A stretch of 64,000 nucleotides of DNA, from the NCBI GenBank assembly GCA_001600695.1, contig BCKQ01000017.1:160629-224628 (forward strand), read 5' to 3'. Both the position numbers and the translations under genes were made by a program. Of the stretch, positions 1 through 64,000 are shown piece after piece. The DNA comes from Ascoidea asiatica JCM 7603 (Eukaryota; Fungi; Ascomycota). Below the pieces are notes generated by a model, which saw nothing but the letters and a program-made list of their open reading frames with translations, was not told where the DNA came from and did not search any database. Each line of letters starts with the position of its first letter. Position 1 is the first letter of the stretch.

Positions 1-95
1 ATATTTATATTTATATTTATATTTATATTTATATTTATATTTATATTTATATTTATATTTATATTTATATTTATATTTATATTTATATTTATATT
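1..95. repeat. (ATATTT)n hexamer microsatellite, running off the left edge
   Basis: Direct reading: about 15 near-perfect ATATTT units. Confidence 0.95.
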
Positions 96-269
96 AATAT
101 TTTTTCATACTTCTTCATATTCTTTAATTTCTATAATATTTTGAATGCCTTTATAAAATTATTTCAATATATACAGTATATATATATATTAATATATTTA
201 TTGATATATTTATATAATAATAATTTATTTTAATTTCTATTTACATTTATTATTATATATAATAATTGA

Positions 270-1241
270 TTATTCAGATGAATAATATGTTTTACGAATA
301 TCAATAACTTTTTTACCTCTTGCTAATGCAATTTCTTCTAAAGTTCTTTGTTTTGTTAAAGCTTCAACAACACCTTTTGCAATATTCATACCATTTCTAC
401 TTTTATAAATTTTACCACCTAAATCTTTTATACCTGCACATTGACAAATTTCAAAAATATAATGATTAACTCTTAAACCAAATCCAGCTGGAGCACTATT
501 TAAAAAAATCTTAACACCATGATATCTATAATCAATATCTCCAATAATTGTTCTATTTTCTAATCTTGGTATATATCTCATATTTTTAACTGCATTCCAA
601 TGTGCTTTAATAACTGCTCTTGACATTGCAGCTCTATCTTTACCTTCACCTAATCCAATCATACCATTTTCATCTCCAACAACTCCTAAACAATATTGTG
701 TTGGAATTTTTCCTTTCGAAGTTTGATTTGAAACTCTTCTCATTAATAATGGTTTAAAAGTTAATTTTTTAATATATTGATCTGAATATCCAGTAAGTTT
801 TGATAATTCTGTTGCAAGTTGTTCAATTCTTGAATTACCTGAATTATTTGATGATGATGATGAAGATGAAGTTTTCTCCGCAATTTCTTTTTCATTTAAA
901 TCTAATTCTGGTATATCAGGTTCATTTAAAGGTTGTAATGATTTTGAAAAATCATATTGTGGTTCAGTTGCTTTATCCCAATAACGATCAATTTTTGAAA
1001 GATCATCAAGATATGGGGGTGAAAATCCAGAAAATGATATTTTTTTATTTAACCAATCTTTTGAATCAATTTCATTTTCTGCTAATTTTATTGAATTTAA
1101 TAATTCTGGTGAATAATATTTTTTTAAAAATTCTATATGTTTAATTTTTGCAGCTTCTGTAAATTTAGATTTATTTGTTAAAAATCTTTTTTGTTGACCT
1201 ATTATAACAGGTTTAAATTCAATAGATATTCTATTAAACAT
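270..1241 (-). CDS. MRPS5: Mitochondrial small-subunit ribosomal protein uS5m
   Basis: S5 motifs [40 protein letters not shown]; basic N-terminal presequence. Confidence 0.93.
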
Positions 1242-1436
1242 TTTAATAATAATGTTATACCAATATTATTTTATTATATTATTTATTTAATAATTATTTG
1301 ATATCTATTGAATATACTCTGTTAATTAATACTTTATTTTTCATTTTCAATCAATTCCACCCATTTGAAAAAAAAATAATATAATAATTTGTATGTAATG
1401 AATAATAATTGAATAGTTAAAGTAATAAAAAACCAG

Positions 1437-1444
1437 TTACCCGG
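1437..1444 (+). promoter_or_regulatory. Reb1-type site TTACCCGG upstream of MRPS5
   Basis: Exact match to the Reb1 consensus, about 200 bp upstream of the ATG. Confidence 0.55.
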
Positions 1445-1707
1445 GCTTAAACTACTGTAATGCACATTCAACTACTTCTTGTTACATCTTTACTATTATG
1501 CGACAACTTTTGATGAATTTTCTTTCAGAAATTTGAAAAGTTTGCTGAAGAATTGAATTTATTTTGAATCTAATGACAAAAATAATAAAATATAAGTTAA
1601 TTTAAATTTATCGAGATGAAAAAGAAATATAAGATAATGATAAAATTGAAGAAAGAAAGAAAGAATGAATGAATTAACGAAAGAATGAATGTGATAAGCT
1701 GCTTAAT

Positions 1708-1917
1708 TTAAATTAAAGCAAGAATTATTGCAGAACCAGATATTAAAAAAGTATTTAAATAACCAGAATTTTTATTTTTCAAAATTATAGCACCATTTAT
1801 TGAAGAATAAGAAGCAGAAGATGATGATGAGATTATTGAAGGAATTGCTATTGAAGATGAGTGATTCCAGCTTAAAACATTTTGATTTTGAATTTGAATT
1901 TGTTTAATTGATTGCAT
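1708..1917 (-). CDS. Possible 69-aa microprotein or remnant with a Ser-rich body and GPI-signal-like C terminus
   Basis: ATG in ACA context, TATATAAA just upstream; ends ...SSINGAIILKNKNSGYLNTFLISGSAIILALI; no N-terminal signal peptide. Confidence 0.3.
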   Translation of the reverse strand: MQSIKQIQIQNQNVLSWNHSSSIAIPSIISSSSSASYSSINGAIILKNKNSGYLNTFLISGSAIILALI

Positions 1918-2716
1918 TGTATTAAAATTCTTTATATATGAACTGATTATTATAAAATGATTTTATTTTAATATCATAAGATAAATTACTTGAATATAAT
2001 TGAGATTATAAATTAGTAAACAAGATATAAATATTTAGTAAATTAAATAAATTCAAAATTATTTCTTGAGTTTATCAATATTTAAATGAATTTATTTGTA
2101 CGATAAAACAAGTACTGTACAGTATGAGAAAATTAATAAAGTAATATAAAATTATTATTTAACTCTTTAAAATACTCGAGTAATGAATCTGAGAACCTTT
2201 GTTTCCAATTCAAAAATGAGCTAACAGTTTTCAATAATAATTCTTATCTTTTTATTGTATTCAACGGTACTGTACTAAAATTTATAATTATCTTAATAAA
2301 GTATTTTTAAATTGTCTACAAAAAAAAATATTCCTAAAAGGATATAAAATGAAGAATGCAAAATATTCATTTTACCAAATCTTCAATGAATTACAATCAA
2401 CTTATCATTAGTTTCTCAGTAATTTATCGTTAGTTTATCAGTTCACTGACTTTCTTTTTTTTTTGAACCCTAAGAATAATTGCTGTCTCTTGAAAGATTC
2501 TAATACTTGTTACATTTCCAGAGAATGAAAATGAAAATGAAAATGAAAATGAAAACGATAAACATACAATTATCAGTACTTCTGGAAATTGCACAACCAG
2601 AAAAAACAAAACAATACTAAAAAGATCACTTATGTGAATTCTGGAGTCAATTAAGAATAAAAAGCTCGCTTTCTACTGTGGAGCTCCTTCTTGCACTTCT
2701 TCCACAGCTTGTGCCA

Positions 2717-2752
2717 CTTCTGCTGCTTCTGCTGCTTCTGCTGCTTCTGCTT
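2717..2752 (+). repeat. (CTTCTGCTG)n tandem repeat in the GC-enriched promoter of the Zn-cluster gene
   Basis: Direct reading: about 4 units. Confidence 0.85.
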
Positions 2753-3611
2753 CTTTTCTTTGCTTTTGTGGTTTACAGAAAACCCACAGATCTGGTTTCA
2801 AAGCATGTATTATCATGCATTACTAATTTGTCCCATGCACTCTGTCGTGTGTACACAAAATCTAAAATAAACCACTCATATGGGTCTTATTTTAGAGACC
2901 AGTTTCACGGTACCACATTTTTTTTATTGTCCGGAGGACCGTGGCACCGGCTAATGGCCACTGCTTTTCCGGCCTTTCCACCCACGAAATGAAAACATCG
3001 ATACACTGTCAGTTCAGGGTGCTTTGTAGAGAGACCTATTACACTCCATATATTAGAAATCATCGAAGCTATTACAAACAATATAAGAAACAATCAGAAA
3101 TAATATATTTCAAAAACAATCTATCATATCAGAAACATTATTTCATATTAGAAACATTTAAGCCTTCGAAAGAAACTACTCTCAGAAATTGTCATTGGAA
3201 ATCATAAGTTATCCATATCCATATCCATATTCCTCTACTCTTGCTCTTTCTTACTTTTTTTATTTCATTACTGATCACTGATCAATATTCCCATAAATTG
3301 TGATCTACCAAGATTTCGTAATGTTAAACAAAAGTACCCCAGGATTCCACCCTCATTTTATATTTTAGTATAATATTTATTACTATCCATAATTCAATTC
3401 TTTTTTTTTTTCAGAATCATATTCTATTCAAAATCAAAACTTTTCTGACTATATTCTATCATATTCAATTCTATTATATTCCATTATATTTTATTCAACT
3501 CTTTTCAACTTTATTTATACTTTATTGAAAATCTATTAAAAGAAAAAAACCTTATTCAATTTCAATATTGTAACTGATATACTTTATTATACTTTATAAA
3601 TTTCTTTTAGT

Positions 3612-5135
3612 ATGACTCCAAAGTCATCTAAAAAACATCAAATCATTCCAAGTTTAATTCCTGAAAATTCTTTGACTTCTAAAATTCATCAAAAACTTAA
3701 AGATTCAGACCAAAGAATTATTGAAACTACAAAAAAAATTATTAATAAAAATCAATTAAATAACCAATCAAAAAATCAAATTCAAAAAAATTCAATAAGA
3801 CCAACAAAAAGAAGAAAAACTGTACCTGATAATCAAAGAAAAAGAGCTTTATTTAGTTGTGATAGATGTAAAAAAAAAAAAACAAAATGTAATAGAATAA
3901 TTTTAAAATCAAATGGTAAAAAAGATATTTATTATGATAATAAAACTCCATGTTTAAATTGTCAAAATGCAAATCAAAATTGTGTTACTACAATCCCAAG
4001 AAAAAGAAGAGTTTATGGTAATATTCAAAATCTTGGTTTACATTATGAAATTTTAATTTGTTTAATTTCTGGTTTATTTCCTGATATTGATGTTAATAAT
4101 ATAACTCAATTAAAAAAATTAGGTAAAAATTTCGATTTAGAAATGCCTGATCCAATTATTGATTATAAAGATAATGATAATGAAAATGATATTAATAATA
4201 ATAATAATATTAATAATGACATTGATATTAACAATGATAATGATAATAACAACAATAATAATAATAATAATAATAATAATGACGATGATGATTCAAAAGA
4301 TTTGACAATTTCAATATTAAGTAATAAATTATTTGAAGTTTTAAAAAATAATGGTATAAGAGCAAAAGCTTTTGATAAAGTAAAAGTTATAGGAGGTGAA
4401 TTAGATCCTTCAACTCTCTCAAATGAAAATGATCAATCAATTTCATCAGATACTAAAATCAATAATAAAATTGATAAAAATGATAATGATATTAAAACTA
4501 ATAATGATAATTCAAATGACAATTCAAAGTCCAATGTAAATAAAAATAATGACAATAAAATCAATGATAATAATAATATTCCAAACCAAAGTAATAATGA
4601 TGAAAACTTCACTGATTCAAATTTCATTATAGCAAAATCAAAAATAAATAACACTGAAGATTATGGAGTTGAAAGAATTGTTTATGATATTCAAGGTAGA
4701 CCACATTATATCGGTTCTGCAGGTTCTCCAGCTTTATTAAATGGTTTAAGTAATTTAATAATTAAAAACAAATGTTCAAAATCTTTAAAAATTTCTAAAC
4801 CTTCATCAAAACCATCAAAATTATTAAAATCCTTAAAATCTTCATCTTTAGAAGAATTTGTTACAACTAATTTCAATTCTTATCCTTCCGAAAAATTAAA
4901 TCAAGTTAGTGATAAAAATTTAAAAAATTTAACTTCAATTAAATCAAAAAAATTATTAGAAAAATTTCCTTTAATTAATTCTTTAAATAAAAATGAATCT
5001 GATTTTTATGTTAAAGTATTTTTTCAACGAATTCATCCATATTTTTATGTATTTGGTAATTCAATATTTAAAGAAAGATATTATCAATTTTGGGATGAAA
5101 TTGAATCAAGTTTTTCAAAAAAATTTCTCTTTTTA

Positions 5136-5169
<34 letters not shown>

Positions 5170-7667
5170 GCAATTATTCAACAAGTAATCCAAACATTAA
5201 CTTAAATATCAACTCACAAAATAAATCAGAAAATAAACCAGAAAATAACTTATCAAATGGCTGGATTGGTTGTATATATATGGTTTGGATTTTAGGTAGA
5301 AGATTTGTTAAATATCCAAATGGTGATCTAGATGATAATTTAGTTAATAAATATTTAGATTCAATTAAATATTTATTACCTGAAATTGTATTAACTCCAA
5401 CGGTAGTTGGAATTAGATTACTTTATTTATATTCTGTTTATTTATATTCAATTAAAAATAGAGATTCTTCTTGGATCTTAATTGGTTTAGCTTTACGTCA
5501 ATCTTTATCTTTAGGAATTCATAGAAAATCTGGTATAAGTTTATATTCAAAAAAAGCTGCAATTATTAGAAAACAATTATGGTGGTCAGTTTATAAATTT
5601 GAAATGGTTTTATGTTCAAATTTTGGTAGAACAACTTCTGTAAATGAAGAGGAAATTAATATTGATTATCCTAATGATATGTCAGTTGTTGAAGGTGATC
5701 CAATATTAACTAAAACTTATGTTCAAAGTGTAAAATTATCAAGAATATTTAATTCAATTTTAAATTCAAGAAAATTATTATATACTGGAGCTTCTATTGA
5801 TTCATCTTCACCTTTAACATTACCAAATGTTGAAAGAACTTTAAAAATTAGAAAAAATCTTTTAAGTTTTATGAGAGATTTAATACCATTAAAACTTAAT
5901 ATTCAAAATATTCTAAAAGATATTAAAACTTTAATATTAAATGGTTATAATATAAATTCAGATTTTCATGAATTCACTGAAAAGGATGATTTAATAATGG
6001 TTAATTTAAGATTTCAAATTAAATTGCATTTACAATATCATTTATATGTTTTAAATTTAACTTTACCATTTATTCTATATATTGTAAATATAACAATTTC
6101 ACAATCAATTACAATTAAAGAATTTGATGATCCAATAAAATTAATAATTAAAAGTGGTATAAAATCTTCAATTTTAATGTCAGAATTACTTGATATTTTA
6201 AATAAACTTAATCAAATTGATGCAACAGTATATTTTGATGTATTTTATGGTTATAATGGTATTATGGCTTTAATACCAATTTTTATATATTTATCATCAA
6301 ATAATATAATTAAAAAAGATAAAAATGAAAAAGGAATTCCAAAATATCATAATACAATATCAATTGAAGGTAAAGAAATTGATAAAAAATTAATTTTAGA
6401 ATGTATTAAAAAAATAAGAGGCGCAATGAAAAACAAGTATGCAAAAACTGATGGAACTATGAAAAGAAGTTATGAAGTCTGTGAAACATTATTAAAAGAT
6501 CTTGGACTTCTTAATATTCTTGATAGATCAGTAAAATCAGATACAAATAGACCATTAAATCTTGAATTATCATTTAAAGCAGATGGATATGAATATAATG
6601 GAAGTTCTGATATTGATGAAAAAATCAAAAAAATTAAAAAACGATGGCAAGCAAGAATTAATGGAAATAATTTTTTATCAAGTTCATTAATCACAAAACC
6701 TGAAATAATTTCAAAAAGTTTATCAACTCCTCCTATAGTTGATTCTTCAATAATTGATGTAAAAAACAAAGAAAACAAAACTGCAAGTGAACATTTTTTA
6801 AATTCAAAAGAAGATAAGTTTACTTATAATGCAGCTGAACGAGAAAGTAAAATTTTCTTCAATAATTATCATGAAAGTGCCGAAAGGCTAACAGATGTTT
6901 ATTCTTCAAGTCTCAATCAACCATCCCGAAACTCGGTATTTCCTTACGGGAATAATAATCAAGAAAATAATCAAGGATCCTCAATTTATCAGCAAAATGC
7001 TTCATTTCCTTTAAATAATAGTAAAAATCTGACATCAGATTATCGTACTCCAATGAATAGTGAAATAAGAAGTAATTTTTCAGAAACAAGTGAAATAAGT
7101 ACAGAACCAGAAGTAATTCTTAATCATGAGATGATTGATTCTTTTTTTCAAGTTGCAAGTAATACCCTCAATTTCAATAACCCTTTTTATCCAAATAGAG
7201 GTCCAGATAATTCTCAAATGGCCAATAATGCTCCTTCTTGTTCTAATGATACTTCTACAAATATCTGCAATAATAACAATCATAATAATAATAGTTGTAA
7301 TAATGGGAATGGGAATGTTATAAATAATTGCGATAATTGTAATATGAATAATAATATTTCTACTGGCCCTAACAACGGTAATAACAATCTATTTGCAAAC
7401 GACTATTTATCTGAATCGTCAAATTATAACATATTTTATCAAAACAGCTATCAAAATAGTAATCAAATTGACAATCAAATTGAAAATCAAAATATTAATC
7501 AAAGCAACCTTCAAAACAATACTCAAAACAATGTTCAAAACACTACTACTCGACAAAACAATTATATGGATGAAAACTTAAGAAAAGTGATGGCACAAAG
7601 CAACGACTTGTTCAAGTACGTGGACATTGAAGATTTGCAAGACCTTTTTGATTCTAAAATACTATAA
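3612..7667 (+). CDS. Zn(II)2Cys6 fungal transcription factor with middle homology region
   Basis: CX2CX6CX20CX2CX6C; MHR-type motif LALRQSLSLGIHR...RKQLWWSVY..E...S..FGR; acidic-hydrophobic C terminus; poly-Asn tracts. Confidence 0.92.
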
Positions 7668-7785
7668 CTTGCATAGCTCTTCCAATTAATTCTGTTATCA
7701 TCCTGTATTATTTTCTAAATATTTTATATCATCAACTGTATTATTTATTATATTTCGTTGTTTGCTTTCCAATTGAGTTTTTTCA

Positions 7786-7940
7786 GGGTCCGAAAAGAGC
7801 CGGCGCCAGGCCTTATTTTTTTCCGCTGGGTCTGGGCCGGTGAAAATGACCTTTTTGGAGCCCTACTTTTTTGGGTGGTAAAATTTCATTTTCCTTTCCA
7901 GAGGACAAATTGCAAAGAAACATGAAAAAAGAATATAAAA
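7786..7940 (+). promoter_or_regulatory. GC-rich promoter of the snoRNA host unit (Tbf1-like AGCCCTA, RRPE-like element, TATAAAA)
   Basis: GC island between two convergent CDSs, so it serves neither; AGCCCTA about 7859-7865; TATAAAA about 7934; lies just upstream of the intron. Confidence 0.55.
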
Positions 7941-8054
7941 GAATAAAAGAAACTTGAAAAGAATATGAAAAAATATTAGATCAAAAATAAGAATATTCAA
8001 GAAGAAAGATTTATATTTAAATGATTTTGGCTTTACCACTTTTCTAATCAAAAG

Positions 8055-8301
8055 GTATGTATTGAAGCTATTAAAAGGAATGAGATGAATTGAAATGTTA
8101 TGAAATGAATGAAAACTCAAATGATTAAAACTTCTGTCAATCCACTGAATTAATTTTGTCAAATATTTAATTAGCAATATGTCGAACTTGTGTCGTATGA
8201 TTTTGTTTTCATTCAATCATTTATAAATCATCTTCAATCTCAAATTTAAGATTATTTCAAGAAATACTTAAAGGACCATAGTTTACTAACTTTCTTTTTA
8301 G
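8055..8301 (+). other. Spliceosomal intron of a non-coding snoRNA host transcript
   Basis: AAG|GTATGT at 8055, TACTAAC at 8284-8290, pyrimidine tract, TAG at 8299-8301; nearby upstream ATGs (7922, 7965, 8021) stop before the donor. Confidence 0.88.
8107..8214 (+). ncRNA. Intronic box C/D snoRNA guiding 18S 2'-O-methylation at GGAU*UGACAGA (human U1288, S. cerevisiae U1231 equivalent; SNORD110/snoR14-like)
   Basis: 10-bp external stem GAATGAAAAC/GTTTTCATTC; box C ATGATTA 8121-8127; guide TCTGTCAATCC 8133-8143; D' CTGA 8145-8148; C' ATGTCGA 8179-8185; D ATGA 8197-8200; second antisense TTGTGTC to the adjacent 18S GACACAA. Confidence 0.85.
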
Positions 8302-8534
8302 TTTTTCAAGTATTCATAAAACTATATACTTTCTTTTAATAAATATCTTTTTTTTTTAAATTTTCAAAAAATCATATTTTCTTACACTAAATTTGATTAA
8401 ATTATGCTGTAGTTAAATTCTTTACTTTATTTTTCTTTTTTTTTTTTTTTTTTTTCTATTTACAGTTCTATATATATATAAATGACTTTCATTCCTGCAA
8501 AAGGATACTAAAAACTATTGAAAATGCTAAAAAA

Positions 8535-11243
8535 CTAAGATACATTCCCTTTGAAAAAACTCCAATTTTTCCATTCTTCATTTGATTCTTTAAACTGTTT
8601 CTCTTTCATTTCTTTTGAGATTCTCTCTGATCTTTTCTTAAACCAATTTTTTAAGTCTGAGCTTGGGTTTTCTTTAAAATTATATTTTTGATCCACTAAT
8701 TTATCAATTAATTTATTATAATTAACTTTATATGAATCTTCAATTATCTTTATAATTGAAAATTGCTTAAGATCATATGATGCTTTGAAAAAATTAATCA
8801 ATAAATCAATTTCTATTGATTTTTTATTTTTACTTTTTTTACAAAATTCTTCTAAAACTTCATCACTAATAATATCTTCAATTGAGAAATAATTTTTGTA
8901 AATCTCATTGAATTTTTTAAAGTTATTTTTATAACAATTATTTAAAAAATTAATTTTTTCATTATATAAATTCATCAAATATAATTTTTCATATATATTA
9001 AATATCCATTTTAATCTTAATATATCTTTTTTTATCAAACAAAATTCAACTATTAAATTTATAAGTTTATAATTAAATATTAATTTTAATTCTTCAAAAT
9101 TTTTGAAATTATAAATTGATTTAAATCTTACTGGAATAATATTAAATTCATTTCTTAGGAAAATCCTTAGTTGTTTTTTATTATTTGAAGGATTTTCAAC
9201 AATTATTGAATTGAATATAACTTTATTTAATAATAAATTAAATGTATTAAACTCTTTAAAGATTAAACAAGTATAAAGTAATTCATTTATACACTCACTT
9301 GAAGTTGTAAATAATGATGATCCTTTCCTTTTAAATTTTTTCCTAAATTCTTTTAATAAAATTTTATTACCTCCATAATTAGAATTTCGTACAATTAGTC
9401 TTAAATTGTTTAAATTTTTATTATAAAAAAATAAATTTACTAATTTATGCTGATATTTCTTTCTTGAATTTGAAATATGAATAATTCTGTATGGTTTATT
9501 TGTTAATTTATTTCTAAAAATTATTTTTCTGAATTTGTTGCTTTTTCTTCTTCTTTTTAATAGTAATCTATCTTTATTCATTCCCATAAATTTAACTACG
9601 GATTCTCTAGGAGCTATCACTTGTCTTTCAGAAAAGATATTTGTATTGGACACATTTTCTAAATTTTTCTTAACAGGTTTTGATATTAAATTAATGTCAG
9701 TTGATGATAAAGGAATGAATTCATAAACAAAAATTTTCAAATCTTCTTGATTAATTTTTGTTATTTTTTTTGTAAGATTTATCTCTTTAATTTTTTCCTG
9801 ATTATAAGATTTAGAATAAGATAAATCTCTGGAAGGTAAATTTCTGTAAAAATTTTGATAATCAAAATTATTTGATTTTTTTTGAAATTTTAACAATTTA
9901 ATTAATTTCAAAAAAATTTTTTTATTTTTTGACTGATAAGAAAATTTAATTAAATTTCTAAAGGTATCATGATTTGAGTTTGGAAGTAAAATCAAACTTT
10001 TTGGATTATTTTTGAATAATAGTAAACTTGAAATTATATATAAATAATTATTAAAATTTATATTATAATTTATATTCGGATTTTCATTTAAATTCAACGA
10101 ATTCAAATTTATTAATTTTTTAAAAATATTTAAACATAAATCATTTGTTATTTTGAAATCATTCAATAAAGAAGATTTAATTAAAAGCTTTGAAATATTT
10201 ATAATTAAATCTTCTTTAATTTTATTAGATTTGAAATTTTTAATGATCTGGTTTAATTCACTATCAAATGGCTTTATTAATTCTTCAAAACTATCAATAT
10301 CTATCAATTTATTTGAATTCTTTGATTCGAATAAAGAATTTTCAACCATTTTAAAACTTTTATGTTCATAAATATTATTCTCATTATTGATATTGTTATT
10401 AATATGTGATAAAGAATTCATGATTGAATTATTAAATGAATTATTTGAATCATAATAAACATATTTTGAAGAGGTTAAATTTTTATATAAAAGCTGTTTG
10501 AAATTTGAATTTATATTGAATAGAATTGAATTTAGAGTTAGTTTCTGTTTAGATAAATCTGATAAATAATTTGGGTAAATAATTTGAAGAAATTTTTTCA
10601 AAGGACTCAATTGTAAATCTGATAATTTAATATCATAATTACTTAAGTTTTTTATAAGTTTATGATTTTTCCCTTTTCTATTCTTAAATTTTAAGTTATT
10701 GTAACTTTTATTATTATCATCATTGAATTGATTATTCATGGAGTTTTTGATATAAGTTTCGAATATTAAAATGGATAAAAATTGGCTCAAAATATAATTA
10801 GATAAATTTTGAGTTGAACTTAAACTAACTATTGAATTCTTTTCAGAACTCTTTGAAGATAAGTGAGTATTGAATATATCTTCATCAATAAAATCCTCAA
10901 TTGATTCTTTCTTAGATTCATTATTGAAATCAGATAAATCAGATTTATTGTTAAAATATAATTCTAAAGGCAAATCATCTAGCCACCTAATGTAATTGGA
11001 CAAGTTCTTCTTATTTTTATGATTTGATTCCAATTCCAATTGCAATTTTAATAATAATATGTCATCACTGTTTCTTTTCTCTAGTTTGTTTATACTTTTT
11101 ATATTGTTTGAATTGGATTTTATATCGAAAGTTGTCAGAATTGTGGAACATGAAATTGATCTGGATATTAGAAGACATGTTGAACTAGAATGATTAATCT
11201 TTATTCTAGACAACATACTCATCATCATCATCATCATCATCAT
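8535..11243 (-). CDS. Uncharacterised 902-aa protein, probably mitochondrial
   Basis: Long ORF; Arg/Ser-rich, acid-free N terminus; Puf3 motif TGTAAATA in the 3' UTR; start ambiguous within an (ATG)n run. Confidence 0.75.
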   Translation of the reverse strand: MMMMMMMMSMLSRIKINHSSSTCLLISRSISCSTILTTFDIKSNSNNIKSINKLEKRNSDDILLLKLQLELESNHKNKKNLSNYIRWLDDLPLELYFNNKSDLSDFNNESKKESIEDFIDEDIFNTHLSSKSSEKNSIVSLSSTQNLSNYILSQFLSILIFETYIKNSMNNQFNDDNNKSYNNLKFKNRKGKNHKLIKNLSNYDIKLSDLQLSPLKKFLQIIYPNYLSDLSKQKLTLNSILFNINSNFKQLLYKNLTSSKYVYYDSNNSFNNSIMNSLSHINNNINNENNIYEHKSFKMVENSLFESKNSNKLIDIDSFEELIKPFDSELNQIIKNFKSNKIKEDLIINISKLLIKSSLLNDFKITNDLCLNIFKKLINLNSLNLNENPNINYNINFNNYLYIISSLLLFKNNPKSLILLPNSNHDTFRNLIKFSYQSKNKKIFLKLIKLLKFQKKSNNFDYQNFYRNLPSRDLSYSKSYNQEKIKEINLTKKITKINQEDLKIFVYEFIPLSSTDINLISKPVKKNLENVSNTNIFSERQVIAPRESVVKFMGMNKDRLLLKRRRKSNKFRKIIFRNKLTNKPYRIIHISNSRKKYQHKLVNLFFYNKNLNNLRLIVRNSNYGGNKILLKEFRKKFKRKGSSLFTTSSECINELLYTCLIFKEFNTFNLLLNKVIFNSIIVENPSNNKKQLRIFLRNEFNIIPVRFKSIYNFKNFEELKLIFNYKLINLIVEFCLIKKDILRLKWIFNIYEKLYLMNLYNEKINFLNNCYKNNFKKFNEIYKNYFSIEDIISDEVLEEFCKKSKNKKSIEIDLLINFFKASYDLKQFSIIKIIEDSYKVNYNKLIDKLVDQKYNFKENPSSDLKNWFKKRSERISKEMKEKQFKESNEEWKNWSFFKGNVS

Positions 11244-11599
11244 CTACTTCCTCTTTTCTTCGAAGAGAGACCCTGGTAGTGCTTTGTATTCTTATCGTAT
11301 CCTCATCCTTTGATGAATCAATGAAGTCTTCAATCAGTTTAAACCAGAATCAACTAAAAATATTTCACTAGATCAGTCTGATTCCAAAATATTTCAGTTT
11401 CTTTTGAGAAATCTCCAGTTATTCATTATTCAAATTAAATCTCCTCACAATTTCAATATCGCGAGCAAAACTACGACCAATGCGCTTTACGTAATCAGCG
11501 CTGTGCGTAGATAAGGACTACCAAATACACTGCTTTTTAGTGGCACATAATATATTAGAGACCTTACTATTGGCAATTATTACATAATCATTTTTTCGG

Positions 11600-11608
11600 A
11601 TGACTGAT
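11600..11608 (+). promoter_or_regulatory. Gcn4-like site ATGACTGAT upstream of TRP2
   Basis: One mismatch to ATGACTCAT; TRP2 is a classical Gcn4 target. Confidence 0.6.
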
Positions 11609-11619
11609 TCTATTTGTTT

Positions 11620-11664
11620 CACATATTTCACATATTTCACATATTGCACATATTGCACATATTT
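11620..11664 (+). repeat. 9-bp tandem repeat CACATATT(T/G) x5
   Basis: Direct reading. Confidence 0.9.
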
Positions 11665-11847
11665 GATATTTCACAATTAGTAAATAAATGAAATATTAGA
11701 TTCAATAATCAATAATCAATAATTGAAACTTTTATTCATTCAAGTCATTTTATTTTATTTTCTTAAAAATTAGGTATATTTTTTTTTCTACTCAATTTTA
11801 ATAAATAACTTTTTTCTTTCGAGATTTCCATTTACTGTCTAACTACA

Positions 11848-13488
11848 ATGAGTGTATGTGCTATTTGCTAGAATATTTTACTATGTCTGAAACTTTCAAA
11901 AACTAACTTTCTTTTTGTTAATTTATTACTTTATTAACTTTGTTTAATAATGTTGAAGTCAGGAATTCAACCTTCTTTTGAAAGTCTATATGATCTAATT
12001 TTACAACACAGATCTTCTATAGGTCAAGACTCTCTTTATAATTTATATCCAATATATTCCTTCCTTAATAATGATTCATTAACTCCTCATTTAGCATACT
12101 TAAAATTATCTGATATAACTCCAAAAGTTCCAAGTTTTTTAATGGAATCTGCTAAAAATGGTGATACTTTAGGTAGATATTCTTTTATTGGGGTAAATCC
12201 AAGAAAAATCATATCTTCTGGTATAAATAATGATCAATCTACTTATGTTGATCCATTAATTAATCTTGAGATTGAATTGAATAAATTTAAACAAGCTCCA
12301 ATTCCTGGTTCAAATATACCCCCTTTAAATGGTGGTGCAATTGGTTATATTAGTTATGATTGTATAAAATATTTTGAACCAACTACAAAAACCCCATTAA
12401 AAGATACTTTAAATTTACCTGAATCAATGATTATGCTTTTTGATTTAATTATCGCCTTTGATAATGTATTTCAAAGATTTCAAATTATAAATAATATTCA
12501 AATTTCTATTAATGATAATAAATCCAAAATTTTAGAAAAATATAATTCAGCTTCTTTACAGATTAAAAAAATTGAGTCAAAGTTATTAGATAATACTTCA
12601 AAAATTCCATATCCAGTTCAACCAAAAATTGTTAAAAATCAAAAATTTACTTCAAATATTGGTCAAAGTGGTTATGAAAATTATGTTAAAACTTTAAAAA
12701 ATCATATATTAGTAGGTGATATTATTCAAGCTGTACCTTCTCAAAGAATCTCAAGACCAACTTCTTTACATCCTTTTAATATCTATAGACAATTAAGAAA
12801 TGTAAATCCTTCTCCATATTTATTTTATATTGATTATTTAGATTTTCAAATTGTGGGTGCTTCTCCTGAATTATTAGTTAAAACTGATGAAAAAAATAAA
12901 GTTATAACTCATCCAATTGCTGGAACTATAAAAAGAGGTAAAACTAAAGAAGAAGACGATAACTTTGCTAATATTTTACAAAATTCAAAAAAAGATAGAG
13001 CCGAACATATTATGTTAGTAGATTTAGCTAGAAATGATATTAATAGAGTTTGTGATCCTTTAACAACTTCGGTTGATAGATTATTAACAATTGAAAGATT
13101 TTCTCACGTAATGCATTTGGTATCTGAAGTTTCAGGTACGTTAAGACCAGATAAAACTAGATTTGATGCATTCAGATCAATTTTTCCTGCTGGAACTGTT
13201 AGTGGTGCTCCAAAAGTTAAAGCAATGCAATTAATATCAAAATTAGAAGGTGAAAAAAGAGGTGTTTATGCAGGTGCTGTTGGAAATTGGGGTTATGATG
13301 GTAAAATAATGAATACTTGTATTGCTTTAAGAACAATGGTTGTTAAAGATGGTATCGCATATTTACAAGCAGGTGGTGGAATCGTTCATGATTCTGATCC
13401 AACTGATGAATATATTGAAACAATGAATAAAATGAAAGCAAATAATAATACAATTTTGCAAGCTGAAGAAAATTTTGGTTCTGATTAA
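11848..13488 (+). CDS. TRP2: Anthranilate synthase component I; probable structure exon 1 11848-11853, intron 11854-11958, exon 2 11959-13488
   Basis: Motifs FLMESA, GDIIQAVPSQR, NPSPY, ASPELL, AEHIMLVDLARND, FPAGTVSGAPK; ATGAGT|GTATGT donor, AACTAAC branch 11901-11907, in-frame AAG acceptor. Confidence 0.95.
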
Positions 13489-13634
13489 TTTATTGTTCAA
13501 TCAATTAGATAGTCTCTATAGTATTAAATAGTATATTATAGTGAAAGACAATAAAATATAATAGAAAATTGTCAATAATAAACTTCTCTTTTAAATCCAA
13601 TTTAAAACGAAATTGAAACAGTAACTCGTTAAAA

Positions 13635-16600
13635 TTATGGTTTTGAAGATAATAAATTGTGAACACTATCTTCAACATTTATATCGTCTTTTTCTTTTGA
13701 AATCAATGAAGCTAATAAATTTCTGGTTTCAAAACCCCAAATGTGTTCTCTTATCAATTCTTCTGATTTTTGACAAGATTTGGATATTTTAAAAGCACTA
13801 TCTAATATATCTTCTGGTAACCAAGCTAATTTGGCAGCATTGAGACCATAGGAACTTTTTGATATCCCTTCTTTCAAAGTGTAAAGAAAAGTGATTGTAG
13901 GAAATCTACTTTTGTCACTATTTTCATCCTCTAAGTATCCCATATGATAATTTTTCACAAGCTTAGAATATTTTTCTTCAAGTTTTGAAATTGAAATAAA
14001 ATGTGTGATAAATAACACTAAAGGCTTGATATCTTTACTTTCCAAAAAGTATTCTAGGACTGAACTTGCAATCGAAGATCCATCAATTGTTCCTGTCCCT
14101 CTGCCTATTTCATCTAAAATTATCAAAGATTTAGAATCACAATTATTCAAAATATTATTCGTTTCAATCATTTCAACCATAAAAGTAGACTGATTTCCAA
14201 TTAAATTATCTTCAGCCCCCATTCTGATGTGAACAGAACTGAAAGCAGACAAAGAACAAAAATCTGCTGGAACATAACAGCCTATTTGAGCCATTATAAC
14301 AATTAATGCAATCTGTTTAACAAACGATGATTTTCCTCCCATATTAGGACCTGTTAATATTATGGTTCTATTTTCATTTCGACTCATTGTTAAATCATTC
14401 GGTATATATGCTTGTTCTTCAAGAATTTGTTCTATTATAGGATTTCGACCATTCTTTATATTAATATATTGTTCGGTTTCATTATCAATAAAATTAGGCT
14501 TTACATAGTTTAATTTAGAAGATGTGATAGCAAGAGATATTAATGAGTCAATCATTGAAAGTTTCTCAATTAGTTTGTTTAAGTAAATGTAGTTGTCATC
14601 TATTTCACCTAAAAATTCATTCTTAAAAAAGTTGTCATTTTTGATAACTAATAAATCATTTAAATAGTTTTTCCTTTTTAATATCTCGATACATTTTGGC
14701 GTTCTGAATCTGGAAACTTTTTTTGTAGATGATATCTTTAGCCAATTATTCGGCAAATTCCGAGTATTACTATTCATAACCTCAATCAAAAGAGGCTCTT
14801 TTGATACTGTAGAATAATTAAGAGTTGGCCTTCTTAACATTTTCCTTACTAAATTTAATTCATCTTTTGCTGAAATATCTGTTTCGTCGATTTCTTCCTC
14901 TATTTCTAGTAAGCTGTTTCTGAAACTCGAAAAAGTGTTCATGAACTTGTCATGAGATCTTTCTTCGGTACTTAAAGGATCAGTTTCATTATTAGTATAA
15001 GATGAAATTTGTGATTTGAAAAAATTTAGAATTTTTTCATCTGGTTCAATATTTTTATCTAATGCCACAGAACTATCAATCATATTTATATAGTTTGTAA
15101 TTTTTATATCTAAGGTTTTACAAATCAAACTAATTTCATTAAATAGATGAAGTAATTCTTTGTTTTTAAAACACTTTTCAAAACTTTTAGCCTCATAATT
15201 ATTTATGAAAATATTTGTAATACCCTTAAAATGTTTCAAAAGTAAATATATCTCCTTTCTGCTAGATCTCTTATAATGTGCTCTCATTATACTTCGTTCA
15301 ATATCAACACTATTTTTTTTCAAAAAACTAATTAGAAGTTCGATCAAATAGAATACATTTCTTTTTTCCTTACTTGTTGAATCAGAAAAAGTAAAAATCT
15401 CTACCAAACTTTCAACTGAATTGATTCTATTGTATATAGAGTTCATGTTTATTAATGGTTTCAAGATCCAAGATCTAAGCATTCTGTATCCACTTTTTGT
15501 GGTAGTATTATCCAAAAGCCACATCAAAGAACCTTCTTCTTTTTGATTGGTTGAATTATTGAAAATTTCAAGATTTTTAATTGTTTGTGAAGATAAAATC
15601 ATATGATTAAAGCTTTGAAAGGATTTATAATTTGAAAACAATTTAAAAATACTATCAAGCTTGAATTCTTTTAAATATTGAATTGAAAAGAGTATCCCTG
15701 TTTTAATATCAGAATCAAATGAAGATATTAAATTTTTAAGCTCCTCGCTTTTTTCCTCATCATTATTTTGATGATCATTTTCGTCAAAGTAACTTAAAAG
15801 TTTGTCTTCATACTGTAAAGGATTTGGATATCCTTCGAAATCTTTTACTCTTATATTTTGATTATTCCATCCTCCAAATCTTTTTTCAAGCATTTTTCTA
15901 GTTATATCTGTAAAAGAACTTTTTACTATTATAAATTCGTTTGAGTCAAAAAAAAGCAATCTTGATTCCAATTCATTTCTTAAAAAATTGTCATGAAAGC
16001 TGTCATAAATAATATCTCCAGTACTTGGTTGAACTGCAACTAAAGAAATAGAAACATCATCTATTTTAGGGTTCTGTTTTTCAATAATTGAAATGATGTA
16101 ACTATTTTTTTTAGAATTAAAAATCACATCTTCATTTAAATTATCTTCCACATAAGTAGCAGAAGTGAAAACTTTTGTTATTTCCCGTTTGAATAAATTG
16201 CTTCCTTGTTTTATACTTGCTTTTTCAGTTTGTTCCACAACGCCAACTTTCAATCCACGAGAAATCAATCTTTTTATATGAATATGCAATCTATCAAGAG
16301 GAATTGATGAATGAGCCAATTTACTTTTGCTGTCAATATTTATTTTATCTATTTCAATTATACCTGGTATTAACATAATTTGAAGAATTTGTGACGCAAT
16401 CACAGCATCTTGTGCATAAAATACAAATTTATATCCACTCTGAACAACTAACAATTTATCAGGATTTTCAATCTTTAAATCAACATAAAATTGCTCTAAT
16501 GGAGTTAATTTTGGTTGACTTTTTTTAGCTTTTTTATTCACAAATTTTTTTATTTTCAGGTCTTGAGATTCTAATTGAGATGAGGATCGTTTTAAACTTT

Positions 16601-17117
16601 GAGATGTTTTGGAAATTGTATTTGTAGAATTCAAAGTTTCATTTGATTTATCATTAGAATTGCCTGGAGGATTTGTTTTGTCTTGATTGAAATTATTATC
16701 TGTTTTTAATCTAAATTTTTGGAAAATACTGGGTAGAATCTTTTGTTTCTGGTTTAAGTCTTTTTCAGTTAAATTTTCCAGATCGATTATTTCTTTTTGG
16801 TTTATTGCAACCTGCTTTTCGAGATCTACAACTATTGGTTCTTTATATTGTCCTTGTTGATTAATCTCAGTTTCTTCTTTCGAAAAGACTGTTAAATCAA
16901 TATCATCATATATGTTACCATACTTATCCACAATATCATTATCTTGTGTTAAATCAATGGTGTCAGATATTGATTCTTTATGCGTACTAACCGGTTTTGG
17001 TTTAAAAAAGTGACTAATCGATGGTTGAGAATTGGTATTTTGTTTATTGGGAGATTTTTTCTTTTTTGTTGTAATACTTTGACTCTTTGATGGAAAATAG
17101 ACACTTTTACGAACCAT
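13635..17117 (-). CDS. MSH3: MutS homologue 3 (mismatch repair)
   Basis: PIP box QPSISHFF, Msh3-type GYKF motif (not GxFYE), TGPNMGGKS, STFMVEM, LDEIGRGT, FITHF. The first ATG is 17117; the track start at 17159 is TTG. Confidence 0.95.
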   Translation of the reverse strand: MVRKSVYFPSKSQSITTKKKKSPNKQNTNSQPSISHFFKPKPVSTHKESISDTIDLTQDNDIVDKYGNIYDDIDLTVFSKEETEINQQGQYKEPIVVDLEKQVAINQKEIIDLENLTEKDLNQKQKILPSIFQKFRLKTDNNFNQDKTNPPGNSNDKSNETLNSTNTISKTSQSLKRSSSQLESQDLKIKKFVNKKAKKSQPKLTPLEQFYVDLKIENPDKLLVVQSGYKFVFYAQDAVIASQILQIMLIPGIIEIDKINIDSKSKLAHSSIPLDRLHIHIKRLISRGLKVGVVEQTEKASIKQGSNLFKREITKVFTSATYVEDNLNEDVIFNSKKNSYIISIIEKQNPKIDDVSISLVAVQPSTGDIIYDSFHDNFLRNELESRLLFFDSNEFIIVKSSFTDITRKMLEKRFGGWNNQNIRVKDFEGYPNPLQYEDKLLSYFDENDHQNNDEEKSEELKNLISSFDSDIKTGILFSIQYLKEFKLDSIFKLFSNYKSFQSFNHMILSSQTIKNLEIFNNSTNQKEEGSLMWLLDNTTTKSGYRMLRSWILKPLINMNSIYNRINSVESLVEIFTFSDSTSKEKRNVFYLIELLISFLKKNSVDIERSIMRAHYKRSSRKEIYLLLKHFKGITNIFINNYEAKSFEKCFKNKELLHLFNEISLICKTLDIKITNYINMIDSSVALDKNIEPDEKILNFFKSQISSYTNNETDPLSTEERSHDKFMNTFSSFRNSLLEIEEEIDETDISAKDELNLVRKMLRRPTLNYSTVSKEPLLIEVMNSNTRNLPNNWLKISSTKKVSRFRTPKCIEILKRKNYLNDLLVIKNDNFFKNEFLGEIDDNYIYLNKLIEKLSMIDSLISLAITSSKLNYVKPNFIDNETEQYINIKNGRNPIIEQILEEQAYIPNDLTMSRNENRTIILTGPNMGGKSSFVKQIALIVIMAQIGCYVPADFCSLSAFSSVHIRMGAEDNLIGNQSTFMVEMIETNNILNNCDSKSLIILDEIGRGTGTIDGSSIASSVLEYFLESKDIKPLVLFITHFISISKLEEKYSKLVKNYHMGYLEDENSDKSRFPTITFLYTLKEGISKSSYGLNAAKLAWLPEDILDSAFKISKSCQKSEELIREHIWGFETRNLLASLISKEKDDINVEDSVHNLLSSKP

Positions 17118-17664
17118 TTTCACTCTTTTGCTTTCTGCATTGGATCCAAAATACTTCAAATCTGGTGTATTTCATGAACTTTTCACTTCTCTTTTTTTTG
17201 AATTATTTTAGCTTTTTCACCAAGACAGGCAAATGAAAATGTTAAGGCTATTTTCCACTTTGTGTTCCGCGAGAGAGAGAAGGACTCCCGGTAAATTAGT
17301 CTCAGTGCGTAAAGCGAACTAAATCTTTAGTAAAAGAAGCTTTATTACAGAGTTTACTGAAGAGAATTGAAAAAATTCTGAAGAACTTCCTTTTGTTGAA
17401 GGAAAATCATTATGAAGAATTGAAAGATGTAAAATAAATTAAACTAAAATATAAGATATATAACAGAAGAAATGAAATAGGATAATGGACAAAACTTTTT
17501 TTTTATTAAAAAAAATATGCAACAATGATCAAACTTTTTGAAAAATAAAAAAAATCATATTACAAAAGATTTAAAACAGGATAACAATAAAATAAGGTAT
17601 CAATAAGAAAATGGACTTCTAAAAAAAAACATAAAGCTTTATAAGTAAAATTAATACTACTGAT

Positions 17665-20600
17665 TTAAATTATTATTTCTAATTTATCACAAACGCATTT
17701 AATTTTATGACCATCAGATTTATCTACAGGAAAAAAGTCAATTCCGCCTAAGTTTAACCTTCTTAAATGTTTTAAAGAATTGAAAAATTTTTTAACATGA
17801 GAAGAAATAGAATGAACTAATAAACCAATGTTAATTGATAAATCATTTTGAGTGATTTGGTATTCTCCCATAGTTCCATGTAAAGAAAAACTAGAACATG
17901 GAAGCTCAAACATTTCTAATCCAGAATACATATTTATTGAATGTTTATGATTATGAATCAAAAGACGAGACCTTAAGATTGTTAACAAAAAAATGTAAAA
18001 TGCTTTATAACTCTTAATTTTTGAAATATTGTTTTCATCCAAGTAAAACATATTAGCCATAGAGTTTACATTTGTATAAACTTTATAATTATTTGAATGA
18101 AAATCAAAATTTTGTCTGGCCATCATACAAGACGAACAATCGCAAGAATTTAAATCTTTGATAAATTGATTAGAATGATTATAATTTGTTGGATTAAAAT
18201 GAAAATTTGAAATTAAAAAGGTGGACCAATTATGAAAGAAATCTGGAATCATTAAAGTTTTTAAATTGGGAGATAAACACTCAAGAATCTTTTGAAAAAT
18301 TTGTGATTTTTCAATTATTTGAGATTGTACAATATTTGTATCCAGGTTTTCATCAAACTCGATATAATTACTTAATTCTAGATAAAAATAGTTTAGATTA
18401 CCGAAAAATGGAAGATATGTCAATAATACCTCATGCCAATAAAATTCATTAACAATTGAAATTTCCTTGAATTCTTCACTTCTATTATTTAAACAAGAAG
18501 TAGATTCTTCATCTAAATGTGGATAATTAATAATTGATAATTTTTTCAAAGACTCAAAAGGCTTTTTAATAGATTCATTTTCTTCAATATTTGCTCTTGA
18601 AAGTTTAAGTTTATTTTCAGCTTTTTTCTTTGAAAAATTGATATATAAATAATCATTTTCTTCATCTTCATTATAATTTTCATTATAATCATCATATTGG
18701 TCCTGATAGTTTTCATTATCAAATTTTTGAGAGTATAAATTATTATAATAAGAATACCAATCATTGAAGAATTCGATGATTGAATTTTGATTGGTTAAAA
18801 TATCATTGTCTCTAAATTTAATTTCAAAATTTTGAATTGAATTCAAATTTAAAATTGAGAGTAAGTTTGCAAAATTGAAATTTTTTTCATTGTTTAAAGT
18901 TGTTATAGAAAAAGTTGATAAATTTGATAAAATTAACTTATTTTTTTCAAATAAATAAATTATTTTATTGTAATTGTAATTATCATTGGAAATTGAATTT
19001 GGATTTAAATTTGAGTTAAAATAATTATTGAAATCTAAATTACCAGAAGATTTATTTAAAATAAAAGAAAATAAAAGTTTTTTGAAACTCAAAAGCGTAT
19101 GAATGAAATCATTAGATAAAAAAGAAGAATTTAAATATAAATGATTTAAATTTAACAAATAATTAAATCCATTTAAATTCAAATTAAATTCTGGTCTAAA
19201 AACGGAATGAGTGTTATAAGAGAAAATAATTAATTTATTCTTATCTTTTTTAATTGAATTTTTATTAAATTTATTTATATCATTAATGTTATTATTCAAA
19301 GCGATAAAAGAAGGTAATAGATTTATATTATTCAATAATGAAATTTGATAAGATGATAATGGTATAATATTATTATAATAAATATTTTGATTTTTATCAT
19401 TATTAAATTTATTAATATCATTAGAAAAATGATGAAAAGAATTATGAATAACTTTATTTTTATTGAAAGTTAAAAAATCACCAAATTTTTTAATATTATA
19501 ATAATCATAATTTATTAGATTTAAGTTGATTAAATTATTATTTGAATGTTTAAAATAAGAATTATAGAAAATATTATATAAAGAATTATAAGGATTTTCA
19601 ATTAAATTATATTTTGTTAAATTACATGAGTTTGTAAATATTAAAATTTTATTGATAATTTTTTTTTTTAATAAATTTTTATTCAATTTTAAAGAATTTA
19701 TGAATAAATTTAAATTTTCAAATATTAATATAGTATAGTTTGAATAAAAATGATTGCAAGAATAATTGAACTGATTTGAATTGATTATGATTATTTTGTT
19801 GTATAAAACATTTATTGATAAATTATAAAAAAAAGAATTTGATAGAGATAATTGAATTAAGTCGGATTGCAAAGGAATAAATTTAATAATTTTTAAAAGA
19901 ATTGAAATTGGTAAAGAGCTGAAAGAAATTTTATTATTATTGTTTGAAGAAAATTTATTTGAAGATTTATTTGAAGAATTTTTCAAAGAATTATTTATAT
20001 GTAAATTACTTGTTGTGTTTAAAGATAATGGAATTGGATACAAAGATAAATTAGAAGATGGTGATTGATATTGAGAAATCGTTGAATTTTGAGTTTTTGA
20101 TTTAGATTTTAAATTGGAATTTATATTAGAATTTAAGTTGGATTTTGAGTTTGAATTTGAGTATGAATAAGACCTTGAATATGCTTTCGATTTCGATTTT
20201 GGTGATGTTGCTGATAAATTTGTTATTACTGAAGATTGATTTAAATTTTGATTAATTGGTTGAAGAATTTTACTAATTTTATTAAATTTAATATTTCTAT
20301 TATTAATTTTATTATTTGTTTTATTATTAATACTATTGATATTAAAATTATTATTTGATATTGAATTTTTAATTGATTGAGTGATTGAATCTACAAAATA
20401 TTTTTGTTGAAAAATTTGATTTCTATCTAAAGAATTTTTTAAAGGATTCGATAGAGAACTATCAAAAGAATTTGGTAAGGAGTTTGAAAATGAGATTGAA
20501 TTTAAATCATTTGAAGAAGAAAAAAAATCTAAATTAATAAAATTATAAGTGAATTTAGATATTGAATCTGAATCTGAATCTGAATTTGAATTTGAATTAG

Positions 20601-20997
20601 AGATTAAATTTGAATAAATTGATAAATTTGAAGTTGAATTTTTATTTGATTGTTTTTTGATGACTTTTGACTGATTTTTAATTAAATTTGTTAATAGAGA
20701 AGTTTTTTTTTTCAATAAATGAGGTTTGTTTAGTTGAATATTTTGATTTTTTTCATTATTTTCATTATTTTCATTATTCTTTTGATTTTGATTTTGATTT
20801 TGATTTTGTTGAAAATTCAGAGAACATTGATAATCTTTACTTTGGATTTTATAAGAATTTATTACAGAGTTTTTATATATTTGTTTATTAAAATGATAAT
20901 AATTAGATTCTTGTAATTTATCATTTGCTTTCAGAGAATTTGGAATTGGTATTGAATTTTTATATTGAATTGAATCAGATTCAATTATTTCCGACAT
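17665..20997 (-). CDS. F-box protein with a long low-complexity N terminus
   Basis: F-box-like FSSLPISILLKIIKFIP..DLIQLSLSNS.FY.L....LY; C-terminal IPDFF and CDCSSC motifs; no WD40 repeats seen. Confidence 0.75.
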   Translation of the reverse strand: MSEIIESDSIQYKNSIPIPNSLKANDKLQESNYYHFNKQIYKNSVINSYKIQSKDYQCSLNFQQNQNQNQNQKNNENNENNEKNQNIQLNKPHLLKKKTSLLTNLIKNQSKVIKKQSNKNSTSNLSIYSNLISNSNSNSDSDSDSISKFTYNFINLDFFSSSNDLNSISFSNSLPNSFDSSLSNPLKNSLDRNQIFQQKYFVDSITQSIKNSISNNNFNINSINNKTNNKINNRNIKFNKISKILQPINQNLNQSSVITNLSATSPKSKSKAYSRSYSYSNSNSKSNLNSNINSNLKSKSKTQNSTISQYQSPSSNLSLYPIPLSLNTTSNLHINNSLKNSSNKSSNKFSSNNNNKISFSSLPISILLKIIKFIPLQSDLIQLSLSNSFFYNLSINVLYNKIIIINSNQFNYSCNHFYSNYTILIFENLNLFINSLKLNKNLLKKKIINKILIFTNSCNLTKYNLIENPYNSLYNIFYNSYFKHSNNNLINLNLINYDYYNIKKFGDFLTFNKNKVIHNSFHHFSNDINKFNNDKNQNIYYNNIIPLSSYQISLLNNINLLPSFIALNNNINDINKFNKNSIKKDKNKLIIFSYNTHSVFRPEFNLNLNGFNYLLNLNHLYLNSSFLSNDFIHTLLSFKKLLFSFILNKSSGNLDFNNYFNSNLNPNSISNDNYNYNKIIYLFEKNKLILSNLSTFSITTLNNEKNFNFANLLSILNLNSIQNFEIKFRDNDILTNQNSIIEFFNDWYSYYNNLYSQKFDNENYQDQYDDYNENYNEDEENDYLYINFSKKKAENKLKLSRANIEENESIKKPFESLKKLSIINYPHLDEESTSCLNNRSEEFKEISIVNEFYWHEVLLTYLPFFGNLNYFYLELSNYIEFDENLDTNIVQSQIIEKSQIFQKILECLSPNLKTLMIPDFFHNWSTFLISNFHFNPTNYNHSNQFIKDLNSCDCSSCMMARQNFDFHSNNYKVYTNVNSMANMFYLDENNISKIKSYKAFYIFLLTILRSRLLIHNHKHSINMYSGLEMFELPCSSFSLHGTMGEYQITQNDLSINIGLLVHSISSHVKKFFNSLKHLRRLNLGGIDFFPVDKSDGHKIKCVCDKLEIII

Positions 20998-21872
20998 TAT
21001 ATTTTTATTAAAAGTAAAGTAAAATAAGAATATAATAAATAAAAAATAATAAGTATTACAGCAGTAGAATTTATCAGATTTATATAGTTAAATAATATCT
21101 TTCAAAAATATTTTAATAATTTATCAATAATTTATTTTGAGAAACCTGGGGTGTTTATATAAAGCTAGGTGTCATTCACTTAAAGGAATATTTTAAAAAC
21201 TCTTAAAGAATTTTTTTAAAAAACAAAGTTATTTAAAATTTATAAAAAAATTTTTAATAAAAATATCGAATAGATATTAACAGAACATTTACAAGATATT
21301 TTCCGAATAGTGAAAAAAGAATGAAATATTAAATGAGTAAAAGAATAACTTCAATGGGGATAAAAGCAAAATCAAAACTAAGCGACATTTGATCTTTATT
21401 TATACTTCAATCTCCATAACACAATTGCAATTGCAATTGCAATTACAAATTATCTTAACATTTTTCAACAATTTCACCAGAGTTTAAACATCGATTTAAA
21501 ACAAATGGAAAAAACTAGAAAAAGCTGTGAAAAAATGAATGAAAAAGTGGAAAAAAGTGGTGGACCGAGTAAAGAAACAAAAATCAACAATCTTCTTACA
21601 CACACAACTCTGGCGCTGTTGTGGTGAAGAGGTTATTTGATTAGTTAATTAATTGATTAATTGATTAATTAATGAATGTTTGGCTTTTTAACCATGGCAA
21701 AAGAGATGTGGACAATGTGGCTGTTGTGGTGATCGTGGTTACTGCAGTAACCCCAGAAATTGATGTTAATTAAACTATTTCTGGTTCTTATACATTTCAG
21801 TTGTACTGGCGTTGCTTCAGAGACGTGTTAGATTGAAAAAGTTGAGAAAACAAAAAACTAAAAACTCGCTGG

Positions 21873-22190
21873 AAACTGTGGGGTTGAAATAAATTCAGAT
21901 AAATTTCTGGAAATTAGAATGTCTTCTGCAAACCGTTTCCGAGGAAACATCGGCTCCACGATCTTGGTTTTCGTATGGCACCCCTACCATGGCCTCTTCC
22001 CCCCTATGAAAACCTATGGTTGGCACCCCACAGTGCCACTTTAAGCATGCTGTGTGTCCCGACAACGGGACCTCGCAGAGTCTAGTTTGTTGCCAAGCCT
22101 AAATAGCTAAACACACCACGCACGCGCCACACGTTTTACGGCTATCTAATGGCTTCGGAACAACCGAAAGTTTAAATGTGTATTCACGTG
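21873..22190. promoter_or_regulatory. Met31/32-type (AAACTGTGG, CCACAGT) and Cbf1-type (TCACGTG) sites
   Basis: AAACTGTGG 21873-21881, CCACAGT 22028-22034, TCACGTG 22184-22190. Confidence 0.45.
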
Positions 22191-22773
22191 TGCCGTTTGC
22201 CTTCGCTTTTAGAGTTTCCTAGTTGATTCTTTTTTATCAAATCCAAGTTTATGGTTTTATATTTGCACATGATCTGAACTATTATTCTTTTAGTCATGTG
22301 TGTAACTTGGGAATTTCTTATGTTATTGCATAATAGTCAGGGTTTTATTTGCTTACTTTAGTATATATTGCGCGGTGAAAAAGTATTTATTGTCCTATAA
22401 CTAGAGGTATTCCTATACAAATATTTGATCTTAACGCAAAACTAAAATTATTGAACACGCAGCACAAATAATGCGTTTCATAACAATCTAAGCAAAAAAA
22501 ATTTATGTTACTCATCTGACTGAAAAGCTGAAAAATGACTAAACTCAATGTATTTAACTATTTACCATACTGAATTAACTTTACTTTTGAATATTCATTT
22601 GAAAATTTCATACATTAAAATTGAGAAGATTAAATTATAATTGTAAATATATTTATTTTTTTTATTTCCATATTCATTTTTGTTTTCAATTTTTATTTTT
22701 CTTTGTATTTTTGTCTCTTTGAATTCATTAAATTAAGTTTAATTGCTTTAATCTTTGAAAGATTTTTAAATTT

Positions 22774-24861
22774 ATGAATTCTTATCTAAAATTTTCAAAA
22801 AACTTATATATTAATTATTTCAAAAATAAAAATTCAATAAATTTAGTAAATTCAATAAATTCAATTAGATTCTATTCAAGAAAAATGTCAATTTCAAAAA
22901 CTACAATTCCATTTTCCAGAGAGCAATTAGAAAGTACTCTTAAAAGAAGATTTTTTATTGCTCCTTCTTTTGAATTATATGGTGGTGTTTCAGGTTTATA
23001 TGATTATGGTCCACCAGGTTGTGCATTTCAAGCAAATATTATTGATATTTGGAGAAAACATTTTATTTTAGAAGATGATATGTTAGAAGTTGATTGTTCA
23101 ATGTTAACTCCATATGATGTTTTAAAAACTTCTGGTCATGTTGATAAATTTTCTGATTGGATGTGTAAAGATTTAAAAACTAATGAAATCTTTAGAGCTG
23201 ATCATTTAATCGAAGAAGTTTTAGAATCAAGATTAAAAGGTGACAAAGAAGCAAGAGGTCAATCAATTAATGAGGATAATACTGAAAATGATAAAGATAA
23301 AAAAAAAAAAAAGAGAAAAAATAAAGTTAAAGAAATTAAAGCAATTAAATTAGATGATGAAACTATTGAAGAATATAAATCAATTTTAGCAAAAATTGAT
23401 GGCTATTCAGGTCCTGAATTAGGTCAATTAATGGAAAAATATAATATTTGTAATCCAACAACTGGTGATAAATTAGATCCTCCAATTGCTTTTAATCTAA
23501 TGTTTGAAACTGCAATTGGTCCTTCTGGTCAATTAAAAGCTTATTTAAGACCAGAAACTGCTCAAGGTCAATTTTTAAATTTTAATAAATTATATGATTT
23601 TAATAATTTAAAAATGCCCTTTGCTTCTGCTTCAATTGGTAAATCTTTTAGAAATGAAATTTCTCCAAGATCTGGTTTATTAAGAGTTAGAGAATTTTTA
23701 ATGGCTGAAATTGAACATTTTATTGATCCAAATGATAAATCTCATAAAAATTTTGATGAAATTAAAGATTTAAAATTATCTTTTTTACCAAGAAATATTC
23801 AACAAGAAGGTAAATCAACCCCAATTATTGATAAAATTGAAAATGCAGTTTCTTCAAAAATGGTTGATAATGAAACTTTAGGTTATTTTCTTGGTAGAAT
23901 TTATTTATTTTTAATAAAAATTGGTGTGGATTCAAAAAAAATTAGATTTAGACAACATATGGCAAATGAAATGGCTCATTATGCTGCTGATTGTTGGGAT
24001 GGTGAATTATTAACTTCATATGGTTGGATTGAATGTGTTGGTTGTGCTGATAGAAGTGCTTATGATTTATCTGTACATTCTGCAAAAACTAAAGTTAATT
24101 TAGTTGTTAGAGAATCTTTACCAGAACCAATTGAAGTTGAAAAATTAGAATTAACAATTCAAAAAAAAAAATTTGGTCCAAAATTTAGAAAAGATGGTTC
24201 AAAAGTTGAAAATTGGTTATTAGAAAGAAATGAAAAACAATTAGAATCTTTAAAAATTGAATTAGAGAAAAATGGAAAAGTTGTTTTTAAAGTTGAAGGT
24301 ATTGATTATGATATTGAACTTGATAAAAATTTTATTGATATTCAAAAAGTTACTAAAAAAGAACATATAAGAGAATATACTCCAAATGTTATTGAACCAT
24401 CTTTTGGTCTTGGACGTATTATATATTCAATATTTGAACATCAATTTTGGGCAAGACCTGAAGATCCTGCAAGAGGTGTTTTATCATTTCCACCTTTAGT
24501 TGCACCAACTAAAGTTTTATTAGTACCACTTTCTAATGTTAAAGAATTTTCACCAATTATAAAAGATATTTCAAAAATTTTAAGAAAATTACAAATTCCA
24601 TTTAAAATAGATGATTCATCAGCTTCAATTGGTAAAAGATATTCAAGAAATGATGAATTAGGTACACCATTTGGTATTACTATTGATTTTGAAAGTATTG
24701 AAGATAAATCAATAACTTTAAGAGATAGAGATTCAACTAAACAAGTTAGAGGATCTATTGAAAATGTTGTTAAAGCTATAAAAGATATGACATATGAAGG
24801 AATTAGTTGGAATGAAGGTACAAAAGAATTAACACCATTTGACTCAAAATCAGAAGAATAA
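22774..24861 (+). CDS. GRS1: Glycyl-tRNA synthetase, dual mitochondrial/cytosolic (second ATG at 22885)
   Basis: LKRRFF, YDYGPPG, YLRPETAQG, FRNEISPR, VIEPSFG; 37-aa presequence-like extension. Confidence 0.97.
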   Translation: MNSYLKFSKNLYINYFKNKNSINLVNSINSIRFYSRKMSISKTTIPFSREQLESTLKRRFFIAPSFELYGGVSGLYDYGPPGCAFQANIIDIWRKHFILEDDMLEVDCSMLTPYDVLKTSGHVDKFSDWMCKDLKTNEIFRADHLIEEVLESRLKGDKEARGQSINEDNTENDKDKKKKKRKNKVKEIKAIKLDDETIEEYKSILAKIDGYSGPELGQLMEKYNICNPTTGDKLDPPIAFNLMFETAIGPSGQLKAYLRPETAQGQFLNFNKLYDFNNLKMPFASASIGKSFRNEISPRSGLLRVREFLMAEIEHFIDPNDKSHKNFDEIKDLKLSFLPRNIQQEGKSTPIIDKIENAVSSKMVDNETLGYFLGRIYLFLIKIGVDSKKIRFRQHMANEMAHYAADCWDGELLTSYGWIECVGCADRSAYDLSVHSAKTKVNLVVRESLPEPIEVEKLELTIQKKKFGPKFRKDGSKVENWLLERNEKQLESLKIELEKNGKVVFKVEGIDYDIELDKNFIDIQKVTKKEHIREYTPNVIEPSFGLGRIIYSIFEHQFWARPEDPARGVLSFPPLVAPTKVLLVPLSNVKEFSPIIKDISKILRKLQIPFKIDDSSASIGKRYSRNDELGTPFGITIDFESIEDKSITLRDRDSTKQVRGSIENVVKAIKDMTYEGISWNEGTKELTPFDSKSEE

Positions 24862-24989
24862 TTTTAATGATTGTTATTTATATACAGTATATGTGAAAAG
24901 CAAAAAAAAATTTATTAACAAGATATAAGAATCATTTTCTATATTTATGTATCTATATAATTGGTTATATTACTAATTTATTAGTTTAT

Positions 24990-26222
24990 TTAGGTTTTTA
25001 TTTTATTTATTTTAATTTTAGATTGAATATCAGATTCAAATTTTTTAGACATTTTTTCAAATTCAATATCTATAATTGAAGTCGGTTTTGAAACTAGAGG
25101 TTTTATTGAATTATTATCAATTAATTTTTTAATTGAATTTAATTTATTCTGATTTATTTTAAAATTATTTTGAATATTTAAATTTGAATTATATGGTTGA
25201 AATCTTAATGGTAAAAAATATTCTAATAGAATATTCTGAAAAATTGAAAAACAATTTGAAGAAATCCAATATAAAATTATTAAAACTGGAGCTTGAAAAG
25301 ATATACAAATCATAAAAACCACTGAAGTTCTTGAAATATTTGTTATACTATCATACATTGTAAATTTTTTATTTGATAAAGTATTTCTTAAACCTAAAAT
25401 ATTTTTTGAGCCTGAACCATTATTAAAAACAAATCTTGATAACCATTCAATATTTGTTAAAGAAACAAGACCTAAAACTATTGGTAAAATACAATATGGA
25501 TCTGGCATTGAATAATCATTAATCCATAAAAAATTTGATTCATTCATTAAAGTTGGATCAATTAAAGAAGTTGCAGTTGAATTTGTAAAAATATTTTTCC
25601 AACCAGATATTTCTCTAATTATTAAAGATATTGTAATCCATAAAGGAAATTGAATTAAAGGTAAAATTAAATTTTTCCAAGTTTGACATTTAAATTTTTT
25701 ATAAATTAATTTTGATCTTTTTTTTTTCTCTTTTAAAGATAATAAAACTATTTGTTCATAAGATAAATTTGAATTTATTGAGAAATTATTTATATCATTA
25801 GGATTTTTTTTAATTTTTTTATTACTTTCATACATTTTATTTAATAAATTATATTTAAAAACTGGTAACATTGAATTTATTAAAGGTTCTAATTCAATTT
25901 TTTTTTTTAATCTAATTCTATTAATTACTGAGAATGGTAAAGTTAAAAAAGTTCTTAAAGCAAAAGTTGATAAAGGTATAAATAACCACCATTGTAAACC
26001 AGATTGAATATGAAAATTTTGAAAATTTTGAGTTAAAATTGGTAAAATTTCATTGATTTCATAAAATTTATTAATTGAAGTTGTTGAAAATTTTTTATTA
26101 TTTGAAATTTTTGAAAATTTTGAAAAATTATGAAAATTTGAATTTATAATTGAATTTTTTATTATTATTGAAGATATATATTTATTTACAGAGAATTTAA
26201 TTGGAATTTGATTTAAAAGCAT
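24990..26222 (-). CDS. COX18: Cox18 (Oxa1/YidC family) inner-membrane insertase
   Basis: GLQWWLFIPLSTFALRTFLTLP, CQTWKNLILPLIQFPLW, LTNIEW, LYWISSN.FS..QN; no long Oxa1-type C tail. Confidence 0.88.
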   Translation of the reverse strand: MLLNQIPIKFSVNKYISSIIIKNSIINSNFHNFSKFSKISNNKKFSTTSINKFYEINEILPILTQNFQNFHIQSGLQWWLFIPLSTFALRTFLTLPFSVINRIRLKKKIELEPLINSMLPVFKYNLLNKMYESNKKIKKNPNDINNFSINSNLSYEQIVLLSLKEKKKRSKLIYKKFKCQTWKNLILPLIQFPLWITISLIIREISGWKNIFTNSTATSLIDPTLMNESNFLWINDYSMPDPYCILPIVLGLVSLTNIEWLSRFVFNNGSGSKNILGLRNTLSNKKFTMYDSITNISRTSVVFMICISFQAPVLIILYWISSNCFSIFQNILLEYFLPLRFQPYNSNLNIQNNFKINQNKLNSIKKLIDNNSIKPLVSKPTSIIDIEFEKMSKKFESDIQSKIKINKIKT

Positions 26223-26560
26223 TTTTAAAATGTTTTAATATGTCATTTTAATATATATTATTTGATATTTGTTATTAATATGAAATAAAAAATATACTGT
26301 ATCTAATCATTATTAAAAATATCGAATATTTAACCATTATTTATTTATTTTTTATTTATATATTTGATTTAACGTGTGATGTGAAAAAATATACCGTTCG
26401 GGGTTTTGTAAGTTTTAAGTATGGTAAATAAGGTAAGTAAGGTAAGTTTGTTAAGTATGGGTAGATTTATTATTATTACTAGGAACATTTTATTACTATA
26501 TACAAAAATTAAAGGATAAGGATAAGGATAAGAATAAGAATAAGAATAATCAAAAGAATA

Positions 26561-27469
26561 TTAATTTTTAGATAAATCTTTTAAAGTTATAAGTTTACTA
26601 TTTGAAAAAGAATTATTGATATTATTGTTGTTAGTATTCAATTGATCAATTTGAATTTGTAAAGGAGATTTTTTATTATTAATTCTTAATTTAGATAAAC
26701 CTTTATTTTCAGATAATATTTTTAAGAAATTATTTTTTGAATTTGAATCAGTCGATAAAGATTCTTTTAAAAGATAACCTCTATTTGAAGGATTTGAATA
26801 ATAAGCAATATCTTTTCGACGAATTGGTCTTGCATGTAAAGGTAATCTATTATATTTTTTTAAGAATTTTGAAGGAGCTAAATGAGATTGTAAATTTAAT
26901 TTATTTAAATATTTTGAAGTAAATTCACCACCATTATTTTCAATAATTTTAATTGCATCTTTTGAAGCTTTTGTTGCTTCAATTTTAAGATTTTTAATAT
27001 TAAAATTATTTTTACCATTTGCTAAAATTTTTACACCAAATTTTATTGAACCAGTAATTAAACCAATTTTTTTCATAATATATATAGATAAAATACCATT
27101 TGAATTTAATTTTAATCTATTATTATCATAAAAATTTTGAATTTTATTTAAATTTAATTCATTTAAAATTTTTTTATTATTATTTCTAAAACCAATTTTT
27201 GGAAATAATTTAAAAATTGGAGTTTGACCACCTTCAAACCAAGATTTTATTGAACCTCTTGCTTTTTGACCTTTTTGACCACGACCAGAAGTTTTACCTT
27301 TACCAGAAGATGGACCTCTACCTAATCTTTTAATTTTTTTTGTTGAATTTTCTGAAGGTTTTAAAATTGACATAATTGAAGCATTTCTTTTATTATTTGA
27401 ATTTATTGAAGTTATTAAGGTTTTAGAAACCTTAAAGGACTTTAAAGTCCTGGGTATGATTTGAAACAT
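26561..27469 (-). CDS. MRPL10: Mitochondrial large-subunit ribosomal protein uL15m
   Basis: [44 protein letters not shown]. Confidence 0.95.
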
Positions 27470-27480
27470 TATTTAATATT

Positions 27481-27526
27481 ATTTTATTCTATTTTATTCT
27501 ATTTTATTCTATTTTATTCTATTTTA
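27481..27526 (+). repeat. (ATTTTATTCT)n decamer repeat in the MRPL10 5' leader
   Basis: Direct reading: 4.5 units. Confidence 0.9.
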
Positions 27527-28855
27527 ATATAGAAGAATATCATAAATGATTATTTAATGATTGAATAAATAAAATAATTCAATAATTATAATCTAATGAT
27601 TAAAAGATAATTCTTGGGTTTTCCTTCTTTTTTAATTCGATTTTCTTCAAATCTCTTTGATTTCCAGTGAAGAATTGAAATTTGAAATATTCATCAATAA
27701 CGACAAGAAAATAAGAACACGTGATGTTTTTTTATATATTTAATGAAATAAAGCAGTGGCGGATAATGCGCACGGAATAGTAAGTAAAGCCACGGATAGT
27801 AAATTAGGAACAACGGATTTGAAATGAGGCTAGTGAATTTTTAATTCACGGCTAGTGGTATAGTGGCTAGTGTATAGTGGCTAGTGTATAGATGGCGATT
27901 TTGTGAGTGAGGATTAAACACACCTGGGATCTAGGAGTGTGAAGAATTATTGGAGCATTTAAAACTGTCCTGTTGTAAAAGGGATTTATCGTGGACAACA
28001 GCACCAGTAGCAGGACAGACCGCGCGTTCCGCACAGCTGGCTGAGCAGCAGAAGCGCAGCAGCAGAAGGGGCTGGTCGGCCGGCCAGCAAAAGGCCACTG
28101 GCCGGGTGCGCCGCTAGCTGGAGAACTCAGCTACCCCAGCGAGAAATGAGAGCGCGGTGATTCGCCGGTGGCCGGGGATGAGTGCGGAGTAGTACTAAGT
28201 ACTAACAGTGGTGGTACTGTTAGTATGTGAGTGTTCAGTTCTCTGTGCCCTCTCTGTTTCAGTGCGAGTGCTGTAAATGTTTGTTGTGTGCTCGTTCTGC
28301 TTAAGTACTGGAAGTTACTGGTGCTATTTTCTTGAGTACTGTTTCTGGTACTCCGAGTTTTTGTCTGAGCGTTTGACTGTTTCTGCTGCTCTTGCACCAA
28401 ATTTAGCCCATTTTCAGATTCACCCCAATTCAGATCACTCTCAATGAAAGAAGGAACTGGGAGAAGTGAAATTGAATCAAATCAATCTCAATTCACTTAT
28501 ATTCAATATATTCAATTACATTAAACTATTCAAACAAGTCAATTCAATATTCATTTTCTCTTTCAGTTCTCTTTCAAATTAATAATCAATTAACCATATT
28601 CATTTTATTCAATTTCACTTAATAATAGGTTTCGGTAATGATAATATTATTTAAGAATTGTTTAATAATCTGAATATCATCATTACTCTTTAAATTTATC
28701 TTTATATCTACATTTATATTCTTTTTATATTCTTTTTATATTCTTCTCTTATTCATATCTATATTCTTTTCTCATTCATATTCATTTTCATATTCATATT
28801 CATAATCTTACTCATATTCTTATTCTTATAAATAGTAACAATAATAATAAAAACA

Positions 28856-30193
28856 ATGCATGGCGATAATATAGAATTGGAATCTTCTAAAGTCACTTTA
28901 TTAGATCCTCTGGCTTCAAATGTTACCACTTTAAATAATTCTCCTTCTCCTTCAAATATCAATAATAATAATATCAACAATAATAACATAAATAATAATA
29001 TTAATAATGATTACAATACTTATAAAAAAGGTAAACAGATACCGATTTTATCTTATTTAAATCAAACTCAAATTTCTGCTTTTTCTGGTGCTTTAGCTGG
29101 TTTTCTTGCTGGCGCTGTAGTTTGTCCATTAGATGTAGCTAAAACTCGTTTACAAGCTCAAGGTATTTTAAATAATATAAATATTTCCAATAATAAATCA
29201 ATTAAATCAATTAAATCAAATAATTTAAAATATAAAGGTATTTTTAAAACTTTATCAAAAATTGCAAATGATGAAGGTTTACCTGGTTTATATAGAGGTT
29301 TAATACCAATAACTATGGGTTATTTCCCAACTTGGATGATTTATTTTACTTGTTATGAAAAGGCAAAAAAATTTTATCCAAATTTTTATAAATCAAATTT
29401 TTTTTTTCTTAATCAAAAAAAAAATATTGATTTTTTAAATTATTTATCATATTCTTCATCTGCTGTTACTGCTGGTGCAATATCTTCAACTTTAACAAAT
29501 CCAATTTGGGTTGTAAAAACAAGAATTATGTTACAAACTGGTAATGGTGGTAATATTTATGATCCTTTAAATAATGATACTTCAAAAAAAAATAAAAATT
29601 ATTATTCTGGTACTTTAAATGCTTTTTATAAAATGTATAAAAATGATGGTTTAAAAATCTTTTTTTCTGGTTTAATTCCTTCTTTATTTGGTTTATGTCA
29701 TGTTGCAATACAATTTCCAATTTATGAACATTTTAAAAAAATTTTAAATTGTAATATAAATGATTCAAATAATAAATATAAAATTTTAATTAAAAAAGAT
29801 TCAAATGCAAAAAAAGAAAGATTTTTTTATTTCTTAAAATTAATTCTTTCTTCTTCTTTATCAAAAATGATCGCTTCAACTTTAACTTATCCTCATGAAG
29901 TTTTAAGAACAAGATTACAAATTACTTCAATGACAAATAATTTATCTAAATTTAATAATAATAATAATAATATTATTAATAATAACATAAATAATACAAT
30001 TAATAATAACATAAATAATCCATCTTCAAAAGGTTTAATATCAACTATCTATTCAATATTTAAAAATGAAGGTATAAAAGGTTTTTATAGTGGATTTGCA
30101 ACTAATTTAACAAGAACTGTACCTGCAAGTGCTGTAACTTTAGTTTCCTTTGAATTCATAAAATATTATTTAGAAAGTATAAATTCTTTATAA
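28856..30193 (+). CDS. YIA6: Mitochondrial carrier, NAD+ transporter type (Ndt1/Ndt2)
   Basis: Three PX[D/E]XX[K/R] repeats with the second as PIWVVKTR; CPLDVAKTRLQAQG, GYFPTWMIYF, TYPHEVLRTR, RTVPASAVTLVSFE. Confidence 0.85.
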   Translation: MHGDNIELESSKVTLLDPLASNVTTLNNSPSPSNINNNNINNNNINNNINNDYNTYKKGKQIPILSYLNQTQISAFSGALAGFLAGAVVCPLDVAKTRLQAQGILNNINISNNKSIKSIKSNNLKYKGIFKTLSKIANDEGLPGLYRGLIPITMGYFPTWMIYFTCYEKAKKFYPNFYKSNFFFLNQKKNIDFLNYLSYSSSAVTAGAISSTLTNPIWVVKTRIMLQTGNGGNIYDPLNNDTSKKNKNYYSGTLNAFYKMYKNDGLKIFFSGLIPSLFGLCHVAIQFPIYEHFKKILNCNINDSNNKYKILIKKDSNAKKERFFYFLKLILSSSLSKMIASTLTYPHEVLRTRLQITSMTNNLSKFNNNNNNIINNNINNTINNNINNPSSKGLISTIYSIFKNEGIKGFYSGFATNLTRTVPASAVTLVSFEFIKYYLESINSL

Positions 30194-30326
30194 CAAATTA
30201 ATCAATTAATCAATTAAACAAATCAACAAACCTACTTATAATATAATATACAGTATATAATAATATTCAAATATAATAATATTCAAATATAATAAATACA
30301 CTTTTTTTGCTTTTTTTTTTTTTTTC

Positions 30327-30950
30327 TCAAATAATGATCTCCAATTTACCTAAGATTATACCAAAATCATAAATATTGATAAATGTATTACCATTCACAG
30401 ATTGTGTAAAAATCATATTAAAAATTTCTTCTGATGATATTTTTGAATCTAATTTTAAGGATATGATTAAATTTTGAAGTATATTTATTTCAATTTTAAA
30501 ATTTAAAATTTTTTTTTCATTTTTATTTTCATTATTACTTTTTGAAAATTTTTTTAATTTTTTTTCTTTAATATAATTAATAATTAAATTCCAATATTCT
30601 ATAATTTCATTCCAGTTATCTCTTAATATTAAAAATTTCACACAATAAAAAATTAATTTATCAAAATCAATTGTATTTAATTTTAAATCTATTAATCCAT
30701 CTATAATAAATTCTTCAAATGGATTTTTATTAAATTCTAAATATTTATTTATTATAATTTTTGGAATTTTTAATGAATTTAATAAAAAAATTTCTAAATC
30801 ATTAATTTTCATATCTTTTGTCTCAAAATCTTGTCCAATAAATTCATCAATTACTTCATTTTCTAATTCTTCTGGAATATTAAATAAATCTTTATTTAAA
30901 TTATAGTCATCATAACTAACCAAAAATATATTCTTATTTATTTTTTTCAT
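30327..30950 (-). CDS. RAD33: Rad33 nucleotide excision repair factor
   Basis: IPEELENEV, IDFDKL, C-terminal YDFGIILGKL, resembling Rad33 YLDFGCVLGKL. Confidence 0.75.
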   Translation of the reverse strand: MKKINKNIFLVSYDDYNLNKDLFNIPEELENEVIDEFIGQDFETKDMKINDLEIFLLNSLKIPKIIINKYLEFNKNPFEEFIIDGLIDLKLNTIDFDKLIFYCVKFLILRDNWNEIIEYWNLIINYIKEKKLKKFSKSNNENKNEKKILNFKIEINILQNLIISLKLDSKISSEEIFNMIFTQSVNGNTFINIYDFGIILGKLEIII

Positions 30951-30978
30951 CCTTAATTCACATATTCATTATTCATTA

Positions 30979-31040
30979 TAATTGATTTAATAACTGATTT
31001 AATAATTGATTTAATAATTGATTTAATAATTGATTTAACA
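30979..31040 (+). repeat. 12-bp tandem repeat ATTGATTTAATA x5
   Basis: Direct reading. Confidence 0.9.
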
Positions 31041-31305
31041 ATTAAAACTTAATAGATTTTGTAAGTTTAAATTTCGATTGCCGCTTACGTAATACAATTA
31101 GACCCACAATGATGGTGTTTATTGAAAAACATCGTAAAGTATTTGAATATTTGAATATTTGAATGTTTGAATATTTACTTGACATTTGCTCAATTTCATT
31201 TATTCAATAATTTAAACAATTGTAAATAAAACTTCAGATAATTTTAAGTAATTTCAAATACTTTTTGGTAGTTTTTTATTTCTTTTGTTTTCAATTGAAT
31301 AGAAA

Positions 31306-33051
31306 ATGAGTTTTAAAATAAAACTTAAAGCTCCTGAAAAGGATGATAGAAAAACTTTACCAAAGATTAAAATTAAAACATTCAATCTAAACAATAATAC
31401 CAATAACAACAATAATAATATTCATTTGAAATCAGAACAACCATTAACTCCTAAGATTAATTTCAATTCAATTAAAAAAATTACAACAAAAAATAAAAAA
31501 GCTTTATTACCTAAGATAAAATTTACTCAAGGACCTAGAACTCAACCAATTTTTAGGACAACATTACCTGGTGATGGATATGATTCTGAAGATCCAGAAA
31601 AAGAAAATACTCCATTAAATGAAGATGCGATTATTTTAAGACTATTGAATGATCCTGAATTAGATTATGTTAAACAATGTGTGGAAAGTGGAGATTTTAG
31701 AAATATCACGATAAAATGGAAAGATTGGAGAAAAGCAGTTATATCTATAAATGATTCATTTTATATGGCAAAATTAGTTGATTTACCATGTATAATTGAA
31801 GGTCAAAAAACTGTTGATAAAAAAAATTTTTATAAAAGTTTAGATATTTCTCAAATTTTATTAGCTTTTAAAAAAATTTCAAAAAATGATTATAATGAAA
31901 TTATGAATCCAACTCCATTAAAATCGAATAATAAAAATAAAATTGATAATTTTTTTGATAATAGTTTAGATAATAGTTCAAATACAGATTCAACATCAGA
32001 ATATTCTGAAGAATATCAAAGATTAATTGCAGAATATAATAAAATTAATAATCAATATTCAGATGGTATAACAGTACCAATGAAAAATGTTAGACAATAT
32101 AGATTTAAACCAAGATTAAATTTTAGAGATTTAAATAAAATTGAATCAAAAGTTGAAGAATTATTAAGACTTGATGCAGAAGCAGAATCAATTAATTATG
32201 AAATTATGAGTAAAAATGATTATGAAAAATCTCAAAAACATAAACTTTCTACATATATTGGATATAGTGCAGCTGCAACACCAATTTCAAGTATTGCAAC
32301 ACCACAAGATTTTAATGATGATTTGGAAAGTTTAGAAAACAAAAGAAATGAGAGTGATGAAAATGAAGATGAAGATGAAAATGAGGATGAAGGCAATAAT
32401 GATAATGATAATGATAATGAAAATGAAGATTATGATAACGATATCAATGGTACTGAAAGAAATGATAAAGCTAAATCTAAAGATATCAATAAAGAAGATG
32501 AAAATGAGAATAATTTAGATTATGTAGAAGATTTTGAAAATGAACTTGAACAAATGTTAGAAAGTAATGATGAAGATGATGATGATGAGGATGAAGAAGA
32601 AGAAAATGAAGAAAATAAAGAAAGCAAGGCAGAAATTGCTCAACATAATGAAATATTAAAAGAAGAAATATCTGAACTTGAAGCAACAATTAAACAAAAG
32701 GAAATCGATAGATCAAGAGCACCAAATAAAATTCTTCAGAATAGATTCAATAGTGTCATTTCTAAATTAAAACAAGAATTAGAATATAAAAAGAAACAGC
32801 TCAAAACTTCAGAAAATATTGAAAATAATGAAATTGAAAAAGATAAAGAAAATGATAATAATAATAATAATGATGATAACAATAATGGAAATATAAAAGA
32901 AAGTAAAACGGAAAATGGGTTGATTCATGAAGGAATTCAAAAAAATAGTATTCAAGATTCTACTGATAACAAACTAAATTCAGCAAATACAGAAACTCAA
33001 GCTATTGAAGAAATCTCTGATGAGGATGATGATTTAGATGATTTATTCTAA
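31306..33051 (+). CDS. TAF7: TFIID subunit 7
   Basis: PGDGYDSE, IILRL, AKLVDLPCIIE..KT.DKKNFYK..DISQ.L, GITVPM.NVR, VEELLRLD.EA; acidic tract then coiled coil. Confidence 0.93.
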   Translation: MSFKIKLKAPEKDDRKTLPKIKIKTFNLNNNTNNNNNNIHLKSEQPLTPKINFNSIKKITTKNKKALLPKIKFTQGPRTQPIFRTTLPGDGYDSEDPEKENTPLNEDAIILRLLNDPELDYVKQCVESGDFRNITIKWKDWRKAVISINDSFYMAKLVDLPCIIEGQKTVDKKNFYKSLDISQILLAFKKISKNDYNEIMNPTPLKSNNKNKIDNFFDNSLDNSSNTDSTSEYSEEYQRLIAEYNKINNQYSDGITVPMKNVRQYRFKPRLNFRDLNKIESKVEELLRLDAEAESINYEIMSKNDYEKSQKHKLSTYIGYSAAATPISSIATPQDFNDDLESLENKRNESDENEDEDENEDEGNNDNDNDNENEDYDNDINGTERNDKAKSKDINKEDENENNLDYVEDFENELEQMLESNDEDDDDEDEEEENEENKESKAEIAQHNEILKEEISELEATIKQKEIDRSRAPNKILQNRFNSVISKLKQELEYKKKQLKTSENIENNEIEKDKENDNNNNNDDNNNGNIKESKTENGLIHEGIQKNSIQDSTDNKLNSANTETQAIEEISDEDDDLDDLF

Positions 33052-33818
33052 TGCTGTATTTTAATGCTTTTGCAACTAATCCACTATTTACCAGAGTATT
33101 TCATCAAAAATTATACCTTGATGAATAATTCAATTGTTAATTTAATCCGTATTTTATAAATATATTTTTGCTTTTGTGGAGGAAGCGAAATAAAGTGGTC
33201 TTTTGATTTAACTATAGAGTTTGGGTTGCCCAGGATACTACAGCTAGTATGTATAAACGTGTACTCATGCATATTTAAGGATAAACAGAGAATTTGTTTA
33301 GATTAGTGTATGGAGATGATATTAGGGATTTCTAAAATGAAATGAAAATAAAAAAAAAGTATGTCCCAGCATCGCATTAATGCAAGGATTACTATTAAAA
33401 GTGAGTTATTATATATGAAATTAAATTTATGAATGAAGAAAGGGTGTATCAAATGCTAATTTTAGCTGTGCATATTGAAGGTAGCTTGTGTTTCGATCCC
33501 TGTCTTTTTATACTTATACCAATTTATCACCAGGGGAACAAATTATAGAAGTTATAATTTAATCATATTTAAACTACAATTAAATTGCATTTAGACTGAA
33601 TTCAAACTAGGGGTAAATGGAAGATGAGCTAGTATGATTTTTATTAACATGGGCATTTTCATTCTTCTCAGACTTGGCAGCCCATTGGTAAACTCCAGAG
33701 GTCGAAGCAACGAATGTTTGTAGGCTCGTTCTCTTTCTTTTAATGGCATTTATGTTTATATAAGTGTAGCTTCTCCCAGTCTTTTTTGGACTTTTTGTTG
33801 ATCCAATCACTATGGTAA

Positions 33819-36800
33819 ATGAGCTTAGATATTTTCAGTACAGAACAGTTGCTTATCAAAATGAGCTCAAAAATCGGTAGAAATGAAAAAAACATATCAA
33901 GATCCAAATCACTTTTATTAGACATAACAAATTCTCAATTAACCACTTCGAATCTCATTGAATCTAATGATATCTCAGACAGAAATTCAGTTTCTCAGAA
34001 ATTGTCAAAAAAACAAAATTATCCAAAAAAGGTTACCTTTGCTAAAACTTCTACTAACATCAATAATACTAAAGTTTCAAAATCAACTGAATCTTATTGT
34101 GTTGGGATTGTTAAAGATTCTGGTATTACTTATACTGATTCAAATCAAGAGACTGTTAATTTGGAAGAGTATATAGACACTCATTTAGTACAATTGAATA
34201 AATTATTAGCCACTGATGATGACACAATCAAAGAACATGATAATACTATAAAGAATGATCATCATGAACTTTTAGGTTCTTCATCTGATGATTATAGTGA
34301 GTTTGATTCGGAAGTTGAATTCAATGATCAAAATGAATCTAATTCAGAACTAGATTTAAATGATTCAGAAACAGATTATTCATCTGTTAATAGACTAATA
34401 AATAATAATGAAAGCTATAATGATAGTGAAATTGAAAGCGAAATTGAAATTGAAAGTGAAATTGAAAGTGAAATTGAAATTGAAATTGAGACAGAAGGGG
34501 AAGGTGAATATAGGAGTGAGCGTTTAAATAAAGGATATTCAAAAGAAGGTTTTGAAACATTCCAAGAAAATTTTAGTAACCGAGAAGAATTTCAAAATGT
34601 ATTATCTGATGATATTGAGGAAGTTGTAATTGAAAATGATGAATTTCCAAAATCAAAAAATGATTTAAGAATTTTAAAAAGACATGCTGCTCATTTTAAA
34701 AGTAAAAAAAAAATTAAAAACCCAATCAAATATAAATTAAATATTCATAAGCAAAAAGAATTTATACCTGAATTAAGAGTTTTATTAACTCAAGCAAATG
34801 AAGCTTTTGTTAATAATAATTTGGAATTAGCTGAAAATTTTTATTTAAAAGTAATAAAAATTGACCCAAAAAATTATCCTGCTTATAAAACTTTAGGTGA
34901 TATATATTATGACAGAAAAATATTTAATAAATCTTGTAATTATTGGTTTATGGCTGCAAGAGTTAAACCTATTGATAGAGATCTTTGGTTAAATGTTGCT
35001 CAATTAAGTCTTCAACTAGGTCATTTAAATCAAGCTAAAACTTGTTTTACAAAAGCAATATCTTTAGATAATTCTGATTATAATTCAATTTTTCAAAGAT
35101 CCAAAATTTATAATCAGCTTGGTTGGTATGGTAAAGCTTTATCATCTTTAAATAATTTAATTGAAAATTTTACAATTGATAAAGAAATGTTGAAACAAAT
35201 TTTTAAAGAAATGGCTTATGTTTTTTTAAATAAATCTTTACCACAAAATGCTATTAAAATATATTTAAATATTTATGATCAAAATATTTTTCCTTTAAAT
35301 CAACATAACTTGAAAATTAATAATAATTTTTTAATATTTTCTTGGGATGAATTAAATATTCTGTTGGAACTTTATTCTTCATTGCAAAGCTGGAATGAAG
35401 GTTTAAATAAAGCAAGAGAAATTATTAAGTGGTTCAAATATGGTAGGCCAACAATTAATGATAATAGAAATTGTATTAATGACAATGATTTTGAATTTGA
35501 AAATTTTGATTTACCTGTTGATATTCGTTTTAAATTAGGGGTTTTTCAATTAAATTTACAAAAATTTTCTACTGCTACTCTACATTTTAATCTTTTATTA
35601 AACGAAAACATTGAGGACGTAACTGATTTATTATATGATAGTGCAAAAGCTTTAATAGATAAAAAACTATATAAAGCTTCTATAAAATTATTATTACCAT
35701 TAAATAATTATTATGATTCAAGTTGTATAGAAGTTCTTGAATTATTAGCTTATAGTTATTTTAAATTAAAAAAATTCAATGAATCTCAAAACTTATATTA
35801 TTTATTAATTGATATTGATGAAAAAAATTATAATAATAGATTCAATTTAGTTGAAACTTTAATATTTCAAAATAAATCCGAAGAAGCATGGATATTTTTA
35901 AAACAAGTTTTGAATGATAAAAAATTTCAGAAATTAAAAGATTTAAAAATAAATAAAGATGAATCTATAGATATTAAAAATTTGGCTATTATTTCAGAAA
36001 AAAAAAAAAAAAAATCAAAAAGAATTACAAAATCTGAAATCAACTTAAAACTAAAACTTGAAAAAAGAGAAATAGAAAATAATAAAAAAACCTTTCTTAG
36101 ACTTAAAAACTTAGAAGAACACTCGAATATTTATAAAATGAAAGTTTGTGGAGTTTCATGGATGTACATAAGTGAGGAGTTAATAGAATCCTTTTTCAGC
36201 ATAAAAAAGTTTTATTCTAAAGATAAAACCAATAACCTTCTAGATAGACATAACATTGATAATCAAAATGATAATAATAATAATGATCGAATAAATGAGC
36301 TAATTAATGAAAGAATGTATATAACTTCAAGTAATGATATAAAAAAAAGAGAAACTAATATAATGACTGACAAGAAAAAGAAAGTGACAATCTCTGAGAT
36401 TTTTTTCAGTCGAATAAAATTAATCAATATAAGCAATGAAGAACTATCAATGATTAAAAAAAATCAAAAATTTAGAGGATTTGGAATTGATATTTGGTTC
36501 GAAATTATTATGAAATATTGTATTTTAACAAGCTTATTCAATTCAAAAGAATTTAGTTTAGATTTAATTTTTAAAACTAAAAATATAATTTTTTTTAAAA
36601 ATGATTTAAGATATTTAAGAATAATTGATTTTATTGAATTATTCATTAATTTGTCACCAAACAAAGAAAACCAAAATAGTGAAGAATTTAAGTTAGAAAT
36701 TAACTCATTACTAAAATTGATTTTAAAAACTTATAATTTCTCAGAAAATATTTGTAAAGTTTTTCTTTTTTGTTTTACATATTTATCCAATGAAAAAGTC

Positions 36801-37415
36801 ATAAAAGAAGTTTCTTCCTTTCAAATGCAAAAATATATAAAGAGAACAATTTTAAATTTAAAAAATCCTAATGAAATAAATACTAAAGTTAATAAAAATT
36901 ATTTTCCATATTTAATAATTTTACGTGGATATTTATATTATATGAATGCAAGATATGATAAAAGTTTAAATTATTTTGAATACTTCAATAACTATAATAA
37001 AGATAATTACAATAAAAGTTTAATCAAATTGATTATTGGACTAAATTATATTCATAAAGCATTTCAAAAATTAAATTACAATAAAGACTCACAAATCCTT
37101 CATGGACTAATATATATTTTAGAATACGAAAAATTGAATAAAATAATTAATAAAGATAGAAATGAAAGTGAAAATGAAATGAATGGTAAACTTAAAATTT
37201 TAGAAAGTACCTATAATATTGGTAGAGTTTTTCATTTGATTGGTTTGAAAAATAGTGCTATTTTTTATTATGAGAAAGTTTTGAAAGAAAGTGAAGGCAT
37301 TGAAGAAGATTTTAATGTCAAGTTTGAAGCAGCATATAATTTAGTAATGATATATGAAAGAAGTGAAAATTACGATCTTTGTAATGAAATAATTGAAAAA
37401 TACTTAACCGTTTAA
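33819..37415 (+). CDS. TFC4: TFIIIC TPR subunit (tau131); start could be the Met at 33861
   Basis: LL.QANEAFV, AYKTLGDIY, TPR array, LPVDIRFKLG, E.TYNIGRVFHLIGL, EAAYNL..IY..S.N, EKYLTV end. Confidence 0.9.
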   Translation: MSLDIFSTEQLLIKMSSKIGRNEKNISRSKSLLLDITNSQLTTSNLIESNDISDRNSVSQKLSKKQNYPKKVTFAKTSTNINNTKVSKSTESYCVGIVKDSGITYTDSNQETVNLEEYIDTHLVQLNKLLATDDDTIKEHDNTIKNDHHELLGSSSDDYSEFDSEVEFNDQNESNSELDLNDSETDYSSVNRLINNNESYNDSEIESEIEIESEIESEIEIEIETEGEGEYRSERLNKGYSKEGFETFQENFSNREEFQNVLSDDIEEVVIENDEFPKSKNDLRILKRHAAHFKSKKKIKNPIKYKLNIHKQKEFIPELRVLLTQANEAFVNNNLELAENFYLKVIKIDPKNYPAYKTLGDIYYDRKIFNKSCNYWFMAARVKPIDRDLWLNVAQLSLQLGHLNQAKTCFTKAISLDNSDYNSIFQRSKIYNQLGWYGKALSSLNNLIENFTIDKEMLKQIFKEMAYVFLNKSLPQNAIKIYLNIYDQNIFPLNQHNLKINNNFLIFSWDELNILLELYSSLQSWNEGLNKAREIIKWFKYGRPTINDNRNCINDNDFEFENFDLPVDIRFKLGVFQLNLQKFSTATLHFNLLLNENIEDVTDLLYDSAKALIDKKLYKASIKLLLPLNNYYDSSCIEVLELLAYSYFKLKKFNESQNLYYLLIDIDEKNYNNRFNLVETLIFQNKSEEAWIFLKQVLNDKKFQKLKDLKINKDESIDIKNLAIISEKKKKKSKRITKSEINLKLKLEKREIENNKKTFLRLKNLEEHSNIYKMKVCGVSWMYISEELIESFFSIKKFYSKDKTNNLLDRHNIDNQNDNNNNDRINELINERMYITSSNDIKKRETNIMTDKKKKVTISEIFFSRIKLINISNEELSMIKKNQKFRGFGIDIWFEIIMKYCILTSLFNSKEFSLDLIFKTKNIIFFKNDLRYLRIIDFIELFINLSPNKENQNSEEFKLEINSLLKLILKTYNFSENICKVFLFCFTYLSNEKVIKEVSSFQMQKYIKRTILNLKNPNEINTKVNKNYFPYLIILRGYLYYMNARYDKSLNYFEYFNNYNKDNYNKSLIKLIIGLNYIHKAFQKLNYNKDSQILHGLIYILEYEKLNKIINKDRNESENEMNGKLKILESTYNIGRVFHLIGLKNSAIFYYEKVLKESEGIEEDFNVKFEAAYNLVMIYERSENYDLCNEIIEKYLTV

Positions 37416-37766
37416 TAAATGTTTTTTCAGTAAAAATTTTATAAAATATGAAGTACCAAGACTAATTTTATATAAAGAATACATTTTGATTTAAGAGAAA
37501 ATATAATAAATTTATTGATAATATTAATTAATTTACCGGATATCTATTGTACAATATAAAATATTTAAAATTTGAAAAATAACATAATTTGAAAATTAAA
37601 AGAAAGAGAAATAAATAAAGTGAATAAAAGTAGAAAATCAAAAGTAACTAATTGATTTTAATACAAAACAGAAACCAAAACTGAAGAATTACATTGAAAG
37701 TTGGATAGAAATTTGAGATATTGAAAGTGAATGATTAGAATAATGAAATCAAATGTGTCAATTCGA

Positions 37767-38932
<1,166 letters not shown>

Positions 38933-39482
38933 ATTTACTCTTTTCAATTTTTAATTTCAATCTATCAACTATTTATTCTTCTATAACACCCTTCCTTTAT
39001 TTCTCTGGTTTAATTTTGTCCTGACTACTTATCTTTTTATTACTATTTTTTTTTTTGTATATTATGTATTAATTAATGTTATAATGTATTCTTCTTATTG
39101 AATCCTTTCTCTGATGTAAAATTGTATTTCAAATTTAAACCTTCGAATGATTTTGAAAAATGAAAATCAAGATTATTTAGCATTTGATGAAGTGTATTTA
39201 TGGTTACTTTGAATTCAAAGTCGTTATTTCATATGAACAAATATATAGTATGTATAACAAATATACAGTATGTAGTATGTATAAGACAATTGAATAATTA
39301 CCTGTAGATTATAAAAATTAAGAAAAAAAAATTGGAAAGAAAAATATTAAGTGAAAAATGAGAAGGTTTTAAGAATAATCAAAAAAAAAAAAAAAGGATA
39401 TTATGTATGCAAGTAATAAGTACAGTATTGTTATCGTGACTGATAGAAAATATGCTATGTATGAAAAAAAAGACTATTATTT

Positions 39483-40586
39483 TTAATCTTCTTCTTTAGG
39501 ATCACCAATACCATCTTCATATATTGCAAAAACAGTTTCAGATTCAGGTAAACATGGAGAATCATAAACCTTACAAATTCTAGTTTCCCCTTTACCCTTT
39601 TTTAAACTTAATCTTGTAGTAGAACTATGAGCAATTATATTACCACCAATTGGTTTTTTTGGATCAGGATTAAAAGACATTGCAGCATCAACCTGTGCAA
39701 CAACTTGATTTGTTATAACAACTGCAATACCAAATTCATCTGCTAATCTTTGTAAAGTTCTCATGTATTTTGCAACATGCATTTGTCTTGCAGATAATTC
39801 ACCTCTACCAGAATAATCAGTTCTATATAAAGCCATTATACTATCAACAATTAATAAACTGAATCTTGATTCAGACATCATTTGAGCAGCTTGAGTTAAC
39901 AATTGAAATTGATGATCAGCATTATAAGCTCTTGCATAAGCAACATTATCTAAAGCATCTTCATCACTTAAACCATATCTTTGAGCAATTGAAACTAATC
40001 TAACAGGTCTGAAAGTTCCTTCAGTATCAATATAAAGACATTTACCTTCACCACCACCCATATCAATAGGTAATTGACATGTAACAGCTAAAGTATGACA
40101 AATTTGAGATTTTCCAGTTCTAAATTCTCCAAAAATTTCTGTTATTGAACCTGTTTCAATACCTCCACCTAATAAAGTATCTAGTTGTTTCGAACCAGTA
40201 GTTATACAAATTAATTCACTTCTTCTATGATGAAATTCACTTGCAGTTGTAAAACCCATTGGTACGGATTGTTGTGCAGTTGCAATTAATTTATCAGCTT
40301 TTGTATCTGATATTCCTTTAACAGTTAATAAAGTTTTTTTTGGAGTATAAGCAATTGCTTCAACAGTGAAAAAACCTGCTTGCATTAATTTTTTAATATC
40401 TCCAGTAGTAATACCATTTCCTTCTAAAGCAGCTATTAAAGCTGGGCCAATAATTGCCTCATCATCTTCATCAATTTGAACTCCTTGAGCTGAACTATTA
40501 ACACCAGTTTCAGCTTCGACATTAGCTACACTAGTATCTTGATCTTGATCTTGCTCTTGTTCTTCACTTTGATTTGAATTAGACAT
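39483..40586 (-). CDS. RAD51: Rad51 recombinase
   Basis: [54 protein letters not shown] (Rad51 rather than Dmc1 signatures). Confidence 0.98.
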
Positions 40587-40846
40587 GATTAACTAATTAT
40601 ATTAAATGAAATCAGATTATAAGTTGGAATGTAAATGAAATATAATGAGAATGAAAGTCAATAATTAATAAAGGATCAAAAATAATACATTATTTATCAA
40701 ATCAAAAAATAATTAATATTTAATATTTGATATTTAAATATTTTATGATAAATCTTCAATCCTGAATCGTCAATGAAGAAACTTCAGTCCAGAATCCTTA
40801 ATGTTTTAAAACCTTAGATCAGCCAAAAGCTCTATTTGATTCTACT

Positions 40847-40926
40847 ACGCGAAATAGATTTATTTGGCGCTTAGTGAAAAAAGAAAACGGGAAATAAACA
40901 ATCAAAATTCATCCACCGCCACGCGC
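40847..40926. promoter_or_regulatory. MCB/SCB-like ACGCG elements upstream of RAD51
   Basis: ACGCGAAA at about 40847 and ACGCGC at 40921; RAD51 is an MBF target in yeasts. Confidence 0.55.
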
Positions 40927-40994
40927 CTAGCAAAAAAGGGCCAAAACTTTAGTCTCACACATCAAATAAAAACAGAAAAACTAGCAAAAAGAAA

Positions 40995-41091
40995 CGACAC
41001 AAGCAGGATTTGAACCTGCGCGGGAGAACCCAAAAGATGCCCCAATTTACAAGATTCGAGTCTTTCGCCTTAACCACTCGGCCATTGTGTC
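40995..41091 (-). tRNA. tRNA-Ser(CGA) with 16-nt intron (41039-41054)
   Basis: Acceptor GACACAA/TTGTGTC, G73, A box TGGCCGAGTGG, anticodon stem AAAGA/TCTTT with CGA at 41058-41056, long variable arm GGG-TTCT-CCC, B box GGTTCAAATCC, T-tract terminator. Confidence 0.97.
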
Positions 41092-41483
41092 AGTTTACAG
41101 TCTTTAGACACTTTGAGCTTTGTTACATTAGTGCTTATAATTTATTGCATCAATATGCATTTAGTAAGTTGAGACCAGTTTTATGGATATTTTCTACCTG
41201 TTTTTCGAGGAGCTATTGTAAATTTTAATCTTTATGATAACAATCAAAATATATGATTGAATAGATAATTTAGCAAATACAACATCTAAAATAATGTAAT
41301 ATAAATATGTAGCAAATTTTCTTCTATTAAAAACAAAGGAATAATAATTAGAATAATTTATTATAACTGAATTAGCTAAATTAATTATTTGTTTGAATAG
41401 ATATTTCTTAATATTCGATAAAAATAATAGACAAATATCAGAACTGTATCAATAATAATATCAGCTATAATCTTTAAATAAAT

Positions 41484-42320
41484 ATGACGACTGCTCATAG
41501 AGAAACTTTTTTCTCGGCCAAAGGTAAAGATGATTCATTATCTAGAACTTATAATGCTTCAATTCAACATAAAAGATTTATGCCTGCTCATACTCAATTG
41601 AAGTTTAGAAAATCTGTTCAAAAACCTTTATTAAGTTATTCAGATTCCGAGAGTGAAAGTGAAAGTGAAAGTGAAACTGCTACAGGTAGTAAAAGTAATA
41701 TTAATATTGATAATAATACCAGTGAAAGAAAAAAGAGAAAGATAGATTTATTGAAGGCTCAGTTACTAGAAAAAGAAAAATTAAATTCTTGGAAGACGAA
41801 TTCTAATTTCAAACCAATAGAACAAAATAAAGATACGTTAGATGCTTCAAGTGGATATCATAAAAAGAGGTTAATGATACTAGCTGCTACTGAAGATTTG
41901 GATAAATCGGACGATGAAGATCAATCAATAGGTACAAAGATTAACAAAAAAACTAATAATACTGAAAATATTGAAAGTTTTAGTTCTAATGAAAATGATA
42001 GTAATACTAACAGTGGTAGTGAAAGTGAAAGTGAAACTGACAGTGATAGTGAAGAGGATGAGAGTGAATTATTAATCAAGGAGCTAGAAAAAATAAAAGA
42101 AGAACGAAGGAGAAAAAATGAAGAAGAAATTGCTCTAAATAGTAATCCATTATCAAGATCTAAAGGAAATAATGATAACAAAGATAAAAATAATTGGAGA
42201 GACCAAAGTATATTTAAAAACAAAGGTAAAATAGATAAACCAAATAATAATGATAACTATATTAATGATTTACTAAGATCAGATTTTCATAAAAATTTCT
42301 TGAATAAATATGTTAAGTAA
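41484..42320 (+). CDS. CWC15: Cwc15 splicing factor
   Basis: MTTAHR, PAHTQLKFR, LIKELEKIKEER, WRDQSIF, YINDLLRSDFHKNFLNKYVK. Confidence 0.95.
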   Translation: MTTAHRETFFSAKGKDDSLSRTYNASIQHKRFMPAHTQLKFRKSVQKPLLSYSDSESESESESETATGSKSNINIDNNTSERKKRKIDLLKAQLLEKEKLNSWKTNSNFKPIEQNKDTLDASSGYHKKRLMILAATEDLDKSDDEDQSIGTKINKKTNNTENIESFSSNENDSNTNSGSESESETDSDSEEDESELLIKELEKIKEERRRKNEEEIALNSNPLSRSKGNNDNKDKNNWRDQSIFKNKGKIDKPNNNDNYINDLLRSDFHKNFLNKYVK

Positions 42321-42367
42321 ATATTTTCTAATAGCTATTATAATATAATTCATATATAAAATATTAA

Positions 42368-43249
42368 TTAGACAAAATCAATTGGCAAAAAACTGTCATC
42401 ATCATTACTATAAATTTTAGCATTATCCGATAATTGAGCACAACACATTGCAACATCTTCTAATGACATATTCAATGAATTTGCAATATATTGAATTTTA
42501 ATACCACTATTCATTCTTACAGCATTCGATTCAATTATATTTAATACTAAATCTACAGGCTCTTGATTACCATTATTACCTCCATTATTACCATTATTAC
42601 CATTATAATCTTCATCAACAAATAATCCATTTGACTTTTGATTATTATTATTATTATTGTTATTAGTAATATTAGAATTAGAATGTTGTTGACCACCATT
42701 TTGAGCTAAAAGGTAAACTTTTATACAATCTAAATAATGATATGTAACTTGATTATAATCATTAATTTTACTTATAATTGGATGTTGTAAATTTTTTTTT
42801 GAATTAAAATCTCTTAAAGAACCAATAACATGAATATAATCACCTTTATCAAATTTTTTTAAAATTGAAGAATCATTATTTGGATCCACTGAATTTTCAT
42901 CTAACCATTTTCTAAATTCAAATAATCCAGTACCATCATCTATTTTTATTGTAATATTTGAAGTATTATCAATAATATCTCTAACTATTCCAATTATTGA
43001 AACAATAGATAATTCAATGTTATGTATTATATATTCTCCATCAGGTACTAATTGTTCACTTTCATTTAGAAATTTAATAGTTATTGGAGTTATTGAAGAT
43101 TTTTGTATAGATTTTGATTGTGATCCACCATTCATACCATTTGATTGAGAATTACCACCATATCCACCAGAAGTTGAATCATCATTGCCATAATTACTAT
43201 TATAATTATTTGAATATGAATTGGATTGATATGCATTATAGGATGCCAT
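42368..43249 (-). CDS. RFA2: Replication protein A 32-kDa subunit
   Basis: ITPITIK, OB fold IDDGTG..E.RKW, DYNQVTYHYL, C-terminal winged helix. ATG at 43249; the track start is TTG. Confidence 0.93.
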   Translation of the reverse strand: MASYNAYQSNSYSNNYNSNYGNDDSTSGGYGGNSQSNGMNGGSQSKSIQKSSITPITIKFLNESEQLVPDGEYIIHNIELSIVSIIGIVRDIIDNTSNITIKIDDGTGLFEFRKWLDENSVDPNNDSSILKKFDKGDYIHVIGSLRDFNSKKNLQHPIISKINDYNQVTYHYLDCIKVYLLAQNGGQQHSNSNITNNNNNNNNQKSNGLFVDEDYNGNNGNNGGNNGNQEPVDLVLNIIESNAVRMNSGIKIQYIANSLNMSLEDVAMCCAQLSDNAKIYSNDDDSFLPIDFV

Positions 43250-43442
43250 TTTTAACAAGTTAATATCTTATACTATATTATATTATAAAGTTAATTTTAA
43301 AAAAGAAAGATTAATCAAAAAGGAATCCAATCTAGTATAGATATAATATATATTGGATTGTATGTAGTACTAATAGTTAAGATAGTAAAAATCGATTCAA
43401 ATGGAAGTTTTCAATAATGAAAATATATTCAAACCAAATTTT

Positions 43443-43473
43443 ACGCGTATCCATTTTAGTTTTTCGAGCGCGT
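43443..43473. promoter_or_regulatory. MCB elements upstream of RFA2
   Basis: ACGCGT 43443-43448 and GCGCGT about 43468-43473. Confidence 0.7.
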
Positions 43474-45116
43474 AAAATAAATTATTCACATAGAAAATTG
43501 AAAAAAAAGCACTAAAGCGTTACTGTTCACATAATACTTGTTGTCACCCATTTACATATCAATAGAATAATGAAAATCGTTTATTGAAAATATTATATTA
43601 TCTTAAAAAATAGTAATAAACTACAAAGTCTTATATCATAATAAGTTAAATTTTTTCAAAAAAGGAATTATAAATATTTCAGTGAATATCAAGTATTGAT
43701 TAATCAATAATATTCTTCTAATATTATAACCAAGATTTCATTAAACAAGTTTCAGATTGAAAATTTTTGTAAAGCTTCCATCTCTATCAAGAGAGAGTTG
43801 TGTTATTGTTTTTGAATAATTAATGAATTTTGAAGTTTCAAGATTTTTTGTAAATGAAAGATTGTGTTTCTAGTTTCATTGAACAGAAGCAAAAGAAAAA
43901 GAACTTATGGGGTTGAAAGTGAGAAAACATTCAATTACGAATACAGAAAATTTAAATCAAAAAAAAAACAGATTCTGGTTTAATAATAAAATAGTTTTAA
44001 ATGATTTGATTTACAAATTGTGGTCAGTCTTTTTAAGCATTTTTAATTTTATTATTATGACCAAATCGAATTCTGCAAATATTCAATCGATAATTTGGAT
44101 TCAAAGGTTCAATTTTGATTGCTATATAATTGTAGATAAATATTTTTTTGCAAATTATTTTACAAGATGAAAGGTAATGAATATACTGTTATTTGTGTAT
44201 TTCAGTAGACTTTCTTACTATCTTGGATAAATTTTGTCTATTCTTTTATAGCGTTATTTGAAAATATTCTACTCAAATTGTAAGAAGTGAGTGATGATAC
44301 TCTAAAATTGTTCTCGGATACACAATATTCAATAAACCAAGAGAAGTAAGCTACACCAAGATTCTTTGCAAAATTCATGAGCATTTGTTTTTGTGCACCA
44401 GTGTAATCCTAAATGGAATTCTAAATAAAATCCTAAATAGCGCACATCCTCTACTACTAAAAACAACCCTGATCCTAAATAGGGAACCTCATAAACACAA
44501 ATTCCGCCCTTATCCATTAGGATTACATAATCCGTACTAAACCGTGGTTTTATGCACGGTCCTTTGTTTTTTATGTTTTGTGTTTATCCGTTTCACGGTG
44601 TTATTTCTTTCCGGCTGTTTCCTGAGCATCTCACAGCCCCGCGGTTGGAGCGCAGTTGGGAAAATAGCCCTGGTTAGGGCTTTAATGGATATATTTACCG
44701 GCTACTGGGAGCATATTGACTTTAAGTAAGGTTACTGGTACTATTAAAGCGATGAAAATAGTATAAACGTATCACATTTCCTCTCTTTTCTTTTATTAAT
44801 AGTTACAGCTACATTTTTTATTAATTTTAATTTTACTTTCCTTTATTATCCAATTTTTTCATTATTCAGTGATAGACATAGACACAATTATATGAAATAT
44901 ATATAAATATATAATATTTTTTCAGTTTATTCTTGATTTCAATTCAAAATTCCACTTGAAACGATCGAAAAGAGAGTATAATTGCAAAGACAATTCATAG
45001 TTACACTATTAGCATATCTATCAATTTCAGAATTAGAATATTCAAATAATAATAAAATTTCCTTCAATATCAAATAGCTTTTTTTTTTTTCTTTCTTTTT
45101 TGTTTTCTTATCAGAA

Positions 45117-47570
45117 ATGTCAACAAATTTAATTACTTTACAAAAAAATTATATTCTTAATCTTATAGGTTCGATAAAATCTCCAAATAATTTAAAATAT
45201 CTAATTCTTGATGAAAAAACTGAATATATTCTATATTCAATTTTAGATAAACAAACTTTATTAAGACATGTTACTGCAATTTCAAGAATTGACGAAAAGA
45301 GAGATATAAAAACTTCTTTTGAAGCAATTTATTTATTAGATTCAAATTTATTTTCAATTAATTGTCTTTTATTTGATTTGAATTTAAAACCATTTCCAAG
45401 ATATAAAAATTCATATGTTTTTTTAACTCCAATTAATGAATCAATTCCAAATCAAAATATTTTTAAGGATTTAAATTTAAAATTTAATGATTTATTCAAT
45501 TTTAGAAAAAATAATTTATTTCCATCAATTAAGAATATTTCAATTGTTCATTTCAATTATTTACCAATTGAATCAAATGTATTTTTAACAAATTTTGATA
45601 CTTCAAATAATTTCATAAATAATCAAATTGATTTACTTAATTATTCAAAATTAACTTCAAAACAAAAAGATTCGTTATCAAAAAGAAATAAATTACCTAA
45701 TTTTAATGATAATAATAATTTAGTTGATTCAAGTTCAAATAAATTTATTAATGATTCTTTACAAATTTATTTTAATAAAAATTATTTAAGATTTGTAAAT
45801 TATCAAATTAAAAAAATAGTTAATTCTTTAGTTAATATATGTATAAGAACTGATGAATATCCAATTATAAGATATTATAATCCAAAAAATTCAATATCAA
45901 AATCTTCAATATTATCAAAAAAAATTTCTGAAATTTTTCAATTAACTTTAGATAATTATGCAAGAATGAATTCTAATTTTCCATCAACTGAAAATCAAAG
46001 ATCAAGATCAATTTTTTTAATTTGTGATAGAAGTTTTGATTTATTTACAAATTTAATTACGAATTTTAATTATCAATCAATGTTATATGATATAAATAAT
46101 CTAAAACATGATTCAAAAAATTTAATTAAATCAAATATTTTAAATCAATTAATTAAATATCCTGTAATAAATGCTAATGGTACAAAGGAAGTTAAATATT
46201 CTAAATTAAATGAAATTGATGATGATCAATATTTAAATGAATTTCGTCATAAACATATTTTAGATGTTGGAAAATTAATAAGTAAAAGAAATGAAGAATT
46301 ATCAAATAAAAATAGTGATAGTCAAAATTATAATTCTGCTGTTGAACAACTAAGACATGATTTAATTCATTCTGATGAATTTGATAATAAAAGAAGATTA
46401 TTATATTTACATAATCAATTATTTGATAATATGTTAAATATTATGACAAATTTAAAATTAACTTCAATTGCAGATTTTGAAAATATTTTAATTGCAAATG
46501 GTTATGATATTAATGATGATAAAATTGAAAATTTATCAAATGAATTTATTTTAAAATTAATTAATTCAAATTTTACAAAATTTGATAAATTGAAATTAAT
46601 TTTAATTTATTCAATTTATAGAAATGGTATAATTTTAAAAGATTTTGAAAAATTATTTAAATTTATTAATTTAAATCAACAAGAGATTAATGAAAATTTA
46701 AATTTAATTAAAAATTTTGATAATTTAAATTTCAAAATTCAAAAAGATGATTTAAATAATAATCATAATCATAATAATCATAAAAAATGGTTTCATAGTA
46801 TTGATAATTCAGAATATTCCTCTTCAAGATATAAACCAGGAATTGAAGGTATTCTAAAAGCAATTATCAATAATCATAGGGAAGTTTTGAATTCCGAATT
46901 TCCTCCAATAAAACAAGTTGGGTTAGAAGAAGAAGACGAAATGGGAGATAATATGGGAGAGTTAACAAATTCTTTCAAAAATAGTAATCTTAATATGAAC
47001 CAATCATCTTCGTCAGCATCATCATTAAGAAATAAAAATACAAGACCAACATGGTCAACAGGTGGATCAACTACATCAACATCTACAAATTTTGTTGCAC
47101 CACAACAAAGAATTTTCATTTATATTGCAGGAGGTATAAATTATCAAGAAATTAAATCAATTTATCAAATAGGTAGAGAATTCAAAAAAGATATTATTAT
47201 TGGTAGTGAGAATTTAATTAATTCAGATCTATTTGTTGAAAGTATGAAAGATTTGAATATAAATTTTTATGAACAATACAGAAAAAAAACTATTTTAGAA
47301 TATGATATTGATAAATATTCAGATAAAATACCTGTAATTTTGAATGAAACTGGATTGAAAAAAGCTAATAATAATGTAAATGTAAATGTAAATGTAAATG
47401 GAAATGGAAATGGAAATAGTATGACAGCTCAAAAACAAAAAATTGCTGAACAAAATAGATTAAGAGAAGAAGCAAGAAGGAAACATAATGAAGAAAGATT
47501 AAATCAGACATTTGCAGCTCATGAACCTGAGAAAAAACATAGAATGAGAAAGTTTATTAAAAAGCTTTAA
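45117..47570 (+). CDS. SEC1: Sec1/Munc18 exocytic SM protein
   Basis: KYLILD, EAIYLL, EYPIIRYY, ICDRSFD, YQSMLYD, RHKHI, SRYKP, QRIFIYIAGGI. Confidence 0.9.
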   Translation: MSTNLITLQKNYILNLIGSIKSPNNLKYLILDEKTEYILYSILDKQTLLRHVTAISRIDEKRDIKTSFEAIYLLDSNLFSINCLLFDLNLKPFPRYKNSYVFLTPINESIPNQNIFKDLNLKFNDLFNFRKNNLFPSIKNISIVHFNYLPIESNVFLTNFDTSNNFINNQIDLLNYSKLTSKQKDSLSKRNKLPNFNDNNNLVDSSSNKFINDSLQIYFNKNYLRFVNYQIKKIVNSLVNICIRTDEYPIIRYYNPKNSISKSSILSKKISEIFQLTLDNYARMNSNFPSTENQRSRSIFLICDRSFDLFTNLITNFNYQSMLYDINNLKHDSKNLIKSNILNQLIKYPVINANGTKEVKYSKLNEIDDDQYLNEFRHKHILDVGKLISKRNEELSNKNSDSQNYNSAVEQLRHDLIHSDEFDNKRRLLYLHNQLFDNMLNIMTNLKLTSIADFENILIANGYDINDDKIENLSNEFILKLINSNFTKFDKLKLILIYSIYRNGIILKDFEKLFKFINLNQQEINENLNLIKNFDNLNFKIQKDDLNNNHNHNNHKKWFHSIDNSEYSSSRYKPGIEGILKAIINNHREVLNSEFPPIKQVGLEEEDEMGDNMGELTNSFKNSNLNMNQSSSSASSLRNKNTRPTWSTGGSTTSTSTNFVAPQQRIFIYIAGGINYQEIKSIYQIGREFKKDIIIGSENLINSDLFVESMKDLNINFYEQYRKKTILEYDIDKYSDKIPVILNETGLKKANNNVNVNVNVNGNGNGNSMTAQKQKIAEQNRLREEARRKHNEERLNQTFAAHEPEKKHRMRKFIKKL

Positions 47571-48486
47571 ACAATATTAATATTTTCATATTTTCAAATC
47601 TCATTCACTATAAACATTCTAAAAAAAACTGATTATATGTTTCCAACCCTATTTTTAAGTTATGATTTCTACTTCATATCTTTCAAATGATTATTCATTC
47701 ATTATTCATTATTTGTCATTACTAATTATAAATTCCAATTCTTGTTTTTATGATTGTACTAATTCACATTCTTTTTTTTTTTTCATGAAATGCGTAACGG
47801 ATAGTAATGTTAAATAACTCATTTTAATACAGATATTTCAATTAGAGTATTTAGAATTAAATAGAAAAAATAAATGAAATGCATAACTAGAAGAATATAG
47901 ACCAATTTTCAACAAAAGTTTTAACAAAAGTTTCATGAAAAATCTCTAGAGGAAGAAGATATGAAGCAGCAAAGGAATCAGCCCCTAAAAGTGAAAAAGT
48001 GACTCGAAAGACCCACGACCGGAGACCCTGTGCAGAGTGCCCGGATAAAGACCGGGTATGAAAACAAGGAGCTGAAGCCAAAGCTAATTTTGGTTTATTT
48101 TAGACTTGTTCTGTTGCCAGAATATGCTCTAGTTGAGCTCGAGTAAAGCAACTTTTAAAGACCAAGAAGCAACTGGCTGGTAATGCTAGCATTGATTTGT
48201 CATATGGATGCTGAAAGTACTATTTTATCATACCATGGCATGCTATTTTCTCCCATTGCCTTCCTTTTCATGTTGCTAGTATTGTAAAACTATCAGGGTA
48301 TTTATTCACCTGGTTTTCCTCTTTTGTTTTTGGTTTTCGGTGCTGGAAATTTAGGGGTATTACTATTGTATTTTATTTGTTCTTATGATATAATTACAAA
48401 TTAACTATATATTATAAACTTATAAACTTATAAATATTTAAAATTATAGACTACTATACTTATAAATTGAAAAACACTTTTTAAAA

Positions 48487-49674
48487 ATGGATGGTATTAA
48501 AGAAATTGATTCCGAATTAATCGAAACGAATTATGATAAACAAGTTACATCTTTTGATGATTTGAATTTAAAACCAGATATATTAAGAGGTGTATATGGT
48601 TATGGTTATGAAGTTCCTTCTGCTATTCAACAAAGAGCAATCTTACCAATTATTGAAGGTCATGATGTATTAGCTCAAGCTCAATCTGGTACTGGAAAAA
48701 CCGCAACTTTTGCAATTGCTGCTTTACAAAATATTGATGAAAAATTAAAAAAGACTCAAGCTTTAATTTTAGCTCCAACAAGAGAATTAGCTTTACAAAT
48801 TCAAAAAGTTGTTTTAGCTATTGGTATTCATTTAGATATTACTGTTCATGGTTCAATTGGTGGAACTTCTGTTCAAGATGATATTAAAGCATTTAGAGAT
48901 GGAGCACAAATTATTGTTGGTACTCCAGGTAGAGTTTATTCAATGATTAATCATGGAAATTTTAGAACTGATAATATTAAAATGTTTATTTTAGATGAAG
49001 CTGATGAAATGTTATCTTTTGGTTTCAAAGAACAAATTTATAATATTTTCAGATATTTACCAACTCAAACTCAAGTTGCTTTATTATCTGCAACTATGCC
49101 TCAAGATGTACTTGAAGTTACTAAAAAATTTATGAGAGAACCAATTAGAATTTTAGTTAAAAAAGATGAATTAACTTTAGAAGGTATTAAACAATATTTT
49201 GTTGATGTTCTGGAAGATGAGTATAAATTTGATTGTCTTTGTGATTTATATAGTTCAATTTCTGTTACTCAAGCTGTAATTTTTAGAAATACAAAAAGGG
49301 GTGTTGAAGTTTTAGCAGAACAATTACATGAAAATAATTTTACTGTTTCTGCAATTCATGCAGATTTAAATCAACAAGAAAGAGATACAATCATGCAAGA
49401 ATTTAGAAGTGGATCTTCAAGAATTTTAATTTCAACTGATTTATTGGCAAGAGGTATTGATGTTCAACAAGTTTCTTTAGTTATTAATTATGATTTACCA
49501 AACAATAAAGAAAATTATATCCATAGAATCGGTAGAGGTGGTCGTTTTGGTAGAAAAGGTGTTGCTATAAATTTTGTAACTACCAAAGATATTGGAGTAA
49601 TGAGAGAAATTGAAAAATTTTATTCAACACAAATTGAAGAATTACCTGGAGAACTTGATGGAATATTTCAATGA
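48487..49674 (+). CDS. TIF1: Translation initiation factor eIF4A (DEAD-box)
   Basis: [57 protein letters not shown] (GRGG rather than the Fal1-type GRSG). Confidence 0.93.
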
Positions 49675-50191
49675 AAATGTTCAAATTTCTTTTTATCCTT
49701 TACTTTTTCTCTGTTTTTTGTTCATTTAAGGTTTCTATGATTTCTTTCTATGGTTTCTTTCTAAGGGGTTCATTGTTTTTATTGTTTTCATTCTTTTATT
49801 TCATTTTCTTCAAATTTCTTTTTATTTTTTTTCTAGGATCCTCATTTTTGTTCATTTCTCAATTGTTAATTTTTCAGCTCATTAATTTGTTTTCTAACTA
49901 AAATTAAAAAAAATGTGTTTTCAGAGATTGAAGCTTTTTTTTAAAATTTTGTTATTATATACATTATATTCACTATATTCATTATATTCATTATATTCAT
50001 TATACCAAATACTAAATACTTTTTTTTCTATTCTACTATCTATAACTCATATCTTTTATTATTTTTCACACTCATTTTAATTATATTAATAGTTCATACA
50101 TTTATGTCTTACAACTGATTTCAAATAAACTTGGCTTTAGGAGTTTTCATAAATTTCGTTCAGTATTTTCGATCAGTAATTTTTCAAATTG

Positions 50192-50207
50192 TTTCCTAAA
50201 ACGGAAA
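50192..50207. promoter_or_regulatory. Mcm1/ECB-like palindrome TTTCCTAAAACGGAAA upstream of BUD6
   Basis: Fits TTWCC-N6-GGWAA. Confidence 0.5.
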
Positions 50208-50781
50208 ATAGCCATAAAAGTATAATACGGATAATCTGAGAATTATATACGGATCATCAAGGAAAATCACGGACAATTATTTGCAAACGGAAACATATTC
50301 CAGAAGTAAATCCGAATATGGATATATCCGGATAATTACCTGAGATAGAAAATTGGTGGTTGTTGACCTTGTTACAATACTGCTCACTCTGAACAATGAT
50401 TGAAATCACACAGTAATACTACCGCTCAGTATTAATTAAAATCATTGGAAGAAACGCTACAAGTGGCTACAGATACTGATAATATCATCAAACTTCAGTG
50501 TATTGTAAACTTACTTCATAACTGATCAATATAAGATCAATATTATTAAGATTGTAGACCGATAATATAAATTAATCCAAAAAGAAATTAATATAAGATA
50601 ATCTGGGAAGTTTCTTTCAAAGATTTGTAAATACCCTCCTAAGTGATCACTAAAAACTCCTTTGCTGGAATAAATAAGAAGATCATCAACCACTAGGAAC
50701 AAAATTATCATCAGTACCAATAATAATAATTACATTGAAATATTTGAGAAAACCTATTTTAAAAAAAAAGAAAATCACATT

Positions 50782-53334
50782 ATGCCTTCTCATCAATCAG
50801 CTCATTCATCATCTTCTGTATCTTCCAAAGGAAGTAGAACAACCACTTCAATGAGCACTATAGAGTCTAGTGTAACAAGATTGTTAGTCGCTACAAAACA
50901 TCTATTAAGTTCTTTGACACAATGGGCGAAATCAAATGCTACTGAAAAAGACGTTTCTGATGCTTATGTTGAATTAGGAAATAATTTCAAATTAAGTTGT
51001 AGAGCGTTTACTGCTGCTGGTGTAGAAGTGTCTGATCTTGGAGATGTACCTTATTCTTTAAGAGTAGTATTAGAAAATGCTTTATGTGAACCGGGTTCTC
51101 AAGAAACTTTAGATAAATATTTACCAGAAATTCGTGAAATTATTGTTACTTTATTAAATAATTTAAAGAAAAAACAACATATGGTACGAGCTTTAAATCA
51201 ACAAATAAAAGAAAAAGAAAGATCAAAAGAAAATAAAAAAACTCAAAGGTCTATATCAACACCAACACAAATTCCATCTCATAGAGGTAGTGAAACTTCA
51301 CTACCGGATACAACTTCCTCACCAAGAAAAAACGATCTGAAACAAAGATCAATTTCTTATGCTTCATCTCCTTCTTCTCATAATAGATCTCAATCTTCTA
51401 TTGCATCTTCTTTACCCAAACAAAATCATCTATTGCCACTAAATAAAGATAGAGATAAAGATAAAGATAATGCTAAAGATAATGCTAAAGATTTGCCTCC
51501 TCCAAGAAAAGATCAGAAATATTCTCAGAATGATCTGAAAGTGCCTAGTTCAGTAAATTCAAACAATAATATTCCTGTCAAACCCCCTTCAAAAAATGAT
51601 AAAGCAGAACAAGATGCTTTAACACAATTGCAAAATGGTGACTCCTTGAAGCGCCGAGCTTCAAGAAGATTCTCCGCTTACCAGTATGCTAAATTAGCTA
51701 ATATTGGAAAAGAACCTGTACCCTTACCAAAAGATGTAGACGTTTATTCTTATAAACATTTAGTTGGTGAAGAACAACATAAAGATCAAAGTGTTAGTCC
51801 AGATCCAAGTTTTATTGAAGATGCTTCAATATCCAAAACAAACGGTTCAATTATTCCACCTTCTGTAACTTATTCTGATTTAACAAAAACTTCAAGTGCA
51901 AATGATTCTCAAATTACCATATTTTTAAAATTACGTCAAAAAGTTAAAAAAGTTACTTTTGAATTACCTTTAACTTTCAATTCTTTAAGATTGTTATTTA
52001 TTGAAAAATTTGCTTATTCGCCAGGTTCTGATAGTATCTTTCCAGATATTTATATTCAAGAAAATTTAACGGAAATACCATATGAATTAGAAGAACAGTA
52101 TTTATCAGAAATTAAGAACAATTCAATAATATCTTTAAATACTGCTGCTGCTCCGAATCTTGAAAATAAATTCAATGATAATTATAATAATAAAAATGAA
52201 ATACAATCTTTAAACAAAAAGTTAACTGACATTCAAAATCAAATGACTTCTTTTAGTAAAATAATTGAAAAATTTGATAATTTAACTGTTAGTGAACCAG
52301 TTTCTTTGAAAAAAATGAAATCAAATACTTCTCATTCTTCTTCTTATGTTTCTTTAAATCAGCAAAAAGAAGAAAAATCTGCATCATCATCATCATCTGA
52401 TGTACCTCCAGCCCCTCAAACAATAGTTGAATCAACTTCAAGTAATATCTCTATAACCGATTTTCCCGAGATTTCTGATATACGCCATGAATTAATGGTT
52501 GTTAGACAAATTCAAAATTCGAATAAATCTGATTTTAGTAGTGTTATTAAGGAATTGTTGAAAAAAGTAGAAGATTTTAAAGCTGCCGGATTTTCTGGTT
52601 CTCAGTCAGCTAATAGAAAATATATGGAAAACTGCCATTCAAAACTTTCAAATGATTCTGATTCATTACTAACAAAAGTGGATGATTTACAAGATGATAT
52701 TGAAGCTTTAAGAAAAGATGTAGCTGTAAGAGGTGCAAGACCTTCTTCAAAACAAATGAATGGTGTTTCAGTTACAATTAAAGAAGCTAGAGAAAATCTA
52801 GAAATAATGAAAAAGTATATTGATACAGAAAAAGGAAATTGGAAAAAAATATGGGAAAAAGAATTAGATACTGTATGCGAAGAGCAACAGTTTTTCAATT
52901 TGCAAGAAATTCTTGCTCAGGATCTCACTGAGGATCTTGAAAAATGTTTAGAAACATATACATTAGTGGAGCATGTTACAAAGGAACAAGCTAAAAGAAC
53001 AAAACGTCATAATCCTCAAATAAATAATATTTTAGAACCTGGTGAAACAATTAGTGATGTAAGAGGGGCTGTTCTTGGTGAAGTTGCTTCTTTAGTACCA
53101 AACCATGAAGATAGAGTTGCTGCAATTGAAAAGGCAGAAAGGATGAGAGAAAAAGCTAAGCAGATGAACAATCAAACTAAATTTCAAGAAGAATTAAATG
53201 TATTTGTTGGTACTAAGAAATTAAAGAAATCTGGTGGAGTTGAAGAAGCAGAACGATTAAGAAAGGAAAAGGATAAATTAAATTTAAAAACAGCCTATAC
53301 AAATAAAATTAAAATCACACCAGCACCTGTTTAA
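50782..53334 (+). CDS. BUD6: Bud6/Aip3 actin- and formin-interacting protein
   Basis: IESSVTRLLVATKHLL..LTQW, LRLLFIEKFAYSPG, LLTKVDDLQD.IEALRKDVA.RG, WKKIWEKELD.VCEEQQF, LKKSGGVEE.ER. Confidence 0.95.
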   Translation: MPSHQSAHSSSSVSSKGSRTTTSMSTIESSVTRLLVATKHLLSSLTQWAKSNATEKDVSDAYVELGNNFKLSCRAFTAAGVEVSDLGDVPYSLRVVLENALCEPGSQETLDKYLPEIREIIVTLLNNLKKKQHMVRALNQQIKEKERSKENKKTQRSISTPTQIPSHRGSETSLPDTTSSPRKNDLKQRSISYASSPSSHNRSQSSIASSLPKQNHLLPLNKDRDKDKDNAKDNAKDLPPPRKDQKYSQNDLKVPSSVNSNNNIPVKPPSKNDKAEQDALTQLQNGDSLKRRASRRFSAYQYAKLANIGKEPVPLPKDVDVYSYKHLVGEEQHKDQSVSPDPSFIEDASISKTNGSIIPPSVTYSDLTKTSSANDSQITIFLKLRQKVKKVTFELPLTFNSLRLLFIEKFAYSPGSDSIFPDIYIQENLTEIPYELEEQYLSEIKNNSIISLNTAAAPNLENKFNDNYNNKNEIQSLNKKLTDIQNQMTSFSKIIEKFDNLTVSEPVSLKKMKSNTSHSSSYVSLNQQKEEKSASSSSSDVPPAPQTIVESTSSNISITDFPEISDIRHELMVVRQIQNSNKSDFSSVIKELLKKVEDFKAAGFSGSQSANRKYMENCHSKLSNDSDSLLTKVDDLQDDIEALRKDVAVRGARPSSKQMNGVSVTIKEARENLEIMKKYIDTEKGNWKKIWEKELDTVCEEQQFFNLQEILAQDLTEDLEKCLETYTLVEHVTKEQAKRTKRHNPQINNILEPGETISDVRGAVLGEVASLVPNHEDRVAAIEKAERMREKAKQMNNQTKFQEELNVFVGTKKLKKSGGVEEAERLRKEKDKLNLKTAYTNKIKITPAPV

Positions 53335-53903
53335 GATTCAGACTAATTCATTTAATTTGTACTTTTTCTATTTTCAACTCTGGATCAAACTTTTGATATG
53401 ACCTTTAATATTTTAAAATTATTTCCTATAACTCTTTCTTCTTATCATTTTTTTTTATAGATATACTATATATATATATATATATATATATTTGTTAGCA
53501 TTCTTCATGTTTTTTGCTTTTCTCATTTTGAATTATTACAAAAATTTTTGTGATAAATTTTCAATTTTTGTTCTGGTATATATATTATCTTTGAATATTT
53601 ACAATAATAAGTAATTTTAAAGCCCCCTCCTCCCTGTCTTATATAACGAAAAGATTTCCCCTACTTTTTTTCAAAATCTTTTTATTTTCAAATTTTACAA
53701 ATAGTTTAGCATGTTCTCTACAATAATCACAGATATTCTTATTGATAAAAATCATTATCCACAATATCATATTTCAGTATATATTATAATAATTTAAAAT
53801 ACAAGAAAGTCTATTCACTAATTCTTTGTTGAATATACATATTTATATACAGTATATATAAAACCCAAATTTTAAATAAAAAATTCAAAGAGCAAAATAT
53901 TTC

Positions 53904-54341
53904 TTATTTCCAAGGAAGCCAACTTTTATTTTTATTTTGAATTTCTTCTTCAATTGGTATTGAGTCTTTAGAAAGTTGCAACTTTTGTTTAATTAAGTTT
54001 AATTCTTCTTTCTGTTTTTTTTCAGCAAATTCTCTTTCAATTTTTTCTTTCGATTGCAATTGTTCTTTTCTTACTTCAATTGGAGATTTTAATGGACCAG
54101 TCATCCATATTGGATCATTTGAAGCTGAAGTTTTTTTAACAATTTTTATTAATTCTTCTTGTTCTTTCCTTCTAATGGACTTATTCATTTCATATTGATG
54201 TCTTATTTCTGGTGATAACCTTGATATCAATTCTTGATCTGTAGGGGTTGCATATTTATATAACAAAACTCCTCCACCTACTATTGAACCACCCACAGCA
54301 AAAATTTTAGCCCATCGAGCCCATAAAGGTATCTCTGCCAT
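53904..54341 (-). CDS. CBP4: Cytochrome b assembly factor Cbp4
   Basis: PLWARWAK, LLYKYATPTDQELI..LSPE.R, SNDPIW.TGP; next to ERG1 as in S. cerevisiae. Confidence 0.93.
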   Translation of the reverse strand: MAEIPLWARWAKIFAVGGSIVGGGVLLYKYATPTDQELISRLSPEIRHQYEMNKSIRRKEQEELIKIVKKTSASNDPIWMTGPLKSPIEVRKEQLQSKEKIEREFAEKKQKEELNLIKQKLQLSKDSIPIEEEIQNKNKSWLPWK

Positions 54342-55024
54342 GATTTTTTAGATTGCAATATCTCTTAGATTTATTAGTTTATTAATTGAAGAAAATAACG
54401 GGATTCTTATTTTAGAATTATAGAATAACAAATTCACTTTACTTCAATTCATTCAATCACTTTAGTATTAATGAAAATATTCAATTTCAATAGTTATATC
54501 AATATCAATATAACTTTCAGTTCAAGATTGATATCTCTGAAAGGAGTCCTGCGGCATAAATAGTTAGCTTAAATTTAAGTAAGAGTAAAAACAGGGTAAC
54601 CGCTACGAGAACCGTATTTTTGGTCTCACGTTGAGTTACGGTAAAATGAAATAAAATAATTAAAGTTGTTATTGATTGTTCTTTAAGGAAGCTTTTCAGA
54701 TAAGGAATGCTTAGTTTTACTAATATACTGTATTTGAAAATTATTCGAATTTTAGTGACTGTTTGTTATAATCATTATTGTTATTTGAGTTTTAAAATCT
54801 GCTTCATGAGATTAAGTTAAGTTGAATAAAGAAAGAATCAAAAAAAAAAGGAAATGCGAAAGAAAATGAATAAAAAAAAAGGTTCAAGCAATTTAGAGAC
54901 TAAGGTATGAAAACAAAATAATAAAATAAAAAACATATAAAAAATTGAAAAGTTTAACAATAGTTAAAAAGTAGGACAGATACAGATAAATTGAAAAAAA
55001 TAGACAGAAATGATTTCAAACAAA

Positions 55025-56521
55025 TTAAGATACTAATTCACCCCATAAATAAGGTAAAAACACTACAATTGAAGTATATAAAGTTAATATTGCTTCAAAT
55101 AAAGCAATTGGGAAACCTATTAAACCTCTTTCTTTAAAATTGCAAAAAATTGAAAATATTGCAACTGAAAAAAAATGTTTAAATAAGATAAAAGGTCTTG
55201 GTAATAAACCTGATAATAGACCCATTGGAACTTCAACACAATCATTGCCACATAAAAAGTAATTGAAACAACCTTTTTGTAAAATTTTTAAATAAACAGA
55301 ATCAGCTTGAAATAAAGCATATAAAGCAACAGATAAAACATTTATAACAGAATCTAAAGATTTTCTTTCATAATGAAAATCTTGTATTGTATCCAAAACA
55401 GTTGAAGTATCACTTAGAGAAGGAATTTTATCAGGGGATAACATTTTACAAATTAAAGCAGCATCATTTAAACCTACAGTCATTCCACCACCAGTTAATG
55501 GATGTCTCATATTTAAAGCATCACCAAGTAATAAACAACCAGTTAAATCATTTCTTTTTGCAATTAAATAAGAATTTGGCATAATTCTAATTTTTGAATC
55601 TTTTAAAGCTAATTTAAAAGAAGGTTGAGTTTCTAAAGGTAAACTTTTAAAAACGGTTTCATGAATATAAGATTTAAAAACTGGATCATTTAATGAAGGT
55701 AAAGTTTTTGAATTATAAGCACATAAAATTCTAGTATCATTTGGAGAAATTTGATATAATAATATTGGAGAATGATTACCTAAAATGACATGACCATGAT
55801 TTTTAGCAGGTAATTTACAATTTTTTAAAGTTAAAGCAATAAAATGAGAATCAACAGTTGGTATATTATTATAATCTAAAATTTTTCTAAATTTTGAAAA
55901 TATACCATCAGATATTATAGTTAAATAAGCTTTATAATTAATATTTTTTGAAGTTTTTACACCAATAACTTCATTTAAATCATTTCTTAAAATTTCAGTT
56001 ACATTATCTTGTAAACAAGTACAATTTTTTTGTTTTTTAGCTAAAGATCTTAAATTTGAAATAAATTTACCATGATGAAAGGCTACACCTCTTTCTCTTG
56101 GATTAATTTCAAAATCTTTTGAATTCAAAGTATTATCAGTAATCATATTTCTATCATCCTTGTTATTATTATTATTATTATTATTACTGAAATTTATATC
56201 AGATATTTGAATTGAATCGGATTTATTTGGATATTTTAAAGTAGTTGAAGAATTATAATAACTAATATAATAACCATCAACATGAATAGCATCAATATTA
56301 TTAATTGCTTGAATTAAACCCATTGATTTTAGAGCTTTTAAACCAGCTGGTTGCATTAATTCCCCAACAATTCTATCAGGTTCACACCAATCTCTTTCTA
56401 TACATAAAACTTTTCTACCTTGTTTAGCTAAAGTTGCAGCAATTGAAGCACCAACCACTCCAGCGCCAACAACTATAACATCGTAAACTAGATCATTATT
56501 TGAAGAATCTTCTTCTGTCAT
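55025..56521 (-). CDS. ERG1: Squalene epoxidase
   Basis: GAGVVG, PDRIVGELMQP, RGVAFHHG, GDALNMRHPLTGGGMTV; C-terminal TM segments. Confidence 0.98.
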   Translation of the reverse strand: MTEEDSSNNDLVYDVIVVGAGVVGASIAATLAKQGRKVLCIERDWCEPDRIVGELMQPAGLKALKSMGLIQAINNIDAIHVDGYYISYYNSSTTLKYPNKSDSIQISDINFSNNNNNNNNKDDRNMITDNTLNSKDFEINPRERGVAFHHGKFISNLRSLAKKQKNCTCLQDNVTEILRNDLNEVIGVKTSKNINYKAYLTIISDGIFSKFRKILDYNNIPTVDSHFIALTLKNCKLPAKNHGHVILGNHSPILLYQISPNDTRILCAYNSKTLPSLNDPVFKSYIHETVFKSLPLETQPSFKLALKDSKIRIMPNSYLIAKRNDLTGCLLLGDALNMRHPLTGGGMTVGLNDAALICKMLSPDKIPSLSDTSTVLDTIQDFHYERKSLDSVINVLSVALYALFQADSVYLKILQKGCFNYFLCGNDCVEVPMGLLSGLLPRPFILFKHFFSVAIFSIFCNFKERGLIGFPIALFEAILTLYTSIVVFLPYLWGELVS

Positions 56522-57190
56522 TTTATTTTATTATTTTATTATTTTATTATTTTAATTATTTTAATTATTGATTACGATTATTTTATTTCTCTAGGAAACT
56601 GTTTGATTAATTTTTATTTGAATTAATCAAAATCCCGTTCTCTTTTAATTTTTCTTTGTTATTTTAAATAAAAAAAAAATAAAAAAAAAGAAATAAAAGA
56701 TAAAGAATGAAAGATTATAACACTGAAAGACTCAAAAGTTGAGAGATTGAAATATTAAAGATGGTGGAAAGTATATTGAATGATTGATAATAAGAACTTG
56801 AATTATAAATAATATATATCGATATCAATAATGGATAATGGATAAATAATAATAAATTATTGGATATTTATACTAAAATTAAGACACAGAGATCGTAGCG
56901 TAGTTGAGATAAGTGGTGTTGGAGTAAGACAAGAAAGAATCAGAAAATTGAAAAATTGAATATTGTTTTGCTTGTCGCAGTTGGCTCGATGCACTCGTAA
57001 AGAAGTGAAAAATCGTCTCATTTCGATAACGAGCGGTGGACGCGCACTTGAGAAGCTACCGAACAGCAACAACTGTTCTCTAAGAAACTCTGCCAGACTT
57101 ATCGACTTAACTTACAAGCTCCTCGCTAAACTGGCCGTTATCAGACCATCGAGAAACAGACAGCCTCTGGAGGGAGCGTGGTTAGTACGC

Positions 57191-57197
57191 TATACGA
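57191..57197 (-). promoter_or_regulatory. Sterol regulatory element TCGTATA (Upc2/Ecm22) upstream of ERG1
   Basis: Plus-strand TATACGA; ERG genes are canonical Upc2 targets. Confidence 0.7.
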
Positions 57198-57857
57198 AGA
57201 ACTGCGAGCACAATATGCCTCTGCAGGGACAACAGCGTTCGCCATCTTTGAAAATTGTGCGCTAATGTTCGGTAGCGTTCGCCAGATTTTGCATTTGCGC
57301 TGTACTGTTGTTCCCAGTATTGCGCTGCTTTCTGTCGCACCTGTCGTTGCTTCGTACCCGGGTCACCCGTTGCCTCTGCAACGTCTTTATTTAAAGATCC
57401 GTGCTAAGTATCCGTACTCATCCGTGTTCATAACTTGCCGGAAGTGGCATCCTTATATAATCCATCTTGTCTTGCATTACCACTGGAAGATTTAAAGAAT
57501 TTTTTAATGGAATATTCATAGAAAAATCTATTCGAATTTTTCATTCAAATGTTTAATCGAATAATAACCAAACAATCATCTAATATTCACAGCAACAACA
57601 TCATATTTCATAGGCCCTTTTATAAAGTTTCTGATCAGCTTTTCTTAATCTTTCATGTGCTTTTTCAATCATTCATTGAAGTTCTTTCATCACTTCTAAA
57701 AACTCTCTTTCGTTCATAAACGATAACGAAAATTACCTATCTATCTTACATATTATACTATTTATATTTATTTAAATTTTAACTTAGATTTAGATTTATA
57801 TTTATATTTATATTTATATACTGAATTTAGAAAATATTTATCCATTAATCAATTTCA

Positions 57858-59651
<1,794 letters not shown>

Positions 59652-60089
59652 TTATTATTATAATATTTGTATTGATAACAATAACTATAAACAAAATGAA
59701 TTCAATAAAATAATATACCTTATATAAAATATATTTATATTTTTCTTAGCTTGAAAATGAGGTCTTTTCCAAGAACTTTATATGAAAAAAAAAGAGTTTT
59801 ATTTAAAACACAACAATTGAAAATTGAAAAGAATCAGGATAAGTCGATATTTCGATATAATTTTTCCTTTAGAGATCGCTATCAATTGAAAAAATTCTCA
59901 ATAAATAACACTTTTGAAAATAAAATGAAATTCTTGATAAACAATTGCAAAATAAAATAAATAATTTTTTTATCATCTTCCTTTTAGGGATTTTCTTTAC
60001 AAGCAAAAGTCGTCGGCAATTTTAAGTTGGGCTCACTCCACTAAAACAAAGGGATCAAAACCTTATCTGAAGAGCTCACCCGGCCGTTG

Positions 60090-60105
60090 CGGAAAGCCAG
60101 ACCCG
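60090..60105. promoter_or_regulatory. Put3 site CGG-N10-CCG (CGGAAAGCCAGACCCG) upstream of PUT2, flanked by GATA sites
   Basis: Exact N10 spacing; CTTATC at 60062, GATAAG at about 59838 and several GATAA. Confidence 0.85.
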
Positions 60106-60684
60106 CAAAATGGGATTATCTTCCTTGATTATGTAACAACTTGGTAAGCAGTAAAAGCTGATAATATTAGGCTATATTGAGATAAAACAAATTATTTTTA
60201 TTTATTTTTCATTGGAATAATTGAAATAAATAAATACTAATCAATGCAGCTTTAATGGGAAAACAACTTCGCCATTGAAGATATAAACTATATAAGAGTG
60301 ATAAAAGAGTGCTTCTGAATTAAAAGAAATTAAGTAACTATGTTCGAAAAAAGTTGAAGTGCTTTTTTTTAAAAAAACTTTTGATAGAAAAAATTTTGAT
60401 AAAATAAATAAAAAAAATAATTGAAATTATTAATTACTAAAGTTGGCTTTAAGATTTATAATCAACCAAAAAATTGACAAGGAAAAAAATTGATATTGTG
60501 TAAGTTAGTAGAAATCATAAACAAAAAAATAAAAAATAGAAATATAAAAACATATAAAAAGATATAAAAAAGGATATATAAAAAAGTTAAAAAAAATTGA
60601 AAAATAAAATCTCAAAATAATTGAAAGAAAAGAGGGAATTGAAAGAAAATAAGAGGTTTTTTATTGATAGAGTGAAGTAAAAAA

Positions 60685-63600
60685 TCACTTAGATCCCGAT
60701 TTTTTATGAGTTTTAGTTCTTCTAGTTAAAAAATTTAAAAGACTTGAATGAGAATGAGAATGAGAGTCACCTAAACTTCTTCTAGAGCTGGTTGCACTAG
60801 TATTACTAATACCAATGGACGTGGTGGATTTTAGAGGTGAAAAAGGTAATATCTTTATATCATTACCTTCTGAGAAAATTGATGATTGTAAACTAAAGCT
60901 TCTTTGAAGAGGAATACTTCTTATAGAATCTGAAATTAAAGAATCATTGGATGTATTTGATTTCTCAACTTCTTTTGCAGATACATCTGAATTGTTTTCA
61001 TCATTTTCTATTTCATTGTTTTCTAAGTTCTTATTTTCATTTTCTTCTTCAAAGATCAAATCACAGCTGACATCTTCCCCTAAAATTTTATTACTATTAC
61101 TAGTAGATCTCGAGTCTATGTTAAGAGCAGGATGTTCTAAACTATTCTCTTCTTCTGAATCAATATCAACATTCTCAGTTTTGATATTTTCTTTATTACC
61201 AGTTTGTTTATTCAACTCTTTTTTCAAACTGGGGCAATGATGTTCTTTTTCCTTACTATTTATCGTACTTGCAACATTTCCAAGAACAACACTAACCGGG
61301 GGCACTTCTATATTTTCTTTATCCAAAACCTTATTGAATGCAGGCTTCGTTCTAATACTAATTTTATCTGAATTATTGGTTTCTTCCTTAAAAGCATGAG
61401 TTGATTCTAATTTTGATTCAACATTTTCTAAATTCTCTGGGATTTTTGAAGTAGATAAAATTGCTATCTTGCCTTCATTATCTTGATTTGCTTGTTTCAA
61501 TATGGGAGAAGGAGTAATATCTGCCACAGATTGAATAGTTTTGTCTTTAGACTCAACTGCTTTTTCTGCTTTTTCTTTAGTAACTGATTCGGGATTAAGT
61601 TTAGTTTCTTCCAAATCATTTATTTTTTTAGATTCAAGTGTTTTTTGATGTTTAACGACATTGTTTGAACTATTTCCAATTAAAATTTTTGGTGGAATAT
61701 TTGCTTCCTGCTTTATTTCATTTTCTGACTTGACTTTGAACGAGAATGGAGGACCCGAATTTTGTGGGTTTAGAGTTTGAGTATTAATATTCAATAGTTT
61801 CTTTATAATTGGTGTCACATCTTTATTTGAAAAATCTTTAGTACTTGCAATATCTGAAGATAAAATAGAATTGCTCAAAGTTTTTTTACTCTTTTGATTT
61901 TTTTTTTGCTCGTTTTCCTTAAGTTCAGCTTTTTTACCTTCCTCCAGAGTTTGTATTTCAGTTCCTGCAGATTCATTAATAATTTGCGTTTTATTTTCTT
62001 TGATTTGTTCGTCTTTCAATAAAATATTTTTTGGAATTTCTAGCTTTTTATCAGTTTCAAAAAAGACCTCTTTATAGACCTTTTCATTAATTCTATTGCA
62101 AGTTTCTTTTGATATATCTTCTCCTACTTTCATTGTATCAGCTTTTTTTATCGATTGTTTTATTTCTCTAGATGATTTTACTAAATCATTTTCATAAATG
62201 GGTTCAATCTCTTTCGTTGCAACTTGCTTTTCAAAAATTTCATTACCTGATTTTTCTTCTATTTTCTTTTGCAGTTGCTCTTCTTTCATTTCTTCTTTAG
62301 GTTTTTCTTTAGCTGAATTTGACTTTTGAGCCTTAATGAGGTCAGTTTTTGAATTTTCATTGGTTACATCAACCGCCTTTTTGAGATTCGAATCCCTGGA
62401 TTCAGATGAATTCAAAGATGAATGTTTTGAAAAGTCTTTAAAACTATCCATATTAGCATCTATTTTTTCAAAGTTGATACTTTTAGTGAGAAGTTCCTGA
62501 TTATGATCTGGAGTAACATTTTCTACGTATGAATGTTCTTGACTTAAATTGCTTTGGTCAAATTTTTCATGGGCTGTTTTTTCATCCTTATTTAATAGAG
62601 CTTCGGGAGAAGGCTTTACAACCAGATTTTCAAGTTTCTTAGAATCTATATCTTTTTGTCCTATAGCCATATTTTTTTCAATTATACTTTTTGAAATATC
62701 CTCAAAGCCACTATCACTTGTCAAATTTGCTAAAGGAATGTCCTCGTTTACATCTAAAAAATCAGGAGGTATTTCTTCTCGTTTAAGTTCATTCAACTTC
62801 ACAAGTTCATTCAAAGGCTCCCAATTATTATCAATGCCTTCTAATTTGAAGTTATAACTCTTGAAATCTTTGAAACTTGGACTTCTTTTAAATTTACCAA
62901 ATTCTTCCTTATCTTCAGATAAATCTTCATTTGAAAACATAGTTTGGTTAATATCTTCATTTTCATTTTCCTCGCCTTCATCTTCAGCATCTTCTTCAGC
63001 TTCATTCTCCAATATGGGAGCAATAAAATCACACATTTCATAAAAGGGAACTGGTTCCTCATATTCTTTTTTTTCTTCATATGGATTATTTTTTGTTGTT
63101 AGATAATGAACTCTAGACTCGATAAACTTGTCTAATTGTTCATTAGCATTATATGGATCGCTACAAAATGTAGAAGTAGATTTCTTTAATCTTATACTTG
63201 TATCAGCTTCTTGATTAGTTATCACCTTTTTTTTTGTGTCATCCAGCTTTATTCCTTCCACTTTAGAAAGTGAGGGATCAAATGCCATTTCTATGTTTGA
63301 CAGGTCTTCATTTCTGGAAGAATCCAAAGGAAATTTTCTAGTAGGGTCAGGTGCAAAAGGTTCCCATGGAAATATAAACCTTGAATGTTGCTCAATTTGA
63401 TCTCCAAGCTTATTTTCAGAGCCTAGAGAGTTAACAACCTTTTTATTATCATCAGAAATTTTAGAGGTCTTTTGCTCATCTCCTATAGGTAAAATCTCTT
63501 CTTCTTTATTTGATACCTCTTTCTCTATAATTTTTTTATGAATGGCTGAGCTTCTATGTTTTTTTTGTTTTTTCTTTTTCTCTTTGATTTTTCCCTTGCC

Positions 63601-64000
63601 TGAAGGATAAAATTTTTTTGTCTGTTCTTCAAGAATTTTTTTTTTCTTTTCACGGTCATTATTTAGCCATTCAAGTCTTTGTTTATCTTTTTGCTCTTGT
63701 AAAGCTTTCATCACTTCAAATTTTTCTCTTCTTTTTTTTTCAAGCTTTTGAATTTGAAGCCAATCATTTTTAGCCTTTAGTTCTTCAGAAAGCCATTTTT
63801 CCTTAGCGATACGTTCATTTTCTATCCATTTTTCTTTTTCTCTTTCCTTGTGCTGCTTTTCAGCTTCAAATATTTTTTTTTTTTCCTTTTCTCTGAGACG
63901 AGCTTTTTCTAAACCAACAAGTTCTTGCTTCAACCATTCTTGTTTCGCAGCTTCCTCTTTATTTAACCATTCTGAAATATCAGCCTCTTCCTGTTTTTTT
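60685..64000 (-). CDS. 3' part of a large protein (more than 1100 aa), probably the C-terminal region of a glycogenin; 5' end lies outside the window
   Basis: Frame stays open to position 64000 (the track start at 63933 is TTG); IFPWE....PTRKFP resembles the fungal glycogenin C-terminal motif; the rest is charged low-complexity sequence. Confidence 0.55.
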   Translation of the reverse strand, partial: KKQEEADISEWLNKEEAAKQEWLKQELVGLEKARLREKEKKKIFEAEKQHKEREKEKWIENERIAKEKWLSEELKAKNDWLQIQKLEKKRREKFEVMKALQEQKDKQRLEWLNNDREKKKKILEEQTKKFYPSGKGKIKEKKKKQKKHRSSAIHKKIIEKEVSNKEEEILPIGDEQKTSKISDDNKKVVNSLGSENKLGDQIEQHSRFIFPWEPFAPDPTRKFPLDSSRNEDLSNIEMAFDPSLSKVEGIKLDDTKKKVITNQEADTSIRLKKSTSTFCSDPYNANEQLDKFIESRVHYLTTKNNPYEEKKEYEEPVPFYEMCDFIAPILENEAEEDAEDEGEENENEDINQTMFSNEDLSEDKEEFGKFKRSPSFKDFKSYNFKLEGIDNNWEPLNELVKLNELKREEIPPDFLDVNEDIPLANLTSDSGFEDISKSIIEKNMAIGQKDIDSKKLENLVVKPSPEALLNKDEKTAHEKFDQSNLSQEHSYVENVTPDHNQELLTKSINFEKIDANMDSFKDFSKHSSLNSSESRDSNLKKAVDVTNENSKTDLIKAQKSNSAKEKPKEEMKEEQLQKKIEEKSGNEIFEKQVATKEIEPIYENDLVKSSREIKQSIKKADTMKVGEDISKETCNRINEKVYKEVFFETDKKLEIPKNILLKDEQIKENKTQIINESAGTEIQTLEEGKKAELKENEQKKNQKSKKTLSNSILSSDIASTKDFSNKDVTPIIKKLLNINTQTLNPQNSGPPFSFKVKSENEIKQEANIPPKILIGNSSNNVVKHQKTLESKKINDLEETKLNPESVTKEKAEKAVESKDKTIQSVADITPSPILKQANQDNEGKIAILSTSKIPENLENVESKLESTHAFKEETNNSDKISIRTKPAFNKVLDKENIEVPPVSVVLGNVASTINSKEKEHHCPSLKKELNKQTGNKENIKTENVDIDSEEENSLEHPALNIDSRSTSNSNKILGEDVSCDLIFEEENENKNLENNEIENDENNSDVSAKEVEKSNTSNDSLISDSIRSIPLQRSFSLQSSIFSEGNDIKILPFSPLKSTTSIGISNTSATSSRRSLGDSHSHSHSSLLNFLTRRTKTHKKSGSK

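Follow-up and report, generated by a model that had tools for sequence, protein, structure and literature searches.

A predicted box C/D snoRNA with variant boxes in the intron of a putative non-coding host gene of Ascoidea asiatica, with orthologues in five other budding yeasts

Results

Signals of a spliced non-coding gene lie between two convergent reading frames

In the 64,000-nucleotide stretch of Ascoidea asiatica DNA analysed here, referred to below as the window, two open reading frames converge on a short intergenic region. The plus-strand frame (3612-7667) encodes a fungal transcription factor (Pfam PF04082), and the minus-strand frame (8535-11243) encodes a 902-residue product, beyond which lie TRP2 and then a MutS-family gene. 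A sequence-only reading of this DNA had proposed that a spliced host gene without a protein product is hidden between the convergent frames, downstream of a GC island with promoter-like motifs, and both the arrangement of the frames and every motif that it named proved to be in place. The GC-rich patch (7756-7882), which we take to be the promoter of the host gene, peaks at 57% GC versus 25% for the window and contains a Tbf1-like site, AGCCCTA (7859-7865), that matches the consensus ARCCCTAA at seven of eight positions (PMC5416754). A TATA-like box, TATAAAA (7934-7940), lies 182 nt upstream of the snoRNA described below and is weak by itself; 45 copies of this motif on the plus strand of the window make it uninformative alone. 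The window's most pronounced GC island (71%) lies elsewhere, at 27958-28245, and is likewise promoter-like; each strand carries TACTAAC at 28200-28225.

Downstream of the TATA-like box we place a non-coding exon 1 (7941-8054), with the transcript predicted to start somewhere within this stretch, followed by a 247-nt spliceosomal intron (8055-8301) and a non-coding exon 2 (8302-8400) whose 3' end is likewise a prediction. The intron is delimited by the 5' splice site GTATGT (8055-8060), the branch point TACTAAC (8284-8290), and the 3' splice site TAG (8299-8301), which is preceded by a pyrimidine tract. When the intergenic region was dinucleotide-shuffled 10,000 times, a donor-branch-acceptor pattern of this kind arose in 13 cases. 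The proposal that the exons lack coding capacity was borne out, as ATG-started frames in the two exon stretches reach at most 11 codons, all exon-1 frames terminate upstream of the donor, and the exon 2 stretch contains no ATG upstream of 8404. A coding micro-exon gene was rejected on the basis of the frame lengths and the exon-1 stops, and a minus-strand TTG frame (7863-8216) was set aside as having no early ATG.

The Tbf1-like site, which the sequence-only reading had placed in the promoter-like island, is found again at two further snoRNA hosts in this genome and at two of the orthologues described below. Its core, AGCCCT, lies 257 nt upstream of the snoRNA, versus a background of 0.03 occurrences per 200 nt. 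In the same genome, AGCCCT is found 325 nt upstream of snR48 and in three copies 269-321 nt upstream of snR47, both of which also sit between a donor and a branch point; the TATA-like box of the snR47 host lies 161 nt upstream of its snoRNA. The motif is also present upstream of the Brettanomyces and Nadsonia orthologues. In C. albicans and D. hansenii, genes for box C/D snoRNAs are marked by Tbf1 motifs (PMC4138321), and we infer that Tbf1 would bind the host promoter here. The snR47 gene and its upstream 400 nt are present in identical form on two contigs (C49:5026-5116 and C56:1346-1436), reflecting either duplication or assembly redundancy.

The intron encloses a predicted box C/D snoRNA with a compensated pair of boxes

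The suggestion that the intron hosts a snoRNA was likewise sustained. A box C/D snoRNA of the snoR14/SNORD110/N. crassa CD44 family occupies approximately 8117-8204 on the plus strand and lies wholly between the consensus donor and branch point, 66 nt past the former and 83 nt short of the latter, as counted to the branch point from box D. It comprises box C in the variant form AUGAUUA (8121-8127), which is invariant in six budding yeasts, a canonical box D' CUGA (8145-8148), and box D in the variant form AUGA (8197-8200), which is present in all six yeasts when the orthologous boxes are located with a pattern that assumes AUGA. There is no CUGA downstream of this box within the intron. A candidate box C' AUGUCGA (8179-8185), read by eye, is the least certain part of the model; it is degenerate here and UGACGA-like in most orthologues. 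An external stem closes the RNA, its 5' arm (8106-8116) and 3' arm (8205-8215) forming an 11-nt perfect inverted repeat that belongs to the minimum free energy fold; the whole-intron fold is no better than that of shuffled sequences (z -0.54). The C-to-D span of 80 nt and the 11-bp terminal stem fall within the dimensions of box C/D RNAs (approximately 70-130 nt).

Boxes C and D would form the C/D kink-turn as a compensated variant rather than as the literal consensus RUGAUGA/CUGA. The G.A, A.G, and U.U positions of the kink-turn are intact in all six yeasts, and each of the six has U-A in place of the G-C that, in the consensus, joins position 6 of box C to position 1 of box D. This compensated pair of boxes has been described in expressed nucleomorph snoRNAs, in a study that cites archaeal mutagenesis for rescue of protein binding (PMC6461891). 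In fungi, the first base of the D box is substituted in only 4.2% of cases, usually by A (PMC5824354).

A model built from the orthologues of five other yeasts matched 8117-8207 with an E-value of 5.5e-10, and in a search of the whole genome it returned this locus alone (E 7.3e-8; next best 0.4), indicating that the snoRNA is single-copy. Rfam at its gathering threshold reported only a tRNA in the whole window, and two weak matches (SNORD110 and SNORD19B) fell on one stretch inside the intron. As the match to RF00610 (SNORD110) scored 15 bits versus a gathering threshold of 64, the RNA falls outside RF00610 in Rfam's own definition, and we assign it to the SNORD110 family because guide, target, and layout are shared. 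A minus-strand match to snoR23 was dismissed as chance (E 3.3), and a search for the snR68 family gave no match and was uninformative. The tRNA reported by Rfam (40995-41091, minus strand) contains an intron and a long variable arm, and ARAGORN, run with bacterial settings, did not report it. The final 9 nt of this tRNA are identical to window positions 8187-8195, which we take as coincidence.

The guide is complementary to a conserved segment of 18S rRNA

Immediately upstream of box D', positions 8133-8143 form a perfect 11-bp complement of 18S rRNA 1228-1238 (-18.7 kcal/mol), a conserved segment that is equally complementary to the guide in the Rfam consensus. The guide is followed by one unpaired base and then by CUGA, an arrangement in keeping with an antisense element of at least 10 nt directly before D or D', and because CUGA lies one base past the guide, the D'+5 rule selects U1231 (S. 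cerevisiae numbering). A guide with a D' box of this kind was found in 72 of 20,000 shuffled introns, and in the 64-kb window this guide is the only complement of at least 11 nt that precedes a CUGA. It is invariant across the five orthologues. We infer from these features that the snoRNA directs 2'-O-methylation of 18S U1231, equivalent to human Um1288 and Arabidopsis Um1232/1235.

Pairing was evaluated against a heterologous, complete 1800-nt fungal 18S taken from a contig that contaminates a bacterial assembly; the patterns used to search for 18S were short, and Rfam confirmed the identity of the sequences retrieved. An exact 11-mer search of the assembly did not find the genome's own 18S rDNA, and the array seems to be absent or masked. 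Of the six exact matches to the guide in the genome, one is the snoRNA locus, three are copies of a repeated element, and two are unrelated sites; none is rDNA. As the native 18S was not found, pairing with this yeast's own 18S is predicted from conservation. The three identical copies of the repeated element (C6:3413, C6:13740, and C19:276389) lie near contig ends and, according to Rfam, are not rDNA. At least 80 stretches of fungal rDNA are present as contaminant contigs in GTDB bacterial assemblies.

A second arm complements the adjacent 18S stretch

Upstream of box D, positions 8188-8194 are complementary to 18S 1218-1224, adjoining the guide target at a distance of three bases. In all six yeasts a 5-8-nt complement of the same 18S stretch (about 1217-1225) is found upstream of box D, at distances of 2, 2, 2, 2, 4, and 9 nt. 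Because it is short and variably spaced from box D, the second arm fits the extra base-pairing elements of S. cerevisiae, in which additional pairing adjoining the target raises methylation 2-5 fold (PMC3116282), and on its sequence it is best read as such an element. Were it instead a true D-box guide methylating C1220, this would be a double-guide snoRNA, and the 2-nt spacing in four of the six yeasts does place D+5 at C1220. However, the duplex at C1220 would be only 5-8 bp, versus a guide minimum of 10 bp (PMC2780460), the arm lies 4 nt from box D in Komagataella and 9 nt from it in Brettanomyces, and Cm1220 is absent from cross-species methylation tables (PMC8583080, PMC11542601), all of which make a second guide unlikely. 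Arms complementary to 18S upstream of the target also occur in homologues from other eukaryotes (L116:1573-1656, L199:659-752, and L224:1044-1128). The L116 arm matches the alternative 18S helix sequence of L020, a hint of covariation.

Orthologues adjoin TRM112 in four other budding yeasts

A metagenome locus carrying the same elements (L220) was identified as Brettanomyces bruxellensis and adjoins TRM112. Searching the neighbourhood of TRM112 yielded further orthologues in Komagataella phaffii, Saccharomycopsis crataegensis, Cyberlindnera fabianii, and Nadsonia fulvescens, and box C AUGAUUA, the guide, and D' CUGA are common to these five yeasts and Ascoidea. For four of the five orthologues, the host intron is about 222-286 nt long and has a consensus donor and branch point, matching the proposed placement of the snoRNA between splice signals; the Komagataella orthologue has a TATA box and lacks intron signals. 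In the Cyberlindnera orthologue (L240:9530-9645, minus strand), D' and C' are separated by a GC-rich, hairpin-like insertion of roughly 24 nt.

TRM112 is a cofactor of rRNA and tRNA methyltransferases. The snoRNA host is divergent from TRM112 in Brettanomyces, Komagataella, Cyberlindnera, and Nadsonia, and it is possible that the two share a ribosome-biogenesis promoter. The upstream gene of the Saccharomycopsis orthologue is a divergent MutS gene, and in Ascoidea TRM112 is located on another contig (C2), indicating that its linkage to the snoRNA has been broken. No copy was found near TRM112 in B. naardenensis, Pichia kudriavzevii, Ogataea philodendri, Kuraishia, or Babjeviella, a result that concerns this neighbourhood and does not imply loss.

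The other flank of the Ascoidea locus retains synteny with Komagataella. Residues 656-764 of the 902-aa frame match a 467-aa frame beside Komagataella TRM112 (L234:3316-4719; E 1.6e-14), and this frame also converges on the snoRNA copy of that genome. The 902-aa frame has no Pfam match and no relatives by word search; the Komagataella match marks it as a fast-evolving syntenic gene, not an orphan. The best relative of TRP2 is that of Ascoidea rubescens (78%), and when synteny was followed from TRP2, the snoRNA was not reached in A. rubescens, Saccharomycopsis, or Wickerhamomyces.

Discussion

Taken together, the analysis points to a non-coding host gene, very probably transcribed by RNA polymerase II, that releases an intronic box C/D snoRNA; transcription, splicing, and methylation at this locus are each deduced from the features described above. 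We propose that a Tbf1-type promoter (7756-7940) would drive a short Pol II transcript, whose 247-nt intron would be spliced, debranched, and trimmed to an RNA of roughly 88 nt, with snoRNP proteins at the C/D kink-turn protecting the trimmed RNA and the two short exons left as a by-product. Boxes C AUGAUUA and D AUGA would stay paired via the G-C to U-A swap, and the D' guide would pair with 18S 1228-1238, allowing fibrillarin (Nop1) to 2'-O-methylate U1231 according to the D+5 rule. The second arm may help to hold or open the adjacent 18S helix.

A different source for the intron would be the transcription-factor gene (3612-7667), which lies on the same strand with only 388 nt between its stop and the donor; the snoRNA could then reside in a long 3' UTR with no separate host, and snoRNA-bearing 3'-UTR introns do exist in Candida (PMC5033589). 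We regard this as very unlikely, as the GC patch, AGCCCT, and TATA-like box intervene between the factor's stop and the intron, as at other snoRNA hosts, and in A. rubescens the stop of the factor abuts TRP2 with no snoRNA between them. Moreover, the upstream gene is divergent in the orthologues, being TRM112 in four and the MutS gene in Saccharomycopsis, so no same-strand mRNA can host their snoRNA. It is also very unlikely that a genuine snoRNA is released here without splicing of its precursor, for instance through Rnt1 or exonucleases acting on the external stem, with the intron signals being vestigial. The long flanking stem and the Komagataella orthologue without intron signals would suit such processing, but a perfect donor, branch point, and acceptor, found here and in four distant yeasts, would decay without selection, and the external stem encloses the snoRNA and carries no demonstrated Rnt1 tetraloop. 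That these are chance motifs in AT-rich intergenic DNA, with no gene at all, might be argued from the lack of an above-threshold Rfam match and the unremarkable fold of the whole intron. The shuffle tests, the five orthologues, the conserved neighbour, and the genome-wide unique match of the model make this extremely improbable, and conservation effectively refutes it. The intronic snoRNA in a non-coding host is our strongly preferred reading.

The layout of this gene is known and ordinary, and the family is known elsewhere in eukaryotes. The sequence-only reading had compared the arrangement with that of Candida-type yeasts, and it is indeed documented as common in Candida, where about half of the snoRNAs are intronic and many reside in non-coding hosts (PMC5033589). 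The Um1231-equivalent mark is known in humans, plants, and moulds and is missing from S. cerevisiae (PMC2780460, PMC8583080); in plant tables, Um1235/1232 is given as the equivalent of human Um1288, with no entry for S. cerevisiae (PMC8583080, PMC11542601). Candida snoRNAs named as having no S. cerevisiae counterpart are CD39, LSU-C2809, LSU-G1431, and LSU-G364 (PMC5033589). Our literature search, whose scope lay outside the Canzler 2018 supplements and Mitrovich 2010, found no record of the Um1231-guide family in budding yeasts, and we hold the chances that the family is unrecorded there to be evenly balanced. The evidence is compatible with a reading in which the family has been kept across much of Saccharomycotina in an AUGAUUA/AUGA form that consensus-box screens miss.

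An 18S methylation that is common to humans and plants (Um1288/Um1232) and absent in baker's yeast is predicted for Komagataella, Brettanomyces, Cyberlindnera, Saccharomycopsis, Nadsonia, and this Ascoidea, and Komagataella phaffii would offer a ready genetic system in which to study the function of the mark. The variant boxes show how yeast snoRNAs can be undercounted when annotation relies on consensus boxes and on homology to S. cerevisiae. The Komagataella copy, which has no intron, is consistent with the way in which snoRNA hosts are known to lose their introns.

A pattern scan of metagenomes retrieved about 118 non-mammalian loci with box C, the same guide, and D', two further loci that begin like mammalian SNORD110 having been left out as possibly human. 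An HMM of the loci from outside budding yeasts matched window positions 8125-8152 with an E-value of 2e-4, a test that is partly circular because the metagenome set was picked by its guide pattern. Among the closest known relatives is N. crassa CD44, an intronic RNA of 85 nt, detected by northern blot and reverse transcription. It is listed as the guide for 18S Um1227, and its homologues are given as snR82 in S. pombe, snoR14 in Arabidopsis, and HBII-55 in humans, with none in S. cerevisiae (PMC2780460). The Ascoidea RNA has the D' guide to the Um1231-equivalent site that defines this family, and it shares with CD44 the same 12 nt preceding box D', the same target, a similar length, and an intronic location. 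It differs from CD44, snR82, snoR14, and HBII-55 (SNORD110, RF00610) in its boxes, which are AUGAUUA/AUGA here and UGAUGA/CUGA there. The guide duplex is 11 bp here versus the 15 listed for CD44, and the D side carries an arm complementary to the adjacent 18S stretch, whereas that of CD44 is a predicted guide for 26S-Cm776.

In its gene structure, the locus resembles those of Candida snR50 and snR65, each a monocistronic non-coding host with one intron (PMC5033589) and a Tbf1-type promoter motif (PMC4138321), although the Um1231-guide family is not among the listed Candida snoRNAs, with no CD44 in the supplement. The second arm recalls S. cerevisiae snR75, snR76, and snR70, in which a short conserved rRNA-complementary element lies in the unused second-guide region and pairs next to the methylation site (PMC3116282); the element described here differs in that only 2 nt separate it from box D in four species, and it is known from sequence. 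The variant boxes have a close parallel in GtNM-R12-14 of the Guillardia theta nucleomorph (PMC6461891), which has the same compensatory AUGAUU/AUGA pair, and since Guillardia belongs to an unrelated lineage, the box variant probably originated independently in the two.

Follow-up and report, generated by a model that had tools for sequence, protein, structure and literature searches.

The locus

At positions 8106-8215 of the window, the whole 64,000-nt stretch of Ascoidea asiatica JCM 7603 DNA that was analysed, lies what is, judged from its sequence, a genuine single-copy box C/D snoRNA gene that is apparently unannotated. It is flanked by a gene for a Zn2Cys6 factor (3612-7667, forward strand) and by a 902-aa open reading frame (ORF; 8535-11243, reverse strand), and is composed of the following elements:

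8106-8116 with 8205-8215, forward strand: terminal stem of 11 Watson-Crick bp, seen in folds
8121-8127, forward strand: variant box C, ATGATTA (G6 replaced by U, which pairs with A1 of box D)
8133-8143, forward strand: D' guide, 11/11 complementary to proxy 18S 1228-1238, with U1231 as the fifth base (+5)
8144, forward strand: spacer A between the D' guide and box D'
8145-8148, forward strand: box D', CTGA, invariant in orthologues
8179-8185, forward strand: box C'-like ATGTCGA
8187-8194, forward strand: D-side arm CTTGTGTC, of which TTGTGTC is 8188-8194
8197-8200, forward strand: variant box D, ATGA

A first-pass annotation had recognized a box C/D snoRNA here, and all the elements that it named are present; the C'-like box, absent from its element list, is added to them. 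Its 10-bp outer stem is found as described within the limits 8107-8214, although the full stem has 11 bp. The guide forms 11 bp (at least 10 nt being the measure for the class) and ends 1 nt before box D', and internal D' and C' boxes are present. By chance, a guide followed by any base and CTGA should turn up 2e-5 times in 64 kb and 0.007 times in a genome. The 20.3-Mb, 71-contig assembly holds one copy of the gene, and DNA contigs from three runs are identical to the locus, although these may be the source of the assembly itself. The fold energy is unremarkable (z -1.0 to -1.4), and the mature snoRNA is inferred to be about 85-90 nt long. Elsewhere in the window, an intron-containing tRNA gene with anticodon CGA (Ser) matches Rfam at 40995-41091 on the reverse strand; it was missed by ARAGORN in bacterial mode.

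Orthologues and synteny

Homologues of the 902-aa ORF led to loci in Ascoidea rubescens (L235), Komagataella pastoris, Komagataella phaffii and a third, Komagataella-like contig (L236, L241, L240). In A. rubescens and at each Komagataella locus a snoRNA is convergent to this ORF and has ATGATTA, the same guide, CTGA and ATGA, while box C' reads ATGTTGA in A. rubescens and GTGACGA in Komagataella. A model trained without the orthologues scores L235 at 35 bits and L236 at 29 bits. Between the two Ascoidea species the loops and the upstream flank are unalignable, unlike the boxes, guide and arm. The snoRNA was not found in the corresponding interval of two other yeasts (L237/L238, L234), and the synteny of TRP2 and of the transcription-factor gene did not lead to a snoRNA orthologue.

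The TRP2 gene of the window is closest to that of A. rubescens (78%), and gene order is largely common to both species. Compared with A. rubescens (L126, L235), the region 3612-17159 has undergone a local rearrangement in which TRP2 is inverted; the A. rubescens snoRNA and 902-aa ORF homologue are located on another scaffold, adjoining a tRNA-synthetase gene whose homologue lies at about 22900-24900 of the window. The 902-aa ORF itself has no Pfam match, and its C-terminal part has homologues in A. rubescens and Komagataella. The Komagataella homologue is located between a CXXC gene and TRM112-kinase-MSH3, which we take to be the place of PET494 in S. cerevisiae, and the product is possibly a fast-evolving mitochondrial translational activator.

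Predicted host intron and biogenesis

The snoRNA lies in an intron, predicted from splice signals, of a non-coding host gene with the following features:

7784-7940, forward strand: putative host promoter, a GC-rich patch proposed from motif matches only
within 7784-7940, forward strand: Tbf1-like (about 7784 and 7859), RRPE-like (7880) and TATA (7934) motifs
8055-8060, forward strand: 5' splice site, GTATGT
8284-8290, forward strand: branch point, TACTAAC, with the branch A 89 nt after box D
8299-8301, forward strand: predicted 3' splice site, TAG, giving an intron of 247 nt (8055-8301)

Such pairs of splice signals are expected by chance 0.02 times in the window and about 0.001 times in local shuffles, and no ORF in the spliced host exons exceeds 9 codons. 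Similar signals surround the A. rubescens copy: GTATGT precedes box C by 49 nt, TACTGAC follows box D by 75 nt, and the putative promoter region has an RRPE-like element at an equal distance (-240) as well as Tbf1-like sites. Intron signals are also present in most fungal-type metagenomic homologues. In Komagataella the branch point is absent and a TATA box is located 45 nt upstream of box C, which suggests that the snoRNA is transcribed independently there and is apparently intron-free. The same snoRNA gene would thus be intron-hosted in Ascoidea and apparently intron-free in Komagataella. In the proposed model for Ascoidea, a non-coding host transcript made by Pol II would be spliced at 8055-8301 and the excised intron trimmed to the snoRNP.

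The D' guide and its target

Searches of the A. asiatica assembly for 18S and 5.8S recovered no rDNA, and the target was read on a proxy 18S, namely S. cerevisiae-like genes (L130, L167 and others) from contaminant contigs in bacterial assemblies, with S. cerevisiae numbering. Yeast rDNA contigs occur in dozens of bacterial genome assemblies (L130-L233) and are probably contamination; some are S. cerevisiae-like repeats of about 9.1 kb, and another, of 7682 nt, recurs in NPDC actinomycete assemblies.

On the proxy, the D' guide pairs at 11/11 positions with G1228-A1238 and the fifth base from box D' is U1231. As in the family described below, the guide is complementary to GGAUUGACAGA, with the Um1288/U1231 equivalent at +5. 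This bears out the first-pass annotation, which had read the guide as an exact complement of 18S with the methyl on U1231, the equivalent of human Um1288. By the +5 rule and the orthologues, the RNA most likely directs one methylation, at the U1231 equivalent of 18S: the guide would pair with G1228-A1238, and Nop1 would methylate the ribose of that U. Two other matches were rejected. An alternative D' target at 18S 1143-1153 leaves positions 2-3 beside box D' unpaired, and the conserved core fits 1228-1238; a loop match to 25S 2136-2144 is AT-rich and missing in A. rubescens.

The D-side arm

The TTGTGTC part of the arm is complementary, by perfect Watson-Crick pairing, to proxy 18S 1218-1224, upstream of the target, with C1220 at +5 from box D. 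Taken alone, a 7-bp match near the target has a p of about 0.02-0.06, or 0.37 with G-U pairs allowed, and is rescued by conservation in A. rubescens: CTTGTGTC is intact there at an unchanged distance from box D, and the 11-nt C'-D spacer is identical at 9/11 positions between the two species (p about 0.001). The Komagataella arm contains GTGTCT, which matches 18S 1217-1222, a 6-bp match that is marginal by itself (p 0.058); it lies 2 bases further from box D, with G1218 at +5. In three metagenomic homologues (L035, L103 and L109), GTGTC(T) is placed just after box D', in the D'-C' loop. The arm is conserved in few independent lineages and is not kept in most non-Saccharomycotina homologues.

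We consider it probable that the arm provides accessory pairing with 18S 1218-1224 and directs no second methylation, the shifted register in Komagataella favouring accessory pairing over methylation at C1220. Extra base-pairing is known as a short, movable rRNA complementarity beside the target, located in an unused guide region (van Nues 2011, PMC3116282). In Ascoidea, pairing of CTTGTGTC with the upstream stretch would help docking or the opening of the target helix. The extra, conserved C in CTTGTGTC predicts a G at position 1225 of Ascoidea 18S, and the Komagataella sequence TAGTGTCT predicts a U at 1223, or a bulge. The first-pass annotation had pointed to the D-side element and left the choice between accessory pairing and a second site. 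The element is real, being conserved in A. rubescens and partly, at the shifted register, in Komagataella; accessory pairing is favoured by an arm that is conserved and slides, while C1220 is disfavoured by the register shift and by being unlisted as a modified site.

It is unlikely, but conceivable, that the arm is conserved for another reason, such as pairing with some other RNA or a part in the structure, and that its match beside the target is incidental. D-side guides of the SNORD110/CD44 family do vary by clade, and rival complementarities of similar or lower energy are found on proxy rRNA, for example at 18S 478-487 (10 bp, two of them G-U); this match, however, has G-U as its fifth pair (+5) and becomes shorter when the A. 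rubescens sequence is used, whereas the match near the target is perfectly Watson-Crick and Komagataella and L035/L103/L109 also have matches to that 18S stretch.

It is quite improbable that the RNA is a double guide in Ascoidea, with an arm that, helped by docking of the D' guide, adds a second methyl at the C1220 equivalent. The arm's pairing is colinear with that of the D' target, C1220 is at +5 and Watson-Crick paired in the two Ascoidea species alike, and these species agree in the sequence of the arm and in its spacing from box D. The duplex, however, has 7 (perhaps 8) bp only, leaves unpaired the two nucleotides beside box D, one of which is variable, and is the one whose register is displaced to G1218 in Komagataella. 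In addition, a mass-spectrometry table for S. pombe has no modification between 1231 and 1248 (PMC4605285), and the C1220 equivalent is in none of the plant, human and yeast maps of a table of plant-conserved sites only (PMC11542601). If this were true, one snoRNP would methylate both the U1231 and the C1220 equivalents, separated by 11 nt on a continuous rRNA stretch, working at the latter with a duplex of only 7-8 bp and at a site absent from the eukaryotic maps consulted.

Variant boxes C and D

Returning to the snoRNA as a probable guide for one methylation with a probable accessory arm, its boxes read ATGATTA (8121-8127) and ATGA (8197-8200), and are both variant, as the first-pass annotation had stated. 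Position 6 of box C and position 1 of box D form a Watson-Crick pair, normally G-C, that closes stem II of the C/D motif. Since these positions pair, ATGATTA/ATGA can be read as a compensatory pair in which U-A replaces G-C. The GA, AG and U-U positions are kept, so that the kink-turn is retained at the level of sequence, and boxes C and D would form the usual kink-turn with U-A instead of G-C, as their covariation indicates.

This covariation was seen among homologues from a metagenome scan for the guide and D', which gave 115 matches; 74 chance guide matches in viral contigs served as the control, and L077 and L090 (possibly animal) and L104 (from a human-gut sample) were excluded from the metagenome counts. 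A C box is present upstream of the guide in 28/115 metagenome matches versus 0/74 viral-contig matches. The bases at box C position 6 and box D position 1 are T/A in 17 of these 28 loci, G/C in nine, T/C in one and G/A in none, with one unresolved (Fisher p 2e-6, a value that is overstated, the loci being related). An initial A in box D is known from a minority of cases in fungi, where this base is substituted in 4.2%, usually by A (PMC5824354).

The proposal that the outer stem compensates for the variant boxes was rejected: the two changed bases already form a Watson-Crick pair together, and the variant pair is also found in many homologues with terminal stems of 1-5 bp, so that rescue of the boxes is not to be credited to the 11-bp stem. 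That the non-consensus boxes mark a decayed or silent copy, or that the motifs cluster by chance, is very improbable, since, despite Rfam scores under the cut-offs, the gene is single copy, orthologues keep every one of its boxes, the guide, the arm and the splice sites in spite of flank divergence, and 17 other homologues have the identical pair of variant boxes.

Some metagenomic homologues have other second guides. L031, L038, L051, L106, L115 and L119 are predicted double-guide C/D snoRNAs, mostly with intron signals, and are a case of guide reshuffling in another clade; in these RNAs the terminal D box is the one that carries the U1231 guide, and a guide for 25S 2419-2430 (+5 = U2421) occupies the 5' half. 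Clade-specific 12-bp D-side guides are present for the 25S U2141 equivalent (L010, L015 and L039) and for the 18S A1152 equivalent (L045, L083, L086 and L099), two sites that are both missing from a modification table containing plant-conserved sites only (PMC11542601).

Comparison with known systems

The Ascoidea RNA is, with high probability, the orthologue of Neurospora crassa Nc CD44, S. pombe snR82, plant snoR14 and human SNORD110, intron-encoded and with a probable accessory arm. Nc CD44, an intronic RNA of 85 nt with northern and RT evidence, guides 18S-Um1227 via D'; the table that lists it gives S. pombe snR82, Arabidopsis snoR14 and human HBII-55 as its counterparts and none for S. 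cerevisiae (PMC2780460). In S. pombe, mass spectrometry shows 98% methylation at Um1248 of AAGGAUmU (PMC4605285), and primer extension confirmed the sites of a set of snoRNAs that includes snR82 (PMC4138321). Arabidopsis Um1235 corresponds to human Um1288 in a table whose S. cerevisiae entry for this site is empty (PMC11542601), in agreement with the first-pass statement that U1231 is unmethylated in that yeast; snoR14 and HBII-55 are grouped in Rfam clan CL00076 (PMC3511168). The surprise that had been attached to a site beyond the S. cerevisiae set is thus misplaced, both site and guide being long known in fungi, plants and human. Because the site is methylated in S. pombe, plants and human, the methylation is ancient and its absence from S. 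cerevisiae appears to be a loss; we infer that S. cerevisiae, by loss of the guide, is the exception rather than Ascoidea.

A check against Rfam, proposed earlier, was borne out in part: the SNORD110 model (RF00610) aligns across the guide and box D', yet at a sub-threshold 15 bits versus a cut-off of 64. No family matches the snoRNA locus at its gathering score, and snoR14 (RF01280) gives no hit at all. The fungal-type homologues tested are also under the Rfam cut-offs and only the plant-type loci L048 and L065 reach one. Scoring below the gathering thresholds, the Ascoidea RNA is better described as a functional orthologue than as an Rfam member, and the conserved U-A form of the C/D motif goes undetected by the Rfam models. 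Outside the supplement of a fungal snoRNAome survey, the literature searched does not report the family in Ascoidea or Komagataella. The present loci would extend an ancient snoRNA family into these budding yeasts, place the loss of Um1231 inside the Saccharomycotina and offer a ready-made guide, with Komagataella as a tractable host, for studying the role of the Um1231 methyl and the importance of the probable accessory arm.

Nc CD44 (EU780967) has the same D' guide core, box D' (CUGA) and 18S target (Um1227 = U1231), is similar in size and is also intron-encoded, but its boxes are the consensus UGAUGA/CUGA, in contrast to AUGAUUA/AUGA in Ascoidea, and its D side is predicted for 26S-Cm776, whereas the Ascoidea arm matches 18S beside the target. 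S. pombe snR82, the listed CD44 homologue for the same methylated site, is likened to the Ascoidea RNA by target and not by sequence. Human SNORD110 (HBII-55, RF00610) and plant snoR14 (RF01280) share the D' guide and the target (Um1288 and Um1235, respectively) but carry consensus boxes, and the D side of plant snoR14 guides 25S Um803, unlike the Ascoidea arm. Yeast snoRNAs with extra pairing of the snR75 type differ in that their function was demonstrated by mutation, while the Ascoidea arm is known from conservation only, and in most of them the pairing region is further from box D (PMC3116282); what they share with the Ascoidea RNA is a second guide region that carries a short, conserved stretch complementary to the rRNA flanking the methylation site.
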